From a bacterium (GTDB taxonomy: Bacteria; Sysuimicrobiota; Sysuimicrobiia; Sysuimicrobiales; Humicultoraceae): a stretch of DNA of 64,000 bases. This document shows, piece after piece, positions 1-64,000 of the stretch. Location: assembly GCA_050695215.1 (NCBI GenBank), contig JBOGSD010000004.1, positions 1,864-65,863 on the forward strand, in the 5' to 3' direction. The translations under genes and the position numbers were made by a program. Below the pieces are notes generated by a model that saw only the letters and a list, made by a program, of their open reading frames with translations, did not search any database and had not been told where the DNA came from. Every line of letters begins with the position of its first letter. The first letter of the stretch is position 1.

Positions 1-1031
1 GACCCTCCCCGTGAGTCCACGTAGAACACCACCGCTTTCACCCGCCGCATCCGTTCCACCGCCCGGAAGGCCCGCCCCACGGTCGCCGCACCGGCCAGAT
101 GCCGCCCGAGCAGAGGGATCGGCGCGGGGATGTCGCGGCTCTCACCGGGCACGATGGCCCCGCGCAGCGTCACCACCGCGATGATATCCTGCGCCGAGCG
201 CCACTCGTACGGCAGCGGCACGCGGCGGCGGGCCTGGACCCACGGCGCCACCCGCGCCGGATGTCCCTCCTGGCCCAGGCGGGCCGGCAGCTCGTCTTCG
301 TAGAGGATGGCGTCCACGAGTCCCGCGGCCAGCGCCTCCGCCGCCGTGAAGGGGGCTCGGTCGATCGCCTCGCGGACCGCGTCGGGGGACACTCGCCGGG
401 CCGCCGCGACGTCCTCGACCATCTGCCCGAGCGTGGAGTCGAGCAGCGCGTCCACCATCTCCCGGTGGGTCGGGGACATCGCCGCGCGGCGGAAAGGATC
501 GGCGGCCGTCTTGTACTCGGCGATGCTGTCAAACTCCGGAGCGACGCCGAGCCGGTCCAAGGCGGCGCGAAAGAAGGTGACCTCGGTCCGCGGCCCCGTG
601 ATCGCCACAGACGCGCTCTCAGGCAGCACGATCTCGTCGGCCGCGGTGGCCAGGTAGTACTGCGGCAGCGAGACGGTCGTGAGGTAGACGATCACGCGGC
701 GGCCGGCCCGGCGCACCGCCAGCAGCGCCTCGCGCAGCCGCTGCACGGTGGCGGTCCCCCCTCCGATCTCCCCCACCCGCATGATCACCCCGCGCACGCC
801 CGGCGCGCGGACGAGCCGGTCGAGCGTCGCGCGTAGTTCCTCCAGGCTCTCTTCGGGCTGGCCCTCCAGGGCAATCACCCGCTGGGGGGAGAACCGCCGC
901 CGGGGCACGCGGCGCTCCGGGTAGGAACCGGCCAGATCCACGACGACGTACTCAGGGCTCGGACCCGCTGCGGCCAGTACGTTGGCCAGCAGCCGGAAGA
1001 GATTTCGGATCAAGTCGATCAGCACTCCCAT
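1..1031 (-). CDS. sppA: Signal peptide peptidase SppA / S49-family serine protease, partial (C-terminus beyond left edge of window)
   Basis: I translated the reverse complement by hand from the ATG at 1029-1031: MGVLIDLIRNLFRLLANVLAAAG...VIVYLTTVSLPQYYLATAADEIVLPESASVAITGP...EYKTAADPF, which is typical of the S49 protease IV family. The ORF track does not list it because the reading frame has no stop inside the window. Confidence 0.7.
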   Translation of the reverse strand, partial: MGVLIDLIRNLFRLLANVLAAAGPSPEYVVVDLAGSYPERRVPRRRFSPQRVIALEGQPEESLEELRATLDRLVRAPGVRGVIMRVGEIGGGTATVQRLREALLAVRRAGRRVIVYLTTVSLPQYYLATAADEIVLPESASVAITGPRTEVTFFRAALDRLGVAPEFDSIAEYKTAADPFRRAAMSPTHREMVDALLDSTLGQMVEDVAAARRVSPDAVREAIDRAPFTAAEALAAGLVDAILYEDELPARLGQEGHPARVAPWVQARRRVPLPYEWRSAQDIIAVVTLRGAIVPGESRDIPAPIPLLGRHLAGAATVGRAFRAVERMRRVKAVVFYVDSRGG

Positions 1032-1046
1032 GGCAGCCCGCCGCGG

Positions 1047-1427
1047 TCAGTCGTAGCCGAGATCGGCCAGCGCGTCCTCGTCGATCCCGAAATGGTGCGC
1101 CACCTCGTGGATCACCGTCCGGCGAATCTCTTCCCGGATCTCCTCTGCGGACTCGCACGCCTCTTCCAGCGGCCCGCGGAAAATGGTAATCCGGTCAGGC
1201 AGCAGCGGATCGGCCAGGATTCCCCGTTCGATCAACGGCGTGCCCTCATACAGGCCGAACAGCTGATCCTCCGGCTCTATCCCCGCGCCCTCCAACTGCT
1301 CCGGTGTCGGCCACTCGGCGACGACAATCGCGACGTTGTCCATCCGCGCGCGCAGCACTTCCGGAATGCTGGCCAGGGCTTCCTCGACCAGCCGGTCGAA
1401 GACCTTGCGCCTGACGTTCATGGGCAC
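1047..1427 (-). CDS. Small zincin-like metallopeptidase family protein (HExxH motif HEVAHHFG)
   Basis: 126-aa ORF with an HEVAHH zinc-binding motif and protein-like composition, 15 nt downstream of sppA on the same strand. Confidence 0.6.
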   Translation of the reverse strand: MPMNVRRKVFDRLVEEALASIPEVLRARMDNVAIVVAEWPTPEQLEGAGIEPEDQLFGLYEGTPLIERGILADPLLPDRITIFRGPLEEACESAEEIREEIRRTVIHEVAHHFGIDEDALADLGYD

Positions 1428-1454
1428 CGCCGGGGAGCGCGAAACTGCCGCGGC

Positions 1455-1754
1455 CTACTCTTCAGGCCACCGGCGGAGGAGGTAGTCGCGGCCTCCCCTC
1501 TCCACGAGATCGACGATCTCGGTCATCAATTCTCGGAATTCTTCACTCTGCCGGAGTTGCTCAAATGCCGCTTCATAGGCGGCCAGGCTGGGCCACTCCG
1601 TCTCCCAGGTGACGACAAAGAGGTCGCCGGAGAGGTCGGTGTAGATGCGCGCGCGGCGTTCCGCTTCCAGCGTCACCGAGATGCCCTTGAGCAACTCCAC
1701 CACCGTCGACGCCGCGCCCCACTTCGTCCGGAACCAGGTGCGCACCAGGATCAT
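1455..1754 (-). CDS. Hypothetical small protein (possible ferredoxin-like alpha+beta barrel)
   Basis: 99-aa ORF with balanced composition (W/Y/F/E/K present), unlike the Arg/Pro-rich antisense artefacts. No recognisable motif. Confidence 0.4.
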   Translation of the reverse strand: MILVRTWFRTKWGAASTVVELLKGISVTLEAERRARIYTDLSGDLFVVTWETEWPSLAAYEAAFEQLRQSEEFRELMTEIVDLVERGGRDYLLRRWPEE

Positions 1755-1869
1755 GGAGGGGCTGTTCGTCGGCCTCCGGCGCGGTCCCTCTGCGCCGCTA
1801 CGCCGCGGCGAGCGCGGGCAGCCGGATCAGGAACTCCATGGGATTCATTCAGATCCCCTCCCCGTGGGC

Positions 1870-2220
1870 TCACGATCTGGGGTGTCGTCGGCGCTCATCC
1901 TCTTCGACCACGCGCTTCAACACGGCGAGCCGTTCGGTCCAGTACGCTTCATAGTGGCGCAGCCACTCCCGATACATCTGGCGGAGGGGGGCCGGGTTGA
2001 GGCGGTACCAGCGCTCGCGGCCCTCCTTTGCCCCCGTGACGAAACCGGACCGGCGCAGCACCCGCAGGTGCCGGCTCACCGCTGGCCGGCTGACGATCGG
2101 AAACCGCGCCGCGATGTCGCCCGCACGCAGCGGCCCCTCCTCTCGGAGCAGGTCGAGGATATGCCGGCGCGTGGCGTCGGCCACGGCGCGAAAGGGCGAG
2201 GAGCGGATTGCTGGACGCAT
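1870..2220 (-). CDS. ArsR/SmtB-family HTH transcriptional regulator
   Basis: RRHILDLLREEGPLRAGDIAARFPIVSRPAVSRHLRVLRRSGFV is a classic ArsR winged-HTH. It is divergent from the downstream membrane-protein gene. Confidence 0.75.
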   Translation of the reverse strand: MRPAIRSSPFRAVADATRRHILDLLREEGPLRAGDIAARFPIVSRPAVSRHLRVLRRSGFVTGAKEGRERWYRLNPAPLRQMYREWLRHYEAYWTERLAVLKRVVEEDERRRHPRS

Positions 2221-2355
2221 CGGGACTACTCTGCGTCGCCTCCCGTGCCCAATTTACGTAACATGATGGTTACATAAGGTCCTGTGCCCCGTCAAGGTCC
2301 GCAGGTGCGCCGCGCCGCGGCGACGAATGGTCCATCCTTTGGAGGTGCGCACGCC

Positions 2356-2733
2356 GTGAAGATGATGAACCAGACCGTGGGTCTGCGGCCGGCCCTGCTG
2401 GTCTCGGGTTTCTACTCGGTGATCGTCGGTTTCATCCTCCTCTTCCCCTCCCTCTCCACCATGGTCTTCGGACGCCCGGTCACCGATGCGGCCGTGGAAA
2501 CGGGGTGGGGCACGAGCATCATCGCGACCGGGATCCTCGCTCTGGGGGCCGCCACCAATGTGCAGCGCTACGGCGGGCTGGCGCCGCTCTTCGCGGCGGG
2601 TACGACGATCGTGACCTTCGGGCTGCTCTACTTCTTCCTCACGGGGGTCTACGAGGCGCGCGCGGTCCTGGTCCCGATCATCATCAACGCGCTGCTGATC
2701 GCCTGGATCTGGTCCGCGCGTCCCAAGGAGTAG
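2356..2733 (+). CDS. Hypothetical integral membrane protein (4 predicted TM helices)
   Basis: Hydrophobic segments LLVSGFYSVIVGFILLF, TSIIATGILALGAA, LFAAGTTIVTFGLLYFFL and LVPIIINALLIAWIW. Likely start is GTG 2356 or ATG 2362, after GGAGGTG at 2341-2347. The longer upstream ORF extension is Arg-rich. Confidence 0.5.
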   Translation: MKMMNQTVGLRPALLVSGFYSVIVGFILLFPSLSTMVFGRPVTDAAVETGWGTSIIATGILALGAATNVQRYGGLAPLFAAGTTIVTFGLLYFFLTGVYEARAVLVPIIINALLIAWIWSARPKE

Positions 2734-2811
2734 CAGGGCGAGGAGGGATCCGCCCCGCTTCAGAACGACAGGATACTTCCGCGGTGCAGACCCCTCCTCA
2801 CCCTCACCCAC

Positions 2812-4539
2812 TCAATCCAGAAACAGCGGTACCACCCGGGACTGGCGCACGTCCACCAGGCCGCGGTCAGTCAACTTCAGTTCGGGGATCACGGAGAGGG
2901 CCAGGAACGAGAGGGTCATAAAGGGGTCTTCCAGCGGGGAGCCCATGCGGCGGGCCGCGCTCAGGAGCGCGCGCATGCCTGCGGCCACCTCTTCCACCGG
3001 CTGATCGGACATCAGCCCGGCGATCGGCAGCGGCAGGGTAACGACTTCCCGTCCAGCCGCGGCAACCAGCCCACCCTGCATCTCCAGAATCAGGTCCACG
3101 GCCGCGCGCATGTCCTCGTCGTTGGTGCCCGCGACGATGATGTTGTGCGCGTCGTGCGCCACGCTGGAGGCCAGCGCGCCGATGGTCAGCCCGAAGCCCC
3201 GCACGAAGCCCAGGCCGATCCGGCCGGTGCCGCCGTGCCGCTCGATCACGGCCATCTTGAGCAGATCCCGCCCGGGGTCGGCCGCCGCCTCCCCGTGCTG
3301 GAAGGCGATCTCCGCCTCGCCGGCCCGTGTGACGACCTGGTTGGGGACGACCTCGATCACGCGCACGCGGCCTGTCGGCACGGACCCTGGCACCGGGATG
3401 CGAAAGTGCAGCGTGCCGCGGGGCACGTTCACCGAGCCGCGCACCGTGGGAAGCTCGGGGCGCGGGTACGGCAACAGCGCCCCATCCTGCGCCACCAGCC
3501 GCCCGTGCCGGTAGACCCGCCGGGGCTGGGGAGCGCGCAGGTCGTCGAAGACGATCAAGTCGGCCAGCCTTCCCGGCGTCACCGCGCCCCGGTCGCGCAG
3601 GCCGAAGTACTCGGCGGCGTTCAGGCTGCCCAGCTGCAGGGCCAGCAGGGGATCGAGCCCGAGGCCGATCGCTTGACGCACCATCGCGTCGATGTGCCCT
3701 TCCTCCAGCAGATGGAGCGGGGTGCGGTCGTCCGTGACGAACATAAAGCGGCGCGCGTTCTGCGGCGTCACCAGCGGCAGCAGGTCTCGGAGGTTGCGGG
3801 CGGGGGTGGCCTCGCGGATCATCACCACCAGCCCGCGCTGCAGCTTCTCCCGCGCCTCGGCGGGCGTGGTGCACTCGTGGTCGGAGCCGATTCCCGCGGC
3901 GACGTAGGCGTTGAGGTCGCGCCCGGACACCCCGGGGGCGTGACCGTCCATGAGCCGCCCGTTCGCGGCGCGCAGCTTGGCCAGGACCTCGGCGTCGCCG
4001 GCGAGCAGCCCGGGGTAGTTCATCATCTCAGCCAGCCCCAGCACCCACTTGTCTTGAAGAAGCGTCTCCAGGTCGTAGGCGGAGACCTCCGCGCCGGCGG
4101 ACTCCAACGGTCCGGCGGGCACGCAGGATGAGGCCATGACGAACACCGACAGCGGATTGTACTTGGCGGCCTGCAGCATGTAGCGGATGCCGGACATGCC
4201 CAGGACGTTGGCGATCTCGTGGGGATCGGCGATGACGGTCGTGGTGCCGTGCGGCACCACCGCGCGGGCAAACTCCGGCACGCTGACCATGGCGCTCTCG
4301 ATGTGCACGTGCCCGTCGATGAAGCCCGGCGCCAGGTAGGCACCGGCCAGATCGTGGCTGTCGGCAGCCAGGTAGGCGCCCGGTGGCCCCAGCCCGGCGA
4401 TGCGGTCGCCCGCGATGGCCATCTCCGCCTCCATCACCTCCAGCCCGTAGAGATCGACGACCCGAGCGTTGCGCAGGAGCAGGTCGGCGGGACGCAGGCC
4501 GCGGGCGATCTGAATCAACGCGGGGAGATCCATTGGCAC
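2812..4539 (-). CDS. ade: Adenine deaminase
   Basis: 575 aa with the metal-dependent amidohydrolase motif GFIDGHVHIES. Length and overall pattern match the adenine deaminase (AdeC) family. Confidence 0.9.
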   Translation of the reverse strand: MPMDLPALIQIARGLRPADLLLRNARVVDLYGLEVMEAEMAIAGDRIAGLGPPGAYLAADSHDLAGAYLAPGFIDGHVHIESAMVSVPEFARAVVPHGTTTVIADPHEIANVLGMSGIRYMLQAAKYNPLSVFVMASSCVPAGPLESAGAEVSAYDLETLLQDKWVLGLAEMMNYPGLLAGDAEVLAKLRAANGRLMDGHAPGVSGRDLNAYVAAGIGSDHECTTPAEAREKLQRGLVVMIREATPARNLRDLLPLVTPQNARRFMFVTDDRTPLHLLEEGHIDAMVRQAIGLGLDPLLALQLGSLNAAEYFGLRDRGAVTPGRLADLIVFDDLRAPQPRRVYRHGRLVAQDGALLPYPRPELPTVRGSVNVPRGTLHFRIPVPGSVPTGRVRVIEVVPNQVVTRAGEAEIAFQHGEAAADPGRDLLKMAVIERHGGTGRIGLGFVRGFGLTIGALASSVAHDAHNIIVAGTNDEDMRAAVDLILEMQGGLVAAAGREVVTLPLPIAGLMSDQPVEEVAAGMRALLSAARRMGSPLEDPFMTLSFLALSVIPELKLTDRGLVDVRQSRVVPLFLD

Positions 4540-4648
4540 CTCGTTCCCCGGGGTTCGAGTGCCTTCCTGCGGCGGCAGGCATCGCTTCCGCGCGACAAGA
4601 ACCTCTTAGGGCCAGATCAGACGGCACACTCCCGCCCAGAGGTGAGCC

Positions 4649-5227
4649 ATGCCCCACATCCTGCCGTTCCGCGGACAGCCCACCTACGATCTCGAAATCG
4701 CCGGGACGGTGCGCACACTGCCGCTGATCCAGGTGGCACCCGACACCTGGATCGCCTACTACTACAGCCTCGGAGACACCGAGGTGATCGACCGGGCGGC
4801 GCGGCTCCTGGCGCCCCAGCTGGAATCCTGCGACCTCTTCGTCACCACCGAAACCAAGGGTATTCCCCTGGCGCACGCCATCGCCACCTACCTGGGGCTG
4901 AAGCCGTACGTGGTGTGTCGCAAAGAAATCCGGCCGTTCATGCTCTCGCCCCTGGTCGTGCGCTACAAACCCATCACCGCCAAGACGGAGCAGGAACTCT
5001 TCATGGACGGGCGCGACGCGAAGAAGGTGCGGGGAAAGAGAATCGGCATTGTGGACGACATCGTCAGCACCGGCGAGACCCTACAGGCGATGGGCGACTT
5101 GGTGAAGCAGGCCGGCGGCGAGGTTGTCGCCAAGGCCGCCCTCCTGCTGGAGGGCGAGGAGTGGAAAGACGTCGTCAACGTGGGCATCCTTCCAGTGTTC
5201 AAACTGCCGAACCGGAGCGACCAGTGA
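4649..5227 (+). CDS. Type I phosphoribosyltransferase (purine/adenine PRTase family)
   Basis: PRPP-binding motif RIGIVDDIVSTGETL. It is divergent from the adenine deaminase gene across a shared 110-bp promoter region. Confidence 0.75.
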   Translation: MPHILPFRGQPTYDLEIAGTVRTLPLIQVAPDTWIAYYYSLGDTEVIDRAARLLAPQLESCDLFVTTETKGIPLAHAIATYLGLKPYVVCRKEIRPFMLSPLVVRYKPITAKTEQELFMDGRDAKKVRGKRIGIVDDIVSTGETLQAMGDLVKQAGGEVVAKAALLLEGEEWKDVVNVGILPVFKLPNRSDQ

Positions 5228-5510
5228 TGTCCTTCAACATCTGATAGACGTCTCGCTCTTTGCCCGGTTGGCGCTTCCCGATCAGGTAGATCCACCATGT
5301 GTCTGACTCGGAGTCGTATCCATAGACCAGACGGTAGACGTTACGGAGTCGTATCCGGCGAAATCGATCCAGAGGAGGTTCCAACGGCAGTCCCATTTCG
5401 GGGTTGGTGGCGATGCTCTCTGCGGCCGCAATGGCCTCCTTTTGCGCCCATTTCGGAAGACGCTGTAAGTCTTCGTTGAAACAACGACGAGTGAATCGGA
5501 CATCCGCCAC
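5199..5510 (-). CDS. Type II toxin, RelE/ParE family
   Basis: 103 aa ending ...RLVYGYDSESDTWWIYLIGKRQ, a RelE/ParE fold signature. It starts 4 nt after the stop of the upstream antitoxin gene, and its 3' end overlaps the PRTase gene convergently by 29 nt. Confidence 0.7.
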   Translation of the reverse strand: MADVRFTRRCFNEDLQRLPKWAQKEAIAAAESIATNPEMGLPLEPPLDRFRRIRLRNVYRLVYGYDSESDTWWIYLIGKRQPGKERDVYQMLKDITGRSGSAV

Positions 5511-5513
5511 GTC

Positions 5514-5822
5514 CTACGCGGGGAGTCCAAGCAGGCGCTTTGCTTGCTCGATACTTACCCCTCGCCCGCGCCGGACGTCCTGCTCGCTTTGGAGCAGCCT
5601 CTGCATGGCCTCGGGATCGGCAAGGAGCGCTGCCGTTTCGTCGGCCGCCTCAACCCGTTCCAGAAGGGACAGCCATGCCTCACGGTCGACGATCGTCACC
5701 AAACGCTTCCCCGCCGCAATCGTGACGGGGGTCCCTTTGCTGGCCTTGTCGAGGAGCTCGGGAAGGCGCCTCCGGGCTTCTGTTGCCCCCGAGACGATGG
5801 TTTCTCTGGCTGTCTTGGCCAT
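5514..5822 (-). CDS. Type II antitoxin, Phd/YefM-like
   Basis: 102-aa acidic protein immediately upstream of the RelE/ParE toxin, with a TPVTIAAGKRLVTIV... N-terminus consistent with the YefM/Phd fold. Lower GC than its surroundings. Confidence 0.65.
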   Translation of the reverse strand: MAKTARETIVSGATEARRRLPELLDKASKGTPVTIAAGKRLVTIVDREAWLSLLERVEAADETAALLADPEAMQRLLQSEQDVRRGRGVSIEQAKRLLGLPA

Positions 5823-6013
5823 GGTCGTCTACGCTCCTTACCAATAATTGTACCATATTTGGTGCAGAAATTGGCTCAAATCACGCGGATGAAACTGTGT
5901 CATCGCTGAAGGCGTGAGGCCCGAACAGCCCTCGCGAGTACGCCGGGGCCGAAAGGCGAGGGGCGGCCGATCACATCCGGCCGCCCGCCGTCCTCTCTCT
6001 CCGGTCGTCCTGC

Positions 6014-7161
6014 TTACGGCTCTTTCGGCCAGGGGCCGACGATGCCCGGGGCGGCCCACTCCATCGTGGTCAGCTGCAGCACGTTCATGGTCGTGCCCGC
6101 GGGGACGCGCAGGACGCCCTTACGGTCGCGGATCGGTCCCGTGAAGGGATCGAAGGCGAGCGGCTTCTTCGTCATCTGCGCCGTCCGCCGCTGAATGAGA
6201 TCGTAGACGGAGAGCCGGCCCAGCCCCGGCGCGGTCACCCGCGTCGCCTTTAGCCGGGAGACGAAGAGCGGGTTAACCGGCACCCCGAAGTCGCCCCCGA
6301 CCTCTACCGCCCGCTCCCCCAACAACCACCAGTAGTCGACGTTGGCCAGGTTTTCGGACGTGTACTTCCCGGCCTGCACCTTGCGGAAGAAGTCGAGCAG
6401 GATCGTCTCCCAACGAACCAGCTGCCCGGAGACGACGTGCTGCGGCGCAAATTTCTGCATCGGCGAGTAGTGGCTGAAACTCAGCCGGTTCTTCTTCGCC
6501 GCCACCTGGATCACGGTGGGGGAATCCTCCGTGAAGGCAAAGACGTCGGCGCCCGAGGCGATCAGGGCCTCGGTGGCCTCCTTGGCCTTGGCGGGATCGA
6601 ACCAGGAAAAGAGCCAGCGCACGTGGATGGTCGCCTTGGGGTTGACCGCCCGCACGCCGAGGGCGTAGGCGCTGAGGTGCCGTTTCACCTCGGGGATGGG
6701 GAAGGCTCCCACGTAGCCGATCTTCCCGGTCTTGGTCAGCGCGCCGGCCATCAGACCGTTCAGGTAATAGATCTGATAGAAGTCGGCCATGTAGGTGAAC
6801 ATGTTCTTGTTGCGCTTGAAGCCGCTGGCGTGGCCGAAGATGATGTTGGGGTACTTCTTGGCCGCGTTCAGCGTGCCGTCCATGAACCCGAAGGACGTGG
6901 TCAGGACCACCTTCGCGCCCTGGTCGATCACCTTGTCGATGAACGGCTCCACCTGCGCCTCGGGCACCGACTCCACGTAGATGGTCTCGAGGTTGAGCTG
7001 CTTCTCCAAAATCAGACGGGCCTCGTTGTGCGCATGGGTCCATCCGTAGTCCCCGATGGGCCCGACGTAGATGAACGCCACTTTCAGCTTCGCCTGCGCC
7101 GCGCCGGCGCTCGCGAAGATCAGGATCAGCAGAACGACGAGCACACCTTTCATCCAGCGCA
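6014..7161 (-). CDS. BMP-family (PnrA/Med-like) nucleoside ABC transporter substrate-binding lipoprotein
   Basis: True start is the internal ATG at 7159-7161 (MRWMKGVLVVLLILIFASAGAAQA signal peptide) preceded by GGAGGGAG. The part of the ORF-track ORF upstream of it is Gly/Arg-rich junk. The protein is BMP family (KVAFIYVGPIGDYGWT...). Confidence 0.85.
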
Positions 7162-7236
7162 TCTGCTCCCTCCCTCTCTCCCTGGACTCACTGCTGGCGG
7201 CTACCACTTCCAGACCGTTCTCACCCCTTCCTCTGC

Positions 7237-8100
7237 TTACCGCTCTCCACGCACGTAGGGAATCCCCAGCGCCTCGGGGGCGCCCTGGCGGCGCCGCGCC
7301 CGCTGGGTGGTCAGCGCGAGGACCATGATGACGAAGACGAACGGCATCATCTGCAGCGGCTCCGGCGGCACCCAGGTCTGCAGGCGGAACGAAAGATGGA
7401 AGAGCGCCCCGAAGAAGAAGGCCCCCGCCACGGCGCGCAGCGGGTCCCAGGCGGCGAAGATGGCGATGGCGATGGCGATCCAACCCAGGCCTGCCGTCAT
7501 CCCCTCGGTCCAGCTGGGCCGGTACGCCACCGAGAGAAAGCCCCCGGCGACGCCCGCCAGCGCTCCCCCGAAGACCACGGCCAGATACCGCACCAGGTAC
7601 ACGTTTACCCCGAGGGCGTCGGCCGCCGCGGGCGCCTCCCCCGCTGAGCGCAGCGCGACGCCCCACCGCGTGTGATACAGCACGAACCACAACCCCACGG
7701 CCAGCGCCACCCCGGCGTAGGTGAGCCACGAGATCTCCGGAAGCGAGTTGAGCAGCGGCAGCCCCTCCCAACGCCGTCCCAGCAGCGCCGAGAGCCCCAG
7801 GCCCAGCATGGTCAGCGCCAGCCCGGAGACGTACTGGTTGGCGCGCAGGGTCACGGCCATGAAGGCGTGGATTAGGGCCGCCGCGCCCCCAATTCCCGCC
7901 GCCGCCGCGAGTCCCAGCCCAGGGTTCCCGGTCGTCTGCGCCACGGCGAAGGCCAGAAAAGCCCCCAGGATCATCATCCCCTCAACGCCCAAATTCACGA
8001 CACCTGATCGCTCCGCGTAGACCTCTCCCAGGGCGGCCCAGAGCAGCGGGCTCCCCAGGGCAAGGGCGCGGATGGCGGTGTTGACGACGTCTTCCATCAA
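7237..8100 (-). CDS. Nucleoside ABC transporter permease (branched-chain-type permease family)
   Basis: Multi-TM hydrophobic protein in an operon with the BMP binding protein and the ATPase. Confidence 0.85.
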   Translation of the reverse strand: MMEDVVNTAIRALALGSPLLWAALGEVYAERSGVVNLGVEGMMILGAFLAFAVAQTTGNPGLGLAAAAGIGGAAALIHAFMAVTLRANQYVSGLALTMLGLGLSALLGRRWEGLPLLNSLPEISWLTYAGVALAVGLWFVLYHTRWGVALRSAGEAPAAADALGVNVYLVRYLAVVFGGALAGVAGGFLSVAYRPSWTEGMTAGLGWIAIAIAIFAAWDPLRAVAGAFFFGALFHLSFRLQTWVPPEPLQMMPFVFVIMVLALTTQRARRRQGAPEALGIPYVRGER

Positions 8101-8122
8101 CCGTCCTCCCCGGCTGACCCGG

Positions 8123-9283
8123 TCACCCGTCTCCCCTGCTCACCCCTGGGGCGCCGCTGTCCGCGCCCACCACGGGAACCGGCCTCGGGGCCGGCCCCGA
8201 ACGCGCCGGCGCCCAGCGCACCCTGTAATACATCAGGCGTTCGCTGCCGATCAGGCAGAAGAGGATCAGACCGTTGACAACGTCGGTGACGCGCGCCGGC
8301 ATCTGCAGCCCCACGCGCATCACGTCCCCGGCGGAGAAGACCACGCCGAGAAAGACCGCGGTCACGACCGCCGCCAGCGGGTTCCCCCGAGCCAGCCAGG
8401 CAACGATGATCGCCGCGTACCCGAACCCGAGGGAGATCTGATTGGGGTCGAGGAGGCGGTGGTGGATGCCGCCCACCTCTCCCACCCCGGCCAGACCGGC
8501 CGCGCCGCCGGCCAGCAGCATCACCACCAGCGTGGTGCGCACCGGATCGATGCCCGCATAGCGGGCGGCATCGGGACTCTCTCCCTGAACCCGGATCTCA
8601 AAACCCAACCGCGTGCGGCCCAGCAACAGGGCGCTGCCGGCCGCGATCGCCAGCCCGAGGGCCAGCGTCGGCCAGTGGATGCGCGTGCCGGCGATGACGG
8701 GGATCGCCGCGGCCGGGGGGAACGCGTTGGTAAAAGCGAACCCCCGCATCTCGGGGCCCTTCCAGGGACCGTGCACGAGCCACGACACCAGGTAGAGCGC
8801 CACGTAATTCATCATCAGGGTGGTGATGACCTCATTCACCGAGAGGCGCAGGCGCAAAAGGGTCGGCAACAGCCCCCACAACGCCCCGCCGATGAAACCC
8901 GCTAGGAACATCGCCGGCAGCAGCCAGGGCGCGGGAATCTGGAAGGGCAGGAAGAGCGCCATACCGGTGGCCGCGGTGGCGCCGGCGAGGATCTGTCCCT
9001 CGGCGCCGATGTTCCAGAACTGCGCCCGAAAGGCCAGCACCAGTCCCACTCCGGCCAGCAGGAGGGGGATGGCGTTGCGGCCGATCTCGGGCAGCGCCCG
9101 CGCGCTGAGCAGGGTGCCGCGCGTGATCACGCTGAAGGCGCGCACCGGACCGACGCCGTAGCTCCAGAAAATCACCGCCACCAGCAGGAGGGCGACGCCG
9201 ATGGCGGTCAGGGAGACGCCCAACACCCACGTCCATGGCGGCGCCGCCCGCCGTTCGATCTCGAAGGGACCGATCCGGTTCAC
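8123..9283 (-). CDS. Nucleoside ABC transporter permease
   Basis: Multi-TM protein. Its ATG overlaps the stop of the upstream ATPase gene (ATGA at 9280-9283). Confidence 0.85.
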   Translation of the reverse strand: MNRIGPFEIERRAAPPWTWVLGVSLTAIGVALLLVAVIFWSYGVGPVRAFSVITRGTLLSARALPEIGRNAIPLLLAGVGLVLAFRAQFWNIGAEGQILAGATAATGMALFLPFQIPAPWLLPAMFLAGFIGGALWGLLPTLLRLRLSVNEVITTLMMNYVALYLVSWLVHGPWKGPEMRGFAFTNAFPPAAAIPVIAGTRIHWPTLALGLAIAAGSALLLGRTRLGFEIRVQGESPDAARYAGIDPVRTTLVVMLLAGGAAGLAGVGEVGGIHHRLLDPNQISLGFGYAAIIVAWLARGNPLAAVVTAVFLGVVFSAGDVMRVGLQMPARVTDVVNGLILFCLIGSERLMYYRVRWAPARSGPAPRPVPVVGADSGAPGVSRGDG

Positions 9284-10794
9284 GCCGCCCGTCCCGCCAT
9301 CATCAGGCCGATCTGTTCGCGGTCTGCCTCCGCGGCCTCGACGGTCCCGACGATCCGGCCCTCGAACAGCACCGCGATCCGGTCGCTGAGGGTGAGCACT
9401 TCTTCCAGGTCTTCGGAGACGAGCAGCACCCCGGCGCCCTCCGCGCGGCGCTGCAGCAACAGCGTCTGAATCTGCTCCGTCGCGGAGACGTCCAGGCCGA
9501 AGGTGGGGTGGGCGGCCACGATCAACCCGGGAGCGCCGGAGAGCTCTCGGGCCAGGATCAGCCGCTGGATGTTGCCGCCGGAGAGGTGGCGGGCCTGCGC
9601 GTGAGGGCCGGGAGTGGCGATCTCGTACTCGGCGATCATCCGCTCGGCGAACCGCGTGACCGCCGGAGCGTCGAGGAACGGCCCTCGGGAGAAGGGGGGG
9701 TAGCGGTACCGGTTCAGCACCAGGTTCTCCCCCACGGACATCCCGGGGACGATCCCCATGCGCACCCGCTCTTCGGGGATGTGCGCCACGCCGGCCTCGT
9801 GGACGGCGCGGGCCGAACGATTCGTCACGTCTCGGCCCAGGACGCGCACCCGTCCTGCGGAGGCGGGGCGAAGGCCGGTGGCGACCTCCACCAGTTCCCG
9901 CTGCCCGTTACCGGCCACTCCGGCGATCCCCAGGATTTCGCCGCGGCGCACGATAAACGACACGCCTTGGAGCGCGTCCCGCCCGCGGTCGCCGCGCGCC
10001 CAGAGACCGTCGGCGGCCAGGGCCTCCGCCTCGCCAGGACTCCCGGTCTTGGTGCGGCGCAGCCCGATGTCCCGGCCGACCATCATCCGCGCCAGGCTGC
10101 GGACCTCGGCCTGGGCGATCGGCACGGTATCGACGACCTGCCCCCGGCGCAGCACCGTCACCCGATCGGCCACTTCCATGACCTCGTCGAGCTTATGGGT
10201 GATGAAGATGACGGCGTGCCCTTCCTCCTTCATCCGCCGCAGGACGGCGAAGAGCCCCCTCGCCTCCTGGGGGGTGAGGACACTGGTGGGTTCGTCGAGG
10301 ACCAGGATCTGCGCGCCGCGCAGCAGCGCCTTCAGAATCTCCACCCGCTGCTGCTCACTGACCGACAGCTCCCAGACGTGTGCCTGAGGATCGACGACCA
10401 GCCCGTAGCGTTCGGCCAGTGCGGTGATCCGCGGGGCCACCTGGCGCGCCGGAAAGAGGGCGCCGGCCCCGGGCAGGCCCAGGGCGACATTCTCGGCGAC
10501 GGTGTGGCGCCGCACCAGGAGGAAGTGCTGCGGCACCATGCCGATGCCTTGCGCGATGGCGTCGCGGGGAGCGCGGACATGTACGGGGCGGCCGCGCACC
10601 AGGATCTCTCCGCCATCGGGCTGGTAGATCCCGTAGAGGATGTTCATCAGCGTGGTCTTGCCGGCGCCGTTTTCCCCGAGCAGCGCGTGGACCTCGCCTG
10701 CGCGCACCTCCAGGGAGACGCGGTCGTTGGCGACCACCCCGGGGAAGGCTTTTGTGATGCTCCGCAGGGTCAGGAATGCAGAGGGGGCGCTCAT
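9280..10794 (-). CDS. ABC transporter ATP-binding protein with two fused ATPase domains (nucleoside/sugar type)
   Basis: Two Walker A / ABC signature sets (GENGAGKTTLMN, LSVSEQQRVEI; second domain IAGVAGNGQREL, LSGGNIQRLILAREL). Confidence 0.9.
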   Translation of the reverse strand: MSAPSAFLTLRSITKAFPGVVANDRVSLEVRAGEVHALLGENGAGKTTLMNILYGIYQPDGGEILVRGRPVHVRAPRDAIAQGIGMVPQHFLLVRRHTVAENVALGLPGAGALFPARQVAPRITALAERYGLVVDPQAHVWELSVSEQQRVEILKALLRGAQILVLDEPTSVLTPQEARGLFAVLRRMKEEGHAVIFITHKLDEVMEVADRVTVLRRGQVVDTVPIAQAEVRSLARMMVGRDIGLRRTKTGSPGEAEALAADGLWARGDRGRDALQGVSFIVRRGEILGIAGVAGNGQRELVEVATGLRPASAGRVRVLGRDVTNRSARAVHEAGVAHIPEERVRMGIVPGMSVGENLVLNRYRYPPFSRGPFLDAPAVTRFAERMIAEYEIATPGPHAQARHLSGGNIQRLILARELSGAPGLIVAAHPTFGLDVSATEQIQTLLLQRRAEGAGVLLVSEDLEEVLTLSDRIAVLFEGRIVGTVEAAEADREQIGLMMAGRAA

Positions 10795-10967
10795 GGAAAA
10801 ACCGAACGATGGCTGATTTTGGTCTGGCCTCTCCCTGTACGTTGAGGGTTCTCTTCGCGTGCCTCTCCTTTCCTTCCGCGTCCTGCATCAGAACCGATGG
10901 TTCGCATTTTCCACCGACGAGACCGCAGAGGGAAATGGTTCAGCGAACGGTGAAAAGGACCTGACCG

Positions 10968-11834
10968 ATGGACGTCTTCCTCCCGCAGTCTCTTCAGGAA
11001 GCCCTGGAGATGAAAGCTGATCACCCCGAGACGGTGCCGATTGCCGGAGGCACCGATCTGATGGTCGAGTTGAACTTCGACCGCCGCCGGCCGGAGCGGA
11101 TGATGGACCTCTCCCGCCTTCCCGAGTTGCGAGAGTGGCGGCGGGAGGACGGCCGCCTCTTCCTCGGAGCCGGAGTCACCTACACCCGGATCATCCGCGA
11201 GTTGCCAGAGTTCGGACCCCTGGTGGAAGCCTCCCGCACCGTCGGGTCGCTTCAGATCCGCAACCGCGCCACGGTGGGCGGCAACCTGGGAACCGCCTCC
11301 CCCGCCGGCGATGCGCTCCCCGTTCTGGCTGCCTACGACGCGGAGGTCATCCTGGCGCGCGCCGGGGGGAAGACGCGTACCCTGCCCTTTGCCCGGTTCA
11401 TGACCGGACCCAAAAAGACCGGCATCGACGCGGCGGAGTTGATCCTGGGGGCGCGGTGGCGGGTCACGCGCGGCCCGGGTTCCTTTTCCAAGGTGGGCCC
11501 GCGCAACGCGATGGTCATTGCGGTAGCCAGTGTGTGCCTCGTGCTCGACGCCGAGAGCCGGCAGGTGCGGACCGCGCTGGGCTCGGTGGGACCGACGATC
11601 TTGCGGGCCGCAGAGGCGGAAGCCTTCGCGGCCGAGGCCCTCTCCACGGCAGGGTGGTGGGAGGACCACGCCGCCCCGGTCGCGGCCGGAGTGACGACGG
11701 AGTTCGGTGAGCGGGTGGCCGACGCCGCTAGGCCCATCGACGACGTCCGGGGCACCGCCCGTTACCGCCGCCACGTTTGCGCGGTGCTGGCTCGCCGCGC
11801 CCTCACTTGGGCGCTGGCCGATCGGAGTTCCTGA
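10968..11834 (+). CDS. Xanthine dehydrogenase / molybdo-hydroxylase FAD-binding subunit (CoxM/XdhB family)
   Basis: N-terminus MDVFLPQSLQEALEMKADHPETVPIAGGTDLMVELNF is typical of FAD-binding CoxM-like subunits. Confidence 0.85.
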   Translation: MDVFLPQSLQEALEMKADHPETVPIAGGTDLMVELNFDRRRPERMMDLSRLPELREWRREDGRLFLGAGVTYTRIIRELPEFGPLVEASRTVGSLQIRNRATVGGNLGTASPAGDALPVLAAYDAEVILARAGGKTRTLPFARFMTGPKKTGIDAAELILGARWRVTRGPGSFSKVGPRNAMVIAVASVCLVLDAESRQVRTALGSVGPTILRAAEAEAFAAEALSTAGWWEDHAAPVAAGVTTEFGERVADAARPIDDVRGTARYRRHVCAVLARRALTWALADRSS

Positions 11835-12322
11835 TGCTGGTCAAGACACGGGTCAACGGTGAGTGGAAGACCGCCGACGTGTGGGGCGGAGCAAGCCTGC
11901 TTTCCATGCTCCGGGAGCAACTGGGCCTCCCGGGCAGCAAGAACGCCTGCGAGCAGGGAGAGTGCGGCTCCTGCTCGGTCTGGGTGGACGGCGAACTGGT
12001 CTGCGCCTGCCTCGTTCTGGCCGCCCAGGCCCATGAGCGCGAAGTCCGAACGGTGGAGGACCTCGCCCCCGAGGGGGGCCTGCACCCCGTGCAGGAGGCT
12101 TTCATCGAGAGCGGCGCGGTGCAATGCGGCTTCTGTACGCCGGGGCTGGTCGTCGCGGTCACCGACCTGCTGGCGCGGGACCCGGCTCCCAGCGAGGTCG
12201 CGGTGCGCGAGGCGTTGTCGGGAAATGTCTGCCGGTGCACCGGCTACGCGAAAATCCTGGACGCGGTCCAGGTGGCCGCGCGGCGGATGCGCGAGGGCCA
12301 TCTCGGCGAGGCCGGCCGGTGA
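11834..12322 (+). CDS. Xanthine dehydrogenase (2Fe-2S)-binding subunit (CoxS/XdhC-small family)
   Basis: Cysteine motifs CEQGECGSCSV and CGFCTPG...NVCRCTGY. ATG at 11834 overlaps the upstream stop (TGATG). The upstream part of the ORF-track ORF is not coding. Confidence 0.85.
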   Translation: MLVKTRVNGEWKTADVWGGASLLSMLREQLGLPGSKNACEQGECGSCSVWVDGELVCACLVLAAQAHEREVRTVEDLAPEGGLHPVQEAFIESGAVQCGFCTPGLVVAVTDLLARDPAPSEVAVREALSGNVCRCTGYAKILDAVQVAARRMREGHLGEAGR

Positions 12323-13695
12323 GCAAGATCCTGATCGAAGGCTGCGAGGTCGTCGTCACAATGGACGACGCGGGTCGGGAGATCGGCGGTGGCTCCATCC
12401 TGATCGATGGCGGTCAGATCACCTGGGTGGGCGCGGGCGAGCCAGACCCTTCTGTGTCTCGCGGCGCGGCGCGTGTAGATGGGCGGGGCACGATCGCTCT
12501 ACCCGGTTTGATCAATACCCACCACCATCTCTACCAGACGCTCACCCGGGCGCGGGCGGTCGACCAGGGACTCTTCGGCTGGCTGAAAGCGCTCTACCCG
12601 GTCTGGGCGGGGCTCGACGAGGAATGGGTCTGGACCGGCGCGCGGGTCGGCCTGGCCGAACTCGCCCTCTCCGGCTGCTCGACGACCACCGACCATCTCT
12701 ACATCTTTCCGCCGGGGCGACCGGGGTTGCTCGAGGCTGAGATCCGCGCCGCGTCCGAGATCGGCCTGCGCTTCCATCCCTGCCGCGGTTCCATGGATCT
12801 CGGTGCATCGCGCGGCGGCCTACCGCCGGATGAGATCGTGCAGGATCTCGACGCGATCCTCGCCGAGACCGAGGAAGCGGTACGCCGCCACCACGACCCG
12901 CGGCGTGGCTCAATGCTCCGTCTCGCCGTCGCCCCTTGCTCGCCCTTTTCCGTGACGCGGGAACTAATGGAAGCATCGGCCGCCCTGGCCCGCGGGTTGG
13001 GCGTCCGGCTGCACACGCACATCGCCGAGACGCTCGACGAAGAGGCTTACTGCCGGCAAACCTACGGCCGCAGGCCCATGGAACTGCTCGACGACCTCGG
13101 CTGGCTGGGCGAGGACGTGTGGCTGGCCCACTGCGTGCACCTATCCCCCGGAGACATCGGCGCCATGGCGTCCAGCCGATCCGGCGTGGCCTGGTGCCCG
13201 ACCTCGAACCTGCGGATCGCGTCGGGTGTCGCGCCCGTGCGCTCCCTGCTCGATGCGGGGGCGCGAGTCGGGCTGGGGGTGGACGGCTCCGCGTCGAACG
13301 ATGGCGGCGATCTCCTGGCCGAAGCGCGCATGGGGATGCTGGTCCAGCGGCTGGGCGGAGCCGCGGCGATGAGCGCGCGCGAGGTGCTGCGCGTGGCCAC
13401 ACGCGGCGGAGCGGGTTGTCTGGGCAGGGATGACATCGGGTCCCTCGAGGTGGGGAAGCGCAGCGATATCGCCCTCTTCGACGTGGAGGGTCTGGCCTTC
13501 GCCGGCGCCGAGACCGACCCGGTGGCGGCGCTGATGTTCTGCGCGCCCCAGCGCGTACGGGACCTCTTTGTGGAGGGGCGGCGGGTCGTCCGCGACCGGC
13601 GCCTCGTGCGCGTGGAGGAAGACGCGATCGCGGCCGAGGGACACCGCATAGGCCGGCGCATTGCGGAGGGGACCTATCGGAGGGTCGCCTCGTGA
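12319..13695 (+). CDS. Amidohydrolase-superfamily aminohydrolase (SsnA / 8-oxoguanine- or guanine-deaminase-like)
   Basis: GTG at 12319 overlaps the upstream stop (GTGA). Motifs LPGLINTHHHLYQT, HTHIAET and HCVHL are typical of the ATZ/TRZ-SsnA deaminase branch. The 65 aa that the ORF track places before this GTG are Arg/Gly-rich. Confidence 0.8.
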   Translation: MSKILIEGCEVVVTMDDAGREIGGGSILIDGGQITWVGAGEPDPSVSRGAARVDGRGTIALPGLINTHHHLYQTLTRARAVDQGLFGWLKALYPVWAGLDEEWVWTGARVGLAELALSGCSTTTDHLYIFPPGRPGLLEAEIRAASEIGLRFHPCRGSMDLGASRGGLPPDEIVQDLDAILAETEEAVRRHHDPRRGSMLRLAVAPCSPFSVTRELMEASAALARGLGVRLHTHIAETLDEEAYCRQTYGRRPMELLDDLGWLGEDVWLAHCVHLSPGDIGAMASSRSGVAWCPTSNLRIASGVAPVRSLLDAGARVGLGVDGSASNDGGDLLAEARMGMLVQRLGGAAAMSAREVLRVATRGGAGCLGRDDIGSLEVGKRSDIALFDVEGLAFAGAETDPVAALMFCAPQRVRDLFVEGRRVVRDRRLVRVEEDAIAAEGHRIGRRIAEGTYRRVAS

Positions 13696-16097
13696 GCGCG
13701 GTACGAACAATTCGCAAGACTCGGGGGGTGGTGGGCGAGAACGTTCGCCGCGTCGACGGCACCCCCAAGGTCAAGGGGCTGTTTCAGTTCGGCAGCGACC
13801 TCTGGGCCGAGGGAATGCTGTGGGGGCACACGGTGCGCAGTCCCCACCCCTCCGCGCGCATCCGCTCGATCGACATCGCCAAAGCGGTCGCCACCCCAGG
13901 CGTCGCGGCCGTGCTGCTGGCCGCCGACGTCCCCGGCAAGAAAACCTACGGCTTGGAGTTTTCCGATCAGCCGGTGCTGGCCTGGGAGCGCGTGCGGTAT
14001 GCCGGCGAGCCTGTGGCGATTCTCGCTGCGGTGGACTTAGAAACCGCACGGCGCGCCGCGGAAAAGATCGTCATGGACTACGAAGAGTTGTCGCCCGTTA
14101 CCGACATGGAGGAGGCTCTCAGCCCCGACGCGCCGCGCGTACATGACTTCGGCAACGTGCTGCGCCACGTCCGCATCGAGCACGGCGATCCGGACGCCGA
14201 GGCCGAGGTCTGGGTGGACGGCTACTACGAAACGGGGATGCAGGATCAGGCGATGTTGGGGCCCGAGTCCGGCATGGCGGTGCCGGCGGACGACGGCGGC
14301 GTCGACCTCTACGTGGCCACGCAGTGGCTGCACGTAGACCGGGAGCAGATCGGGCCCTGTCTGAACCTGCCCCCGGACAAGGTCCGGCTGCACCTTTCCG
14401 GCGTCGGCGGGGCCTTCGGCGCGCGGGAGGACGTGAGCATGCAGATCCACGCCTGCATGCTGGCGCTGCGCACGGGCCGGCCGGTGAAGATCTCCTACGG
14501 CCGGGAGGAATCCTTCTACGGCCACGTGCACCGCCACCCCGCCCGCATGTGGATGCGGCACGGCGCCCGGCGAGACGGCGCCCTGGTCAACGTCCACGCC
14601 CGCATCCTCCTCGACGGGGGGGCCTACGCCTCCTCGTCAGCGGCCGTCATCCACAACGCCGCCACCTTCGCCGCCGGACCGTATGAGGTCCCCAACGCAC
14701 TGATCGAGGCGACCTGTGTCTACACGAACAACCCTCCCTGCGGCGCCATGCGCGCCTTCGGGGCGCTGCAGGCCGCGATCGGCTACGAGGCGCAGATGGA
14801 TAAGCTGGCCCGGGCGCTGGGGATCGACCCCATCGACCTGAGGCTCAAGGACGCGGTGTCGACGGGATCGGTTTTGCCGACGGGCCAGGTCCTCCGTGGG
14901 GCGGCGCCCGTGCGCGAGGTGATCCGGCGGTGCGCCGCCATCCCGCTACCGCCGCCAGCGCCGGCCGGGCGGCGCGACCCCCTTTCGCTGCCCGGTGGGG
15001 CCGGCAACGTCTCCCGCGGCGAGCGGCTCCGCCGCGGCGTCGGGTTTGCCTTGGGGTACAAGAACATCGGCTACAGCGGCGGTTTCGATGACTCCGCGGA
15101 GGCACGCGTGCGGCTCTTCGCCGGCTCCGGGGGGGCCATCGCGGAGGTGCACAGCGCCGCGGCCGAGGTCGGCCAGGGCATCCAGACGATCCTGTTGCAG
15201 ATCGCGCGGACGGAACTGGGTATCGAGCAGGTGGTCCTGCACCCTCCGGATACGAGCGTCGGATCGGCGGGGTCCACCTCGGCGTCCCGGCAGACGATGA
15301 TGTCCGGGGGCGCCGTGCAACTGGCGTGCGCGGCGGTGCGCGATGAACTCTTCGCGCGGGCGCGCCGGCGCGCCGCGGGCACGGGACGCACCCTCCCCGA
15401 CGACCTCTCCCTAGAGGGTGGCCAGGTGCTCTCGGGCGCGGACGTCGTCGGGCCGGTCGAGACGTTCTTGGAGACGCCGATCGAGCAGACGCGCGCCTAT
15501 CATCACCGGCGGACGACGCCGCTTGACGCAAAGGGCCAGGGCGATCCGCACGTCTCTTTTGGGTTCGCGGCGGAGCGGGCGGTGGTCGAAGTAGATGAAG
15601 ACCTGGGGCTGGTGCGCGTGGTGCAGATCGCCGCGGCCCAGGACGTCGGCCGCGCGCTCAATCCGCAGGGGGTGTACGGCCAGATCGAGGGCGGCACGGC
15701 GCAAGGGCTGGGCTTTGCCTTGATGGAGGAGATTCAGGTCCAGGACGGTCTGATCAAAAACGCCTCCTTCACCGACTACCTGATTCCTACGATCCTGGAC
15801 ATGCCGCCGGTCCTCTCCGTGCTGATTGAAGAGCCCGAGCCGGGTGTGCCCTTTGGGGCTAAGGGCGTGGGTGAGATGTCCATGATCGTCTCCACGCCGG
15901 CGATCCTCGCCGCCCTCCGCGACGCCACCGGCCGCGAACTCAACCGCGCCCCGGTGCGCCCCGACGACCTGATCGGGCTCGCGCCTCCCGTCACTTCCGC
16001 CGGACCGCCGCCATCGCCCGACGTCCCCGGCCCCGAACCTATCCCCGCGCTGCACGGCCTGACCGCGGGCCAAGAGAACCTCGGCGGCAGTGCATAG
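13692..16097 (+). CDS. Xanthine dehydrogenase / molybdo-hydroxylase molybdopterin-binding large subunit
   Basis: 801 aa, CoxL/XdhA family (GEPVAILAA, ...GVGGAFGARED..., ...AKGVGEMS). GTG start overlaps the previous stop (GTGA). Confidence 0.9.
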   Translation: MSAVRTIRKTRGVVGENVRRVDGTPKVKGLFQFGSDLWAEGMLWGHTVRSPHPSARIRSIDIAKAVATPGVAAVLLAADVPGKKTYGLEFSDQPVLAWERVRYAGEPVAILAAVDLETARRAAEKIVMDYEELSPVTDMEEALSPDAPRVHDFGNVLRHVRIEHGDPDAEAEVWVDGYYETGMQDQAMLGPESGMAVPADDGGVDLYVATQWLHVDREQIGPCLNLPPDKVRLHLSGVGGAFGAREDVSMQIHACMLALRTGRPVKISYGREESFYGHVHRHPARMWMRHGARRDGALVNVHARILLDGGAYASSSAAVIHNAATFAAGPYEVPNALIEATCVYTNNPPCGAMRAFGALQAAIGYEAQMDKLARALGIDPIDLRLKDAVSTGSVLPTGQVLRGAAPVREVIRRCAAIPLPPPAPAGRRDPLSLPGGAGNVSRGERLRRGVGFALGYKNIGYSGGFDDSAEARVRLFAGSGGAIAEVHSAAAEVGQGIQTILLQIARTELGIEQVVLHPPDTSVGSAGSTSASRQTMMSGGAVQLACAAVRDELFARARRRAAGTGRTLPDDLSLEGGQVLSGADVVGPVETFLETPIEQTRAYHHRRTTPLDAKGQGDPHVSFGFAAERAVVEVDEDLGLVRVVQIAAAQDVGRALNPQGVYGQIEGGTAQGLGFALMEEIQVQDGLIKNASFTDYLIPTILDMPPVLSVLIEEPEPGVPFGAKGVGEMSMIVSTPAILAALRDATGRELNRAPVRPDDLIGLAPPVTSAGPPPSPDVPGPEPIPALHGLTAGQENLGGSA

Positions 16098-16131
16098 CCA
16101 TCCAGACCTCCCGATCACATAGGGATAGCGA

Positions 16132-16165
16132 TTGACAGCTTCATGGTATGATAGTTGGTAATACC
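16132..16165 (+). promoter_or_regulatory. Putative mazEF promoter/operator (extended -10 TGgTATGAT, inverted repeat GGTAT-N13-ATACC)
   Basis: TTGACA at 16132-16137, TGgTATGAT at 16144-16152, and GGTAT...ATACC flanking the -10, about 30 nt upstream of the antitoxin ATG. The TTGACA-to-TATGAT spacing is non-canonical, so the call is tentative. Confidence 0.3.
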
Positions 16166-16191
16166 GCGTTGCCACAGGGGGCTCAACCGCA

Positions 16192-16431
16192 ATGAGATCG
16201 GCCAAGGTGGCCATCACGATGAGACAAGAGCTACTGACACAGATTGACCGGTGGGTGGCAGAAGGCCGGTATCCGAACCGCAGCCAGGCGATCCAGGCCG
16301 CCGTCAGCGAAAAACTGGACCGCGCCTCCCGGACCCGCCTGTCGGAGGAAGTGGCGAAGCTCGACCCCGAAGAGGAACGGGCGCTGGCGGAAGAAGGCCT
16401 CACGGACGTCCCAGGGTGGCCTCCCTATTGA
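16192..16431 (+). CDS. Type II antitoxin, ribbon-helix-helix (CopG/MazE-like)
   Basis: 79 aa starting MRSAKVAITMRQELLTQIDRWVAEGRYPNRSQAIQAAV, which is an RHH motif. Its stop overlaps the toxin start. Confidence 0.7.
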   Translation: MRSAKVAITMRQELLTQIDRWVAEGRYPNRSQAIQAAVSEKLDRASRTRLSEEVAKLDPEEERALAEEGLTDVPGWPPY

Positions 16432-16766
16432 GAAGACGTATTTCCCGCGGAGATATCTTCTGGGCGGACCTGAACCCTGTGCGGGGTCATGAACAGGCGG
16501 GCCTCCGGCCCGTTCTCGTGATCAGCCACGATGTCTTCAACGCACGGTCGGGGACGGTAATCGCACTGGCCATCACCAGCCAGCCGCAACGCGCGGGTTT
16601 TCCTCTGACGATTCAACTGGAGAGCGTACGCTTGCCCAGGTCCTCGTGGATCAAGATCAGCCAGATCCGCACGCTTTCAACGGAGCGCTTGGATCGCCGC
16701 CTCGGGACCATCTCCGCTGAAGAACTAGACCGCATCGTTGAAGGGCTACTCGAACTGATCGTATAG
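16428..16766 (+). CDS. mazF: Type II toxin, MazF/PemK-family endoribonuclease
   Basis: TTG start at 16428 overlaps the antitoxin stop. Protein LRRRISRGDIFWADLNPVRGHEQAGLRPVLVISHDVFN...AITSQ has the MazF/PemK/CcdB-fold signature. Confidence 0.8.
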   Translation: MRRRISRGDIFWADLNPVRGHEQAGLRPVLVISHDVFNARSGTVIALAITSQPQRAGFPLTIQLESVRLPRSSWIKISQIRTLSTERLDRRLGTISAEELDRIVEGLLELIV

Positions 16767-16786
16767 TTCAGTGGATCGTAACGACA

Positions 16787-16808
16787 ACTCGGCCCGAGCC
16801 GAGTTTAC
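16787..16808 (+). terminator. Weak hairpin (ACTCGGC-ccga-GCCGAGT) followed by TTTA, after mazF
   Basis: 7-bp stem with a 4-nt loop and a short T-tract. It may partly insulate mazEF from the downstream operon. Confidence 0.3.
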
Positions 16809-16826
16809 ATCCGACATGATGTCCCC

Positions 16827-18020
16827 GTGAACTGCATCTACTGCGACCAGATCCTCAGCGCCGACCCGGGCTACGCGCCCCGGTCTGCCGAGTTTGACCT
16901 CGGCTCGGAGGCGCCGCGCTGCGCCTGGCACTGGCGTTACGTTTGCGATCACTGCGGTGAGCCGGGCCACTTCATGGCGCGCTTCTACTGTCCTACCTCG
17001 GGCCGGCTCCTCTGCCGTGAGACCGGGGCCGTGGAATTTCAGGACGGCGCCTTCTGGGCCTGGCAGTACTGGTGGACGCTGACCTGTCCGGAGTGTGGGC
17101 AACGTCACCACGCGTTGGATCGGGCTGAGTTCGAAGGCCGCCACCCCTGGCAGATCGATCCTCACGCCGGCCAGGCGCGGCGCTGGCTTTCCTCAGACCC
17201 GTACCTGTCGCGCTATCCACCCGCCCGGCTGGACCGCGTCCCGCTCGACGCGGTGACCGACGCGGACGTCGGCGCCAGCTGGAGCGCCAACGCCGCGACC
17301 TGGCTCGCCGGATACGACGAGCGCGGCGACCACACGCGCAAGTATCAGAGCGACCCGGTGCTCCTCGACGTCCTGGGAGAAGTGCGCGGGCTGCACATCC
17401 TCGATGCGGGCAGCGGGGGCGGGTACCTCTCCCGCCTGCTGGCCAGACGAGGGGCACACATGGTTGGCGTTGAAAACGCCCGTGCCATGCACGAGGCGGC
17501 GCTGGCAGAGTATAGTCGAGAGCCGCTGGGAATCGAGTTCCACCACGCCTCCATCTCGGCGATGCCTTTTCTCGATGACGCCTCATTCGATGCCGCGGTC
17601 GCCAACTTCGTGCTGATGGACGTGCGGGACTACGAGGGGGCCATCGCCGAGATCGCGCGCGTGCTGCGGCCTCGGGGTCTCTTCGTTGCCGTCATCTCCC
17701 CTTCGTCTTTTGAAGCCCGTTGGCACACTCCGGCCCCGGACTCACCGCGGCGCGAGGACCGCGCCGGGTGGATAGACGACGATTACTTTATCCGGCGCGC
17801 CGGCTACTCACAGTGGGGCGACCTCAAGCCCTTGCTCACGTTTCACCGTCCGCTGCGCGACTACATCGCCGCCTGCAAACGTTCCGGCCTGCAACTGCGC
17901 GATCTGGAAGAACCGGAGATGTCAGACGAAGCCAAGCGGGAGTGGCCCGCCGCGGTGATCCGCCATCATGCCCGCGTCTCGTGGGCCTACGTGCTCAAGT
18001 TTGTGAAGGTGGATCTGTAA
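16827..18020 (+). CDS. Class I SAM-dependent methyltransferase (Methyltransf_11-like) with an N-terminal Cys-rich zinc-ribbon domain
   Basis: GTG start. N-terminal ~100 aa contains CIYCDQ, CAWHW, CDHCGEPGH, YCPTSGRLLC and CPECGQRHH. C-terminal ILDAGSGGGYLSRLLARRG...LRPRGLFVAVI is a Rossmann SAM-binding motif I / post-I. Confidence 0.8.
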   Translation: MNCIYCDQILSADPGYAPRSAEFDLGSEAPRCAWHWRYVCDHCGEPGHFMARFYCPTSGRLLCRETGAVEFQDGAFWAWQYWWTLTCPECGQRHHALDRAEFEGRHPWQIDPHAGQARRWLSSDPYLSRYPPARLDRVPLDAVTDADVGASWSANAATWLAGYDERGDHTRKYQSDPVLLDVLGEVRGLHILDAGSGGGYLSRLLARRGAHMVGVENARAMHEAALAEYSREPLGIEFHHASISAMPFLDDASFDAAVANFVLMDVRDYEGAIAEIARVLRPRGLFVAVISPSSFEARWHTPAPDSPRREDRAGWIDDDYFIRRAGYSQWGDLKPLLTFHRPLRDYIAACKRSGLQLRDLEEPEMSDEAKREWPAAVIRHHARVSWAYVLKFVKVDL

Positions 18021-21000
18021 TGGAACCATCGGGGATCAAAGCCGCGGGCACTTTCGTCGGGCGGGGGCAGGAACTCGAGGCCCTGCTGGATGGGCTGACC
18101 GACGCCTTCGCCGGGCGGGGGCGCCTTTTCCTCGTCAGCGGCGAACCCGGGATCGGCAAGAGTCGCCTGGCGGACGAATTCGCCGCCCGCGCGCGGGAGC
18201 GCGGCGCTGTCGTTCTTTGGGGACGCTGTTGGGAGGCAGGCGGCGCGCCTGCCTTCTGGCCCTGGGTCCAGTCGATCCGCGCCTATCTGCGCCACCAATC
18301 CCGGGACGTCATCCGGGAGCAATTGGCAGCGGGCGCCGCCGACCTGGCGCAGATGCTGCCCGAGCTGCGGATGCTTCTGCCGGACGTCGTCGCGCCGCCA
18401 TCTGTGGATCCCGACGGGGCCCGGTTCCGCCTCTTCGACGCGACCACGACCTTTTTCCGGAACGCGGCAGCGCAGCAATCGCTGGTTCTCGTCCTCGACG
18501 ACCTCCACGCCGCGGATGCGTCCTCGCTGCTACTGCTGCGTTTCGTCGCGCGCGAGCTGGCAGAGATCCCTCTGCTCATTGTCGGGGCCTATCGGGACCT
18601 GGAGGTCGGTCCCGATCATCCACTCAGCGAAACCCTCTCCCAGCTGATGCGGGAACAGGCCACGCGCCTGCTGCCCTTGACCGGACTGTCCCGCCCCGAA
18701 GCGGCGCGACTTATCGAGATCGCCGCCGGAGCGACGCCACCCGAGGCGCTGGTGGCGGCCCTGCATGCGCAGACGGACGGCAATCCTCTGTTCATGGGGG
18801 AGGTCGTCCGGTTCCTGGCCCACGAGGGCCGGCTGCCCGACGAGCCGTCTCCCGGCCTGGTTCGACTGGCCATTCCCCAGGAAGTACGCGACGTGATCGG
18901 CCGTCGGATCGCCCAACTGTCCGAGGAGTGCGGGTCGCTTCTGACGCTGGCGTCGGTGCTGGGCAGGGAGTTCCATCTCGAAGCGCTCAAGAGGATCAGC
19001 GCCCTGCGCACCGACGAGATGCTGGCCCTCCTCGACCAGGCCTCCGCCGCGCGGCTTGTGGTCGACATCCCTGGGGCGGTGGGCCGCCTCCGTTTCGCGC
19101 ACGCCCTCATGCGTGAATCCTTGTATGAGTCCATCCCACGGGCGCGGCGCGTCACGCTCCACCGGCAGGCCGGCGAAGTGCTGGAATCCCTCTACGCCCC
19201 CGAACTCGAGCCGCACCTCGCCGAACTGGCCCACCACTTTCTCGAAGCCGCCCCCGGCGGCGCTACCGACGCGGCCCTGACCTACGCGCGCCGGGCGGCA
19301 GAGCGGGCCACCAGCCTGCTGGCATATGAGGAGGCTGTCCGCCTCTATCAGATGGCCATCCAGATCCTCGACGCGCCCGGGGCGGGGGACCAGCGCAGCC
19401 GGTGCGACCTGCTCCTGGCGTTGGGTGACGCCCAGATGCGTACCGGCGACACTCCCACGGCGCAGGAGACATTCTTGCAAGCCGCGGCCCTCGCGCGGGA
19501 AGCGAGCTTGCCCGAATACCTGGCCCGAGCGGCCCTCGGCTACGGCGGCAGGTTTGTGTGGGAACGGGGGGACCGCCGCCTGCCTCCCCTCTTGGAGGAC
19601 GCGCTCGCTCATCTGCCCGGGGTGGACAGCGTGCTGCGGGCGCGGTTGCTGGCGCGGCTGGCCGGAGGCCCACTGAGGCACGAACCGTCGGGAGAACGCA
19701 GGGCGGCGCTCAGTCTCCAGGCCCTCGAGATGGCCCGCCGTCTGGGGGATGCGGCCACACTCGCCTACGCCTTGGAATGCCGGGCCATCGCCATCTGGTC
19801 GCCGCGCAACCCGCACGAACGGCGCACCCTCGGGGCTGAATTGATTCGCGTGGCCGGCCCGGCGGGAGACAAGGAACGCGAGTTTCAGGGCCATTCCATC
19901 CGGTACGCCACGCTGTTGGAGTTGGGCGACATGCCTGGGGTTCATGCCGAGCAGGCGGCCATGGAACGATTGGCCGATGAGTTGCGCCAGCCGTCACATC
20001 AATGGTTCGCGGCGGTCAAATCGGCGGGCCTGGCGCTCCTGGCGGGGAGGCTGGATGAAGCGGAACGGCGCATCGAGCGGGCCCTGGCCCTGGGGGAGCG
20101 TGGGGGACAGCGTTTTGCGGTCCCCGCCTTCCGCCTCCAGACGTACATGCTGCGTCAGCAGCAGGGACGGCTGGCGGAGATCGAGGAGGCGGTCAGGCGA
20201 TCGGTAGACGAGTACCCCAGCTTTACCATCTGGCGGTCCGTCCTCGCCCACCTTCAGGCGGAACTGGGCCGGCGGGCGAGTGCGCGGCAGGCCTTCGAAC
20301 AGGTGGCGGGCGATAATTTCGGCTCATTTCCGGAAGACGAGGTCTGGTCCTTGAGCCTGAGCTTTCTGGCCGAGGTAGCGGCGTTTCTCGGTGACAGAGA
20401 GCGGGCCGCGACACTCTATCAGCTCCTCCTGCCGTATGCCGCGCAAAACACACTCAGCGCACCGGAGGGCAGCACGGGGTCGATCTCGCGGCCCCTGGGC
20501 ATCCTGGCCTCGACGCTGCAGCGATGGGATGAAGCGGCCGGCCATTTCCAGGAGGCGCTTCAGATGAACGAACATATCGGCGCTCCCTCCTGGATGGCTC
20601 GTACGCAATACGATTACGCCCGCATGCTCCTGGCCCGCGATGGACCGGAAGACCGTGGCAGGGCCGCCGACCTTCTCACCCTCGCAGGGGCGACCTCCTC
20701 GGAGCTGGACCTGCATGCTCTCAGCAACCGGATCTCCCCAATCCTGGAGCAGCTGAGGGGGGTCGCGGCCCGCCCTTCGGCCCCGGCGCAAGACGCTGCG
20801 GTGATCTCGGGCGAGTTCCGGCGGGAAGGCGAATACTGGTCGATCAGTTACGGCACCGAGAGTTTCAGGCTGAAAGACTCAAAGGGGCTCCGATACATCG
20901 CCCGGCTCCTGGGCGAACCGGGCCGTGAGTTCCACTCGCTCGACCTCGTTGCCGCAGAGGCTCAACAAGAAGCCCTTCCTGCCCGATCGCCCGGGGAGCG

Positions 21001-21400
21001 GTTGGACGCACTCGGGCTGCACGCCGGGCTCGGGGACGCAGGGGCCCTCCTGGATCCCCAGGCCAAAGCCGCCTACCGGCGCCGGCTGGACGAACTGGAA
21101 GACGATCTGCAGGAGGCGGAGGCGTGGAACGACCCTGAACGAGCAGCACGAATTCGTGAGGAGAAAGGCTTCCTGGCACGCGAACTCGCCGCGGCCGTGG
21201 GGATCGGCGGACGGGACCGCCGGGCAGCGTCGGCCTCCGAGCGGGCTCGCGTCAGTGTCACCCGGGCTATCAAAGGCGCCCTGTTGCGGATTGGAGAGCA
21301 AAGCCCCGGGCTCGGCCGCGATCTGGCGTCGACCGTCAAGACAGGCACCTATTGTTCCTATCGTCCGGATCCCCGGCTGCCTATCGCCTGGCGTCTCTGA
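18020..21400 (+). CDS. Large P-loop NTPase (AAA_16/STAND-like N-terminal ATPase followed by ~900 aa of helical/TPR-like repeats)
   Basis: ATG at 18020 overlaps the methyltransferase stop (TAATG). FVGRGQELEALLDGL...GRLFLVSGEPGIGKSRLADEF...LVLVLDDLHAADASS is a Walker A/B AAA_16-type module. The rest is Ala/Leu/Arg-rich helical repeats. No canonical LuxR HTH is recognisable at the C-terminus. Confidence 0.8.
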   Translation: MEPSGIKAAGTFVGRGQELEALLDGLTDAFAGRGRLFLVSGEPGIGKSRLADEFAARARERGAVVLWGRCWEAGGAPAFWPWVQSIRAYLRHQSRDVIREQLAAGAADLAQMLPELRMLLPDVVAPPSVDPDGARFRLFDATTTFFRNAAAQQSLVLVLDDLHAADASSLLLLRFVARELAEIPLLIVGAYRDLEVGPDHPLSETLSQLMREQATRLLPLTGLSRPEAARLIEIAAGATPPEALVAALHAQTDGNPLFMGEVVRFLAHEGRLPDEPSPGLVRLAIPQEVRDVIGRRIAQLSEECGSLLTLASVLGREFHLEALKRISALRTDEMLALLDQASAARLVVDIPGAVGRLRFAHALMRESLYESIPRARRVTLHRQAGEVLESLYAPELEPHLAELAHHFLEAAPGGATDAALTYARRAAERATSLLAYEEAVRLYQMAIQILDAPGAGDQRSRCDLLLALGDAQMRTGDTPTAQETFLQAAALAREASLPEYLARAALGYGGRFVWERGDRRLPPLLEDALAHLPGVDSVLRARLLARLAGGPLRHEPSGERRAALSLQALEMARRLGDAATLAYALECRAIAIWSPRNPHERRTLGAELIRVAGPAGDKEREFQGHSIRYATLLELGDMPGVHAEQAAMERLADELRQPSHQWFAAVKSAGLALLAGRLDEAERRIERALALGERGGQRFAVPAFRLQTYMLRQQQGRLAEIEEAVRRSVDEYPSFTIWRSVLAHLQAELGRRASARQAFEQVAGDNFGSFPEDEVWSLSLSFLAEVAAFLGDRERAATLYQLLLPYAAQNTLSAPEGSTGSISRPLGILASTLQRWDEAAGHFQEALQMNEHIGAPSWMARTQYDYARMLLARDGPEDRGRAADLLTLAGATSSELDLHALSNRISPILEQLRGVAARPSAPAQDAAVISGEFRREGEYWSISYGTESFRLKDSKGLRYIARLLGEPGREFHSLDLVAAEAQQEALPARSPGERLDALGLHAGLGDAGALLDPQAKAAYRRRLDELEDDLQEAEAWNDPERAARIREEKGFLARELAAAVGIGGRDRRAASASERARVSVTRAIKGALLRIGEQSPGLGRDLASTVKTGTYCSYRPDPRLPIAWRL

Positions 21401-21491
21401 CCTCACTGCACCAGGAAGCGAACGTCGTTCCCTGAAATCTCACGCCTCTCCCGGTGGACATGACCGCGCGCACTCTTGACGTACGGGAGGA

Positions 21492-21908
21492 ATGGTCGTG
21501 GTAGGTCGTGACACCCGCTACATCCTTGAGGCGTATCTGGAGTCTCACGACCCCGGGTACTATGCGGAAGACGCCGTCTATACCGTCGTCGCTTTGGACC
21601 AGCAGTTTCGCGGTCGGGAGGCGATCGCGACGATCCTCGATCTCTATTACCGGACCGCCTTTTCCCCAGTTTGGACAGAAATCCGCCATACCGTTATCGG
21701 CCTGGATGGTGGCCTCGCGGTCGTCGAGTTCACCTTCAACGGACGCCACGCGGCAAAATTCCTGAACGTACCCGCGAGTGGTCGGAGCGTGGAAGTTCCG
21801 ATGGTCGGGATGTACGAGTTCAGGGATGGGAAGATCACGAAGACCCGGCTCTACTACGACAGCGCGGATTTCCTGCGCCAGGTGGGGGCGGGAGCAGTGG
21901 GCCGGTGA
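21492..21908 (+). CDS. SnoaL-like / NTF2-like superfamily protein
   Basis: 138 aa, ...YAEDAVYTVVALDQQFRGREAI...GRSVEVPMVGMYEFRDGKITKTRLYYD is typical of SnoaL/ketosteroid-isomerase-like proteins. An alternative GTG start at 21498 has better RBS spacing. Confidence 0.65.
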   Translation: MVVVGRDTRYILEAYLESHDPGYYAEDAVYTVVALDQQFRGREAIATILDLYYRTAFSPVWTEIRHTVIGLDGGLAVVEFTFNGRHAAKFLNVPASGRSVEVPMVGMYEFRDGKITKTRLYYDSADFLRQVGAGAVGR

Positions 21909-22018
21909 ACTCTCGCCTGATCCCACTGCACATTGTTCCGCAGTTTCTTACGCCTCTGTCCTCAGAAGACCGAGATGATCTGATGCGGGACACGAGACAG
22001 GCTGGAGGAGGGAGTCAG

Positions 22019-22567
22019 ATGGTAGGGAGACCGCTACGAGTCCGCACGAACCGCCGGGTCATTGGGCGGCTGGTCATGATTGGCCTGCTGGGGGCGGGGA
22101 TCTTGGGGTCAGCGCCCTCTGCATTTGCAAGCCATACGGGGCTGCTCTTCGGGGCCTCCACGCGCCTCAACGTGATCATGACCGAGTATCAGTTCACGCC
22201 CTCCCGGATCACGCTGCAGGCGGGCCAGTCGGTCGACATCATCCTCGAGAACAAAGGCATCCTCTCCCACGTGTTCATGGTCTACCCCAAGCCCAAGACG
22301 CCTTACAAGGGCGTGGGGGACTGGTGGGAGTATGCGCTGGCCCAGACGTACTTCCAGGGCATCGGGGAGATCACCGTGCACACTCAGCGGGAGGTCACTG
22401 TGGACGCCACACGCGTCGCCGGAGTCTCGTTGGAGCCCGGCAAGCGGGTGACCCTGACCTTCACCCCGACGAAGAAGGGCACGTTCGAGATCGGCTGCCA
22501 GCTCTCTACGGCCGCGGGAACGACGCACTTCAAAGCCGGGATGGGCGGGCTCTTCGTCGTGAAGTAG
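22019..22567 (+). CDS. Secreted cupredoxin (blue copper) domain protein
   Basis: Internal ATG at 22019 after GGAGGAGGGAG. Signal-like N-terminus (RVIGRLVMIGLLGAGILGSAPSAFA). Cu-ligand pattern H(SHVFMV)...C(EIGCQLS)...H(TTHF)...M(AGM). Confidence 0.7.
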   Translation: MVGRPLRVRTNRRVIGRLVMIGLLGAGILGSAPSAFASHTGLLFGASTRLNVIMTEYQFTPSRITLQAGQSVDIILENKGILSHVFMVYPKPKTPYKGVGDWWEYALAQTYFQGIGEITVHTQREVTVDATRVAGVSLEPGKRVTLTFTPTKKGTFEIGCQLSTAAGTTHFKAGMGGLFVVK

Positions 22568-22586
22568 CCGGGCGAAGCGCTCTGAG

Positions 22587-23525
22587 TCAGGCGACGATGC
22601 GGGTCCCGGTCTCCCCGGCCAGGGCCCGCTCGATCTTCTCGGGAGAGGTAATCAGCACTTCCTTTCCGCCGGCCTGGAGGTAGTCGATCGCCGCCTCGAT
22701 CTTGGGGCCCATACTGCCGGGCGGGAACTGCCCCTCGGCCAGGTAGCGCCGGGCCTCGGCGAGGGTCACGCGCTCCAGGGCGCGCTCGTCCGGTTTCCTA
22801 TAGTTGAGGGCCACCCGCTCTACCGCCGTGGAGATGAGCAGGAGGTCGGCACGGATCGTGCGGGCCAGCAAGCTGCTGGCGTGATCTTTGTCGATCACCG
22901 CCTCGACGCCGCGCAGAGCGCCGTCTTCGCGGACGACCGGGACGCCCCCGCCGCCCACGCCGACGACGACGAAGCCCGCGGCCAGCAAGGTCGTGATGGC
23001 GTCCGTCTCCAGAATCTCCAGCGGCCGCGGCGAGGGTACCACCCGCCGCCACCCGCGTCCGGCGTCTTCAACCACGCTCCAACCGCGCTCGCCGCGGTAG
23101 CGATCCGCCTGTTCCTGGGTGTAGAAGGGGCCGATCGGTTTGGTCGGTTTCTGAAAGGCCGGATCCTCGCGGTCCACCACCACGCGGGTGACCACGGCGG
23201 CGGTGCGCCGGCGCACGTTCAACCGCGCCATCGCCGCGTCGAGGGCGACCTGGGCCATGTATCCGATCGCCCCCTGCGTATCGGCCCCGCAGAGGTCCAG
23301 GGGCACCGTGTGCAGGACGTGGCTGGCCAGTTCGGAACGCAGCAGGATGAACCCGACCTGCGGGCCGTTCCCGTGGGTGATGACGACGTCCCAGCCGCCC
23401 GCCACCATCGCCGCGATGTGTACGCACGTCTCGGTGATGGCCTCCCATTGGTCCGGAACGGATTGATGCTGCGGACTCTTGATCAGCGAGTTCCCGCCGA
23501 TGGCGACGACCGCGAGACGGGCCAT
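22587..23525 (-). CDS. arcC: Carbamate kinase
   Basis: 312 aa starting MARLAVVAIGGNSL...VITHGNGPQVG, with a ...GGGGVPVV... region: canonical carbamate kinase. Confidence 0.9.
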   Translation of the reverse strand: MARLAVVAIGGNSLIKSPQHQSVPDQWEAITETCVHIAAMVAGGWDVVITHGNGPQVGFILLRSELASHVLHTVPLDLCGADTQGAIGYMAQVALDAAMARLNVRRRTAAVVTRVVVDREDPAFQKPTKPIGPFYTQEQADRYRGERGWSVVEDAGRGWRRVVPSPRPLEILETDAITTLLAAGFVVVGVGGGGVPVVREDGALRGVEAVIDKDHASSLLARTIRADLLLISTAVERVALNYRKPDERALERVTLAEARRYLAEGQFPPGSMGPKIEAAIDYLQAGGKEVLITSPEKIERALAGETGTRIVA

Positions 23526-23544
23526 GCCTCCTCCTTCTCTTCAG

Positions 23545-24969
23545 TCAGGCTGTCATCTCCACGCCGGCGCGGCCACGACCCCCGCTGAGTCCCCAGGAGA
23601 CGACCGCCACCGCGAGTGCGACGAGTGCCATCCCCCCGAAGCCGGCGGCCACGGCGTTCATAGTGGCGGCGGTCCCCAACAGAACCCCAGCCACTGAGGC
23701 GCCCAGAACACCGCCCACGTAGCGGCTCGTCAGGTAGGCGCCCGCCGCCATCCCGGTGGAGCTGTCCGGCACACTCTCGACCGCCGCGGTCTGGCGCGAC
23801 GGGCCACTCAGCCCGAACCCCACGCCGATGAGGCCAAGCAGGAAGCCTACCTGCCAGATGGTCGCGTCACCGGCCCACCACCATAGGGCTGCCAGACCCG
23901 CGGCCATACACAGGCTCCCCGTGACGGCGGGAGCCCTCCGTCCTAGCCGGTCGGAGAGACGACCACCTAGTGGCGCGATCAAGGCGCTCAGTCCCGAGAT
24001 GGCGAGCAGCGCCGTGCCGCTCGCCGTCGGGGAGGCACCCATCAACGTCTGGGTGAGAATTGGAATCAGGATCAACGTCGCGTGCAAAATCACAGTAGCC
24101 CCGAGGACCGCGGTGACGGCAGACGCAAAGGGGCGCCGACGAAAGAGCCGGAGGTCGATCGCCGGTTCGGCTGTGCGCAACTCGTGCCTGACGAACCAGC
24201 CGAGGAACACCGGAAAGGCGGCCGCGCCCCACCATCGCCACCCATTCTGGCTGCGCAGACCCGAGATCGCACCGACCAATACCAGCACAGAGGTCGAGAG
24301 CAAGATCAGACCGGTGAGGTCGAGGGGGCGTGTTGTGACGTTGCGTGCACCCCGCGGCACGACCGCGCTGACCAGAAGGATGGCCACCAGCGCCAGGGGG
24401 ATCGCCACGCCGAAGAGGGATCGCCATCCGAAGCCGGCGACCAGCACGCCCCCGACGAACGGCCCCACTGCCGCGCTCGTGGAGATCAGCATGTCGAACA
24501 GACCAAAACTGCCGCCGCGGCGATCGGCCGGGCTGAGCCGGCGCACCAGGGAGAGCGCGTTGGCGCTGATCGAGGCTCCGGTAGCCGCCTGCAACACCCG
24601 TGCCACGACCAGCACGGGAAAGGACCAGGCCAGCGCGGCGACCAGCGAGGTGAGAGCGAAAGCCCCCACGCCCAGCAAAAACATGCGGCGGTGTCCAAAC
24701 CGGTCTCCCAGCGTGCCGCTCGCCGGCAGCGCGAGGGCTACCGTCGCCAGATAGAGCGTGACAAGCCAGGAGACGGTTCCTGCCCCGACGCCGAGCTCGC
24801 GCATGATGCTCGGTAGCGCAACCGCGAGCATCGTCGAGTTGAGCGGAATGAGAATCGACCCCGATGCCACGCCTAGCAGCGCGATCCCCCAGGCGCGCGG
24901 GGGTTCTGCCGCGGAGACCGCCGCCCCGATCCGTACGGCCTCAACGCCTACCGCATCGGGGCGGATCAC
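23545..24969 (-). CDS. MFS transporter, DHA2 (EmrB/QacA-like, 14-TMS) drug:H+ antiporter family
   Basis: GTG start at 24967-24969 overlaps the stop of the upstream PEP-utilizer gene (GTGA). The first TM segment begins GIALLGVASGSILIPLNSTMLAVALPSIMRELG, typical of DHA2. The ORF-track extension upstream of the GTG is Arg-rich. Confidence 0.8.
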   Translation of the reverse strand: MIRPDAVGVEAVRIGAAVSAAEPPRAWGIALLGVASGSILIPLNSTMLAVALPSIMRELGVGAGTVSWLVTLYLATVALALPASGTLGDRFGHRRMFLLGVGAFALTSLVAALAWSFPVLVVARVLQAATGASISANALSLVRRLSPADRRGGSFGLFDMLISTSAAVGPFVGGVLVAGFGWRSLFGVAIPLALVAILLVSAVVPRGARNVTTRPLDLTGLILLSTSVLVLVGAISGLRSQNGWRWWGAAAFPVFLGWFVRHELRTAEPAIDLRLFRRRPFASAVTAVLGATVILHATLILIPILTQTLMGASPTASGTALLAISGLSALIAPLGGRLSDRLGRRAPAVTGSLCMAAGLAALWWWAGDATIWQVGFLLGLIGVGFGLSGPSRQTAAVESVPDSSTGMAAGAYLTSRYVGGVLGASVAGVLLGTAATMNAVAAGFGGMALVALAVAVVSWGLSGGRGRAGVEMTA

Positions 24970-26534
24970 AGCAGCCTGACCTCTCCGGCCGTCCCGTCTA
25001 CCTCCACCATCTGGCCGTCGGCGATGACGCGCGTGGCGATTCCCGTGCCTACGACCGCCGGTAACCCATACTCGCGGGCCACGACGGCGCAATGGGAGAG
25101 TACTCCCCCGGTGTCGGTCACGATGGCCGAGGCGACGTCGAAGAGCGTGACCCATGACGCGTTGGTCGTCGTGCAGACCAGCACATCTCCTGGACGAATC
25201 CGGCCAGCCATCTCCAGATGGGTGACCACGCGCGCTGGGCCGCTCCTCACGCCAGGGGAGGCGGCCAGCCCCCGGATCACGCCGGCGGTAGTCTGCGCCT
25301 GAGGCGCTCCAAAGAAGCGTCGCTGGTACCGTAAGACCTGGTCTGCCCTCCCGGCTCCGTCAGACGGCGGGGCGCCCAGCCGCGCCGGCGGATCCAGCGT
25401 CTGCCACCGCGCGAACTCCGCCCTCCGGGCTGCGGCCTGCTGGCGGAGGTCGGTCGGGGCGCGCAGCGCAGCGGTCACCTGGTTGAGTGTCAGGAAGAAG
25501 ATGTCGTCCTCGTGCTCGATCACATCGCGGCGGACGAGCCTAGCGCCGACTGCCAGGGCGAGCCGTCGCCTTCGCCACAGGACACTTCGGTCGATGTGGA
25601 AGTGGTGGTCTTCACTGAGGATCACACCGACCCGGGCCTGGTCGTGAAGCTGGTCGAATCTTCGCCGAGCCTCCTCAGCCAACTGGGAGCGGGCCTCCGC
25701 CAGGGCGACCTCGCGGTCGCGAGCCTGTCGGGCCCTTCGTTCGCGGGTGTCTTCCTGGCGCCCGGCCCGCTCCACGATCTCCGCGAAGAGGCGATGGGGG
25801 GCATCAACCCACGAGGCGCCGAAGGCGTCGCCCTGGTCTGCGCCGAGGACGCCGTATGCCGCGAGAAAGGCCCGGAGGCGGGACGCAAGCGGACCAGAAC
25901 TGGATAGATCCTCCAGGGTACGGGCGTGCCGGAGAAGGGGCAGCAGTCCCTCGGCCGCCACGAACCGGGCCAGGTCGTCGAGGGCGCCCGCGGCCTCGGT
26001 GGTCCTGTTGCCGTAGCCTTGAAGGAGGCGCGCGGCCTCGAGGTCGGTGGCTCCGGGGAAGAGTTCTGCAAAGTGATCGAGGAAGAGGTTGATCGCCATG
26101 TAGGCCGGTGTCACAAGGAAGTGCAGCTCCCAGATGCGGGCCATGCGGTCCAGCGCCCAGCCGAGGTGGTCCAGGAGGGCCGCCTCGTCTGCAGCGTCGG
26201 CGTCGAAGGCGTCCATCGCGGCGTAGATCCTCAAGATCTCAGGAAGATACTGGTCCTCCCAATCCCGTCCAAGGGTGGCCGCCGCCTCCACTTCGTTCAG
26301 CCGCGCGGCGGCGGGGGCGTCTACGGGTTCCTGGGCGCCGTAGGAGAAACCGTTGACGTATTGGGTAAGGTGCCGAAAAGGCCGGCCGAAGGCGGCATGC
26401 GCCCGATTCGCCCCTTCTGTGGGCAGCATCCCGAGATCCTGGCCAAGCGGCGGGACGGGCCGAGGGTTGTGCACTCTCCCTAGCGACCAGGCCAGGGCGG
26501 CGCGCGTCACTTCCCAGGTAACCTCGCCGCTCAT
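24966..26534 (-). CDS. PEP-utilizer mobile (phosphohistidine swivel) domain protein, paralog A; rifampin-phosphotransferase-like but lacking an ATP-grasp domain
   Basis: C-terminal ~95 aa ...PGDVLVCTTTNASWVTLFDVASAIVTDTGGVLSHCAVVAREYGLPAVVGTG... matches the PEP-utilizers domain with the catalytic His. N-terminal ~430 aa are helical and carry no PPDK_N/ATP-grasp motifs. Its ATG overlaps the stop of paralog B. Confidence 0.8.
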   Translation of the reverse strand: MSGEVTWEVTRAALAWSLGRVHNPRPVPPLGQDLGMLPTEGANRAHAAFGRPFRHLTQYVNGFSYGAQEPVDAPAAARLNEVEAAATLGRDWEDQYLPEILRIYAAMDAFDADAADEAALLDHLGWALDRMARIWELHFLVTPAYMAINLFLDHFAELFPGATDLEAARLLQGYGNRTTEAAGALDDLARFVAAEGLLPLLRHARTLEDLSSSGPLASRLRAFLAAYGVLGADQGDAFGASWVDAPHRLFAEIVERAGRQEDTRERRARQARDREVALAEARSQLAEEARRRFDQLHDQARVGVILSEDHHFHIDRSVLWRRRRLALAVGARLVRRDVIEHEDDIFFLTLNQVTAALRAPTDLRQQAAARRAEFARWQTLDPPARLGAPPSDGAGRADQVLRYQRRFFGAPQAQTTAGVIRGLAASPGVRSGPARVVTHLEMAGRIRPGDVLVCTTTNASWVTLFDVASAIVTDTGGVLSHCAVVAREYGLPAVVGTGIATRVIADGQMVEVDGTAGEVRLL

Positions 26535-28138
26535 TGCAGCATCCGGACCATTCCGGCCGTTCCATCTACTTCGACCAGTTGTCCATCGCGCAGCCGCCGG
26601 GTCGCTTCACCCGTCCCCACCACCGCCGGCACGCCGAACTCACGCGCCACCACGGCAGCATGTGAGAGGGCGCCCCCCGTATTAGTGATCAGCCCGGCGA
26701 TGATGCCGAAGAGCGGCACCCAGGAGGGATTGGAGGAGGGACACACGAGGACGTCCCCGGCGCCCACCTGCTCGAAGTCGTCCGCCGACAGAGCGACGCG
26801 AACCCGACCCCGCACCACGCCTGGAGAGGCCCCGATGCCGCGGAGGACCTTCTCATCCACCTGTTCGTGGGGTGGCGGCTCGAAGCGGTTGGGCTGGAGG
26901 GGCGCCTCCGGCGGCCGGCCGAGATAGCGGGGGGGACGCACCTCCCTCCAGCGCTGGTGTTCGGCCCGGCGCTGGGCGATGAGCGGCCTGAGGTTCTCCC
27001 GGTTCTGCAGCGCCGCGGAAATCTCGTCCGCGTGCAGGAAGAACACATGGGCCGGAGCAGCCAGGGCGCCCGCTTCGACGAGCCGCCGGCCGATCCGCAC
27101 GGCGAAGCGATGGAGGTGCGCCTGGAGCATCCGATCGAGCCAGTAGTTGTGTCCCTCCGTCAGCGGTCCCACGTCGAGCGCCAGAGCGAGGCTCTCTTCA
27201 AACCGCTTCAGGTCGTCGGGACGGTCGCGCAGCCGTTCCCGCGCCTGAGCGGCCAAGGTTTCCGCCCGGGCCCGCTGCTGTTGCCGGAGGAGTTCGGGGT
27301 CCTCCCCGCGGGCCGCCAGCCGCTTGTGCACTTCACCGAGCACCAGCGTGGGATCGTCCGCCCAGGACGGGTAGGTGAGGTCATCGAAGGGCTGTCCGAG
27401 GTGGCCGTGCGCATCGAGGAAACTGCGCAACGCCTCTAGGAACTCGGCCCCTCCCTCCGTCTCCGGCATCGCGACCAGGGCGGCGGCGGGATCCCGCCTG
27501 ATTCGGTCGGCGACCGCGGGCAACGCCCGCGCCTTCTCCGCCAGCATGAACAGATCGCGCTGCGTCCGTTGCAGATCGTTGGGCAACCCCTGCACGAGCG
27601 AGAAGGCCTCGCCGGGATGTGCGCCCTCGACGAAAGACTCATAGAGGTCGGCCAGCTCGTTGACAGCCTGGTAGGATCCGGCGTTCGTCATGAAGTGTAG
27701 GCCCCAGAGCCACCGGGCCCGGGTCCACACCTCCTCCCACAGCGCGGCGACTGCGCGCGGTGGATCGCTCTCGATCGGCGCCGCGTGCATCCACGCGTAG
27801 GTCTGCTGCAAGGCCGGAAAGACCTTCTGGTCCCAGTAGCCTCGGACGGCCCGCGCCTGGGCGCGGCGGCTCGCCTGGGCCTGCTCGCGGACGCGTGGCA
27901 TCTCGCTCGCGGGGACGAGGATCTGCTCGGCGAAGAAGGCGTACCCATTGAAGATCCGGCAATGGAAGCGGATGGGAACGCCAAAGCGCTCGAATCGGTA
28001 GGTGATTCCGTGCGAAATGATGCGCGAGTAGTCTCCCGCCAGGGGGGTGAGGATCCCCGGGGTGTGCATGTCGTCCCACTCCCAGGAGAGGTCGGGGTCG
28101 GACGGGTCTTCCCAGGTGACGGGGAATTCGTCGGTCAT
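26531..28138 (-). CDS. PEP-utilizer mobile (phosphohistidine swivel) domain protein, paralog B
   Basis: C-terminus ...AGDVLVCPSSNPSWVPLFGIIAGLITNTGGALSHAAVVAREFGVPAVVGTG... Same architecture as paralog A and clearly paralogous along its whole length. Trp-rich N-terminus (VTWEDPSDPDLSWEWDD). Confidence 0.8.
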   Translation of the reverse strand: MTDEFPVTWEDPSDPDLSWEWDDMHTPGILTPLAGDYSRIISHGITYRFERFGVPIRFHCRIFNGYAFFAEQILVPASEMPRVREQAQASRRAQARAVRGYWDQKVFPALQQTYAWMHAAPIESDPPRAVAALWEEVWTRARWLWGLHFMTNAGSYQAVNELADLYESFVEGAHPGEAFSLVQGLPNDLQRTQRDLFMLAEKARALPAVADRIRRDPAAALVAMPETEGGAEFLEALRSFLDAHGHLGQPFDDLTYPSWADDPTLVLGEVHKRLAARGEDPELLRQQQRARAETLAAQARERLRDRPDDLKRFEESLALALDVGPLTEGHNYWLDRMLQAHLHRFAVRIGRRLVEAGALAAPAHVFFLHADEISAALQNRENLRPLIAQRRAEHQRWREVRPPRYLGRPPEAPLQPNRFEPPPHEQVDEKVLRGIGASPGVVRGRVRVALSADDFEQVGAGDVLVCPSSNPSWVPLFGIIAGLITNTGGALSHAAVVAREFGVPAVVGTGEATRRLRDGQLVEVDGTAGMVRMLQ

Positions 28139-28298
28139 CGCGATCGCAGGTCTCTTCTCGTTCTACGCGGTCCGTGCGCACCCCTCTGCCGGTCCACCTC
28201 TGGGGGCGCGAGGGGCTCCACCGCCAGCAGAATGACGGCAGTCATATGACTTCGTGGCAACGTCGTGACCCCGGATCCTAGACCGCCCACCCGCCGCC

Positions 28299-28346
28299 CG
28301 GTAGGCTCATCCTCGAAGGTAACCGGTAGGCTCATCCTCGGAGGTG
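28299..28346 (+). repeat. Tandem direct repeat of CCGGTAGGCTCATCCTCGRAGGT (23 nt x2, 2-nt spacer), second copy overlapping the RBS of the ABC ATPase gene
   Basis: Copies at 28299-28321 and 28324-28346 differ at a single position (A/G). GGAGGTGA within copy 2 lies 4 nt before the GTG at 28351. Confidence 0.8.
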
Positions 28347-28350
28347 AGAT

Positions 28351-29262
28351 GTGGACGCGATTGTGAACGTGCGGAACCTCCGGAAGCGGTACGGAGAGGT
28401 CGAAGCGGTCCGCGACGTCTCCTTCGCCGTTCTGCCCGGTGAGATCTTCGGCATTCTGGGCCCTAACGGCGCCGGGAAGACGACCACGCTGGAAATCATC
28501 GAAGGGTTGCGCCGCGCCGACGGCGGCGAGGCTCACGTCGCCGGCATCGACGTCCGGCGTGATCCCCAGGCCGTGAAGGCGGTCATCGGCGTGCAGCTGC
28601 AGGAGGCCGGCTTCTTCGACCGGCTCACCGTGGAGGAAACGATCAACCTCTTCGGGGCCTTTCACCGCCGCGCGCTGGGGGCCGGACCGCTGATGGCAAC
28701 CCTGGAGTTGACCGAGAAGCGCCGCGCCCGCGTCGAGACCCTCTCCGGCGGCCAGCGGCAGCGGCTCAGCCTGGCCCTCGCGCTGGTCAACGACCCCCGG
28801 GTCCTCTTCCTCGACGAGCCCACGACCGGCCTCGACCCACAGGCCCGCCGCCACCTCTGGTCCACCATCGAGCAGATCAAGGCCGACGGCCGGACCATCG
28901 TCATGACCACGCACTACATGGAGGAAGCCCAGCGGCTCTGCGACCGCGTCGCCGTCCTCGACCACGGCCGCATCTTGGCCCTGGGCACCCCCCAGGATCT
29001 GATCCAGCAGCACTCCGGGCTGTCGGCCGTGGCCCTGGCGCTGGAATCCGCGGACGCCGACCTGCGCGGCATCACCGGCGTGGAGGAGGTCAGCCAGAGC
29101 AACGGCGACCTCCGGCTGCACACTCGCGATCCGCTGGGAACGCTGCACGCCGTCGTCGAGATGCGGCGCACCGGCCAGCTGCGGTATCGCAGCCTGCGGC
29201 TGGAAGAGCCGACGCTGGAGGACGTTTTCCTCACGTTGACCGGAAGGAGCCTGCGCGAATGA
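28351..29262 (+). CDS. ABC transporter ATP-binding protein (DrrA-like, ABC-2 exporter family)
   Basis: GTG start. VRNLRKRYGEVEAVRDVSF...GILGPNGAGKTTT...LSGGQRQRLSLALAL...LFLDEPTTGLDP. Confidence 0.9.
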   Translation: MDAIVNVRNLRKRYGEVEAVRDVSFAVLPGEIFGILGPNGAGKTTTLEIIEGLRRADGGEAHVAGIDVRRDPQAVKAVIGVQLQEAGFFDRLTVEETINLFGAFHRRALGAGPLMATLELTEKRRARVETLSGGQRQRLSLALALVNDPRVLFLDEPTTGLDPQARRHLWSTIEQIKADGRTIVMTTHYMEEAQRLCDRVAVLDHGRILALGTPQDLIQQHSGLSAVALALESADADLRGITGVEEVSQSNGDLRLHTRDPLGTLHAVVEMRRTGQLRYRSLRLEEPTLEDVFLTLTGRSLRE

Positions 29263-30317
29263 GAGCGTTTGTCGCTATGCTCAACACGTCCATCAAGAAC
29301 TTCGTGCGCAACCGCGGGGCGGTCTTCTTTGGAATCGCGTTCCCGCTGATCCTGATGGGACTGATCGGCCTGGCCTTCGGCGGGGGCGACAACATCCAGT
29401 TCACCGTCTCCTTCGTGGACGAGGGCAACGCGCAGGTCGGCGGCCCTCTGCTGGCCGGGCTGCGCGAGGTGCCGGTCCTCCGGATCGTCGAGGAGACCCG
29501 CGCCTCGGCGCTCGCCCAGCTGAGGAAGGGGAACCGCTCGCTGGTCATCGTCGTCCCCGCGCAGGGCACGGCGCTGGAGGCCTTCTATGACAGCAGCCAG
29601 GAACAGAGCAGCCGGACCGCATTGATGATCCTGGAGCGGTTCGTCGCCGAAGCCAACCTGCGCATCAGCGGCACGCCCGCCGTGCTGGCGGTGACCTCCA
29701 CGCCGATCGCCGGTGAGAACGTGCGCTTCTTCGACTTTCTCCTCCCCGGCATTCTGGCGATGACCATCGCCCAGACGGGACTCCTCGGCGTCGCCCCGGC
29801 CGTCGCGGAGATGCGTGAGCGTCTGCTGCTCAAGCGCGTGATGGCCACCCCCGTGTCCCCGCTGGCCTTTCTGGGCGGACTGCTCGGACGGAGCACGCTG
29901 GTCCAGCTGCTGCAGGGCGCGATCATCCTGGCCATGGGCGTCCTGGTGTTCGGCGCCCGCGTCCACGGGAGTCTGATCCAATTGGCCGCGCTGGCCATCT
30001 TCGGGGCGGTGGCGTTCTTCGGCATCGGCTTCGCCGTCTCGACCTTGTCGCGCACCGCGGAGACGGCCAATCTCTTCGGCAGCGTCATCTTCTTCCCGAT
30101 GATGTTCCTGGCGGGCACGTTCTGGCCGCGGGAATTCATGCCCGAGACGATCCGTCCGCTGATCGCCTACTTGCCGCTGAGCCCGTTGGTGGACGCCATG
30201 CGGGGGGTCTCCGCGCTCGCCCAGCCGGTTGGACAGTTCGGATGGTCGATGCTCTATCTGCTGGGGTGGGCGGTTGCCGCCTTCGCCGTCGCCGTGCGCC
30301 GCTTCCGCTGGGAGTAG
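29259..30317 (+). CDS. ABC-2 type transporter permease
   Basis: 6-TM hydrophobic protein. Its ATG overlaps the ATPase stop (ATGA). Confidence 0.85.
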   Translation: MRAFVAMLNTSIKNFVRNRGAVFFGIAFPLILMGLIGLAFGGGDNIQFTVSFVDEGNAQVGGPLLAGLREVPVLRIVEETRASALAQLRKGNRSLVIVVPAQGTALEAFYDSSQEQSSRTALMILERFVAEANLRISGTPAVLAVTSTPIAGENVRFFDFLLPGILAMTIAQTGLLGVAPAVAEMRERLLLKRVMATPVSPLAFLGGLLGRSTLVQLLQGAIILAMGVLVFGARVHGSLIQLAALAIFGAVAFFGIGFAVSTLSRTAETANLFGSVIFFPMMFLAGTFWPREFMPETIRPLIAYLPLSPLVDAMRGVSALAQPVGQFGWSMLYLLGWAVAAFAVAVRRFRWE

Positions 30318-31487
30318 ATGAGCCGGCAGGTGAAGATCGGGCTGGCGATCGCCCGGTACGGGCTCTTCCTCTTCGTCTTTCTGACGCAGGCGCTGGAACC
30401 GCCTCGCCTCTCGGGGCTCCGGCTCGCGGCGCTGGCGGCGCTCTACCTGGCCTTGACGACGACCGGCTACCTGTTCACGCGGGGCCGCGCGCGCCCGGCG
30501 CTGCTGGTGGGCCTCGAGGTCGCGCTGGTTGTCGCGATCGGCCTGCTCGCGCCCCGGGGATCGTTCTGGCTGGCCTACTTCGTCGTCACCGTCGACGCCG
30601 GCTTCGCCCTCGGGACCCCGCCCCGCGTGTACGCCTCCGCCGGAGCCATCTACCTGTTGCTCGCCGCCAACGCCTACTTGGCCTGGGGTCCCCTCGATCG
30701 CGAGGTCGTCGAGTCCCTGCTCGCGCTGCTGTTTGGGTTCGTCTTCATGGTCACCGCCACGCGACTGGCGATGGAGCAGATGGCCGCGCGCCAGCAGAGC
30801 GAGCGCCTGCTGCGGCAACTGGAAGAAGCGCACGACCGGCTGCAGACGTATGCGGCGGAGGTCGAGACGCTCTCGGTCGCGCGGGAGCGGCAGCGCGTCG
30901 CGCAAGAGGTGCACGATGCGGTGGCGCACGTGCTGACCGGGCTCCTGGTGCAGCTGCAGGCCGCGCGCCGGACGCTGCCCATCGACCCCGCGGGCGCCTC
31001 GGCCCGCCTGGCGTCTCTTGAGGAGGTCGCCCGGGGGGGCCTGGATGACGTCCGCCGCGCCGTCCGGGCGATGCGCCCTGAGCACCTGGAGACCGTCGGT
31101 GGATTAGAGGCGATGCGCCGCCTCTGCGCCCAGTTCGCCGAGCGAACGGCCACCCGCGTGACCTTTGCCGCTGAAAAAGAGCCGGCCCTCACCCCGGCTC
31201 AGGAGGTGCTGCTCTATCGTGTGTTGCAAGAGTGCTTGACCAACGCGGCGCGCCACGGTCGGGCCTCGAACGTGTGGGCCGCGCTGCGTCCTCAGAATGG
31301 CCGTGTGGAACTGCGCGTGCGCGACGACGGCACGGGCGCGGCTGAGGTGGCGCCCGGGATGGGCCTGACCGGGATGGCCGAGCGGGCGGCGGCGGCCGGC
31401 GGGCGATTCTCCTACCGCACCTCCGCCGGCGGCGGATTCGAGGCGGTGTTGGACCTGCCCCTCGACGCCGCGGCCGTCCCAACCTAA
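30318..31487 (+). CDS. Sensor histidine kinase (HisKA_3 + HATPase_c; NarL/LiaS/DesK-type) with N-terminal TM domain
   Basis: H-box ...RERQRVAQEVHDAVAHVLTGLLVQLQAARR and an ATPase region. Several N-terminal TM helices. It starts 1 nt after the permease stop. Confidence 0.85.
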   Translation: MSRQVKIGLAIARYGLFLFVFLTQALEPPRLSGLRLAALAALYLALTTTGYLFTRGRARPALLVGLEVALVVAIGLLAPRGSFWLAYFVVTVDAGFALGTPPRVYASAGAIYLLLAANAYLAWGPLDREVVESLLALLFGFVFMVTATRLAMEQMAARQQSERLLRQLEEAHDRLQTYAAEVETLSVARERQRVAQEVHDAVAHVLTGLLVQLQAARRTLPIDPAGASARLASLEEVARGGLDDVRRAVRAMRPEHLETVGGLEAMRRLCAQFAERTATRVTFAAEKEPALTPAQEVLLYRVLQECLTNAARHGRASNVWAALRPQNGRVELRVRDDGTGAAEVAPGMGLTGMAERAAAAGGRFSYRTSAGGGFEAVLDLPLDAAAVPT

Positions 31488-31496
31488 TCGCGGCCG

Positions 31497-32156
31497 ATGC
31501 CGGGAAAGATTCGCATCCTGCTCTGTGACGACCAGCGGTTGTTCCGCGAGGGGCTGCGCACGCTCATCGAGACCGAGGCCGACTTCGAGGTGATCGGAGA
31601 GGCCGCCGACGGTGAGGCGGCGGTCGAGCTGTGCGCGCGGCTCCGACCCGACCTCGCCCTCCTCGACATCCGCATGCCGCGCATGGATGGCGTCGAAGCG
31701 ACCCGCCGCATCTGCGCCGGGGGCGGACCCCAGGTGGTCATTCTCTCGACGTATGACGACGACGAGTTCATTTTCGAGGCCCTCAAAGCGGGCGCGGCCG
31801 GATACCTGCTGAAGGACTTCCCTGCGGAAGAACTGATCAAGGCCCTGCGCACCGTCCATCACGCCGGGGGCATCCTCATCCCTCCGCCGATCGCGGCGAA
31901 GCTCGTGGGGGAACTTCGCCGCGGCCAACCCGCCGGCACCGAGGCGCCCTCCCTGGCGGAGCCGCTGACCCAGCGAGAGGAGGAGGTTCTTCGCCTGCTC
32001 GCCCGAGGCCGGTCGAACAAGGAGATCGCCGAGCAGTTGTTCCTGACCGAGGGCACCGTCAAGAACTACATCAGCCGGATCTACGCGAAGCTGGGTGCCC
32101 GCGACCGCACCCAGGCCGCCCTCTGGGCGGTGCAGCACGGACTGCTCAAGGAGTAG
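31497..32156 (+). CDS. Response regulator, NarL/FixJ (LuxR-type HTH) family
   Basis: REC domain (ILLCDDQRLFREGLRTL...LLDIRMPRMDG) plus LuxR HTH (LTQREEEVLRLLARGRSNKEIAEQLFLTEGTVKNYISRIYAKLG). Confidence 0.9.
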   Translation: MPGKIRILLCDDQRLFREGLRTLIETEADFEVIGEAADGEAAVELCARLRPDLALLDIRMPRMDGVEATRRICAGGGPQVVILSTYDDDEFIFEALKAGAAGYLLKDFPAEELIKALRTVHHAGGILIPPPIAAKLVGELRRGQPAGTEAPSLAEPLTQREEEVLRLLARGRSNKEIAEQLFLTEGTVKNYISRIYAKLGARDRTQAALWAVQHGLLKE

Positions 32157-32475
32157 TCCGCGCGCCCTTCCACCCGTACCGGCGCAGGTCAATCCGGCCC
32201 CCGGTGAGCCGAATGCCCTCCTGTTGCAGGCGGCGGCGCTGCCTGACCGCCCACGGGCGCGGCGCGATCGTGCCGTCCCGGCGAACGACACGCCACCACG
32301 GCGCCGTGTCGTCGTCCGGCACAGCGGCGAGTGCCCATCCCACGGTACGAGCTCCGCTGTGCAGCCCGGCCAGGCGGGCGACCTCGCCGTAGGTGGTCAC
32401 CCGTCCCGGAGACACTGCGCGGACCACCCTGTAGATGCGGGCAAAGGTGCCGCCTCGATTCCGCGGCCTCACCAT
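32146..32475 (-). CDS. Alkyltransferase-like protein (ATL; MGMT DNA-binding domain with catalytic Cys replaced by Trp)
   Basis: Start ATG at 32473-32475 preceded by AAGGAGG. FARIYRVVRAVSPGRVTTYGEVARLAGLHSGARTVGWALAA...APWWRVV is the MGMT HTH followed by PWWRV in place of PCHRV, which is the ATL signature. Its 3' end overlaps the response-regulator gene by 11 nt, convergently. Confidence 0.7.
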   Translation of the reverse strand: MVRPRNRGGTFARIYRVVRAVSPGRVTTYGEVARLAGLHSGARTVGWALAAVPDDDTAPWWRVVRRDGTIAPRPWAVRQRRRLQQEGIRLTGGRIDLRRYGWKGARTTP

Positions 32476-32599
32476 GAGGCCTCCTTCATCTTGGTGCAGA
32501 CCTCCCCCTGCCGTGCCTTCACGCACAGACCGGAGCGGGAGGAAGAATGCGCCGCCCTCCGCGAAGAGCTCCGTCACGCCCCCCTGCGTGAGGTGAACG

Positions 32600-35050
32600 A
32601 TGCGAGAGTTCGAGAAGCTGGGCGTCTTCTATCTGGGACGCCTCTACGACCTGCGCCGGGAGAGGCCCGGTGAGGGGCTGGTGCTCTACGATTCCCGCGA
32701 CCTGGTCACGCACGCCCTCTGCGTGGGGATGACCGGCAGCGGCAAAACGGGACTGTGCCTCTCCCTGCTGGAGGAGGCGGCGCTCGATGGTATCCCGGCC
32801 ATCGCCATCGATCCCAAAGGCGATCTGGGCAACCTGCTGCTGACCTTTCCGCTCCTCCGGCCCGAAGACTTCCTCCCCTGGGTCAATCCCGAGGACGCCC
32901 GCAATCAGGGGATGACCGTTGAGGCGTACGCGCAGCAGCAGGCCGAGCGATGGACGCGGGGGCTCGGCGAGTGGGGACAGGATTCGGCCCGGATCCGGCG
33001 GCTGCGCGAGGCGGCGGACTTTGCGATCTATACGCCCGGCAGCAGCGCCGGTCTACCCGTCTCCATCCTGAAATCGTTCGCCGCGCCGCCGGAAGCGATC
33101 CGGGCCGACGCGGAACTGCTGGCCGAACGCATCAGCACCACGGCCACGGGACTGCTCACGCTCGTCGGCGTAGAGGCCGACCCCCTGCAGAGCCGTGAGC
33201 ACATTCTCCTCTCGACGATCCTGGAGGCGACCTGGCGGGGCGGCCGCGATGTGGACCTGGCCGGGCTGATCCAGCAGATCCAGACTCCGCCGGTGCCGCG
33301 CATCGGCGTGCTCGACCTCGATGCCTTCTATCCTCCCTCCGAGCGCTTCGCGCTGGCGATGCGTCTGAACAACCTGCTGGCGGCCCCGGGGTTCGCGGCG
33401 TGGCTGGAGGGCGATCCGCTCGACGTCGACCGCTTCCTGCATACGGCCAATGGGAAACCGCGTGTCTCCATCTTCTCCATCGCGCACCTCAGCGACAACG
33501 AGCGCATGTTCTTCGTCACGCTGCTGCTCAACCAGGTGTTGGGCTGGATGCGCGCCCAGTCCGGCACCACCAGCCTGCGGGCGGTCCTCTACATGGACGA
33601 GATCTTCGGCTACTTCCCGCCGGTGGCAAACCCTCCGTCAAAACTTCCCCTGCTCACCCTCCTCAAGCAGGCCCGCGCCTTCGGGCTGGGCGTCGTGCTG
33701 GCGACCCAGAACCCTGTGGACCTGGACTACAAGGGCCTCGCCAACGCCGGCACCTGGCTGCTCGGCCGGTTGCAGACCGACCGCGACAAGGCGCGCGTCC
33801 TCGACGGATTGGAGGGCGCGGCCGCCGGGGGGCAGAAGGCGCTCGACCGGCGGGCGATGGATGAGATCCTCTCCGCGCTGAAGAGCCGGGTCTTCCTCCT
33901 GCACAACGTCCACGAAGATGGACCGGTGGTGATGGAAACCCGCTGGGCCATGTCGTACCTGCGCGGTCCGCTCACCCGCGATCAAATCAGGACCCTCATG
34001 GCCCCAGCGAAACAGGACGTCGCCTTGGAACGCGCCGCCGCGGGGCCGGCGACCTCTGGCGCCCCACCCCTCCCCGCCGCCTCGACGGTCCGCTCCGCGG
34101 CGCAGAGCGCACAGCCCGTTCTTCCGGCCGACATCCCCCAGCATTTCGTCCCCCGGCGGAGCCCGCCGACCGGGCCGCCGATCGTGTACCTGCCCTTTCT
34201 CTTCGGCTCCGCCCGGGTGCAGTTCATTGATGAGAAACGGGGGATCGACCTGAGCCGCGATGTGGCTGTGCTCGCTCCCTTTCAGGCGGGCGCCCTCGCC
34301 GTGGACTGGGCGCGGGCGCGCCCCTCCCCCCTGCGTCCGGACGAGCTTGAGGCCGCCCCCGGAGCGGGGAGCCGGTTCGCCGACCTTCCGGCGGCCGCCC
34401 TCAAACTCAGGAACTATGAGGCGTGGTCGAAGGATTTTGCGAAGTGGCTCTACCAGAACGAGCGGCTCGATCTGTGGCGCAGTCCCTCACTGCGGTTGGT
34501 CTCCCGTCCCGAGGAGACCGAACGGGACTTCCGGATCCGGCTGGCCGACGCCGCCCGGGAACGCCGGGACGAAGTGACCGCCCGTCTGCGCGCCAAGTAC
34601 GCCCCAAGGATCTCCGTCCTCTCGGAACGGGTGCGGCGGGCCCAGCAGGCGGCCGGACGCGAGGCCGAACAGCAGAAGCAGCAGCGCGTCCAGACGGCGG
34701 TCTCGCTCGGCGCCACGATCCTCGGCGCCTTCATCGGCAGAAAGGCGGCGAGTCATTCCACGCTGGGCCGGGCCACGACGGCAGCCCGAGGGGCCAGCCG
34801 ATCGATGAAGGAGGCCGAGGATGTGAGGCGGGCGGGAGAGACGGTCGCCGTCCTGCAGGGGCAACTGACCGACCTGGAGGCGCAGTTCCAGGCTGAGGTC
34901 GCGCCGCTGGACGCCGGCGGCCCGGTCGACCCACTGGACCCGATCGCGCTGAAACCGAAACGCAGCCAGATCGCCGTCCAGTTCATCGGCCTGGCGTGGG
35001 CGCCGCACCGCCAGGAGGCGGAGGGCGCGCTGATCCCCGCCTGGGAGTGA
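32600..35050 (+). CDS. HerA/FtsK-like P-loop ATPase (AAA_10/DUF87-DUF853-type) with long C-terminal coiled-coil/charged extension
   Basis: [41 protein letters not shown] is the HerA/VirB4-type Walker A context. Walker B ...[14 protein letters not shown]. ~300-aa C-terminal region rich in R/E/A/Q ([34 protein letters not shown]). Confidence 0.75.
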
Positions 35051-35114
35051 ACCAACGCCTCCGGCCCCGCCGGCGCGTGGCATTCTCCGGGCCGAGCGCA
35101 CAGACGAAGGAGGG

Positions 35115-35549
35115 TTGGGTGTGATCAAAGAGTTCAAGGCATTCGCGATGCGCGGCAGCCTGCTCGACCTTGCGATCGGTGTCGTCATCGGCACGGCCTT
35201 CGGCAAGATCATCACCTCGTTCGTCAACGACGTGCTGATGCCGCCGATCGGCCTGCTCCTCGGACGCGTGAATTTCAGCAACCTCTTCCTCAATCTCTCT
35301 GCAGAACGCTACCCGTCGGTGGCGGCCGCGAAGGAGGCCGGCGCGCCGACCATCAACTACGGTCTCTTCTTCAACACGATCCTGGACTTCGTCATCGTCG
35401 CGTTCGTGTTGTTCCTGGTGATCAGGCAGATCAACCGCTGGCAGCGGCCTGCCGCTCCAACCACCAAGGACTGCCCGTACTGCTTCACGGCGATTGCCCT
35501 CAAGGCGAGCCGCTGCCCCAACTGCACCTCACAGTTGCAACCGGCCTAG
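35115..35549 (+). CDS. mscL: Large-conductance mechanosensitive channel
   Basis: [41 protein letters not shown] is the canonical MscL TM1. It has a C-terminal C-x2-C ... C-x2-C tail. Confidence 0.9.
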
Positions 35550-35583
35550 CCGCCGCGGCCGCGCCGTTAGGTCCCCGTCGGCC

Positions 35584-36300
35584 CTACGGCGCTCCATCAC
35601 CGAAGCGCACGCCGTAGCGCCCGCGGGTGTAGTCGTACATCAGGTCGGTGAAGCGCCGGGCGTCGGCGAATCCGCGGTAGCCCTCTTTGATCTGGGAGAG
35701 CTGGATCATGAAGCGGGCGTCGCCATTGTCGTAGTAGAAGTAGAGGGACCACCTCTCGTCCCGCTCCAGCACCATGTGGTCGGAACGCAGCCCCGCCGCC
35801 CGCACGGCGGCCCAGGCGGCCTCCAGGTCGTCGACCACGAACCCGACGTGATGGATCCGCGAGGGGATCCCCGGGTTGAGTGGCCCGGGGACGGCATCAA
35901 AGAGAAAGAGGGCCGTGTTCCCGGTCGTCAGCACGGTCTGATGCGCGTCCTCGCGGATGACCGCCATCTTGAGCAGGTCACCGAAGAAGCGGCGGGCGTC
36001 GGCGCGGTCGGCGACCGCCAGGGCCAGGTGATCGAACCCCAGGTTGCGCCACGCCCCAGGCCGGCCGGCGAGGGGGGTGGACGTCACCAGGAAGGTGGAC
36101 CCCCCGAAGTGCTCCACCGTCTCGCCGATGAACATGTCGGGATAGATCGCGTCCCCTTCCGGGGTCCGCATCGTGATCCGGCGGCCGACGCGCATCCGTT
36201 CCGGCAGCACGCGTTCGAGCGCCTGGTGGAAGACGTCGCCGTCAGACACCCGGCCGCTGAACGGACCCTCGTCTGTGAGAAAAGTCAGTTCGATCTCCAT
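35584..36300 (-). CDS. VOC (glyoxalase/bleomycin-resistance/dioxygenase) family protein
   Basis: Start at the internal ATG (36298-36300; MEIELTFLTDEG...). The 50 aa that the ORF track places upstream are low complexity. ...HHVGFVVDDLEAAWAAVRAAG is a glyoxalase-fold motif. Confidence 0.7.
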   Translation of the reverse strand: MEIELTFLTDEGPFSGRVSDGDVFHQALERVLPERMRVGRRITMRTPEGDAIYPDMFIGETVEHFGGSTFLVTSTPLAGRPGAWRNLGFDHLALAVADRADARRFFGDLLKMAVIREDAHQTVLTTGNTALFLFDAVPGPLNPGIPSRIHHVGFVVDDLEAAWAAVRAAGLRSDHMVLERDERWSLYFYYDNGDARFMIQLSQIKEGYRGFADARRFTDLMYDYTRGRYGVRFGDGAP

Positions 36301-36376
36301 TGACGGTACCCCCGAGGTTGCTATGCTGGAATTAGACCGACGCGTCGGTCTAATTGTACAGGAGGCGCAGTCTCCC

Positions 36377-36967
36377 ATGGCCAGATCCACCACCGAGAGC
36401 GCCACCCGCGATCGCCTCGTGGCCGCCGCGATTGATGTCTTCGCGGCCAAAGGCTACAACGGCGCCATCGTGGACGACATCGTCGCCTCCTCGGGCACCT
36501 CCAAGGGCGCCTTCTACCACTACTTCCCGAGCAAGCAGGCCATCTTCCTCACCCTGATGGATGAACTAGCGGCGGCAGTCGAAGGGGGGGTCGAGGCGGC
36601 CATCGAGGCGGAGAGCGGCGCCCTAGCCAAGGTAGAAGCCGCGCTGCGCGTTGTTCTGGAGACCGCCGCCGCGCGTCGCGACCTGGTCAAAATCCTCCTG
36701 GTCGAGGCCGTGGGGTTGGGTCCCACCCTCGAGCGCAAGCGCCTCGACATCCACACGCGGTTCGCCGGGCTCATCCGGCGCCATCTCGACCGCGCGGTCG
36801 CGGATGGGTCGATCCCCGCGGTGGACACCAGCCTGGCATCGCAAGCGTGGATCGGCGCCCTCAACGAAGTCGTCACGCAGTGGCTGATGGCCGACGGCGG
36901 CGATCTAGCGGCCCGTCTGCCCGGACTGCAGGACCTGCTCCTGCGCAGCATCGGGGCGCCGCGATGA
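36377..36967 (+). CDS. TetR/AcrR-family transcriptional regulator
   Basis: TRDRLVAAAIDVFAAKGYNGAIVDDIVASSGTSKGAFYHYFPSKQAIF is a TetR HTH. It is divergent from the VOC gene. Confidence 0.85.
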   Translation: MARSTTESATRDRLVAAAIDVFAAKGYNGAIVDDIVASSGTSKGAFYHYFPSKQAIFLTLMDELAAAVEGGVEAAIEAESGALAKVEAALRVVLETAAARRDLVKILLVEAVGLGPTLERKRLDIHTRFAGLIRRHLDRAVADGSIPAVDTSLASQAWIGALNEVVTQWLMADGGDLAARLPGLQDLLLRSIGAPR

Positions 36968-37440
36968 GCGTGGGACAAAGCCTTACCGCCGAGGCCATCC
37001 TCGAGGCGATCCACCGCCATCTGGCGGCGCGCCACGTCTGCACCCTGGCCACCTCCCAGGGGGACGTGCCCTGGGCGGCCAGCAGTTTCTACGTTGCGCG
37101 CGGCATCGATCTCTTCGTCTGCCAGGGGACGCGCGCGCGGACGCTCGCCAACATGCGCGCAAACCCGCGGGTCGGGTTCGCCGTGGACGACGGCAAGGCG
37201 GAGGCGTGGCTGCAGGGTCTGGGGGTCGCCGCGCCGACCGGCCTCGAGGACGAGACCTGGGCCCGGGAGCAGCTGCGCGAGCGGGCGCCCGAGTTCACGC
37301 ATCACTTCACCAACCCGGAGCAGCCGGTGCTGCTTATCTCCGTCGCGGAGGTGACCTTTGCCGATCGCCCGCACGGGATCTATCCCCGACAGCATCTGAA
37401 GTCGAAGGACGGAAGGTGGGAGTTTGCCGATGGGCGCTAA
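36964..37440 (+). CDS. Pyridoxamine 5'-phosphate oxidase-like (FMN-binding split-barrel) family protein
   Basis: ATG overlaps the TetR stop (ATGA). HVCTLATSQGDVPWAASSFYV...PRVGFAVDD is a PNPOx-like pattern. Confidence 0.7.
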   Translation: MSVGQSLTAEAILEAIHRHLAARHVCTLATSQGDVPWAASSFYVARGIDLFVCQGTRARTLANMRANPRVGFAVDDGKAEAWLQGLGVAAPTGLEDETWAREQLRERAPEFTHHFTNPEQPVLLISVAEVTFADRPHGIYPRQHLKSKDGRWEFADGR

Positions 37441-38461
37441 GATGCTCGTTCGAGTCGTCATCGCCCTGGCGGTGCTGGCCCTGCTCTTCCCCGCCGCCGC
37501 GCCGGCGCAGCCCCCACCGGCGGTCCTGACGAAGCTTCGCGTGGTGCACGTGCCGGTGATGATCTTCGGTCCGCTGTACGTGGGCATCGAGCGCGGCTAC
37601 TTCGCCCAGCAGGGGATCGAGGTGGAGTTGATTGGGACGCCGGGCGGCGCCTCCTCCTTCGTCGTCCTGGCGAGTGGACGGGCGGAGGTCGTCATCGGCG
37701 GCCTGGGTGCGGCGCTCTTCAACGCGGCGGCGCGGGGGCTGGACTTCAAGGTGGTCGGGCCGGTGCACATGGAAAAGCCGCCGGTGCCGACGCCGCTCGT
37801 GGTCAGCAAGCGCGCCTACGACAGCGGAGAGATTCGCTCGGTCCGGGATCTGCGCGGGAAGAAGGTCTCGGTCAACGTGCTCGGCTCGGCGACGGAATTC
37901 TGGATGCAGGCGGCGCTGCACAAGGGCGGGTTGACCTTGGACGACGTGGACCTGGTCGCCGTCAACTTCCCCGACGTCCCCGCCGCCCTGGCCAATGGGG
38001 CGATCGCCGCGGGGCTGCTGGGCGAGCCGCTCGCCACCCTGGCCGAGGATCGCGGTCAGGTCGTGCGTCTCTCCGACGACTTCATCGACGGAGTGCAGGT
38101 CACCGCGGTCTATTACAGCGGCGAATTCATGCGCGGCCGTCCGGAGCTGGCCACCGGCTTCATGGTGGCCTGGCTGCGCGCCTCCCGCGACCTCTACGGC
38201 AACGGCTACCGCCGCGAGGCCAACGTCCGCACCATCGAAAAGTACACCGGCGTCCCCGCCGACGTCGTGCGCAGGGCGAAACTGCCTTTCCACGAACCGA
38301 ACGGCAAGATGAACTTCAACGACTTCAAGCGCCTCCAGGATTTCTTCAAGAAGCGGGGCTCCCTGACGTACGAGAAGCCCCTCCACCCGGAGGCCTACAT
38401 CGACACCTCCTTCGTGCGCAGGGCGCTGGCGATCCTGGGGGAGTTCAAGCCGCCGCGGTGA
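37430..38461 (+). CDS. ABC transporter substrate-binding protein, NitT/TauT (NMT1/SsuA-like) family
   Basis: Signal peptide MLVRVVIALAVLALLFPAAAPAQ. Start ambiguous between TTG 37424, ATG 37430 and ATG 37442. Confidence 0.8.
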   Translation: MGAKMLVRVVIALAVLALLFPAAAPAQPPPAVLTKLRVVHVPVMIFGPLYVGIERGYFAQQGIEVELIGTPGGASSFVVLASGRAEVVIGGLGAALFNAAARGLDFKVVGPVHMEKPPVPTPLVVSKRAYDSGEIRSVRDLRGKKVSVNVLGSATEFWMQAALHKGGLTLDDVDLVAVNFPDVPAALANGAIAAGLLGEPLATLAEDRGQVVRLSDDFIDGVQVTAVYYSGEFMRGRPELATGFMVAWLRASRDLYGNGYRREANVRTIEKYTGVPADVVRRAKLPFHEPNGKMNFNDFKRLQDFFKKRGSLTYEKPLHPEAYIDTSFVRRALAILGEFKPPR

Positions 38462-39273
38462 CCGCCACCTCCGCCGTCGTCCCGGCCGCGCCGCCCCTGC
38501 AGGGGCGCATCGCCGTCGCCGGGCTGAGCAAGGTCTACCCCGGGCCACGCGGGCCGCTCCCCGCGCTCAGCGACGTCACCTTTGCCATCGCCGCGGGAGA
38601 GTTCGTCGCCTGCATCGGCCCCTCTGGGTGCGGCAAGACGACGCTGCTGCACATCCTCGCCGGTCTGATCCCCCCCACGACGGGAACGATGCGCATGGGC
38701 GCGCCGCACCCCGGGCGCCTGGCGGCCGCCGTGGTCTTCCAGGGCATCTCCACCCTGCCCTGGTTCACCGTGCTGCAAAACGTCGAATACGGGCTGCGCC
38801 TGATGGGGGTTCCGCGGCAGGCCCGGCGCGAGCGGGCCCTCGAGTGGATCCGCCGGGTAGGACTGCGGCCGTTCCGCGACGCCTATCCCCCGCACCTCTC
38901 GGAAGGGATGCGCCAGCGCGTCTCCATCGCCCGGGCGTTGGCGACCGATCCCGAGATCCTGCTGATGGACGAGCCCTTTGCCAACCTGGACGAACAGAAC
39001 CGCCTGCTCCTGCAGGACGAACTGCTGCGGATCTGGCAAGAGCAGCGCAAGACCGTTCTCTTCGTCACCCACAGCCTGGACGAAGCGATCCGCCTCTCCG
39101 ACCGCGTCCTGGTCATGTCTGCCTCTCCCGGCCGCATCCTGATGGAGGTGCCGGTGCCTCTCCCCCGGCCGCGGGACTTCCGGGCCCTGCGGCAGGATCC
39201 GCGGTACGGCGCCCTGTCCGCCTCCCTCTGGGACGTCCTGCGGGACGAGGTCCTCAAGGGTCGGGAGCCGTGA
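38458..39273 (+). CDS. ABC transporter ATP-binding protein, NitT/TauT family
   Basis: CIGPSGCGKTTLLHILAGL...LSEGMRQRVSIARAL...LLMDEPFANLD. Start overlaps the binding-protein gene stop. Confidence 0.85.
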   Translation: MTATSAVVPAAPPLQGRIAVAGLSKVYPGPRGPLPALSDVTFAIAAGEFVACIGPSGCGKTTLLHILAGLIPPTTGTMRMGAPHPGRLAAAVVFQGISTLPWFTVLQNVEYGLRLMGVPRQARRERALEWIRRVGLRPFRDAYPPHLSEGMRQRVSIARALATDPEILLMDEPFANLDEQNRLLLQDELLRIWQEQRKTVLFVTHSLDEAIRLSDRVLVMSASPGRILMEVPVPLPRPRDFRALRQDPRYGALSASLWDVLRDEVLKGREP

Positions 39274-40016
39274 GAGGAACCCGCTGGCTGGCGGTCGCAT
39301 CGCCCATCGCCTTCCTGCTGATCTGGGAAGGGCTCAGCCGCGGGGGGGTCCTCGACGCGCGCTTCGTCCCGCCGCCGAGCGACATCTTGCGCACCCTGGG
39401 GACCTTGACCGCCACCGGCGACCTCCCGCATCACATCGGCGTGAGCGTACGGCGCATCCTGCTTGGCTTTCTGGCGGGGTCGCTGCCGGCGGTGGCCGCC
39501 GGGCTGCTGATGGGCCTCTCCCGGCCGGTGCGCGCCGCGCTGATGCCGTTGGTCGCCGCCATCTACCCGATCCCCAAGATCGCGATCTATCCGCTGGTCA
39601 TCTTCTACCTGGGCATCGGGGAGGCGTCCAAGATCAGCATCGTCGCCCTTTCCATCTTCTTCCTGGTGCTCTTGAACACGATGGCCGGCGTCCTGGGCCT
39701 CGACCGGGCGTATTTCAACATCGCCCGCGCCTACGGGGCCGGAGGGCTGGGGACCTTCACCACGATCGCCTTCCCGGGCGCCCTCCCCGCGATCTTCACC
39801 GGTCTGAAGCTGGGCATGGGCTTCGCCCTCATCGTCATCGTCGGCGCAGAACTGCTGGGCTCGGACGCGGGAATTGGCCATCTGATCTGGCAGTCCTACC
39901 AGATCTTCGCGATCGAGGCGATGTTCGCCGGCCTGTTGGTCACCGCGGTGCTGGGCTGGCTGGCGGCGATCGCCCTCGACTGGCTGGAGCGCCGGGCCCT
40001 CCCCTGGCGCGCCTGA
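39270..40016 (+). CDS. ABC transporter permease, NitT/TauT family
   Basis: GTG at 39270 overlaps the ATPase stop (GTGA). It has 6 TM helices and the permease signature region. The ORF-track N-terminal extension runs antisense and out of frame relative to the ATPase gene. Confidence 0.85.
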   Translation: MRGTRWLAVASPIAFLLIWEGLSRGGVLDARFVPPPSDILRTLGTLTATGDLPHHIGVSVRRILLGFLAGSLPAVAAGLLMGLSRPVRAALMPLVAAIYPIPKIAIYPLVIFYLGIGEASKISIVALSIFFLVLLNTMAGVLGLDRAYFNIARAYGAGGLGTFTTIAFPGALPAIFTGLKLGMGFALIVIVGAELLGSDAGIGHLIWQSYQIFAIEAMFAGLLVTAVLGWLAAIALDWLERRALPWRA

Positions 40017-40027
40017 GCGAGCCCGGC

Positions 40028-40957
40028 ATGGCCGGCGGGCTGGCGGTCTGGTGGCGGGCCGTCCGCCCCTTCTCTCTCACCGCCTCGGTCGCGCCCATCC
40101 TGGTCGGGTCGGCCGCGGCGCTCCAGGGCGGCGGCGCCCCCTTCCCCGCGAACCTGGCCACCTTCCATCTCGATCGCTTCCTCGCCGCCCTCATCGGGGC
40201 GGTGGCGATCCACGCGGGCACCAATCTGATCAACGACTACTACGACCACATCCGCGGCGTGGACACCCCCGGCTCGATCGGACCCAGCGGCATGATCCAG
40301 CAGGGGCGGCTCCCGGCCCGCGCGGTGTTCGGCGGCGGGCTGGCGCTCTTTGCCATCGGCGGCGCCCTCGGGCTGTGGCTGGCCGCGGTGGCGGGCTGGC
40401 CGATCCTGGTGGTCGGGGTCGCCAGCGTGGCGGCGGGCTACGCGTACACCGGCGGTCCTCTCCCCTTTGGCTACATCGGGCTGGGGGATCTGATCGTCTT
40501 CCTCTTCATGGGACCGGTGATCGTGCTGGGCGCCCACTACGTCCAGACGGGGACGCTGTCGGGAGGGGCGGCCTGGGCCTCACTGCCGGTGGCCGCGCTG
40601 GTCACGGCCATCCTCGTGGTTAACAACCTCCGCGATCTGTACACGGACCGGGCCAGGGGCAAGAGCACGCTGGCCACCCGGCTGGGGCCCAGGGGAACGA
40701 GGGTGGAGTACGTGGCGCTGGTCGCGGGCGCCTTCCTGACGATCATCGCAGGGGTGGCGCTCGGCCGCCTTCCCCCCCTGGCACTTATTGCCCTGCTGAC
40801 GCTGCCGCGGGCCCGCACCGTCTGGGGGGTGGTTCGAGACGAAAGCGATCCTCTCGCCCTCACCCGCGCCGGCCTCCGCGGCACCGCCAACCTGCATCTC
40901 CGCGTTGGCATTGTGCTGGCCTGGGCCTTCCTCTTTCCCCTGCCGCAAACCCCTTGA
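40028..40957 (+). CDS. menA: 1,4-dihydroxy-2-naphthoate polyprenyltransferase (UbiA superfamily)
   Basis: ...HAGTNLINDYYDHIRGVD and a second Asp-rich region ...VNNLRDLYTDRARGKSTLA. Multi-TM, ~300 aa, MenA-like. Confidence 0.8.
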   Translation: MAGGLAVWWRAVRPFSLTASVAPILVGSAAALQGGGAPFPANLATFHLDRFLAALIGAVAIHAGTNLINDYYDHIRGVDTPGSIGPSGMIQQGRLPARAVFGGGLALFAIGGALGLWLAAVAGWPILVVGVASVAAGYAYTGGPLPFGYIGLGDLIVFLFMGPVIVLGAHYVQTGTLSGGAAWASLPVAALVTAILVVNNLRDLYTDRARGKSTLATRLGPRGTRVEYVALVAGAFLTIIAGVALGRLPPLALIALLTLPRARTVWGVVRDESDPLALTRAGLRGTANLHLRVGIVLAWAFLFPLPQTP

Positions 40958-41106
40958 CGACCAGGTGCTCCACCTTTTCAGAGGGGTGAGGCTGTGCCTC
41001 CTTTCACAGGCTGGCTGTGACTCCGGCCATCGGCCCGGGGCGGGCACACGCGTACCCTCAAATCAGTTGTTCAAGTTTCTCAGGGTCCGGTAGGGAGGTG
41101 AACGCG

Positions 41107-41328
41107 TTGTTCCGCCATCCCGATATCTTCGAGCAGGTCGTCAGGGAGCAGCGGTCCGCTCTGCGATTCGAGGCCGAGCGCGAGCGCCTGGCCCGTCTGG
41201 CGGGTGGCTCTCGACCCGCGGCGGGGTTCTCCCTGGCGAAGGTCCTGGGCCGGGTGCGCGTGCGGCTGACAGCGCCCCGTGGTGCAGCGGCCGCGCTGCC
41301 CCGCACGGCGCACCCCTCAGGCGCCTGA
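41107..41328 (+). CDS. Possible small hypothetical protein (73 aa), alternatively a non-coding transcript
   Basis: TTG start 8 nt after GGGAGGTG, in an otherwise gene-free 430-bp gap, followed by a strong hairpin. Composition is only moderately protein-like. Confidence 0.25.
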   Translation: MFRHPDIFEQVVREQRSALRFEAERERLARLAGGSRPAAGFSLAKVLGRVRVRLTAPRGAAAALPRTAHPSGA

Positions 41329-41353
41329 GCGCACAGTCCGATCAGTTGGGCTA

Positions 41354-41381
41354 CAGGCACACCCGTGAGGAGGTGTGCCTG
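41354..41381. terminator. Hairpin terminator (CAGGCACAC-ccgtgaggag-GTGTGCCTG) between the convergent small ORF and crp
   Basis: 9-bp perfect stem with a 10-nt loop. It is followed by a short T-run on the + strand (CCTTTAG) and lies 6 nt beyond the crp stop on the - strand. Confidence 0.45.
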
Positions 41382-41386
41382 AGCCT

Positions 41387-42079
41387 TTAGTAGATCCGCC
41401 GGCGTAGCCGGTCGGGGTCACGCAGGACGATCTGGCGACCGTGAAGCTCCACCAGGGCCTGCTCGCGAAAGGCGGCGAGGGCCCGGTTCACCCGCTCCCG
41501 CGTGGCCCCGACCATGGTGGCCAGTTCCGTCTGCGTGAGATCCAGGTCGATAGTAATGCGGCCGCCTTCGCCCCGGTGGCCGTAGCGTCCGGCCAGTTCC
41601 AACAAGGCGCGGGCCACCCGGGCGTGCACGTCGAGGAACGCCAGGCTTTCCGCGTAGTCGGTGACGTGGCGCAGTCGGGTGCTGAGCAGGCCGATCAACG
41701 CCCCCGCCAGTTCCGGAGAGGCGGCCAGGGCGGCCTGGAACTCCTCCCGCCCCAGGACCTGGGTCACCGTCTCCTCCAGCGCCTCGGCGCTGGCCGAGCG
41801 CGGCTGCCCGTCCAGCAGCGCTAGCTCCCCGAAGACCTCTCCCGGCCCGGCCACGTCGATCGTCAACTCCTCTCCTCGCTCCGCGGGGAGAAAGAAGCGG
41901 ACGCGCCCCGACTCGATGACGTGCAGGCCGTCGCCCGGCTGGTCCTTGTGAAAGATCATCGTCCCGCGGCGGTAGCTTCGCCGGCGCAGGCGGCCGGCCA
42001 GTCCCGCCAGCGTCGCCTCGTCGAGCCCCGCAAAGAGGGAGACGCGTCGCAGCAGGGCGGCGGGGTCGGAGGCGACCAT
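41387..42079 (-). CDS. Crp/Fnr-family transcriptional regulator (cNMP-binding + HTH)
   Basis: Start ATG at 42077-42079 overlaps the stop of the upstream peptidase gene (ATGA). ...FFLPAERGEELTIDVAGPGEVFGELALLDG is the cNMP-binding domain and ...TQTELATMVGATRERVNRAL is the HTH. The longer ORF-track N-terminus is Arg/Gly-rich. Confidence 0.85.
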   Translation of the reverse strand: MVASDPAALLRRVSLFAGLDEATLAGLAGRLRRRSYRRGTMIFHKDQPGDGLHVIESGRVRFFLPAERGEELTIDVAGPGEVFGELALLDGQPRSASAEALEETVTQVLGREEFQAALAASPELAGALIGLLSTRLRHVTDYAESLAFLDVHARVARALLELAGRYGHRGEGGRITIDLDLTQTELATMVGATRERVNRALAAFREQALVELHGRQIVLRDPDRLRRRIY

Positions 42080-43161
42080 CAGATCACCCGCACCGCGCGG
42101 TCCAGCGCGCTGAGGATCTCCCCGCCGCGCTCGGTGACCACGACGATTTCTTCCAGCCGCACGCCGAAGTCGCCGAGGAGATAGATCCCCGGCTCGACGC
42201 TGAAGGTCATGCCCACCGCCAAGGGCGTCTCGTTGGTGTGCGTGATCGAGGGCGGCTCGTGACCGCTCACGCCGATGCCGTGCCCGGTGCGATGGGTGAA
42301 CTGCGCGCCGTACCCGGCGCGCTCGATCACGCCCCGCGCGGCGCGGTCCACGTCGCGGATCGGCGCGCCCGGGCGCACCAGGGCGAGGGCCGCGGCCACC
42401 GCCTCTTCCACGATGGCGTGGACCTCCCAATAGCGGGCCGTCGGCGCACCAAGGAAGGCCATCCGCGTGATGTCGGACATATACCCGTCCAGCCGCCCGC
42501 CGCAATCGAGCAGGAGTGGTTCGCCCTCGCGGAGGCGGCGGTCCGACGAGCGATGGTGGGGATAGGCCGAGTTCGATCCGGAACCGGCGATCGCAGACGG
42601 CACCTCCTGAACCCCCTGGCGGCGGAACGCCTCTTCCGCCAGGCGCGCGACCTCAAGCTCGGTCAGCCCCGGGTGGACCGCGGCGAAGACCTCTGCCACG
42701 GTCACGTCGGCGGTGGCGGCGGATCGGCGCAGCGCCGCAATCTCCTCCGCGCTCTTGATCATGCGCAGCGGTGCCATCACCCGCGCGCCGGGAAGATAAG
42801 CCGCGTCCGGCCACTGGGCCTGCAGCAGCAGGAGGGCGTCGGCGCGCATCGTGTCGCCGGGGGCGATGACCCGGGGCTTCCCCAACCGGGCCTGCGATTC
42901 TCGGAGCGCTGCGGCGGGTCCCTCCGCGTCGGTGTAGACGAGGGTGGGGAACGGGGTGTGCGCAGCCGCTTCCGCCGCGTTCAATTCCGGGACGACGAAG
43001 AGCGTTTCCTCCGAGTGGACAAAGAGATAACAGGGACGTTCATCGGCGTGCGGCGAGTAGGAGAGGAGATATGAGAAGTCCTCCCCCGGAGGGATGACCA
43101 GGAGGTCGATCCCGTCGTCGCGCATACGTCGCCGCGCCGCGTCCACCCTCTGCGTCATCAT
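42079..43161 (-). CDS. Xaa-Pro aminopeptidase / dipeptidase, M24 family
   Basis: Start at MMTQRVDAARRRMRDDGIDLLVI (ATG 43159-43161). M24 metal-ligand motifs ...LLLDCGGRLDGYMSDITR..., ...HRTGHGIGVSGHE... and ...MTFSVEPGIY... Confidence 0.85.
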   Translation of the reverse strand: MMTQRVDAARRRMRDDGIDLLVIPPGEDFSYLLSYSPHADERPCYLFVHSEETLFVVPELNAAEAAAHTPFPTLVYTDAEGPAAALRESQARLGKPRVIAPGDTMRADALLLLQAQWPDAAYLPGARVMAPLRMIKSAEEIAALRRSAATADVTVAEVFAAVHPGLTELEVARLAEEAFRRQGVQEVPSAIAGSGSNSAYPHHRSSDRRLREGEPLLLDCGGRLDGYMSDITRMAFLGAPTARYWEVHAIVEEAVAAALALVRPGAPIRDVDRAARGVIERAGYGAQFTHRTGHGIGVSGHEPPSITHTNETPLAVGMTFSVEPGIYLLGDFGVRLEEIVVVTERGGEILSALDRAVRVI

Positions 43162-43201
43162 CCTCGCGTCAGACCTCCCCAGGGCATTGTACGATAGCGG
43201 C

Positions 43202-43942
43202 GTGCCCATCCTCCCGCTCCGACTGCCCACGCGCGAATCTCCGCCTGCCGCGCGTCGGCGCGCCGGGAAGATCGTCGGCGTGCTGCGGCGCCGCTATCCC
43301 GACCCGCGCGTCCCCCTCCGCCATGAGAACGCCTTTCAGCTCCTGGTCGCCACCATTCTCTCGGCGCAGTGCACCGACGCGATGGTCAACCGCGTCACCC
43401 CAGGCCTCTTCGCCCGCTACCGCACCCCCCGCGATTTCGCCGCGGCGCGGGTACGCGACGTGGAGAAGATCATCCGCCCGACCGGCTTCTTCCGGCAGAA
43501 GACCAAGGCGATCATGAGGGCGAGCCGCGACCTGCTGGAGCGGTTTGACGGCGAGGTGCCTGCGACGATGGAGGACCTGGTCAGCCTCGGCGGCGTCGGC
43601 CGCAAGACCGCCAATGTCCTCCTCGGCGGCTTCTTCGGCCTCCCCGGCGTGGTCGTCGATACGCACGTGCGGCGGCTCAGCCGCCGGCTGGCGCTCACCG
43701 GCTGGGAGGACCCCGCCCGGATTGAACAAGACTTGATGCGCCTGGTCCCCCGGCGCGAGTGGTCGGACTTCTCCCTGCGTCTCATCTTTTTCGGGCGGGA
43801 GGTCTGCACCGCGCGCAGCCCGCGCTGTCCGACCTGTCCACTGAACCGCCTCTGCCCATCGGCTCCCTACCGCGGGGCGCCCCCCTGGATGGTGCGGCGA
43901 GGCCGCGCTCAGGCCGCCGGCCGCGGCGCAAAGCGTCCGTAG
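43202..43942 (+). CDS. nth: Endonuclease III (HhH-GPD glycosylase with 4Fe-4S cluster)
   Basis: ...AFQLLVATILSAQCTDAMVN..., HhH LVSLGGVGRKTANVLLG, catalytic VVDTHVRR, and Fe-S loop CTARSPRCPTCPLNRLC. Start tentatively the GTG at 43202. It is divergent from the M24 peptidase gene. Confidence 0.8.
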   Translation: MPILPLRLPTRESPPAARRRAGKIVGVLRRRYPDPRVPLRHENAFQLLVATILSAQCTDAMVNRVTPGLFARYRTPRDFAAARVRDVEKIIRPTGFFRQKTKAIMRASRDLLERFDGEVPATMEDLVSLGGVGRKTANVLLGGFFGLPGVVVDTHVRRLSRRLALTGWEDPARIEQDLMRLVPRREWSDFSLRLIFFGREVCTARSPRCPTCPLNRLCPSAPYRGAPPWMVRRGRAQAAGRGAKRP

Positions 43943-44559
43943 CTACGGCAGAAGCTGCGCATTGGGCACCCCCCGCAGGCCGGTCTTCTGGCCGTGCAGA
44001 CGAGCGCGCCGAAGTCCATCAGGGCCTGATTGAAGTCATAGGGACGGCGGGGCAGCAGACGGTCGGCCAGCGCCCAGACCCGCCGGTCGGGAACCGCGCG
44101 GCCGAAGAAGACCCGCTGCAGCACCCGGCGCACGTTGGTATCTACCACCGCGGCCCGGCGGCGGAAGGCAAACGCGCGCACCGCCCCCGCCGTGTAGGGG
44201 CCGATGCCCTTGAGGGCCAGGAGCGCGTCGCGGTCTTCGGGGAGACGACCCCCGTGGCGGCGCAGCACCTCGTGGGCAATGGTCCAGAGCCGCACGGGGC
44301 GAATATTGTACCCGAGGGGGTACCAGGTCTCACGCACCTCACCCACCCGCGCCCGCGCGAGTGCTTCAATCGAAGGATAGCGCCGCAGAAACTCCCCGTA
44401 CTTGGGCAAGACCCGCTCCACCTGGGTCTGCTGCAGCATGATCTCGGAGACGAGAATGCGATAGGGGTCGGCGGTGCGGCGCCAGGGGAGCGCCCGGCCG
44501 CCCCGCCGGTACCAGCGCAGCAGGCGGCGGACGAAGAGGGTCTGGGTGCGCGTCTTCAC
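43909..44559 (-). CDS. MutY-like adenine DNA glycosylase catalytic domain (HhH-GPD + 4Fe-4S) without the C-terminal MutT-like domain
   Basis: Start GTG at 44557-44559 (VKTRTQTLFVRRLLRWYRRGGRALPWRR, like the MutY N-terminus). ...YRILVSEIMLQQTQV..., HhH LLALKGIGPYTAGAV, VVDTNVRRV, CTARRPACGGCPMRSFC. Its 3' end overlaps nth by 34 nt, convergently. Confidence 0.75.
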   Translation of the reverse strand: MKTRTQTLFVRRLLRWYRRGGRALPWRRTADPYRILVSEIMLQQTQVERVLPKYGEFLRRYPSIEALARARVGEVRETWYPLGYNIRPVRLWTIAHEVLRRHGGRLPEDRDALLALKGIGPYTAGAVRAFAFRRRAAVVDTNVRRVLQRVFFGRAVPDRRVWALADRLLPRRPYDFNQALMDFGALVCTARRPACGGCPMRSFCRSYGRFAPRPAA

Positions 44560-44591
44560 GTGTGTCGGCTTCGGGACAGTCTCCAGGTTCG

Positions 44592-44637
44592 CGGGGAACG
44601 CTCCCTTTCCTCGCCGGGGAACGCTCCCTTTCCTCGC
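44592..44637. repeat. Perfect 23-bp tandem duplication (CGGGGAACGCTCCCTTTCCTCGC x2) in the 5' leader/promoter of the MutY-like gene
   Basis: Units at 44592-44614 and 44615-44637 are identical, followed by a partial third start (CGGGG). The repeat lies 33 nt upstream of the MutY-like GTG start, and the ndk start is ~100 nt to its other side, divergent. Each unit contains an imperfect palindrome GGGAACGCTCCC. Confidence 0.8.
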
Positions 44638-44738
44638 CGGGGCGTACCTGTGTCGCGGCGCACCGTTCTGCAGTATCATCCTGAGACGGTTGCCGCGGCG
44701 AGCATACGTGCGGCGGCCGTCGCACCGGAGGAGAGCGG

Positions 44739-45335
44739 ATGTCTGACGTCCGGCACCAACGCACGCTCGTCTTCGTCAAACCCGACGGGGTGCAGCGCAG
44801 CCTGGTCGGTGAGATCCTGGGCCGCTTCGAGCGCGCGGGGTTGCGGCTCGTCGGGTTGAAGATGGTCCGGGCGCAGCCGGACTTCCTGGAGCGGCACTAT
44901 CCCGGCGACGAGGGTTTCCTCCGGACGATCGGCGGCAAGACGAAAGAGGCCTTCGCGGCGGCGGGGCTGGACGTCAAGGCCCAAACCGGCAGCGACGACA
45001 CGCTCGCCATCGGCCGGTCGGTGCGGGGGTGGCTGATCGAGTACGTCGCCAGCAGCCCCGTCGTGGCCTGTGTCCTGGAGGGCATCCAGGCCGTCTCCAC
45101 CGTGCGCAAGATCGTGGGGGACACCCTGCCGTTCCGTGCCGCCCCCGGCACCATCCGCGGGGATTTCTCCATCGACTCCCCGACGGTGGCCAACCTGCAG
45201 CGCCGTCCCGTCCGCAACCTGGTGCACGCCTCCGGCACGGTGGAGGAGGCGGCCGTAGAGATCGCCCTGTGGTTCGCCCCGGAGGAGTTGTTCGACTACC
45301 GGCGGGTGGACGAAGGGCTGATTCAGGGCGACTGA
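44739..45335 (+). CDS. ndk: Nucleoside diphosphate kinase
   Basis: RTLVFVKPDGVQRSLVGEILGRFERAGLRLVGLKM...TIRGDF...NLVHASG is an Ndk fold with the catalytic His. The protein is longer than usual, with an insert. Confidence 0.85.
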   Translation: MSDVRHQRTLVFVKPDGVQRSLVGEILGRFERAGLRLVGLKMVRAQPDFLERHYPGDEGFLRTIGGKTKEAFAAAGLDVKAQTGSDDTLAIGRSVRGWLIEYVASSPVVACVLEGIQAVSTVRKIVGDTLPFRAAPGTIRGDFSIDSPTVANLQRRPVRNLVHASGTVEEAAVEIALWFAPEELFDYRRVDEGLIQGD

Positions 45336-46084
45336 TCGATCGCCCGGGCCACCATCCAGCATGAGACCGACAGCACGTTGCCGCGTTGCGGCTCCGCCGG
45401 CAGCGTCTCGCGGTCGGCCAGCACCGCCAGCCCCACCTTCTCGACGGCGACCCGCAGCTGCCAGTACGGCGCGCCGCTGACCCGGTTCGTCAGCAGCTCG
45501 GCCTCCTCGACGAGACCCGTCATCAGCGCGGTAGACTCGGGGTCGGCTTCCGGCGCGTCCGCCCCGAAGTGGGCCGCCGAGACCACAGAGCGCAGCGGCG
45601 GCCGGTATTGCGTCTGGCGGGTGCGGTCATAGGCCGCCGCGTCGGGGGAGAGGGCGGCCTCGGAGGCGATCGCGCAGATCTCCACCGCCGCGATCGCCCC
45701 GGTGCGCAGCCGGGGCCGCGCCAGCGCGAAGTTCACGACGTCGAGGCGTAGCGGAAAGGCGCCGGAGAGCGGCTCGTCGGGCTCTACCGGCTCGACCCAG
45801 CCTTCGACCCAACCCTGACCTTCGCTCTCGGCATCCTCGCCCACCGCCGTGATAGCCAGCCGCAGCGGGGAAGGCGCCCGGTGGAAGGGCGTCGCCTCGA
45901 CCACGTCGCCCTCCACATCGACCAGCGCCCAAATCTCCGGCCCGCCGCCCACCTCCCACCGAACCAGCGCACCCCCGCCGGGGAGCGCGGTGCGCACCCC
46001 TTCGGCCGCCGCCCGCGCCTTCAACCGCTCGTACTCGGCCATCTCCCGGATGGGAAAGCCGATGCAGGCGAAATGGCTGGACAC
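45323..46084 (-). CDS. Hypothetical protein (no recognisable domain), last gene of the yhaO-yhaN-transglutaminase-like operon
   Basis: 253-aa ORF with protein-like composition, 13 nt downstream of the transglutaminase-like gene on the same strand. It overlaps the ndk 3' end by 13 nt, convergently. Confidence 0.5.
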   Translation of the reverse strand: MSSHFACIGFPIREMAEYERLKARAAAEGVRTALPGGGALVRWEVGGGPEIWALVDVEGDVVEATPFHRAPSPLRLAITAVGEDAESEGQGWVEGWVEPVEPDEPLSGAFPLRLDVVNFALARPRLRTGAIAAVEICAIASEAALSPDAAAYDRTRQTQYRPPLRSVVSAAHFGADAPEADPESTALMTGLVEEAELLTNRVSGAPYWQLRVAVEKVGLAVLADRETLPAEPQRGNVLSVSCWMVARAIDQSP

Positions 46085-46096
46085 CGGCTCAGCGGC

Positions 46097-46921
46097 TCAA
46101 TTGAGCCGGCGCATCTGCAGTTGGAGGCGGATCAGATGCGCCTGGATGCGCGCCCGGTCCGGCGCCTCGGGCGCCTCGGCCAGGTACCGCTCCAGATGCG
46201 GCACCGCGTCGCGCAGCTGCCCCGCCCGGGCGAGCAGGAGGCCCAGGTCGCGGCGCTCCTCCGCCGCCGGCAGAACAAGCAGAATCCGCTCGCTGCAGCG
46301 GACCGCCCGCGGGAAGTCTTCTCGCGTCACGTAAACATGCTTGAGGTTGCGCAGCAGGCGGGCGATAGTCTCGTGTGGCGTGGCGGGGCGCAGCACCGCC
46401 GGATCGAGGGCCGCTGCCGGCCCAAACTGCTCGAGGGTGAGCAGACGGAAGTCGCTCTCGGTAAGGAGCCAGCCCTCGTTGAACGCGTCCAGGAAGAACG
46501 GCTCGGGGGCGGCCCGGTAGACGACGATGAAGTGGCCGGGGAAGGAGACGCCCGACAGCGGCAACCCCAGCCGGCCTCCCACGGCGACGTAGAGGATCGA
46601 CAGGGTGATCGGGATGCCCACCCGCCGGTCGAGGACCTCGTTGAGAAAGCTGTTGCGCGGATCGTAATAGTCCCCCACGTTGCCCCGGAAGCCGAGGTGG
46701 CCGAAGAGGTGATCGGATAACAACTGCGCCAGCCGGTGGGGTTCCAGTTCGCGGCGCAGCCGGGCCGCCACCGCGCGGGCCATCTCGTCCAGCCGGTCCT
46801 GGTGGGCGGCGACGTCCAGCCCTGGATACTCCTCCGCCGCGACCAGCAGCGCCGCCTCGTCCAGGGAGATCGCCTCCGGGGCCTGGGCCATGAGGACGGC
46901 GAAGCGCTCGCGCACGCCCAT
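46097..46921 (-). CDS. Transglutaminase-like (Transglut_core2 / SirB1-YchA-type) protein with C-terminal TPR-like region
   Basis: ...VLDRRVGIPITLSILYVAVGGRLGLPLSGVSFPGHFIVVY... matches the YchA/SirB1 transglutaminase-like core. The C-terminal region is helical-repeat-like. Confidence 0.7.
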   Translation of the reverse strand: MGVRERFAVLMAQAPEAISLDEAALLVAAEEYPGLDVAAHQDRLDEMARAVAARLRRELEPHRLAQLLSDHLFGHLGFRGNVGDYYDPRNSFLNEVLDRRVGIPITLSILYVAVGGRLGLPLSGVSFPGHFIVVYRAAPEPFFLDAFNEGWLLTESDFRLLTLEQFGPAAALDPAVLRPATPHETIARLLRNLKHVYVTREDFPRAVRCSERILLVLPAAEERRDLGLLLARAGQLRDAVPHLERYLAEAPEAPDRARIQAHLIRLQLQMRRLN

Positions 46922-46938
46922 GGAGCCGGGATTCCGGA

Positions 46939-49083
46939 CTACGCCGAGATCTGCCGCACCGGCAGGGTGATGACCTGATCGGCGGGCAGCTCGTCGTGCC
47001 GCCAGGCCGTAAAGAGGAAGACCTGCCGGGCTCGGGCGGCGGCGGTGAGAAGATCCAGCACGCCGCTCATGCGCTCCGGGTCGACGTTGACGAAGGGCTC
47101 ATCCAGAAAGAGGGGCGGCGTTCGGCCCTGGCAGATCACGTCCAGCAGCGCCAGGCGCAGCGAGAGATAGAGCTGGTCAACCGTGCCCTGGCTGAGGCCG
47201 GCGGGGCCTTTCCAGCCGCGCACCGCGTCGACCCAGAGCCGGGGGGTCAGCGTGCGCTCATCCAGCGAGATCTTGGCATAGGCGCCGCGCGTGGCCACGC
47301 GGAGATAGTCGCCCGCGCCCCGCTCCAAGAGTTCGCGCGCCGGGAAGAAGGACTGCCGCCGGGCTTCCTCGAGCATCCGGCGGGTGAAGGCGAGCACCTC
47401 CAGGAATTCCGCCGTGCGCGTCTGCTGGCGCTGCAGCGCGGCGATCTGTTCCTCAATCACCTCGCGCTGCTCGGGGCGGTCGCGCTGTCCTTCCAGCATG
47501 GCGGAGAGCCGCCCCTTGCGCTCGCGCAGGGCCTCCGCCTCTTTCTGCAGCGTCGCCGTCTCGCGCGCCAGCCGCTCCCGCGACGCCGCGACGGCCTTCG
47601 CCGCGTCGGGCGCCTCGGCCAGCCCCGCGCGCGCCTCGGCGAGCTCGGCCTCCAGGCCGCTCACCCGCTCGGCCACGCGGTCGCGCGTCCGACCGGCCAG
47701 CAGTTGCTGCATCGCCATCCGCGTTTCCTCTTGCTGGCGCACGACCTCCATGTAGGTGGAGAAGCGGCGTTCGACCGCCTCGAGGGAGTCGGCGCCCAGG
47801 GAGGAGAGCTGGCCTTGCAGTTCTCGATCCGCGTCGCGGAGCTGGGCCTGCGCCCCTTCGACGCGCCGCCGCAGCTCCAAGACGCGCTGCTCCTGACGGC
47901 GGTACTGCACGCCGGTCGTCCCGACCCGGCCGCGCTGGTTGATCGCCAGCAGCACGAGCACGATGGCGGCGGCCACGACACCCCACCCCAAGAAGAGCCC
48001 GCGCACTTGAAGGAGGAAGACGCCGCTGATCGCCGCCGCGCCTCCGGCGGCCCCCAGGACCAGTCCGATCCCCGCGCGGCGACGGCTGCGCTGGTGGCGG
48101 CTGCCCAGTTGCTCGAGCGCGCCCTCCTCCCGCTCCAGCTGCTGACGTCCGGTGGCGAGAGCCTGCTGCAACCCCTGCGCCGTGCGCCGCGCCTGAATGA
48201 AGGCCCCCAGGGCGGCCTGACTCTGATCGGTGAAGGTCCGCAGCCGTGCGTCGAGATCGACCTGCGTCGCCGCCAGTTTTTCGTAGCGGGTGAGCTGATC
48301 CCACGTCTCTCGCAGTTCCCGGTCGGCCGCCTCCACGCGCCGCTGCAGCTGGCCGTGCGCGTCCGCAGCGGTGAGCTGTTCGGTCTTGGCAGCCATCTGT
48401 CGTTCCAGATCGTCGAGCTGCCGCGTCACCCCCCGCAGCTCCCCCCAGACTCCCTGCGTGCGGTCTCCCCTCCGGTCGACGTCGGCCAGACGGGCGGTGA
48501 GGGCGGCGATCCCTTCGCGTTCGCCCGACTTGGCCGCCGCGCCCTCCAGCGCGCGCCGGCGGTCGTCCAGCCAGCGCAGCGCCCCGTCGACGTCCTCGGT
48601 CCCGCCCCCGCTGAGCACCCGCGCCAGCCGCGCCCCGATCAGCCGGCGCTCGTCGGTGACCCGGGCGAGTTCGCCCTGTCCCACGAAAGCGGTGGAGCGG
48701 AAAGCGCTCTCGCCGGGGAGCCCCAGCCAGTCCAGGATCCGCTGCTGGATCTCCCGGGCGCCGTCGACCGATCCCGAGCGGTCCTGGCGCTGCAGCAGCG
48801 CGGTGCCCGCTTCAAGATCTTTCCGCAGCAGATAGGTGGCGCCGTTGGCCTCGAACTCGAGGATCAGTTCACCCAGCCGCTGCTCTCCCCACGGCCGCGC
48901 CAGCTCCGCGAAGTCGGCGGGTGGCTGCGCGGGGTTCATCAGCAGCCCTGTGAAGAGCGCTTCCATCAGCGTGGTCTTGCCGGACTCGTTGGGACCGTAG
49001 ACGACGTTCAGCCCCGGTGTGAAAGTGAAAGTCTGGTTGTCCAGGCCCTTGAAGCGCCGGACGCGCAGCCGCCGCAGGATCAC
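46939..49083 (-). CDS. SbcC/Rad50-like ATPase, YhaN family (coiled-coil, central hydrophobic hairpin)
   Basis: N-terminal MILRRLRVRRFKGLDNQTFTFTPGLNVVYGPNESGKTTLMEAL (Walker A). C-terminal ...LFLDEPFVNVDPERM... (Walker B / D-loop). Long coiled coils. Two predicted TM segments mid-protein (GLVLGAAGGAAAISGVFLLQV / FLGWGVVAAAIVLVLLAI). Confidence 0.8.
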   Translation of the reverse strand: MILRRLRVRRFKGLDNQTFTFTPGLNVVYGPNESGKTTLMEALFTGLLMNPAQPPADFAELARPWGEQRLGELILEFEANGATYLLRKDLEAGTALLQRQDRSGSVDGAREIQQRILDWLGLPGESAFRSTAFVGQGELARVTDERRLIGARLARVLSGGGTEDVDGALRWLDDRRRALEGAAAKSGEREGIAALTARLADVDRRGDRTQGVWGELRGVTRQLDDLERQMAAKTEQLTAADAHGQLQRRVEAADRELRETWDQLTRYEKLAATQVDLDARLRTFTDQSQAALGAFIQARRTAQGLQQALATGRQQLEREEGALEQLGSRHQRSRRRAGIGLVLGAAGGAAAISGVFLLQVRGLFLGWGVVAAAIVLVLLAINQRGRVGTTGVQYRRQEQRVLELRRRVEGAQAQLRDADRELQGQLSSLGADSLEAVERRFSTYMEVVRQQEETRMAMQQLLAGRTRDRVAERVSGLEAELAEARAGLAEAPDAAKAVAASRERLARETATLQKEAEALRERKGRLSAMLEGQRDRPEQREVIEEQIAALQRQQTRTAEFLEVLAFTRRMLEEARRQSFFPARELLERGAGDYLRVATRGAYAKISLDERTLTPRLWVDAVRGWKGPAGLSQGTVDQLYLSLRLALLDVICQGRTPPLFLDEPFVNVDPERMSGVLDLLTAAARARQVFLFTAWRHDELPADQVITLPVRQISA

Positions 49084-50201
49084 GGCCGCCCTCCGCGTCC
49101 CGCCAGCAGCCAGAGACCCAGCCGGTGCGCCGCGCCGATGCGCCGCCGTTCGGGCTCAGAACCGGCCTGCTGCAACTGCGCCGCCATCAGCTCACCGTAC
49201 TTGCCTGGCACCGTGATGGTCCTGCCCGGCCCCCCCAGCGCGGCCCCCGGGTCGGGCATCGCCTCGTCGACGATCTCCACGCCAAAGAAGCGCGGAGCCA
49301 GAGCCTGTTCGAGGGCGAGGGCGTCGATGAACTGCGCGGGGAGCGCCCGCCCGCTCAGGCGCACCTCCAGCAGCAGGTCGGGATCGGCCAGGGCTTCGAT
49401 CTGCGCGGTCAGCGCCTCGAGCGTCGGATAGGCCGCCGGCTCGAGGGCCAGCCGCTCGACACGGCCGCGCGCCACCGCCAGCGGCCGCACCCGCGCGCCC
49501 TCCCGTTCCAGCTCGACCAGCAGCGCCGCCCCCGGCGGCTCGGTGCGGACCTGGAGGTCCAGCGACCCCGGATACCAGGCCACCACTCCCTCCGCGCCCA
49601 GGTCGAGGGTGCGGTGGGTGCCTCCGAGAGCGAGATAGGCGAAACCCGGCGCCGCCGCCGCTTTCGCCAGCGCTTCCCGGCCGCCGCTCCGCCGGGGATC
49701 GGCGGCCACCAGGCCCACCGTACGGCCCTTTCCGGCCGTGAGGCCCTTGAAAGGATCGGTGACCTCCTTGCCTTTGGTCGCCGACCGCCCGCTCACCGCA
49801 AGATCGAGGCCCGGGTATTCGATGACCTTCGGCGCCGCGGGAAGGACCGTCACGCCGCTCAGCCCGTCAAGCGCGCCACCGGCATAGGCGCCCTGAGCGT
49901 CCAGCCCATCGGCCTCTCCGGCGGCGATGACCGTTTCGATGCCGTCCGCCGCCATTCGTGAGAGCTGGGCGCGGACGAAGTCGGTCAGTTCCGGATGGGG
50001 GCGGCTGCTGCCAAACAGCGCACCGGCGACGAGGACGAGATCGACGCCCTCAGCGGCGCCCTTGGCCAGTGCGTCGGCGAAGGTCTGGCGGATCCTCCGC
50101 CGGTGCGCCGGACCCCGCTCCCCCAGCCAGGGGAACCCGGCGCCCAGATGGACGTCGGCCAGATGGAGGAGACGCGGGGCGTCGCGTTTGGTCCTACTCA
50201 T
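49080..50201 (-). CDS. Mre11/SbcD-like calcineurin-type phosphoesterase (YhaO family)
   Basis: Start MSRTKRDAPRLLHLADVHLG (ATG 50199-50201). The metallophosphoesterase motif DVHLG...GDLF-like follows. Its stop overlaps the yhaN-like start (ATGA). Confidence 0.8.
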   Translation of the reverse strand: MSRTKRDAPRLLHLADVHLGAGFPWLGERGPAHRRRIRQTFADALAKGAAEGVDLVLVAGALFGSSRPHPELTDFVRAQLSRMAADGIETVIAAGEADGLDAQGAYAGGALDGLSGVTVLPAAPKVIEYPGLDLAVSGRSATKGKEVTDPFKGLTAGKGRTVGLVAADPRRSGGREALAKAAAAPGFAYLALGGTHRTLDLGAEGVVAWYPGSLDLQVRTEPPGAALLVELEREGARVRPLAVARGRVERLALEPAAYPTLEALTAQIEALADPDLLLEVRLSGRALPAQFIDALALEQALAPRFFGVEIVDEAMPDPGAALGGPGRTITVPGKYGELMAAQLQQAGSEPERRRIGAAHRLGLWLLAGRGGRP

Positions 50202-50214
50202 CGGCTCCTGTTCT

Positions 50215-50601
50215 TCAGCGTGAAGGTCTCCAGCTCCCCCAGATCCCTTGTAGCGAGAGGCGGCCGGGGCCCAGCAGCACCAGGGCAACGCAGGTGAGCA
50301 TGATCACCAGTTCGTACTCGGTCGCGCCGACGAACCCCTGGGGCAGGCGCACCGTGTAGATCGCCACGGCCATCTCGATAGCCAGGAGGGCGGCGGCGGG
50401 ACGGGCCAGCAACCCCACCAGCAGCGCGGCGCCGCCGGCCAGTTCCAGGGCGCCGACAAACCAGGCGGTCGCCTCGGCCAGCGGAATGCCCACGGTGAGG
50501 AAGAGCGCCACCGTCAGGTCGTGCTGTCCCCCCAGCAGTTTGAGGTAGCCGTGGACCAGAAACACCACCGCCGGGCCCAGCCGCAGGAGCAGGAGCCCCA
50601 C
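50215..50601 (-). CDS. DoxX-family membrane protein
   Basis: ...LLLLRLGPAVVFLVHGYLKL... is a DoxX signature. 4 TM helices. Start ambiguous between GTG 50601 and ATG 50673. Confidence 0.55.
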   Translation of the reverse strand: MGLLLLRLGPAVVFLVHGYLKLLGGQHDLTVALFLTVGIPLAEATAWFVGALELAGGAALLVGLLARPAAALLAIEMAVAIYTVRLPQGFVGATEYELVIMLTCVALVLLGPGRLSLQGIWGSWRPSR

Positions 50602-50627
50602 GGCCTCCCCCGGGCGTGGACCGGCCG

Positions 50628-51137
50628 CTATCCGGCCGGCGGCAAGGAAAGGATGAGGGCGCCGCTCCCCCACGGCATGTCGTTGTAGTCGGGATCATTG
50701 CGCTGGATGGCGGCCCAGAGACAGGCGGCCAGCTTGGCGTCCAGCCGCCGCACGATCTCGTACTCGCGCAGCGCCGCCTTCCGGTCTCCCTTGGCCAGAT
50801 ACGCCCGGGCCAGGTAGTCGTGCGCCTGGGGGAAGGTCGGCCGCAGCGCGATGGCCACCTTGTAGAGTTCGATGGATTTGTCGATCATGCCGATCTTGCG
50901 GTAGCTGTAAGCCAGGTTGTTGAAGGCTTCGGGGAAGCGCCCGCCCAGGGCGACCGCCCGCTCGTACTCCTGAATCGCCGCGGTCCACTTCTTCGCCCTG
51001 TGCAACTCCAGGCCACGTTTGAAGGCTTTCACCGCTTCTGTGCTGACGCCCTGGGGGACCTCGGTGATGTCCGCGGCGCGCAGAGGCCCCGTCGCCACCA
51101 GCACCAGCAGCGCGGTCAGGATTCCCAGCGAGCGCAT
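50628..51137 (-). CDS. Secreted TPR-repeat protein
   Basis: Signal peptide MRSLGILTALLVLVATGPLRA followed by three TPR-like repeats (AIQEYERAVAL..., AFNNLAYSYRKIG..., AHDYLARAYLAKG...). Confidence 0.7.
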   Translation of the reverse strand: MRSLGILTALLVLVATGPLRAADITEVPQGVSTEAVKAFKRGLELHRAKKWTAAIQEYERAVALGGRFPEAFNNLAYSYRKIGMIDKSIELYKVAIALRPTFPQAHDYLARAYLAKGDRKAALREYEIVRRLDAKLAACLWAAIQRNDPDYNDMPWGSGALILSLPPAG

Positions 51138-51188
51138 GAGACAGAGATCCCTCCTGTCTTCTCAGAGCGCCGGGGGGCTCGGTGAGGT

Positions 51189-52145
51189 TTACCCCGCAGG
51201 GTCGCCGGCCCGTTCAGATGCTTGCCCCACATCCAGCCGGTATACTCGTGCGGCGTTCCCGCCGAGGATAGCCGCCCGGTCTTCGGGGGACAGCTCCAGC
51301 CGGTCGAGCACCTCCACCTGCTCCTTCAGGATGTGGTGCCGGTAGCCATCGAACGCCGTGGAATCGGTCCCGAAGAGGATCCGACTCGGTCCGAAGGTGC
51401 GCAGGGCGTCGCGGAAGACCGCCTCCAGGGAGGGTTCCCCCGGGTGGTAGAGGCGCCAGTTGTTCGTCCCGGAGGTGTCGACGCAGACGTTGTCGGTATG
51501 GTAGGCGAGGAAGAGCGTCTCCCGCAGGAACCCCGCGCCGAAGTGGGCGATGGTGAACGTGACCTCGGGGAACTCCTTGATCACCGCGGACAGCGGCAGC
51601 GGGCTGGCGTACGCCAGATCGTAGAACGCCCCGATCGTGATGCCGAAGTGGAAGAGGATGGGGATCCCTTCCTCGGCGCAGGCTTCATAGATGGGATAGA
51701 GCGCCCGGTCGTTCGGCAGGAAGCGCTGCGTCGGGGGATACAGCTTCAGGCCGGAGAGGCCGCGGGTCCGGAAGGAGCGGATCGTCCGCGCCGCGTCGGG
51801 GTGGCGCGGGTCGGACAGGGAACCGATGCCGTGCAGCCGCTCGGGGTTGATCGCGACGAAAGAGGCCAGTTCGTCGTTGCCCTCTCCCACGGCGATGAAA
51901 CACCCGCCGGCCACCCCGGCCTGATCGAAAGAGGCCAGCCAGGCGGCGGCGTGCTGCTCCAGCGTGATCCCTTCCAGCGCCATCCGCCGCTCCTCGAAGG
52001 TCTTGCCGCGGACGCGCGCCCGCGCCACCGCCTCGGCGCGCAGCGTGCCGGGCCGCTCGCGCATGCGGCGAAACATCTCGGCCGTAACCAGGTGCAGGTG
52101 CGCGTCGATCGGCGGCGGGACGCCGGGACCAGGGGTCGCCGTCAT
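51189..52145 (-). CDS. Amidohydrolase-2 (PF04909-type TIM-barrel metal-dependent hydrolase) family protein
   Basis: N-terminal IDAHLHLV, ...LKLYP..., ...HFG...LFGTD. This motif order is typical of the ACMSD/amidohydrolase_2 family. Confidence 0.75.
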   Translation of the reverse strand: MTATPGPGVPPPIDAHLHLVTAEMFRRMRERPGTLRAEAVARARVRGKTFEERRMALEGITLEQHAAAWLASFDQAGVAGGCFIAVGEGNDELASFVAINPERLHGIGSLSDPRHPDAARTIRSFRTRGLSGLKLYPPTQRFLPNDRALYPIYEACAEEGIPILFHFGITIGAFYDLAYASPLPLSAVIKEFPEVTFTIAHFGAGFLRETLFLAYHTDNVCVDTSGTNNWRLYHPGEPSLEAVFRDALRTFGPSRILFGTDSTAFDGYRHHILKEQVEVLDRLELSPEDRAAILGGNAARVYRLDVGQASERAGDPAG

Positions 52146-52171
52146 CTCCTGCCCACAGCGGTCATCGCCAG

Positions 52172-52951
<780 letters not shown>

Positions 52952-53031
52952 TGTCGCAGGCGGACTTACGTCCATAGGTTGCGTCCTCATTCTATGGCCG
53001 CCGGGTGAATTCATCCAGGCGATGACGCCCG

Positions 53032-53430
53032 TTACCCGCCTAAGCTGTCTCTTTCCATCACCGCGATAATGCGGCTGTCGAAGGTCACCAGCGGAGCGCC
53101 GAGCGATCTGGCCACATGCAGGTAGGTCGCGTCATAGGTCGTCAGCCCCGTTTGCAGCGCAAGGCGCAGGATTTCCGCATGGTCGACCTCGGTCCACTCG
53201 ATGTCAAGCGCCAGGCCTCGCTCCAAGGCCGCGGAGAGGATGTCAGCACGATCCGGGCGGCGCAGCGACTTCTTTCGCGCCACGCTGGCAAGTTCATAGC
53301 CCAACAGCGCCGGCTCGTGAAGGAGAGCGCCTCCGAGCAGAGAGGCCGCCTCCTCCCTTCGCTCCTCTCCGAAGATCAAGGCAGCTATGACAGAGGCGTC
53401 AGCTACCTTAGCGGGCGTCGCGGTCTTCAC
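53032..53430 (-). CDS. vapC: Type II toxin VapC (PIN-domain ribonuclease)
   Basis: 132 aa. N-terminal acidic ...[15 protein letters not shown]..., later ...[21 protein letters not shown]... The PIN-domain conserved D/E/D positions are present. Confidence 0.8.
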
Positions 53431-53641
53431 GGATCATTTCCACCGCTTCCGAATCAGTCCTCAAGCCTGATTCACGCACCCACTCGCTCAACTGGGCCAC
53501 TGTGAACTTCTCTTGACCAGCGGCCTCCTCCAGAATCGTCAGTAGTTCCCCCTGAAGAGACCGGTGCCGCCGCCTCGCTCTCGCCCTCAGCCGCTGAACC
53601 ACGGAGTCAGGAACATTCTTTACCGAAATGTTTACGGGCAT
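53408..53641 (-). CDS. vapB: Type II antitoxin VapB (FitA/Arc-like ribbon-helix-helix)
   Basis: Start ATG 53639-53641 after GGGGGA. MPVNISVKNVPDSVVQRLRARARRRHRSLQGELLTILEEA is an RHH fold typical of FitA/VapB. It overlaps the vapC start by 23 nt. Confidence 0.7.
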   Translation of the reverse strand: MPVNISVKNVPDSVVQRLRARARRRHRSLQGELLTILEEAAGQEKFTVAQLSEWVRESGLRTDSEAVEMIREDRDAR

Positions 53642-53783
53642 CTTCGTCCCCCTGTCGTCCGCAGGGTTTCCGTCGGTCCATATCCAATTTGGTACCATTT
53701 CTCAACCATTTCGGAACCACTATATAGACATACTCTGCCGGGAAGGGAAGGTCAAGCGTTTCCTCTGGCCCAAAGGGCCAAGT

Positions 53784-54800
53784 CTATCGCTCCCCCAGCC
53801 CCAGGCGCCGTTCCAGCACGCGGCTACCGGACGACATCGCGTAGGAGAAGATGAAGTATACGACCAGCAGGAAGACGTAGACTTCACGCTCGTCGTGCAG
53901 GTATTGGGTGATGGCCAGCAGCGACCGTCCGGTCCCCACCAGTTCGGAGATGCCGATGATTACCGCGAGCGAAGTGTCTTTGAAAAGGCTGATGAACTGG
54001 CCCACCAGGGCGGGGGTCATGTTCTTCACCGCCTGGGGCAGCACGATGTAGCTCATCGTCTGAATGGCGGAGAGGCCCACCGCCCGCGCCGCCTCGCTCT
54101 GCCCGCGGGGGACCGATTGGATCCCCGCGCGCACGATCTCCCCGATGTAGGCGGAGGTGAAGATGGTCAGGGCGATCATGGCGCGGGCCACGCGTGGCAG
54201 CGCGCCTCCTGAGACGAGCGTCACGAAGATAAAGAACCACAGGAGCATCGTGATCAAAGGGATGCCACGGATGAACTCAATGTAGAAGGTGGCGAACCCC
54301 CTGACCACGGGGAGGCGGCTCACCCGCCCTATGCCGACCAGCACCCCGATCGGGAAGGAGGCCGAGATCGCTGCCACCCCAAGCAGCAGGGTGAGGTAGA
54401 GGCCACCGACCTGGTCGAGGCGCACCGGCGACATCACCCAGAGGACGGCGACGAGGATGCCGCCCCAGAGGCTCACGAGCGTGCCCGGGCGCACACTCGC
54501 GCGCACGCCCAGGACGGTCAGGAGCGCGGCCGCCACGACCAGCCCTCCCGCCCAATAGGCGCGGCGCGCCAGTTCCACAGGCATCAATCCCACCAGCCAG
54601 AAGCGTGGGTTGTCCGTCACAACGTTCCAATGCGCGCTTGCCGCCCAGCGCACGATCCCCACGATCGCGAAGAGCAGCGCCGCGGCCACCCCGGTCGAGA
54701 GGAGCGTATTCCACCACCCGTCGAAGAGGTTGCGGCGCGCCCACGCCCAGGGGCTCAGCCGTTCGTCCGGGGCCAGTAGGGCTTCCGCGCGGATCGCCAC
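53784..54800 (-). CDS. Amino-acid ABC transporter permease (AapM/HisM-like)
   Basis: Multi-TM protein with the EAA-like permease loop (...GRSLLAITQY...), adjacent to a paralogous permease. Confidence 0.85.
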   Translation of the reverse strand: MAIRAEALLAPDERLSPWAWARRNLFDGWWNTLLSTGVAAALLFAIVGIVRWAASAHWNVVTDNPRFWLVGLMPVELARRAYWAGGLVVAAALLTVLGVRASVRPGTLVSLWGGILVAVLWVMSPVRLDQVGGLYLTLLLGVAAISASFPIGVLVGIGRVSRLPVVRGFATFYIEFIRGIPLITMLLWFFIFVTLVSGGALPRVARAMIALTIFTSAYIGEIVRAGIQSVPRGQSEAARAVGLSAIQTMSYIVLPQAVKNMTPALVGQFISLFKDTSLAVIIGISELVGTGRSLLAITQYLHDEREVYVFLLVVYFIFSYAMSSGSRVLERRLGLGER

Positions 54801-54810
54801 CGACGATCTC

Positions 54811-55827
54811 CTAGCTAGCCGAAAGGCTCATCCGGGAGCGGATGAGGTTCAGTATGGCGGAGATGGCCAGCGAGATGACGAGGTACCCGAGCGTGACCAC
54901 CGTGAAGGCCTCTAGGGATCGAAAGGACTGGCTGCTCACCGTGTTGGCGGCGGTGAGGAATTCCGCGTACCCGATGCCCAGCGCCAGGCTGCTGTTCTTC
55001 GTCAGGTTGAGATACTGGTTCCCCAGGGGCGGGATGACGATGCGCAGCGCCTGCGGGAGCACGACCAGCCGCAGCCCCTGACCGTAGGTGAGCCCGAGGC
55101 TGCGTGCGGCCTCCATCTGGCCCCGGGAAACCGCCAGGATGCCCCCGCGGACGATCTCCGCAATGAAAGAAGAAGTGTAGGCGGCGAGGCCGATGACCAG
55201 CGCCGCGAACTCGGGGCCCAGCTGCACGCCGCCGTCCGCGGTTAGTCGGCCAAAGCGCTCGACGACCGTCCCCCCAAAGACGAGACCGGAGTTAGTGAGG
55301 ACGATGAAATCCTCAAAGAGGCGCAGTGGCGGGCGCTGCGCCGACCCGTCTGGCAACTGCAAGAAGACCGCGAAGTACCAGAAGAACAGTTGGACCAGCA
55401 GCGGCGTGTTCCTGAGGAACTCGACATAAACCAGCGCCAGCCGGCTGACCAGCCAGTTGCGGGAGAGCCGAGCGATTCCGACCAGCAGCCCCAGGGTCGT
55501 GGCCAGCACGATGCCCAGCGCCGCCACCTTCATCGTATTGAACAACCCGGCGATCATCGCTTCGGCGTAGGAGTCGGTCGGCTCGTAGTCCTTAACCCGC
55601 CAGGTCTCCAGGTCGACGGTCCAGGTCAGCGCAGTCAGTTCGAAGCCAGCGGGCCGGCGCAAAAAGCCCCAATCCAGACGGATGTTCTGGCGGACGAAAC
55701 TGCGCTGCAGCGCTTCGCTCAAGCCCCAGATGGCGAAAGCGAGAAGGACCAGGAAGAGGATCTGCGCGACGACCTCAAGCACGCGGGCATCGCGCCAGAG
55801 CGGTGGGCGGGCGGTCGGCAATGTCAC
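54811..55827 (-). CDS. Amino-acid ABC transporter permease (AapQ/HisQ-like)
   Basis: Multi-TM protein, paralogous to the neighbouring permease. ...SRGQMEAARSLGLTYGQGLRLVVLPQALRIVIPPLGNQYLNLTKNSSLA is the permease signature. Confidence 0.85.
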   Translation of the reverse strand: MTLPTARPPLWRDARVLEVVAQILFLVLLAFAIWGLSEALQRSFVRQNIRLDWGFLRRPAGFELTALTWTVDLETWRVKDYEPTDSYAEAMIAGLFNTMKVAALGIVLATTLGLLVGIARLSRNWLVSRLALVYVEFLRNTPLLVQLFFWYFAVFLQLPDGSAQRPPLRLFEDFIVLTNSGLVFGGTVVERFGRLTADGGVQLGPEFAALVIGLAAYTSSFIAEIVRGGILAVSRGQMEAARSLGLTYGQGLRLVVLPQALRIVIPPLGNQYLNLTKNSSLALGIGYAEFLTAANTVSSQSFRSLEAFTVVTLGYLVISLAISAILNLIRSRMSLSAS

Positions 55828-55926
55828 GCGAGGGTTCGAAAGTGCAGCGAGCGGCGGGCGCGGAAGCCCACGCGCGCTCCACCGCTCGCCTGCAGTTGAC
55901 CGGCGTTCAACGCGCCAGCAGTCCCC

Positions 55927-56943
55927 CTACGGGCGGAACGGCCGGCTGGTGATCGCTCCACCTTCTTTGGCCAGTTCGTTGCGTGAGCCGTTCCGGGTAA
56001 TGGCCGTTCGCTGGCGGGATCCGAAGTAGCGGTCGTAGACCTCCCCGTAGTTCCCCACCAGGCTGAGGACCCTCCGCATCGCGCCGCCCTTGACCTCCAT
56101 GAGGTTCCGGATTACGGGATCGCGCTGCATGAGCTCATTAAGACGGCCCGGGTTACGGGCGATGGCCTGGGTGATGCCCAGCTCCTCCGCCAGGACCATC
56201 CCATAGACCGTGTAGTCGACCGCGTCGGCCCACTTCGAGTCGTTTTCCTGGTAGAAAGGCCCCAGCGGTTCGTCGCTGAACTCCCTGCCGACCAGCTTGA
56301 AGTCCGCGGGGTTGGTCGCCGTCGCCCGGAACGCCGTCAGCTGGCTGGCGTCCGTGGTGAAAACGTCGCAGCGGCCAGCGGCTAAGCCGGCGAAGGCCTG
56401 TGCGGCCTCAGCGAACGGCAGGATGGTGACGCGGAAGTTCCTGAGGCGCATCTGGTCGGTGATATTGCGCTCGCTGGTCGTGCCCGCGAACGTACAGATA
56501 CGCGCCCCGTTCAGATCGTCGAGGCCGCCGATTCGGGAATCAGCTTTAACCAGTAGCCGCTGTCCGTCGAAGAAAGTTACCGGTCCGAAGTCCACCTGGT
56601 CATCGCGCGCGACCGTCACCGTGGTTGTGCGGAAGACGACGTCCACTGATCCGGAAAGGACGGCGGGAATGCGGTTGGCTCCGGTCAGGTTCACGAACTC
56701 AACCTCCGCCACGTCGATGTAGGCCGCGACCGCGCGGCAGAACTCCGCGTCAAACCCCACCATCCGCCCAGAGGCCGGATCAGGGAAACTGAACCCTGGC
56801 GTGGCCCCTGACACCCCGCAGATCAAGTTCCCCCGGGCCTTGACCACGTCCAGGCGCGACCGCGGCTGCTGGGCCTGCGTTACGTACGCCGCCAGGCCGA
56901 CGGCCAGCGCCACCGCCAGCGCCAATCCCACAAACTTTCGCAT
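55927..56943 (-). CDS. Amino-acid ABC transporter substrate-binding protein (general L-amino-acid AapJ-like, SBP family 3)
   Basis: Start at MRKFVGLALAVALAVGLAAYVTQA (ATG 56941-56943, RBS GAGGGGGTG). ...VKARGNLICGVSGATPGFSFPD... is typical of AapJ-like binding proteins. Confidence 0.85.
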   Translation of the reverse strand: MRKFVGLALAVALAVGLAAYVTQAQQPRSRLDVVKARGNLICGVSGATPGFSFPDPASGRMVGFDAEFCRAVAAYIDVAEVEFVNLTGANRIPAVLSGSVDVVFRTTTVTVARDDQVDFGPVTFFDGQRLLVKADSRIGGLDDLNGARICTFAGTTSERNITDQMRLRNFRVTILPFAEAAQAFAGLAAGRCDVFTTDASQLTAFRATATNPADFKLVGREFSDEPLGPFYQENDSKWADAVDYTVYGMVLAEELGITQAIARNPGRLNELMQRDPVIRNLMEVKGGAMRRVLSLVGNYGEVYDRYFGSRQRTAITRNGSRNELAKEGGAITSRPFRP

Positions 56944-57114
56944 GCTGCACCCCCTCGGAGTGAATCTCCAGGCTCGGAAATCCGGCCTGATGCCCACCGC
57001 AAACCTCAAGAAACACGCGGTCCTAACTAATTTGCCGGAGGTCCCGCGCCCTCCTCCGGCCGTGCGGTCCGAACTGCCGTTGCGCCCGCTCGGGTGCTCA
57101 CGACCCGCGCGTCC

Positions 57115-57861
57115 TTAACCGTAGGCGCCGGCACCCCGCGCGCCGGCGGCGCGGCCGCGGAAGACCAGCCCTAAGAGGAACCCCGCGGCGAAACCCCCGA
57201 TGTGGGCCCACCACGCCACACCCCCGCCCGCCCCGCCGCCCATCTCTAAGGATGCCTGGATGAACTGGATGACGATCCAGAAACCCAGTACGTAGAGAGC
57301 GGGCAGCGCGACGACGCGGATGAAGACGAAGTAGATCAGAAGCGTATCGACGCGCGCCCGCGGGAAGAAGGCTAGGTACGCCCCCATGACGCCGGCGATG
57401 GCTCCGCTGGCGCCGATCAGCGGCACCTGGGAGGCCGGAGCGAGGAAGATCTGCCCGAGGTGGCCGGCCAGCCCCACCACCAGATAGAAGATGAGGAAGC
57501 CGATCTTGCCGAAGACGTCTTCCACGTTGTTGCCGAAGATCCACAAGTAAAGCATGTTCCCGCCCAGGTGCAGCCAGGAACCGTGCATGAACATGGAGGA
57601 AAAGAGGGTCGCGTAGATCGGTTCCGGCCCGGCCGGGGGGATGTCCTCGCCGCGGGTGATCTCGTAGGGAATCATCCCGTAGGATTCCACGAAGGACTCG
57701 AGGCGCGATTGACCGAGGCTGTTCTCGTACAGAAAGACCAGGATGTTGATCAGGATCAGGACGAAGACCACGAGGGGCATCGTGCGGCCCGGAAGATGGT
57801 CGCGGAGGGGAATCACAGGCGGAAGATTCGGGCGGCGGCGGCCCTCCTCCTCCGGCTCCAC
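57115..57861 (-). CDS. Rhomboid-family intramembrane serine protease
   Basis: GASGAIAGVMGAY (catalytic Ser) and WAHIGGFAAG (catalytic His), 6 TM helices. An internal start at MPLVVFV... is possible. Confidence 0.8.
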   Translation of the reverse strand: MEPEEEGRRRPNLPPVIPLRDHLPGRTMPLVVFVLILINILVFLYENSLGQSRLESFVESYGMIPYEITRGEDIPPAGPEPIYATLFSSMFMHGSWLHLGGNMLYLWIFGNNVEDVFGKIGFLIFYLVVGLAGHLGQIFLAPASQVPLIGASGAIAGVMGAYLAFFPRARVDTLLIYFVFIRVVALPALYVLGFWIVIQFIQASLEMGGGAGGGVAWWAHIGGFAAGFLLGLVFRGRAAGARGAGAYG

Positions 57862-57931
57862 CGCGAGGGATGCGGCGCCCGGGAGTGGGGCCCCGGGCGC
57901 CGCTGCCGATTACCGTGCGATGGGATACTTC

Positions 57932-58192
57932 CTAGACGGCTCGCCGGCGGGACAGGGTTTTCCAGACCCAAAGGAAGAGCACCGCCCCGAGCGTGGGGAT
58001 GAGGATGGAATAGAGGTTGATGCCGGATGCCCCGGCATAGCCGAGCGCATTGGCGATGACTCCTCCCACGACTGCCCCGACGACGCCGATGAGCAGGGTC
58101 ATCAATGTCCCGCCCGGCTCCGAACCGGAAGAGATCATCTTGGCCAGCCACCCCGCGATCAGTCCGACAACAATCCAGGCCAGAATAGACAC
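57932..58192 (-). CDS. GlsB/YeaQ/YmgE-family stress-response membrane protein
   Basis: 86 aa. MSILAWIVVGLIAGWLAKMI...GGTLMTLLIGVVGAVVGGVIANALG is the characteristic transglycosylase-associated-protein motif. Confidence 0.75.
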   Translation of the reverse strand: MSILAWIVVGLIAGWLAKMISSGSEPGGTLMTLLIGVVGAVVGGVIANALGYAGASGINLYSILIPTLGAVLFLWVWKTLSRRRAV

Positions 58193-58289
58193 AGTATCAC
58201 CCCCTTAAGCACCCACGATATCAGGCCTATGGTGAGGCCTCAATGGGAAGACGCCGGGGCCGCTCGTGGCCCCGGCGCCGCCAGTCTGG

Positions 58290-58607
58290 TTAGTCCTTGA
58301 CGACGGTACGACTCTCACCGCCGCGCGACACCGCGACGATCGCCAGGATGACGATCAGCAGCAGCACGGCTCCGACCACGAGCGCCGTGGTCTGGTCCAT
58401 CCCGAAGATCGTCGGGCCGGGCGCGCCGGTCGGGCCCGGAGGGCCCGCCGGTCCGGGGGCTCCTGGAGCACCCGGCACGCCGGGGGCTCCCGGAGGTCCG
58501 GGGGGGGCCGGCGGAGCCGGGGGCGGCTCCTGCGCCAGCGCCACACCCGTAGCGGCGATCAGCAGCGTGAAAAGACCTAGCATGACTATGGCTGAGTACT
58601 TTCGCAT
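58290..58607 (-). CDS. Small secreted, C-terminally membrane-anchored protein with a collagen-like (Gly-X-Y)10 repeat
   Basis: Hand-translated: signal peptide MRKYSAIVMLGLFTLLIAATGVALAQE; Pro-rich PPPAPPAPP; ten uninterrupted G-X-Y triplets GPPGAPGVPGAPGAPGPAGPPGPTGAPGPT; C-terminal TM helix ALVVGAVLLLIVILAIVAV. Strong RBS GGAGAGGAGGA. Confidence 0.6.
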   Translation of the reverse strand: MRKYSAIVMLGLFTLLIAATGVALAQEPPPAPPAPPGPPGAPGVPGAPGAPGPAGPPGPTGAPGPTIFGMDQTTALVVGAVLLLIVILAIVAVSRGGESRTVVKD

Positions 58608-58732
58608 CAGATGTCCTCCTCTCCGAAAAGGCTACCATCGTTATCCCCCCAGCAACGGCCCTCCAAACGGGCCCGTCAGTGAAAGCCGCAGAGGAGGAAG
58701 AATTGCCGGCGGGGGCGTGGAAGAGGGTGGAG

Positions 58733-59911
58733 ATGGCGCATTACCGCTACCTCATCGTCGGGGGAGGCATGACCGGCAACGCCGCCCTGCGCGGCATCCG
58801 GGAGGTGGACCCCGCGGGGTCGATCGGCCTGATCGGCTACGAACCCCATCCCCCCTACAAACGCCCGCCCCTGTCCAAGGGACTCTGGAAAGGCAAGGCG
58901 GTCGAGACGATCTGGCTCCGCGCAGAGGAGACCGACGCCGACCTGCGCCTGGGGACCACCGCGGTAAGCCTCGACGCCGGAGCCCGACGCGTCCGAGTCG
59001 ACCGCGGCGAAGAGCACACCTTCGAGCGGCTGCTCATCGCCACCGGCGGGACGCCCCGCCGCCTCTCCTTCGGCGGGGATCAGGCGATCTATTACCGGAC
59101 CTTCGACGACTATCAGCGGCTGCGCGCACTGACCGAGCGGGGGGACCGTTTTGCCGTGATCGGTGGAGGCTTCATCGGCTCCGAGATCGCCGCTGCTCTC
59201 AGGATGAACGGCAAGCGCGCCACCCTGCTGCTGCGCGCGCCGGGGATCGGTCCGCAGATCTTCCCACAGGGCCTCTCCGGGTATCTCAGCGCCTACTACC
59301 GCGATCAGGGTGTGGAGGTCCTGGAAGCGGAATCGGCGGCTGCCCTGGAGCCGGAGGGGGAGGCGCTGCTTCTCACCACCGCGGCCGGCAGGCGACTGCG
59401 CGTAGACGGCGTCGTCGCCGGCATCGGCATCGAGCCCAACGTGAGCCTCGCCCGGGGAGCCGGGCTGACGATCGAAAACGGCATCGTCGTCGATGAATGG
59501 CTGCGCACCAGCCATCCCCACATCTTCGCCGCGGGGGACGTGGCCAGCTTTTCCAGCCCTGCTCTGGGAAAGATCCTCCGCGTCGAGCACGAGGACAACG
59601 CGAACGTGATGGGCAAGATCGCCGGGCGCAACATGGCCGGAGCGAACGAGCCCTATCGTCATCTGCCATTCTTCTATTCAGATCTGTTCGAACTGGGATA
59701 TGAGGCCGTCGGGGAGACCGACCCCCGGCTCGACGTCGTGGAGGACTGGCAGGAGCCCTACGGCAAGGGTGTCGTCTACTACCTGCGGGACCACCGGGTC
59801 AAGGGGGTGCTCCTCTGGAACGTCTGGGACCAGGTGGAGCACGCCCGGCAGCTGATCGGCGAGCCGGGACCGTTCCGTCCCGACGACCTCCGGGGGCGCC
59901 TGCCGGCCTGA
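58733..59911 (+). CDS. FAD-dependent pyridine nucleotide-disulfide oxidoreductase (AIF/ferredoxin-reductase-like)
   Basis: YLIVGGGMTGNAAL (FAD GxGxxG), FAVIGGGFIGSEIAAAL (NAD GxGxxG), ...FAAGDVA... Start probably at the internal ATG 58733. The ORF runs from 58679. Confidence 0.8.
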   Translation: MAHYRYLIVGGGMTGNAALRGIREVDPAGSIGLIGYEPHPPYKRPPLSKGLWKGKAVETIWLRAEETDADLRLGTTAVSLDAGARRVRVDRGEEHTFERLLIATGGTPRRLSFGGDQAIYYRTFDDYQRLRALTERGDRFAVIGGGFIGSEIAAALRMNGKRATLLLRAPGIGPQIFPQGLSGYLSAYYRDQGVEVLEAESAAALEPEGEALLLTTAAGRRLRVDGVVAGIGIEPNVSLARGAGLTIENGIVVDEWLRTSHPHIFAAGDVASFSSPALGKILRVEHEDNANVMGKIAGRNMAGANEPYRHLPFFYSDLFELGYEAVGETDPRLDVVEDWQEPYGKGVVYYLRDHRVKGVLLWNVWDQVEHARQLIGEPGPFRPDDLRGRLPA

Positions 59912-59924
59912 CGGATGCCGCCGC

Positions 59925-60716
59925 CTATCCTTTATATGTAAGGACGCGGCCCCAGAGGCTTTTCGTCCCCCAGATTCCCGAGCGCAAACACTCCAGCTGG
60001 ACGATCTGGCTGTGGTCGACGAAGAGGTTGACCTCCACCCCGTAGTTCTTGATGTACCAGCTAAAGACGTCCGGATCGGCGGCCTCGAACATCACCCGCT
60101 CCAACCCCAGCCCGTCCACGAACTTGGTGACGATGTCGGTCCGCCAGCTTTGCACGTTCTCGGTGATGCCTTCCGACTCGACCATGATCATGTACGCGCC
60201 CGCCTCGAGGAGGCGCCGCGCCTGGGCGACGGCGTAGTCGGGGTCGCGGACCCCCTCGGCCGCCAGTTCCACTGCCGCGCTGGCCCCGCCGGCGCCGTAC
60301 TGGATCCCCACCTCCGGCTTGGGTCGGAGGCCGGCTTTCTGCACCTGCTCCACGAGCCGCAGCCAGTCGTCCGTGGGGATCGTGATGAAGCCCGTGGACA
60401 GCTCCACGATGTCGAAGCCCAGGGCCTTGCATTCCTCGATGTACCGGCGCACCGCGTCGCGACCCTGGGTGAGCACGTACTCGATGAATCCTCCCGTGGA
60501 GACCAGGACGTCGTGGGCGTGCGCGAGGTCGATCAGGTCTCGCACCGCCTGGCGCGGCATCAGCGCAAACGAGCCGCCGGCGAACTTGAGTCCATCGACG
60601 TAGGCGCCCATCGTCTCTAAGACGTCCTGGAGATAGCGGGTGCCCATGGGCGTGTAGTAGGGACCCCGGACTTCGGTGATGCCGCGGGTACGCGGCTTGC
60701 TCCCCCGGTCGTTCAT
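59925..60716 (-). CDS. comA: (2R)-phospho-3-sulfolactate synthase (ComA family)
   Basis: Start MNDRGSKPRTRGITEVRGPYY (ATG 60714-60716). ...YVDGLKFAGGSFALMP... matches the ComA/YitD family. The 47 aa that the ORF track places upstream are Arg/Gly-rich. Confidence 0.75.
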   Translation of the reverse strand: MNDRGSKPRTRGITEVRGPYYTPMGTRYLQDVLETMGAYVDGLKFAGGSFALMPRQAVRDLIDLAHAHDVLVSTGGFIEYVLTQGRDAVRRYIEECKALGFDIVELSTGFITIPTDDWLRLVEQVQKAGLRPKPEVGIQYGAGGASAAVELAAEGVRDPDYAVAQARRLLEAGAYMIMVESEGITENVQSWRTDIVTKFVDGLGLERVMFEAADPDVFSWYIKNYGVEVNLFVDHSQIVQLECLRSGIWGTKSLWGRVLTYKG

Positions 60717-60899
60717 CCGGATGAAAGAGAGAGACCGTTCGATCTCCACCGCACGCGGCGGCACGCGCCCATCGCCGCCGGTCCGCGCCGGCCTAGTCCC
60801 CCGCGAACTGACCTTCCCTGCCCGTCTGGCCATCGGGGATCCTCCTTTGATCTGCATTCAGTCGAAGTGGCCTCTCGACCGGTCCGGACTGCACCCCCA

Positions 60900-62267
60900 T
60901 CACCCCCGCCCCACCTGTGCCAACAGCGTCGTGAGGTCCCGGACGCTGATCCGCTCCAACTCCGCCACCGCCGCGACGATCTGGCGCTGCAGCGGTCCAC
61001 CGCTGCGCGCGGCGCCAAGGCGCTCGAACTTGGCCGCCACGGTCTCCCAGCGCATCGGCTGGGTCGGGAATCCTTCGAAGTCTTCCTGCTCCTTGACCAG
61101 CACCCGCCCATCCCGGGTCTTCAGGCTGATGCGGCAGGCCATGTGCTGGGGGAATCGCCGTGTGAATTCCGCCGCCGGCCGGACCGTGACCCGCCGGAGC
61201 AGGCTCTGGACGTCCTCGCGGAGGATCCGTTCAGGCGCGTACTGCTGCGGCATGACCTCGCCGTCCAGCAGCGCCACCGCGGCCATGTAGTGCAGGCTGT
61301 GGTCGGCCTCCTCCTTGGTGCGGACGATGGTCTTGTCTCCCTCCTCCCCGCCGCCGATGATGTGAAACGCGACGTCGAAGGTGTCGATCTCGATGGACTG
61401 CACGTCCTCTCCCCGCAGGTCATGATCGGCTCGCAGCGCCAGGATCCCTTCCAACGTCGGCTGGGAGTGGTATTCGGCGTTGTACTTCTTCACGCCCGTC
61501 AGGGCGACGCGCTCCAAATCCTCCGCGGACCAGTCGATCTCAAATCGCCCAGCGATGGCGTCCATGAAGCCTTTGTTGCCCTCGAACACGAGCGGCGGCC
61601 CGGTGATGCCCCGCGCGGCCAGATAGGCGGCGTGGGTCCCTCCGAAGGCGGTGTGCGGGTAGGCCAGTCCTTTCCAATGCGACAGCGGGCCCGTACGCGT
61701 GACGCGCAGAGCATTGAGAGCCGTGCCGCTGATGGCGAGGGCGTTGGCGGTGCGGACGGCATCGAGGCCGAGGGCCCGCGACACCCCCGCGGCCACCGCG
61801 TAGGATCCCTGCGTGGTGTGGTCGAACCCCTTCGCCCGCACCGGCGCCACATCGCTGAGGCGGCACTGCACCTGATAGGCGACGGCCAGGGCGGCCAGCA
61901 GGTCGCGGCCGGAAGCGCCGGCATCTTCGGCGGCGGCGAGCACCGGCCCCAGGTTATCGCTGGGGTGGCAGCTCTCGCCGGGGGCGACGTACGAGTCGTT
62001 GAAGTCGAGGTAGCGCACCAGCGCGGCGTTGTAGAAGGCGGCCCGGTCCGGCGGCGCAGCCCCGCCCCCGATCAGTGTGCAGCGCGGCGCGCCGCCAAAC
62101 TCGTCGAGGTGAGCCCGCACCAGACGGATGGGTGCGCCCTCCAGCGCGCCGATCGCGCAGCCCAGCGCGTCCAGGATGCGGATCTTCAGTTGATGGCGCC
62201 CATTCTCGGACATCCCTCCGTAGGAGGCCCGCACCACGAAAGCGGCCAGCTGTTCGGCGGCGGTCAT
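60900..62267 (-). CDS. MmgE/PrpD-family protein (2-methylcitrate-dehydratase-like)
   Basis: Start MTAAEQLAAFVV (ATG 62265-62267), overlapping the upstream stop (ATGA). ...ILDALGCAIGA... and ...FDHTTQGSYAVAAGVSRALGL... are MmgE/PrpD hallmarks. Confidence 0.8.
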   Translation of the reverse strand: MTAAEQLAAFVVRASYGGMSENGRHQLKIRILDALGCAIGALEGAPIRLVRAHLDEFGGAPRCTLIGGGAAPPDRAAFYNAALVRYLDFNDSYVAPGESCHPSDNLGPVLAAAEDAGASGRDLLAALAVAYQVQCRLSDVAPVRAKGFDHTTQGSYAVAAGVSRALGLDAVRTANALAISGTALNALRVTRTGPLSHWKGLAYPHTAFGGTHAAYLAARGITGPPLVFEGNKGFMDAIAGRFEIDWSAEDLERVALTGVKKYNAEYHSQPTLEGILALRADHDLRGEDVQSIEIDTFDVAFHIIGGGEEGDKTIVRTKEEADHSLHYMAAVALLDGEVMPQQYAPERILREDVQSLLRRVTVRPAAEFTRRFPQHMACRISLKTRDGRVLVKEQEDFEGFPTQPMRWETVAAKFERLGAARSGGPLQRQIVAAVAELERISVRDLTTLLAQVGRG

Positions 62268-64000
62268 CGCCCGATCGCCCTCAGGCGGGGTTCCGCCCGT
62301 TTGAGCAGGACGGCATTGGTCGCGACGATCACCGAGGAGGCCGACATCAGCAGCGCCGACCACTCCGGGCGCAGCATGATGCCAAACTGCGGAAACAACA
62401 CCCCGGCGGCGATAGGGATCGCCAGCACATTGTAGATCGTCGCCCAGAACAGGTTCTGCCGCATCTTCGCGACGGTGGCGCGGGAGAGAAAGATGGCCCG
62501 CAGCACGTCGGCGGGCTCCGAACGCATCAACACGACGTCCGCGGTCTCGATGGCCACGTCGGTGCCCGCGCCGATGGCGATGCCGATGTCGGCCTGGGCC
62601 AGGGCGGGCGCGTCGTTCACCCCGTCTCCGACCATGGCCACGAACTTCCCCTCCTGCTGGAGCCGCGTCACGTACTCGGACTTCTCTTCGGGCAGCACCT
62701 CCGCGAAGACCCGCTCGATCCCCAGCTCGCGCCCCACCGCCTCCGCCGTCTGGCGGTTGTCCCCGGTGATCATGGCGACCTCGATCCCCAGCCGGCGCAG
62801 CCCCTCCACCGCCCGGACCGAACTCTCCCGTACGGGGTCGGCTGCCGCGGCCACCCCTGCGGCTCGCCCGTCCGCGGCGACGACCATCAGCGTCTTGCCT
62901 TCGCCCAGCAGGCGGTCGAGCGTCCCCTGCACCGCTGCCAGGTCAATCTGACGATCGCGCATCAGTCGCGCCGTGCCCACCACCACGCGCCGGCCATTGA
63001 CCGTCGCCTGCACACCGTGACCCGCCAGGTTCTCGAACCCGCTGACCGCAGCGTCCACCTCGACTTTTCGGCGCTCGGCCTCTTCCAGCACCGCTTTGCT
63101 CAGCGGATGGCCGGACCGGGCCTCTGCCGCGGCGGCAAGGGCGAGCACCTCATCGGGTCCGGTGCCGTCCGCGCCGACGACATCGGTGATGTGCGGCCTC
63201 CCCTCCGTCAGGGTGCCCGTCTTGTCCAGGACGACCGCGGTGATCCGCGACACACCTTCCAGCGTGGCGGCGTTCTTGATCAGGATGTTGTGGCGGGCTC
63301 CGATCCCGGTCCCCACCGCGACTGCGGTCGGGGTGGCCAGCCCCAGGGCATCGGGACAGGCGATCACGATGGCGGAGATCGCGAAGGTCAGCGCCACGAT
63401 GAGGGATTCGCCCAGGACGCCGTACCAGACGCCGAAGGTGATGATCCCTGCGCCCACGGCCAGGATCACCAGGTACTGCGCCCACCGATCGGCCAGCCGC
63501 TGCCCCGGCGCCTTGGAGGACTGCGCCGCTTCCACGAGCTTGACGATCTGAGCCAGCGCCGTTTCTTCACCGACCTTGGTCGCCTCGAACCGAATCGAGC
63601 CCGATTGGTTGATCGTCCCGCCGATCACCTGGGCACTCGGCCCTTTGGCCACGGGGATCGACTCACCCGTCACCAGCGACTCGTCGATCGCCGTCTCCCC
63701 CTCGGTGACGACCCCATCGGTGGGCACGCGGTCGCCGGGGCGCAGTTCGACAATCTCGCCGCGGCGGATCTCAACCGTAGGAACTTCGACCACTCTCCCA
63801 TCGCGCACCACCCGGGCCTTCGGCGGGACGAGGTCGAAGAGCGCCTGCAGGGCGTCCGAGGTGCCGCGGCGGGAGCGCATCTCCATCCAGTGGCCGAAGA
63901 GCACAAAGGTGACCAGCATCGCCGCGGCCTCGTAGAACGTCTCGCCGGCGTCGAGCACCGTGATGACGACGCTGAAGAGGTATGCGGCCAGCACGCCCAC
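62264..64000 (-). CDS. Heavy-metal (Cu/Zn-type) translocating P1B-type ATPase, partial (N-terminus beyond right edge)
   Basis: DKTGTLTEGRP (phosphorylation site), MITGDN, MVGDGVNDAPALAQADIGIAIG, and a TGES-type actuator region ...VTGESIPV... The ORF is open at position 64000. Confidence 0.9.
   Translation of the reverse strand: MGVLAAYLFSVVITVLDAGETFYEAAAMLVTFVLFGHWMEMRSRRGTSDALQALFDLVPPKARVVRDGRVVEVPTVEIRRGEIVELRPGDRVPTDGVVTEGETAIDESLVTGESIPVAKGPSAQVIGGTINQSGSIRFEATKVGEETALAQIVKLVEAAQSSKAPGQRLADRWAQYLVILAVGAGIITFGVWYGVLGESLIVALTFAISAIVIACPDALGLATPTAVAVGTGIGARHNILIKNAATLEGVSRITAVVLDKTGTLTEGRPHITDVVGADGTGPDEVLALAAAAEARSGHPLSKAVLEEAERRKVEVDAAVSGFENLAGHGVQATVNGRRVVVGTARLMRDRQIDLAAVQGTLDRLLGEGKTLMVVAADGRAAGVAAAADPVRESSVRAVEGLRRLGIEVAMITGDNRQTAEAVGRELGIERVFAEVLPEEKSEYVTRLQQEGKFVAMVGDGVNDAPALAQADIGIAIGAGTDVAIETADVVLMRSEPADVLRAIFLSRATVAKMRQNLFWATIYNVLAIPIAAGVLFPQFGIMLRPEWSALLMSASSVIVATNAVLLKRAEPRLRAIGR

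Follow-up and report, generated by a model that had tools for sequence, protein, structure and literature searches.

Two acceptor/swivel modules of a putative RPH-like dikinase encoded with a DHA2-like MFS transporter and without a linked ATP-grasp gene

Background

Enzymes of the rifampin phosphotransferase (RPH) type load phosphate from ATP through an N-terminal ATP-grasp domain. In the locus studied here, two paralogous proteins (A and B) that end in a phosphohistidine swivel domain are encoded next to a transporter of the major facilitator superfamily (MFS), and no ATP-grasp gene accompanies them. We asked how such proteins might be charged and what they might do together with the transporter. 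The analysis covered one stretch of 64,000 nucleotides from a bacterium of the Sysuimicrobiota (the window) and related loci from other genomes. A preliminary description of the same DNA had regarded the locus as an unusual split phosphotransferase with an unexplained phosphoryl source.

Results

Operon layout

Three co-directional ORFs lie on the minus strand where the preliminary description had placed them (Table 1). Both junctions, read directly from the sequence, confirmed that the two paralogs and the MFS gene are fused by overlaps: A and B meet in an ATGA overlap (..CAATGAGC..), B and the MFS gene in a GTGA overlap (..CTGTGATC..), where the GTG start of the transporter overlaps the stop codon of B. 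This start is used by the Logan gene call and by homologues; a 536-aa ORF beginning at 25155 is only the longest possible one. The operon, described as consisting of these three genes, includes a fourth one that had been missed. It encodes a carbamate kinase, begins 19 nt past the MFS stop and is preceded by a strong ribosome-binding site, GAAGGAGGAGG. The protein passed the equivalog cutoff of TIGR00746 (384 bits, cutoff 358) and scored 405 bits against PRK12352 (cutoff 266). The association of carbamate kinase with the operon is conserved only in orthologous loci L003, L082 and L086.

Upstream of A, three orthologous loci share a conserved stretch of approximately 52 nt directly before the start (about 28139-28192), and a 23-nt direct repeat is present in two copies at 28298-28345 and was found in the window only. 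The intergenic region gave no Rfam match and contained no ATP-grasp remnant. The divergent ABC and two-component genes beyond it recur in the same order in L003 and L082; we list them as neighbourhood context, with at most a putative relation to the operon.

Table 1. Positions of the operon genes, their predicted domains and sites, and flanking features in the window
Feature	Position	Strand	Remarks
Gene A	26531..28138	-	535 aa; A-type acceptor-binding and phosphohistidine-swivel component, RPH-like dikinase; PF27448 Rph_4th and PF00391
A residues 1-410, mostly helical acceptor (RIF-binding-domain-like) domain	26909..28138	-	Model secondary structure and Foldseek match to 5fbt
A acceptor-site motif LTEGHNYWLDR, aa 326-336	27131..27163	-	Aligns with RPH-Lm Y665-R676
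A residues 425-535, PEP-utilizers swivel domain	26534..26866	-	PF00391, 85.9 bits
Predicted phospho-carrier His493 codon of A (GGALSH)	26660..26662	-	Invariant alignment column; aligns with RPH-Lm His825 region
Gene B	24966..26534	-	522 aa; B-type paralogue of A, same two-domain architecture
B acceptor-site motif LSEDHHFHIDR, aa 306-316	25587..25619	-	Glu and His kept; N-Y-W replaced by H-F-H
Predicted phospho-carrier His481 codon of B (GGVLSHC)	25092..25094	-	Invariant alignment column
MFS transporter gene	23545..24969	-	474 aa, GTG start, DHA2/EmrB-like
Carbamate kinase gene	22587..23525	-	312 aa; last operon gene; TIGR00746
Divergent intergenic region, A to ABC operon	28139..28350		Partly conserved leader and direct repeat
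DrrA-type ABC ATPase, ABC-2 permease, HisKA_3 kinase, LuxR-type response regulator	28351..32156	+	Divergent neighbours, context

Domains, fold and acceptor site of A and B

The two proteins are 34% identical over their full length (E=1e-68). A Pfam scan placed PF00391 at both C-termini (residues 460-529 of A and 447-517 of B, the latter with 81 bits) and detected PF01326 in neither protein, and a grasp-specific HMM gave zero matches to them; no ATP-grasp domain is thus hidden in the N-terminal regions. Precomputed annotation assigned Rph_4th and PEP-utilizers domains to both A and B. The phosphohistidine motif quoted in the preliminary description is present as TGGALSHAAVVAREFGVPAVVG in A and TGGVLSHCAVVAREYGLPAVVG in B, and the phospho-carrier pattern T/S-x-x-G-G-x-x-x-H occurs as TNTGGALSH and TDTGGVLSH, respectively. 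All family-invariant residues, the histidine included, are retained in both proteins.

AF2 models (pLDDT 91 for A and 90 for B) gave RPH-Lm (5fbt/5hv1) as the best Foldseek match of each protein over its whole length, with TMq of 0.74-0.75, while the other matches spanned the swivel domain only. A profile search of the PDB with A also ranked RPH-Lm first (E=6e-59). Among NCBIfam families, those of RPH, RedH and PigC aligned with A and B through their C-terminal halves, and the PRK08296 families aligned as well. The domain scan and the structural superposition hence both bear out the earlier reading of the two proteins as RPH domain order minus the ATP-grasp.

The acceptor-site motif is conserved across 88 modules. 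According to the alignment, Glu328 of A is the counterpart of Glu667 of RPH-Lm, and this Glu is conserved in the family, whereas Thr327 stands at the position of Arg666, which is occupied by Thr or Ser family-wide. Mutagenesis showed both Arg666 and Glu667 to be essential in RPH, where the pair is needed for the second phosphotransfer (PMC4844700). With Thr or Ser in place of Arg666, the chemistry of the acceptor site differs from that of RPH-Lm, the only solved relative.

Selection and conservation of the pair

Compared with an orthologous locus, dN/dS was 0.15 for A and 0.22 for B, with dS of about 0.9-1.1. Both genes are under purifying selection and, judging from their sequences, functional. 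Each encodes a complete module, which disposes of the concern that they might be fragments of one frameshifted gene. B shares 66% amino-acid identity with its ortholog, its neighbours 77-87%. Conservation of the pair elsewhere turned out to be partial: one orthologous locus (L082/L083) keeps A and B together, but B is absent from two of the four orthologous loci (L003 and L086). Because of these absences, B is accessory and cannot be essential to the unit, and the obligate A-B phosphorelay or heterodimer envisaged earlier finds no support.

The transporter

The MFS protein matched PF07690 with 184 bits. Its best NCBIfam match was the DHA2/EmrB subfamily TIGR00711, at 193 bits and under the cutoff of 230. 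A crude hydropathy count gave 11 strong segments and some weaker ones, and the 14 transmembrane segments proposed earlier are plausible from the sequence.

Related loci

We compared 79 related genome loci, mostly from Chloroflexota MAGs; linkage was counted in the 68 with enough upstream sequence. The usual cassette runs from an ATP-grasp gene through one to four swivel modules to an MFS gene. An ATP-grasp (PPDK_N) is encoded directly upstream of the swivel module or fused to it in 56 of the 68 loci, and an MFS gene, orthologous to the one described here, adjoins in 62, so that the link to the transporter is real. Where the grasp is adjacent, it forms a separate gene in 36 loci and a stop-free fusion in 25; about one third of the related loci encode grasp, acceptor and swivel in one fused protein, in the same domain order as RPH. 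The upstream gene of the relatives is a true PPDK_N (252 bits) and matches RPH's ATP-grasp domain (5hv6) with E=9e-40. The phosphoryl source is thereby explained at the level of the family. A and B each have close relatives that are linked to a grasp, and the tree places B in the B-type clade.

Several modules may follow a single grasp gene, for example three in L084 and four (three B-type and one A-type) in L004, and in six or seven loci the grasp is fused to two swivels (grasp-swivel-swivel). Judging from these arrays and fusions, a single ATP-loading domain may supply several acceptor modules. At least 517 genome matches to the cassette were confirmed, and metagenome collections contain thousands of related proteins. 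Among soil Chloroflexota and related uncultured phyla the cassette is common; database labels for its proteins vary between "PEP-utilizing enzyme", "pyruvate, water dikinase" and "rifampicin phosphotransferase".

Search for the ATP-grasp partner

The absence of a nearby ATP-grasp gene was confirmed. Within the operon and the 64-kb window, tblastn with the grasp domains of fused relatives gave a best E of 0.7, and the grasp-specific HMM, with its filters switched off, had no match in the window at E<=10; the same HMM detected PEP-synthase-type grasp domains of 27% identity in other loci. The grasp-free flanks extend over 26 kb on one side of the locus and 36 kb on the other. What is odd about the locus is the lack of the linked ATP-grasp copy in this lineage, not the split itself. 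Grasp-less loci are scattered over the tree and do not form one clade; the genes around them are unrelated ones with housekeeping functions, and no kinase that could act as a substitute is among them. L092 encodes an orphan PPDK_N of the same clade, in whose vicinity no swivel gene lies. Unlinked ATP-grasp partners are plausible.

Discussion

A model of the A/B unit

We consider it fairly likely that A and B are the acceptor/swivel parts of an RPH-like dikinase whose grasp component acts in trans, and that they work with the MFS transporter in a modify-and-export unit. The model takes A and B as divergent A-type and B-type copies of the acceptor-binding and phosphohistidine-swivel component of an ATP-dependent small-molecule dikinase. 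An ATP-grasp (PPDK_N) protein would bind ATP, whose beta-phosphate would be attacked by the histidine of the swivel, His493 for A and His481 for B; hydrolysis of the gamma-phosphate would leave phospho-His, AMP and Pi. The swivel domain would then return to its own helical domain, where the L-T/S-E-x-H site, with Glu corresponding to Glu667 of RPH, may position the phospho-His for phosphorylation of a hydroxyl of a small molecule. In relatives, a single upstream or fused grasp often precedes two to four swivel modules and could charge each of them. Since the grasp gene is unlinked in the present lineage, A and B would need charging in trans by a grasp encoded elsewhere. The translationally coupled DHA2-like transporter would move the same compound or its product, most likely outward, a direction suggested only by its likeness to DHA2 exporters, with a score under the curated cutoff. 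The partner in trans is our assumption, and we infer which way transport runs, what kind of compound is the substrate and that the chemistry is that of a dikinase. The substrates of A and B are probably different, and a role in resistance or detoxification by modification and export is plausible.

Alternative explanations

The transporter might also work inwards. A hydroxylated or phenolic compound would then enter through the MFS protein or by diffusion and be prevented from leaving by dikinase phosphorylation, as proposed for trapping by the authors of the HpeHI study. Every characterised two-component dikinase (PpsAB, CreHI, AcvAB, HpeHI and the 3-hydroxypyridine orf9/10) starts hydroxy-aromatic catabolism, and transporter and kinase are tightly paired one to one, which resembles group translocation. 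We nevertheless regard such scavenging as unlikely, though deserving serious attention: conserved catabolic genes, such as those for a carboxylase or a phosphatase, are missing beside the cassette, where only grasp, swivel and MFS genes recur, and the closest curated relatives of the transporter are all drug exporters. Some neighbourhoods, moreover, have the look of resistance islands, such as that of L084 with genes for a Vgb lyase, an NpmA-like methyltransferase and a nitroreductase. Some JGI annotations call family members rifamycin phosphotransferases, but that A and B are truly such enzymes is very doubtful. RPH-Lm is indeed their best match in sequence and fold, and the name is attached to relatives in some sources; however, identity to it is about 20%, the essential Arg666 is not conserved, the N-terminal ATP-grasp of the three-domain single chain is absent, and A and B reached 172 and 144 bits against the equivalog cutoff of 999 of NF041857 and 129 and 90 bits against 1700 of NF000283.

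The missing grasp gene could also be taken at face value, with A and B passing phosphate from a phosphorylated metabolite to an acceptor, whether they are ATP-independent phosphotransferases or form a two-histidine relay or heterodimer. HpeH alone moves phosphate from 4-phosphoacetophenone to acetovanillone (PMC12167813), the whole 64-kb window is devoid of a grasp gene, and the grasp-less arrangement is under purifying selection in four orthologous loci. Swivel-swivel fusions occur naturally as well, but these always carry an ATP-grasp too; both A and B have grasp-linked close relatives, B is dispensable, and no donor-binding domain is visible in either protein, which makes grasp independence improbable. 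Slightly less probable again is its extended form, in which the linked grasp was lost for good and a grasp-independent A/B relay or heterodimer forms with the transporter a group-translocation-like "transport and phosphorylate" unit. Conceivably, the co-operonic carbamate kinase might feed such a unit with carbamoyl phosphate as the source of phosphate. That this kinase replaced the lost ATP-grasp as phosphoryl supplier, by way of carbamoyl phosphate or directly, we hold to be the least probable proposal. It is the last gene of the operon, is well provided with a ribosome-binding site, occurs in all four grasp-less orthologous loci of the lineage and has no arc genes nearby; yet the link is limited to one narrow syntenic clade, other grasp-less loci have neither a carbamate kinase nor another kinase nearby, and the protein qualifies as an ordinary carbamate kinase. 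We know of no case in which carbamoyl phosphate charges a PEP-utilizers histidine. Decay of the cassette after loss of the linked grasp gene would account for the faster evolution of B and its disappearance from two orthologous loci, but the intact ORFs, the low dN/dS values, the complete set of invariant catalytic residues, the maintained translational coupling and the conserved leader make it highly unlikely that A and B are decaying remnants.

Should the cassette inactivate and export an antibiotic or xenobiotic, it would represent a widespread, unrecognised resistance determinant that is mislabelled in current resistome surveys; should it trap a nutrient, it would represent a new uptake strategy. 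The design of one loader with several acceptors has not been described before for RPH-like dikinases, and the orphan A/B pair offers a natural test of charging of swivel modules in trans.

Comparison with known systems

RPH-Lm (PDB 5FBT/5HV1; NF041857) is the sole solved structure that matches A and B over their full length; it shares the His motif of the swivel and the Glu667 equivalent, but differs in its ATP-grasp and in the residue at position 666. The prodiginine-condensing enzymes PigC, RedH and HapC are homologous to A and B in their C-terminal halves (NF052632 and NF052631, E=1e-33 to 1e-42); they are, however, single chains with an N-terminal ATP-grasp encoded in pigment gene clusters, and no pigment context was found here. 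With PEP synthase, PPDK and PTS Enzyme I, homology and alignment are confined to the swivel domain, about 100-120 residues. A and B as PEP synthase or PPDK were rejected, as both the TIM-barrel PEP/pyruvate-binding domain and the N-terminal ATP-grasp are absent. In the mph(A)-mrx-mphR operon, a macrolide phosphotransferase gene is directly followed by the gene of an MFS-like membrane protein; the analogy to the A/B operon is one of gene order only, the kinase fold being unrelated (APH-type).

The closest parallel is provided by two-component dikinases, in which the same split has been characterised: PpsAB of Thauera, CreHI of Corynebacterium, AcvAB of Sphingobium, HpeHI of Rhodococcus and the 3-hydroxypyridine orf9/orf10 of Ensifer (PMC12167813, PMC12624787, bioRxiv 10.1101/2020.01.08.898148). 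The split can therefore not be called unusual. HpeH, AcvA, CreH and PpsA have in common with A and B an acceptor domain resembling the RIF-binding domain and a C-terminal His swivel (PMC12167813); PpsA and CreH, like A and B, carry Ser before the catalytic His and lack the regulatory Thr of PEPS. Their separate PPDK_N grasp gene is adjacent, and in most relatives of A and B it lies immediately upstream, whereas the present locus has none in its 64-kb window. HpeH, CreH and PpsA are mutually about 45% identical. Scores of A and B are far under the cutoff for all curated families, and because they reach only about 140-170 bits against cutoffs of 578-730 of the PRK08296 subfamilies, A and B appear to represent a distinct clade. 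No member of this pump-linked clade has been characterised; its split architecture is already known. A and B are also about 100 residues shorter (522-535 aa compared with about 610-640 aa in HpeH-type components). Finally, the characterised two-component dikinases are coupled to carboxylase/phosphatase catabolic genes, whereas the A/B cassette is coupled to an MFS transporter and, unlike them, its family includes multi-module arrays and fusions.

Organization of the locus

A and B, the two paralogous genes, each coding for a helical acceptor domain followed by a C-terminal phosphohistidine swivel domain, lie on the minus strand tightly packed with two further genes, encoding a transporter (MFS) and a carbamate kinase (see the table). 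The preliminary description had listed a three-gene operon, which proved incomplete, the carbamate kinase gene having been missed. A overlaps B by ATGA and B overlaps the MFS gene by GTGA; the MFS gene is translationally coupled. The carbamate kinase gene begins 19 nt beyond the stop codon of the MFS gene and is preceded by a strong GAAGGAGGAGG ribosome-binding site. No arcA, arcB or arcD was found near it, and its terminal position in the operon was kept only in the orthologous loci L003, L082 and L086.

A stretch of 212 bp separates A from divergently transcribed ABC transporter and two-component genes, which are shared in synteny with L003 and L082 and are possibly co-regulated with the A operon. 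A similar gene set is located 5-8 kb upstream of the cassette in another related locus (L008). Approximately 52 nt directly upstream of the A start were near-identical in the window, L082 and L003, in contrast to a coding-region dS of ~0.9. This segment may represent an operator or leader; it matched no riboswitch or known RNA in Rfam. A 23-nt direct repeat (CCGGTAGGCTCATCCTCG[A/G]AGGT, 25-nt spacing) was present in the window only, and a promoter and terminator scan was uninformative. The model matched by the large AAA_16 and TPR protein, TIGR03903, describes TOMM system kinase/cyclase fusions; orthologous loci carried MalT/BTAD-type regulators at the position of this gene.

Coordinates of features in the window and in related loci
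Feature	Locus	Position	Strand	Details
A	window	26531-28138	minus	535 aa
B	window	24966-26534	minus	522 aa
MFS transporter	window	23545-24969	minus	474 aa
Carbamate kinase	window	22587-23525	minus	312 aa; last operon gene; passes TIGR00746 equivalog cutoff
DrrA-type ABC ATPase, ABC-2 permease, HisKA_3 kinase, LuxR-type response regulator	window	28351-32156	plus	divergent neighbours
Large AAA_16 + TPR protein	window	17720-21400	plus	TIGR03903 match, residues 110-572, well below cutoff
Conserved segment upstream of A	window	28139-28192
Direct repeat	window	28298-28345
Alpha/beta-hydrolase gene	L003	8731-9540
Orphan PPDK_N gene	L092	8001-8948
Multi-module cassette	L084	5703-13029
Multi-module cassette	L004	4098-11599
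Triple-fusion ORF	L034	9077-13228
Triple-fusion ORF	L044	2232-6884
Triple-fusion ORF	L038	7742-11596
Split swivel gene	L072	10001-11606

Domain architecture of A and B

A and B were 34% identical over a whole-length alignment. In the Pfam scan, the PEP-utilizers swivel domain (PF00391) was the sole match of either protein, at the extreme C-terminus, and the PPDK_N ATP-grasp (PF01326) was absent from both, which confirms the tandem paralogs with C-terminal swivel domain and no ATP-grasp that had been noted previously. Precomputed annotation placed PF27448 ('Rph_4th') on both proteins. In NCBIfam, they aligned to the C-terminal half of the rifampin phosphotransferase, RedH, PigC and 'PRK08296 hypothetical protein' families. 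With a family profile, the rifampin phosphotransferase of solved structure (RPH-Lm) was the best solved relative (E=6e-59), residues 191-534 of A corresponding to RPH residues 525-866.

Confident AlphaFold2 models (pLDDT 91 and pTM 0.89 for A, pLDDT 90 and pTM 0.89 for B) were compared with known structures by Foldseek. Only RPH-Lm matched A and B over the full length (TMq 0.74-0.75), and PPDK, PEP synthase, pyruvate kinase and Enzyme I covered just the swivel domain (~120 residues). Since RPH-Lm alone matches in full, A and B consist of an acceptor domain like the rifampin-binding domain of RPH and a phosphohistidine swivel domain, without ATP-grasp. The models and the full-length match thus bear out the domain order suggested earlier, i.e. 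that of RPH minus its ATP-grasp. An ATP-grasp hidden in the N-terminal regions was ruled out by Pfam, the models and Foldseek alike. Fragmentation of a single frameshifted gene was ruled out as well: each ORF is a complete module with a start of its own, and the boundaries are the same in orthologues.

The predicted phospho-carrier histidines are His493 in A and His481 in B. The most conserved motif of the family, L-T/S-E-x-H-N-Y-W-L/I-D-R, corresponds to Y665-R676 of RPH. The second phosphotransfer of RPH-Lm requires both Arg666 and Glu667 (PMC4844700); the family keeps the glutamate and has threonine or serine in place of Arg666. The motif of B is divergent (LSEDHHFHIDR).

The cassette in related genomes

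One genome per species was scanned, which gave at least 517 confirmed relatives; the best 79 loci were kept, 65 of them labelled as Chloroflexota lineages. Among these best 79, 68 loci offered 900 bp or more of upstream sequence, and in 56 of them a PPDK_N ATP-grasp (grasp) was directly upstream or fused. Downstream sequence was sufficient in 68 loci, of which 62 had an orthologous MFS gene immediately next to the module (46 co-directional, 16 convergent), in agreement with the proposed link to an MFS pump. When all loci with adjacent grasp were counted, including partial ones at contig ends, the grasp was a separate gene 14-118 nt upstream in 36 and a stop-free fusion in 25. The domain encoded by the upstream gene is a true PPDK_N (252 bits) and shares homology with the ATP-grasp of RPH (5hv6, E=9e-40). 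Across 82 loci, the only neighbour clusters that recurred widely were swivel (with fused grasp) and MFS, the remaining large clusters being antisense ORF artefacts or generic signalling proteins. As no other neighbour recurs, the conserved unit comprises an ATP-grasp, at least one swivel module and an MFS transporter.

Multiple modules behind one grasp were a recurring arrangement. Locus L084 contained a grasp gene, three swivel genes of the same sort as A (A-type) and an MFS gene, and L004 a grasp gene followed by four modules, three of them B-type and one A-type. The L084 cassette lies in what looks like a resistance-type neighbourhood, its flanks carrying a Vgb-lyase-like gene, an NpmA-like 16S rRNA methyltransferase and a nitroreductase. 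In L034, L038, L044, L053, L056 and L064, a single stop-free ORF of ~1,330 aa encodes a grasp and two successive acceptor-swivel modules with no linker, and Pfam detected PPDK_N and two PEP-utilizers stretches in these triple fusions. Their first modules and their second modules formed two separate sister clades, which indicates an old, retained duplication. We know of no description of such a grasp-swivel-swivel fusion. The protein collection likewise included proteins with fused swivel modules (P0028 and P0045). In the grasp-less locus L072, an apparent frameshift near residue 238 divides the swivel gene, which may be a pseudogene or reflect an error in the assembly.

Relationships of A and B and the missing ATP-grasp

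A neighbour-joining tree of 88 modules placed A with its grasp-less orthologues from L082 and L003 (77-78% identity). This group was sister to the three tandem copies of L084 and near the fourth copy of L004, both of these loci being grasp-linked. B grouped with the B copy of L082 inside a deep B-type clade, characterized by the motifs SHC...AREYG and [IL][ST]EDH, most members of which are grasp-linked. The closer relatives of A occurred both as grasp-A-MFS (L087, 62% identity, and L089) and as A-MFS without grasp (L088, 59% identity). Grasp-less loci were scattered over the tree, and their flanks contained unrelated genes and no alternative kinase.

Four versions of the orthologous locus were seen. 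The order ABC/two-component genes, A, B, MFS, carbamate kinase is common to the window and L082/L083. L003 has the same neighbours and the same order but no B; L086, whose contig starts 130 bp upstream of A, has A, MFS and carbamate kinase, again with no B. B is therefore accessory, and the A-B-MFS triad that had been suggested for a genome search is kept in L082/L083 and broken in L003 and L086. In L003, a gap of 1.4 kb upstream of A does not contain a grasp gene; it is occupied by an inserted alpha/beta-hydrolase gene of lower GC, located between the ABC operon and A and absent from the window and L082.

Within the window, no grasp was recovered when the domains of fused relatives served as tblastn queries (best E 0.7). 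A grasp-only HMM, built from the domain segments of 55 sequences and run without filters, gave nothing at E<=10 in the 64-kb window; in other loci, the same HMM detected grasp domains of the PEP-synthase type at 27% identity. The 212-bp region upstream of A held no remnant of a grasp pseudogene. The absence of a nearby ATP-grasp partner is thus upheld for the window. The window locus is an orphan pair of A-type and B-type genes which lost the linked grasp and gained a carbamate kinase as last gene.

Stand-alone PPDK_N proteins of the same clade were abundant in the protein search (3,682 matches at E<=1e-20). As for an unlinked grasp of the window lineage, this search led only to L092, from a different organism (GC 62% vs 69%), where a stand-alone PPDK_N gene (59% identity to the L087 grasp) is an orphan, having neither a swivel gene nor a remnant nearby. 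It is flanked by a TehB-like methyltransferase gene and by a GAF-HisKA_3 kinase with a LuxR-type regulator. This gene mirrors the orphan swivel genes of the window, and shows only that grasp and swivel components can be encoded apart.

Proposed function

From homology to RPH and to the characterised two-component dikinase HpeHI, we infer a dikinase chemistry. An ATP-grasp protein would present ATP, the swivel histidine would attack its beta-phosphate and the gamma-phosphate would be hydrolysed; the phospho-His domain would then swing back to its own helical domain and phosphorylate a hydroxyl of a bound small molecule. In the window lineage, the putative ATP-grasp protein would have to act in trans. 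In NCBIfam, the MFS protein is most similar to DHA2 drug exporters, at a score below the curated cutoff, and the simplest reading is that A, B and MFS form a modify-and-export detoxification unit to which A and B would each contribute a specificity of its own. As the chief rival role, the unit might take up a hydroxy-aromatic nutrient and trap it, a strategy suggested for HpeHI; the absence of conserved genes for catabolism speaks against this.

Other explanations appear less likely than such a detoxification unit. A and B might transfer phosphate independently of a grasp, and HpeH alone is known to pass phosphate from a phosphorylated product to a substrate (PMC12167813). Carbamate kinase might serve as their phosphoryl source, but the neighbours in grasp-less loci (M16 peptidase, SIS protein, STAND-LuxR regulator, deaminase, S41 peptidase and the like) do not support it, or another kinase, as a general substitute. 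The genes might be decaying; in comparison with L082 (dS 0.6-1.1), dN/dS was 0.15 in A and 0.22 in B, with 0.115 in each of MFS and carbamate kinase, which indicates that all four are maintained by selection. Finally, A and B might be true rifampin phosphotransferases, and their NCBIfam scores were far below all curated cutoffs.

Comparison with known systems

Two-component dikinases, composed of an acceptor-plus-swivel protein and a separate ATP-grasp protein, have been characterised: PpsAB acts on phenol, CreHI on 4-cresol, AcvAB and HpeHI on hydroxyphenylethanones, and the orf9/orf10 pair is essential for 3-hydroxypyridine conversion (PMC12167813, PMC12624787, bioRxiv 10.1101/2020.01.08.898148). 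HpeH has been modelled as RPH's swivel domain plus its RIF-binding domain, with HpeI as the ATP-grasp protein (PMC12167813). MarK, also considered, is not a relative and belongs to the unrelated UPF0261 family, and the phosphorylation of rifampicin by PTS Enzyme I (PMC13099321) is evolutionary background only. All of these two-component systems show exactly the division seen in A and B; no linked grasp is present in the window. The split phosphotransferase, which the preliminary description had called unusual, is therefore of a known kind and less unusual than first thought. What is new in comparison with these systems is a large uncharacterised clade, MFS-coupled and mostly from Chloroflexota, which includes multi-module arrays and triple fusions.
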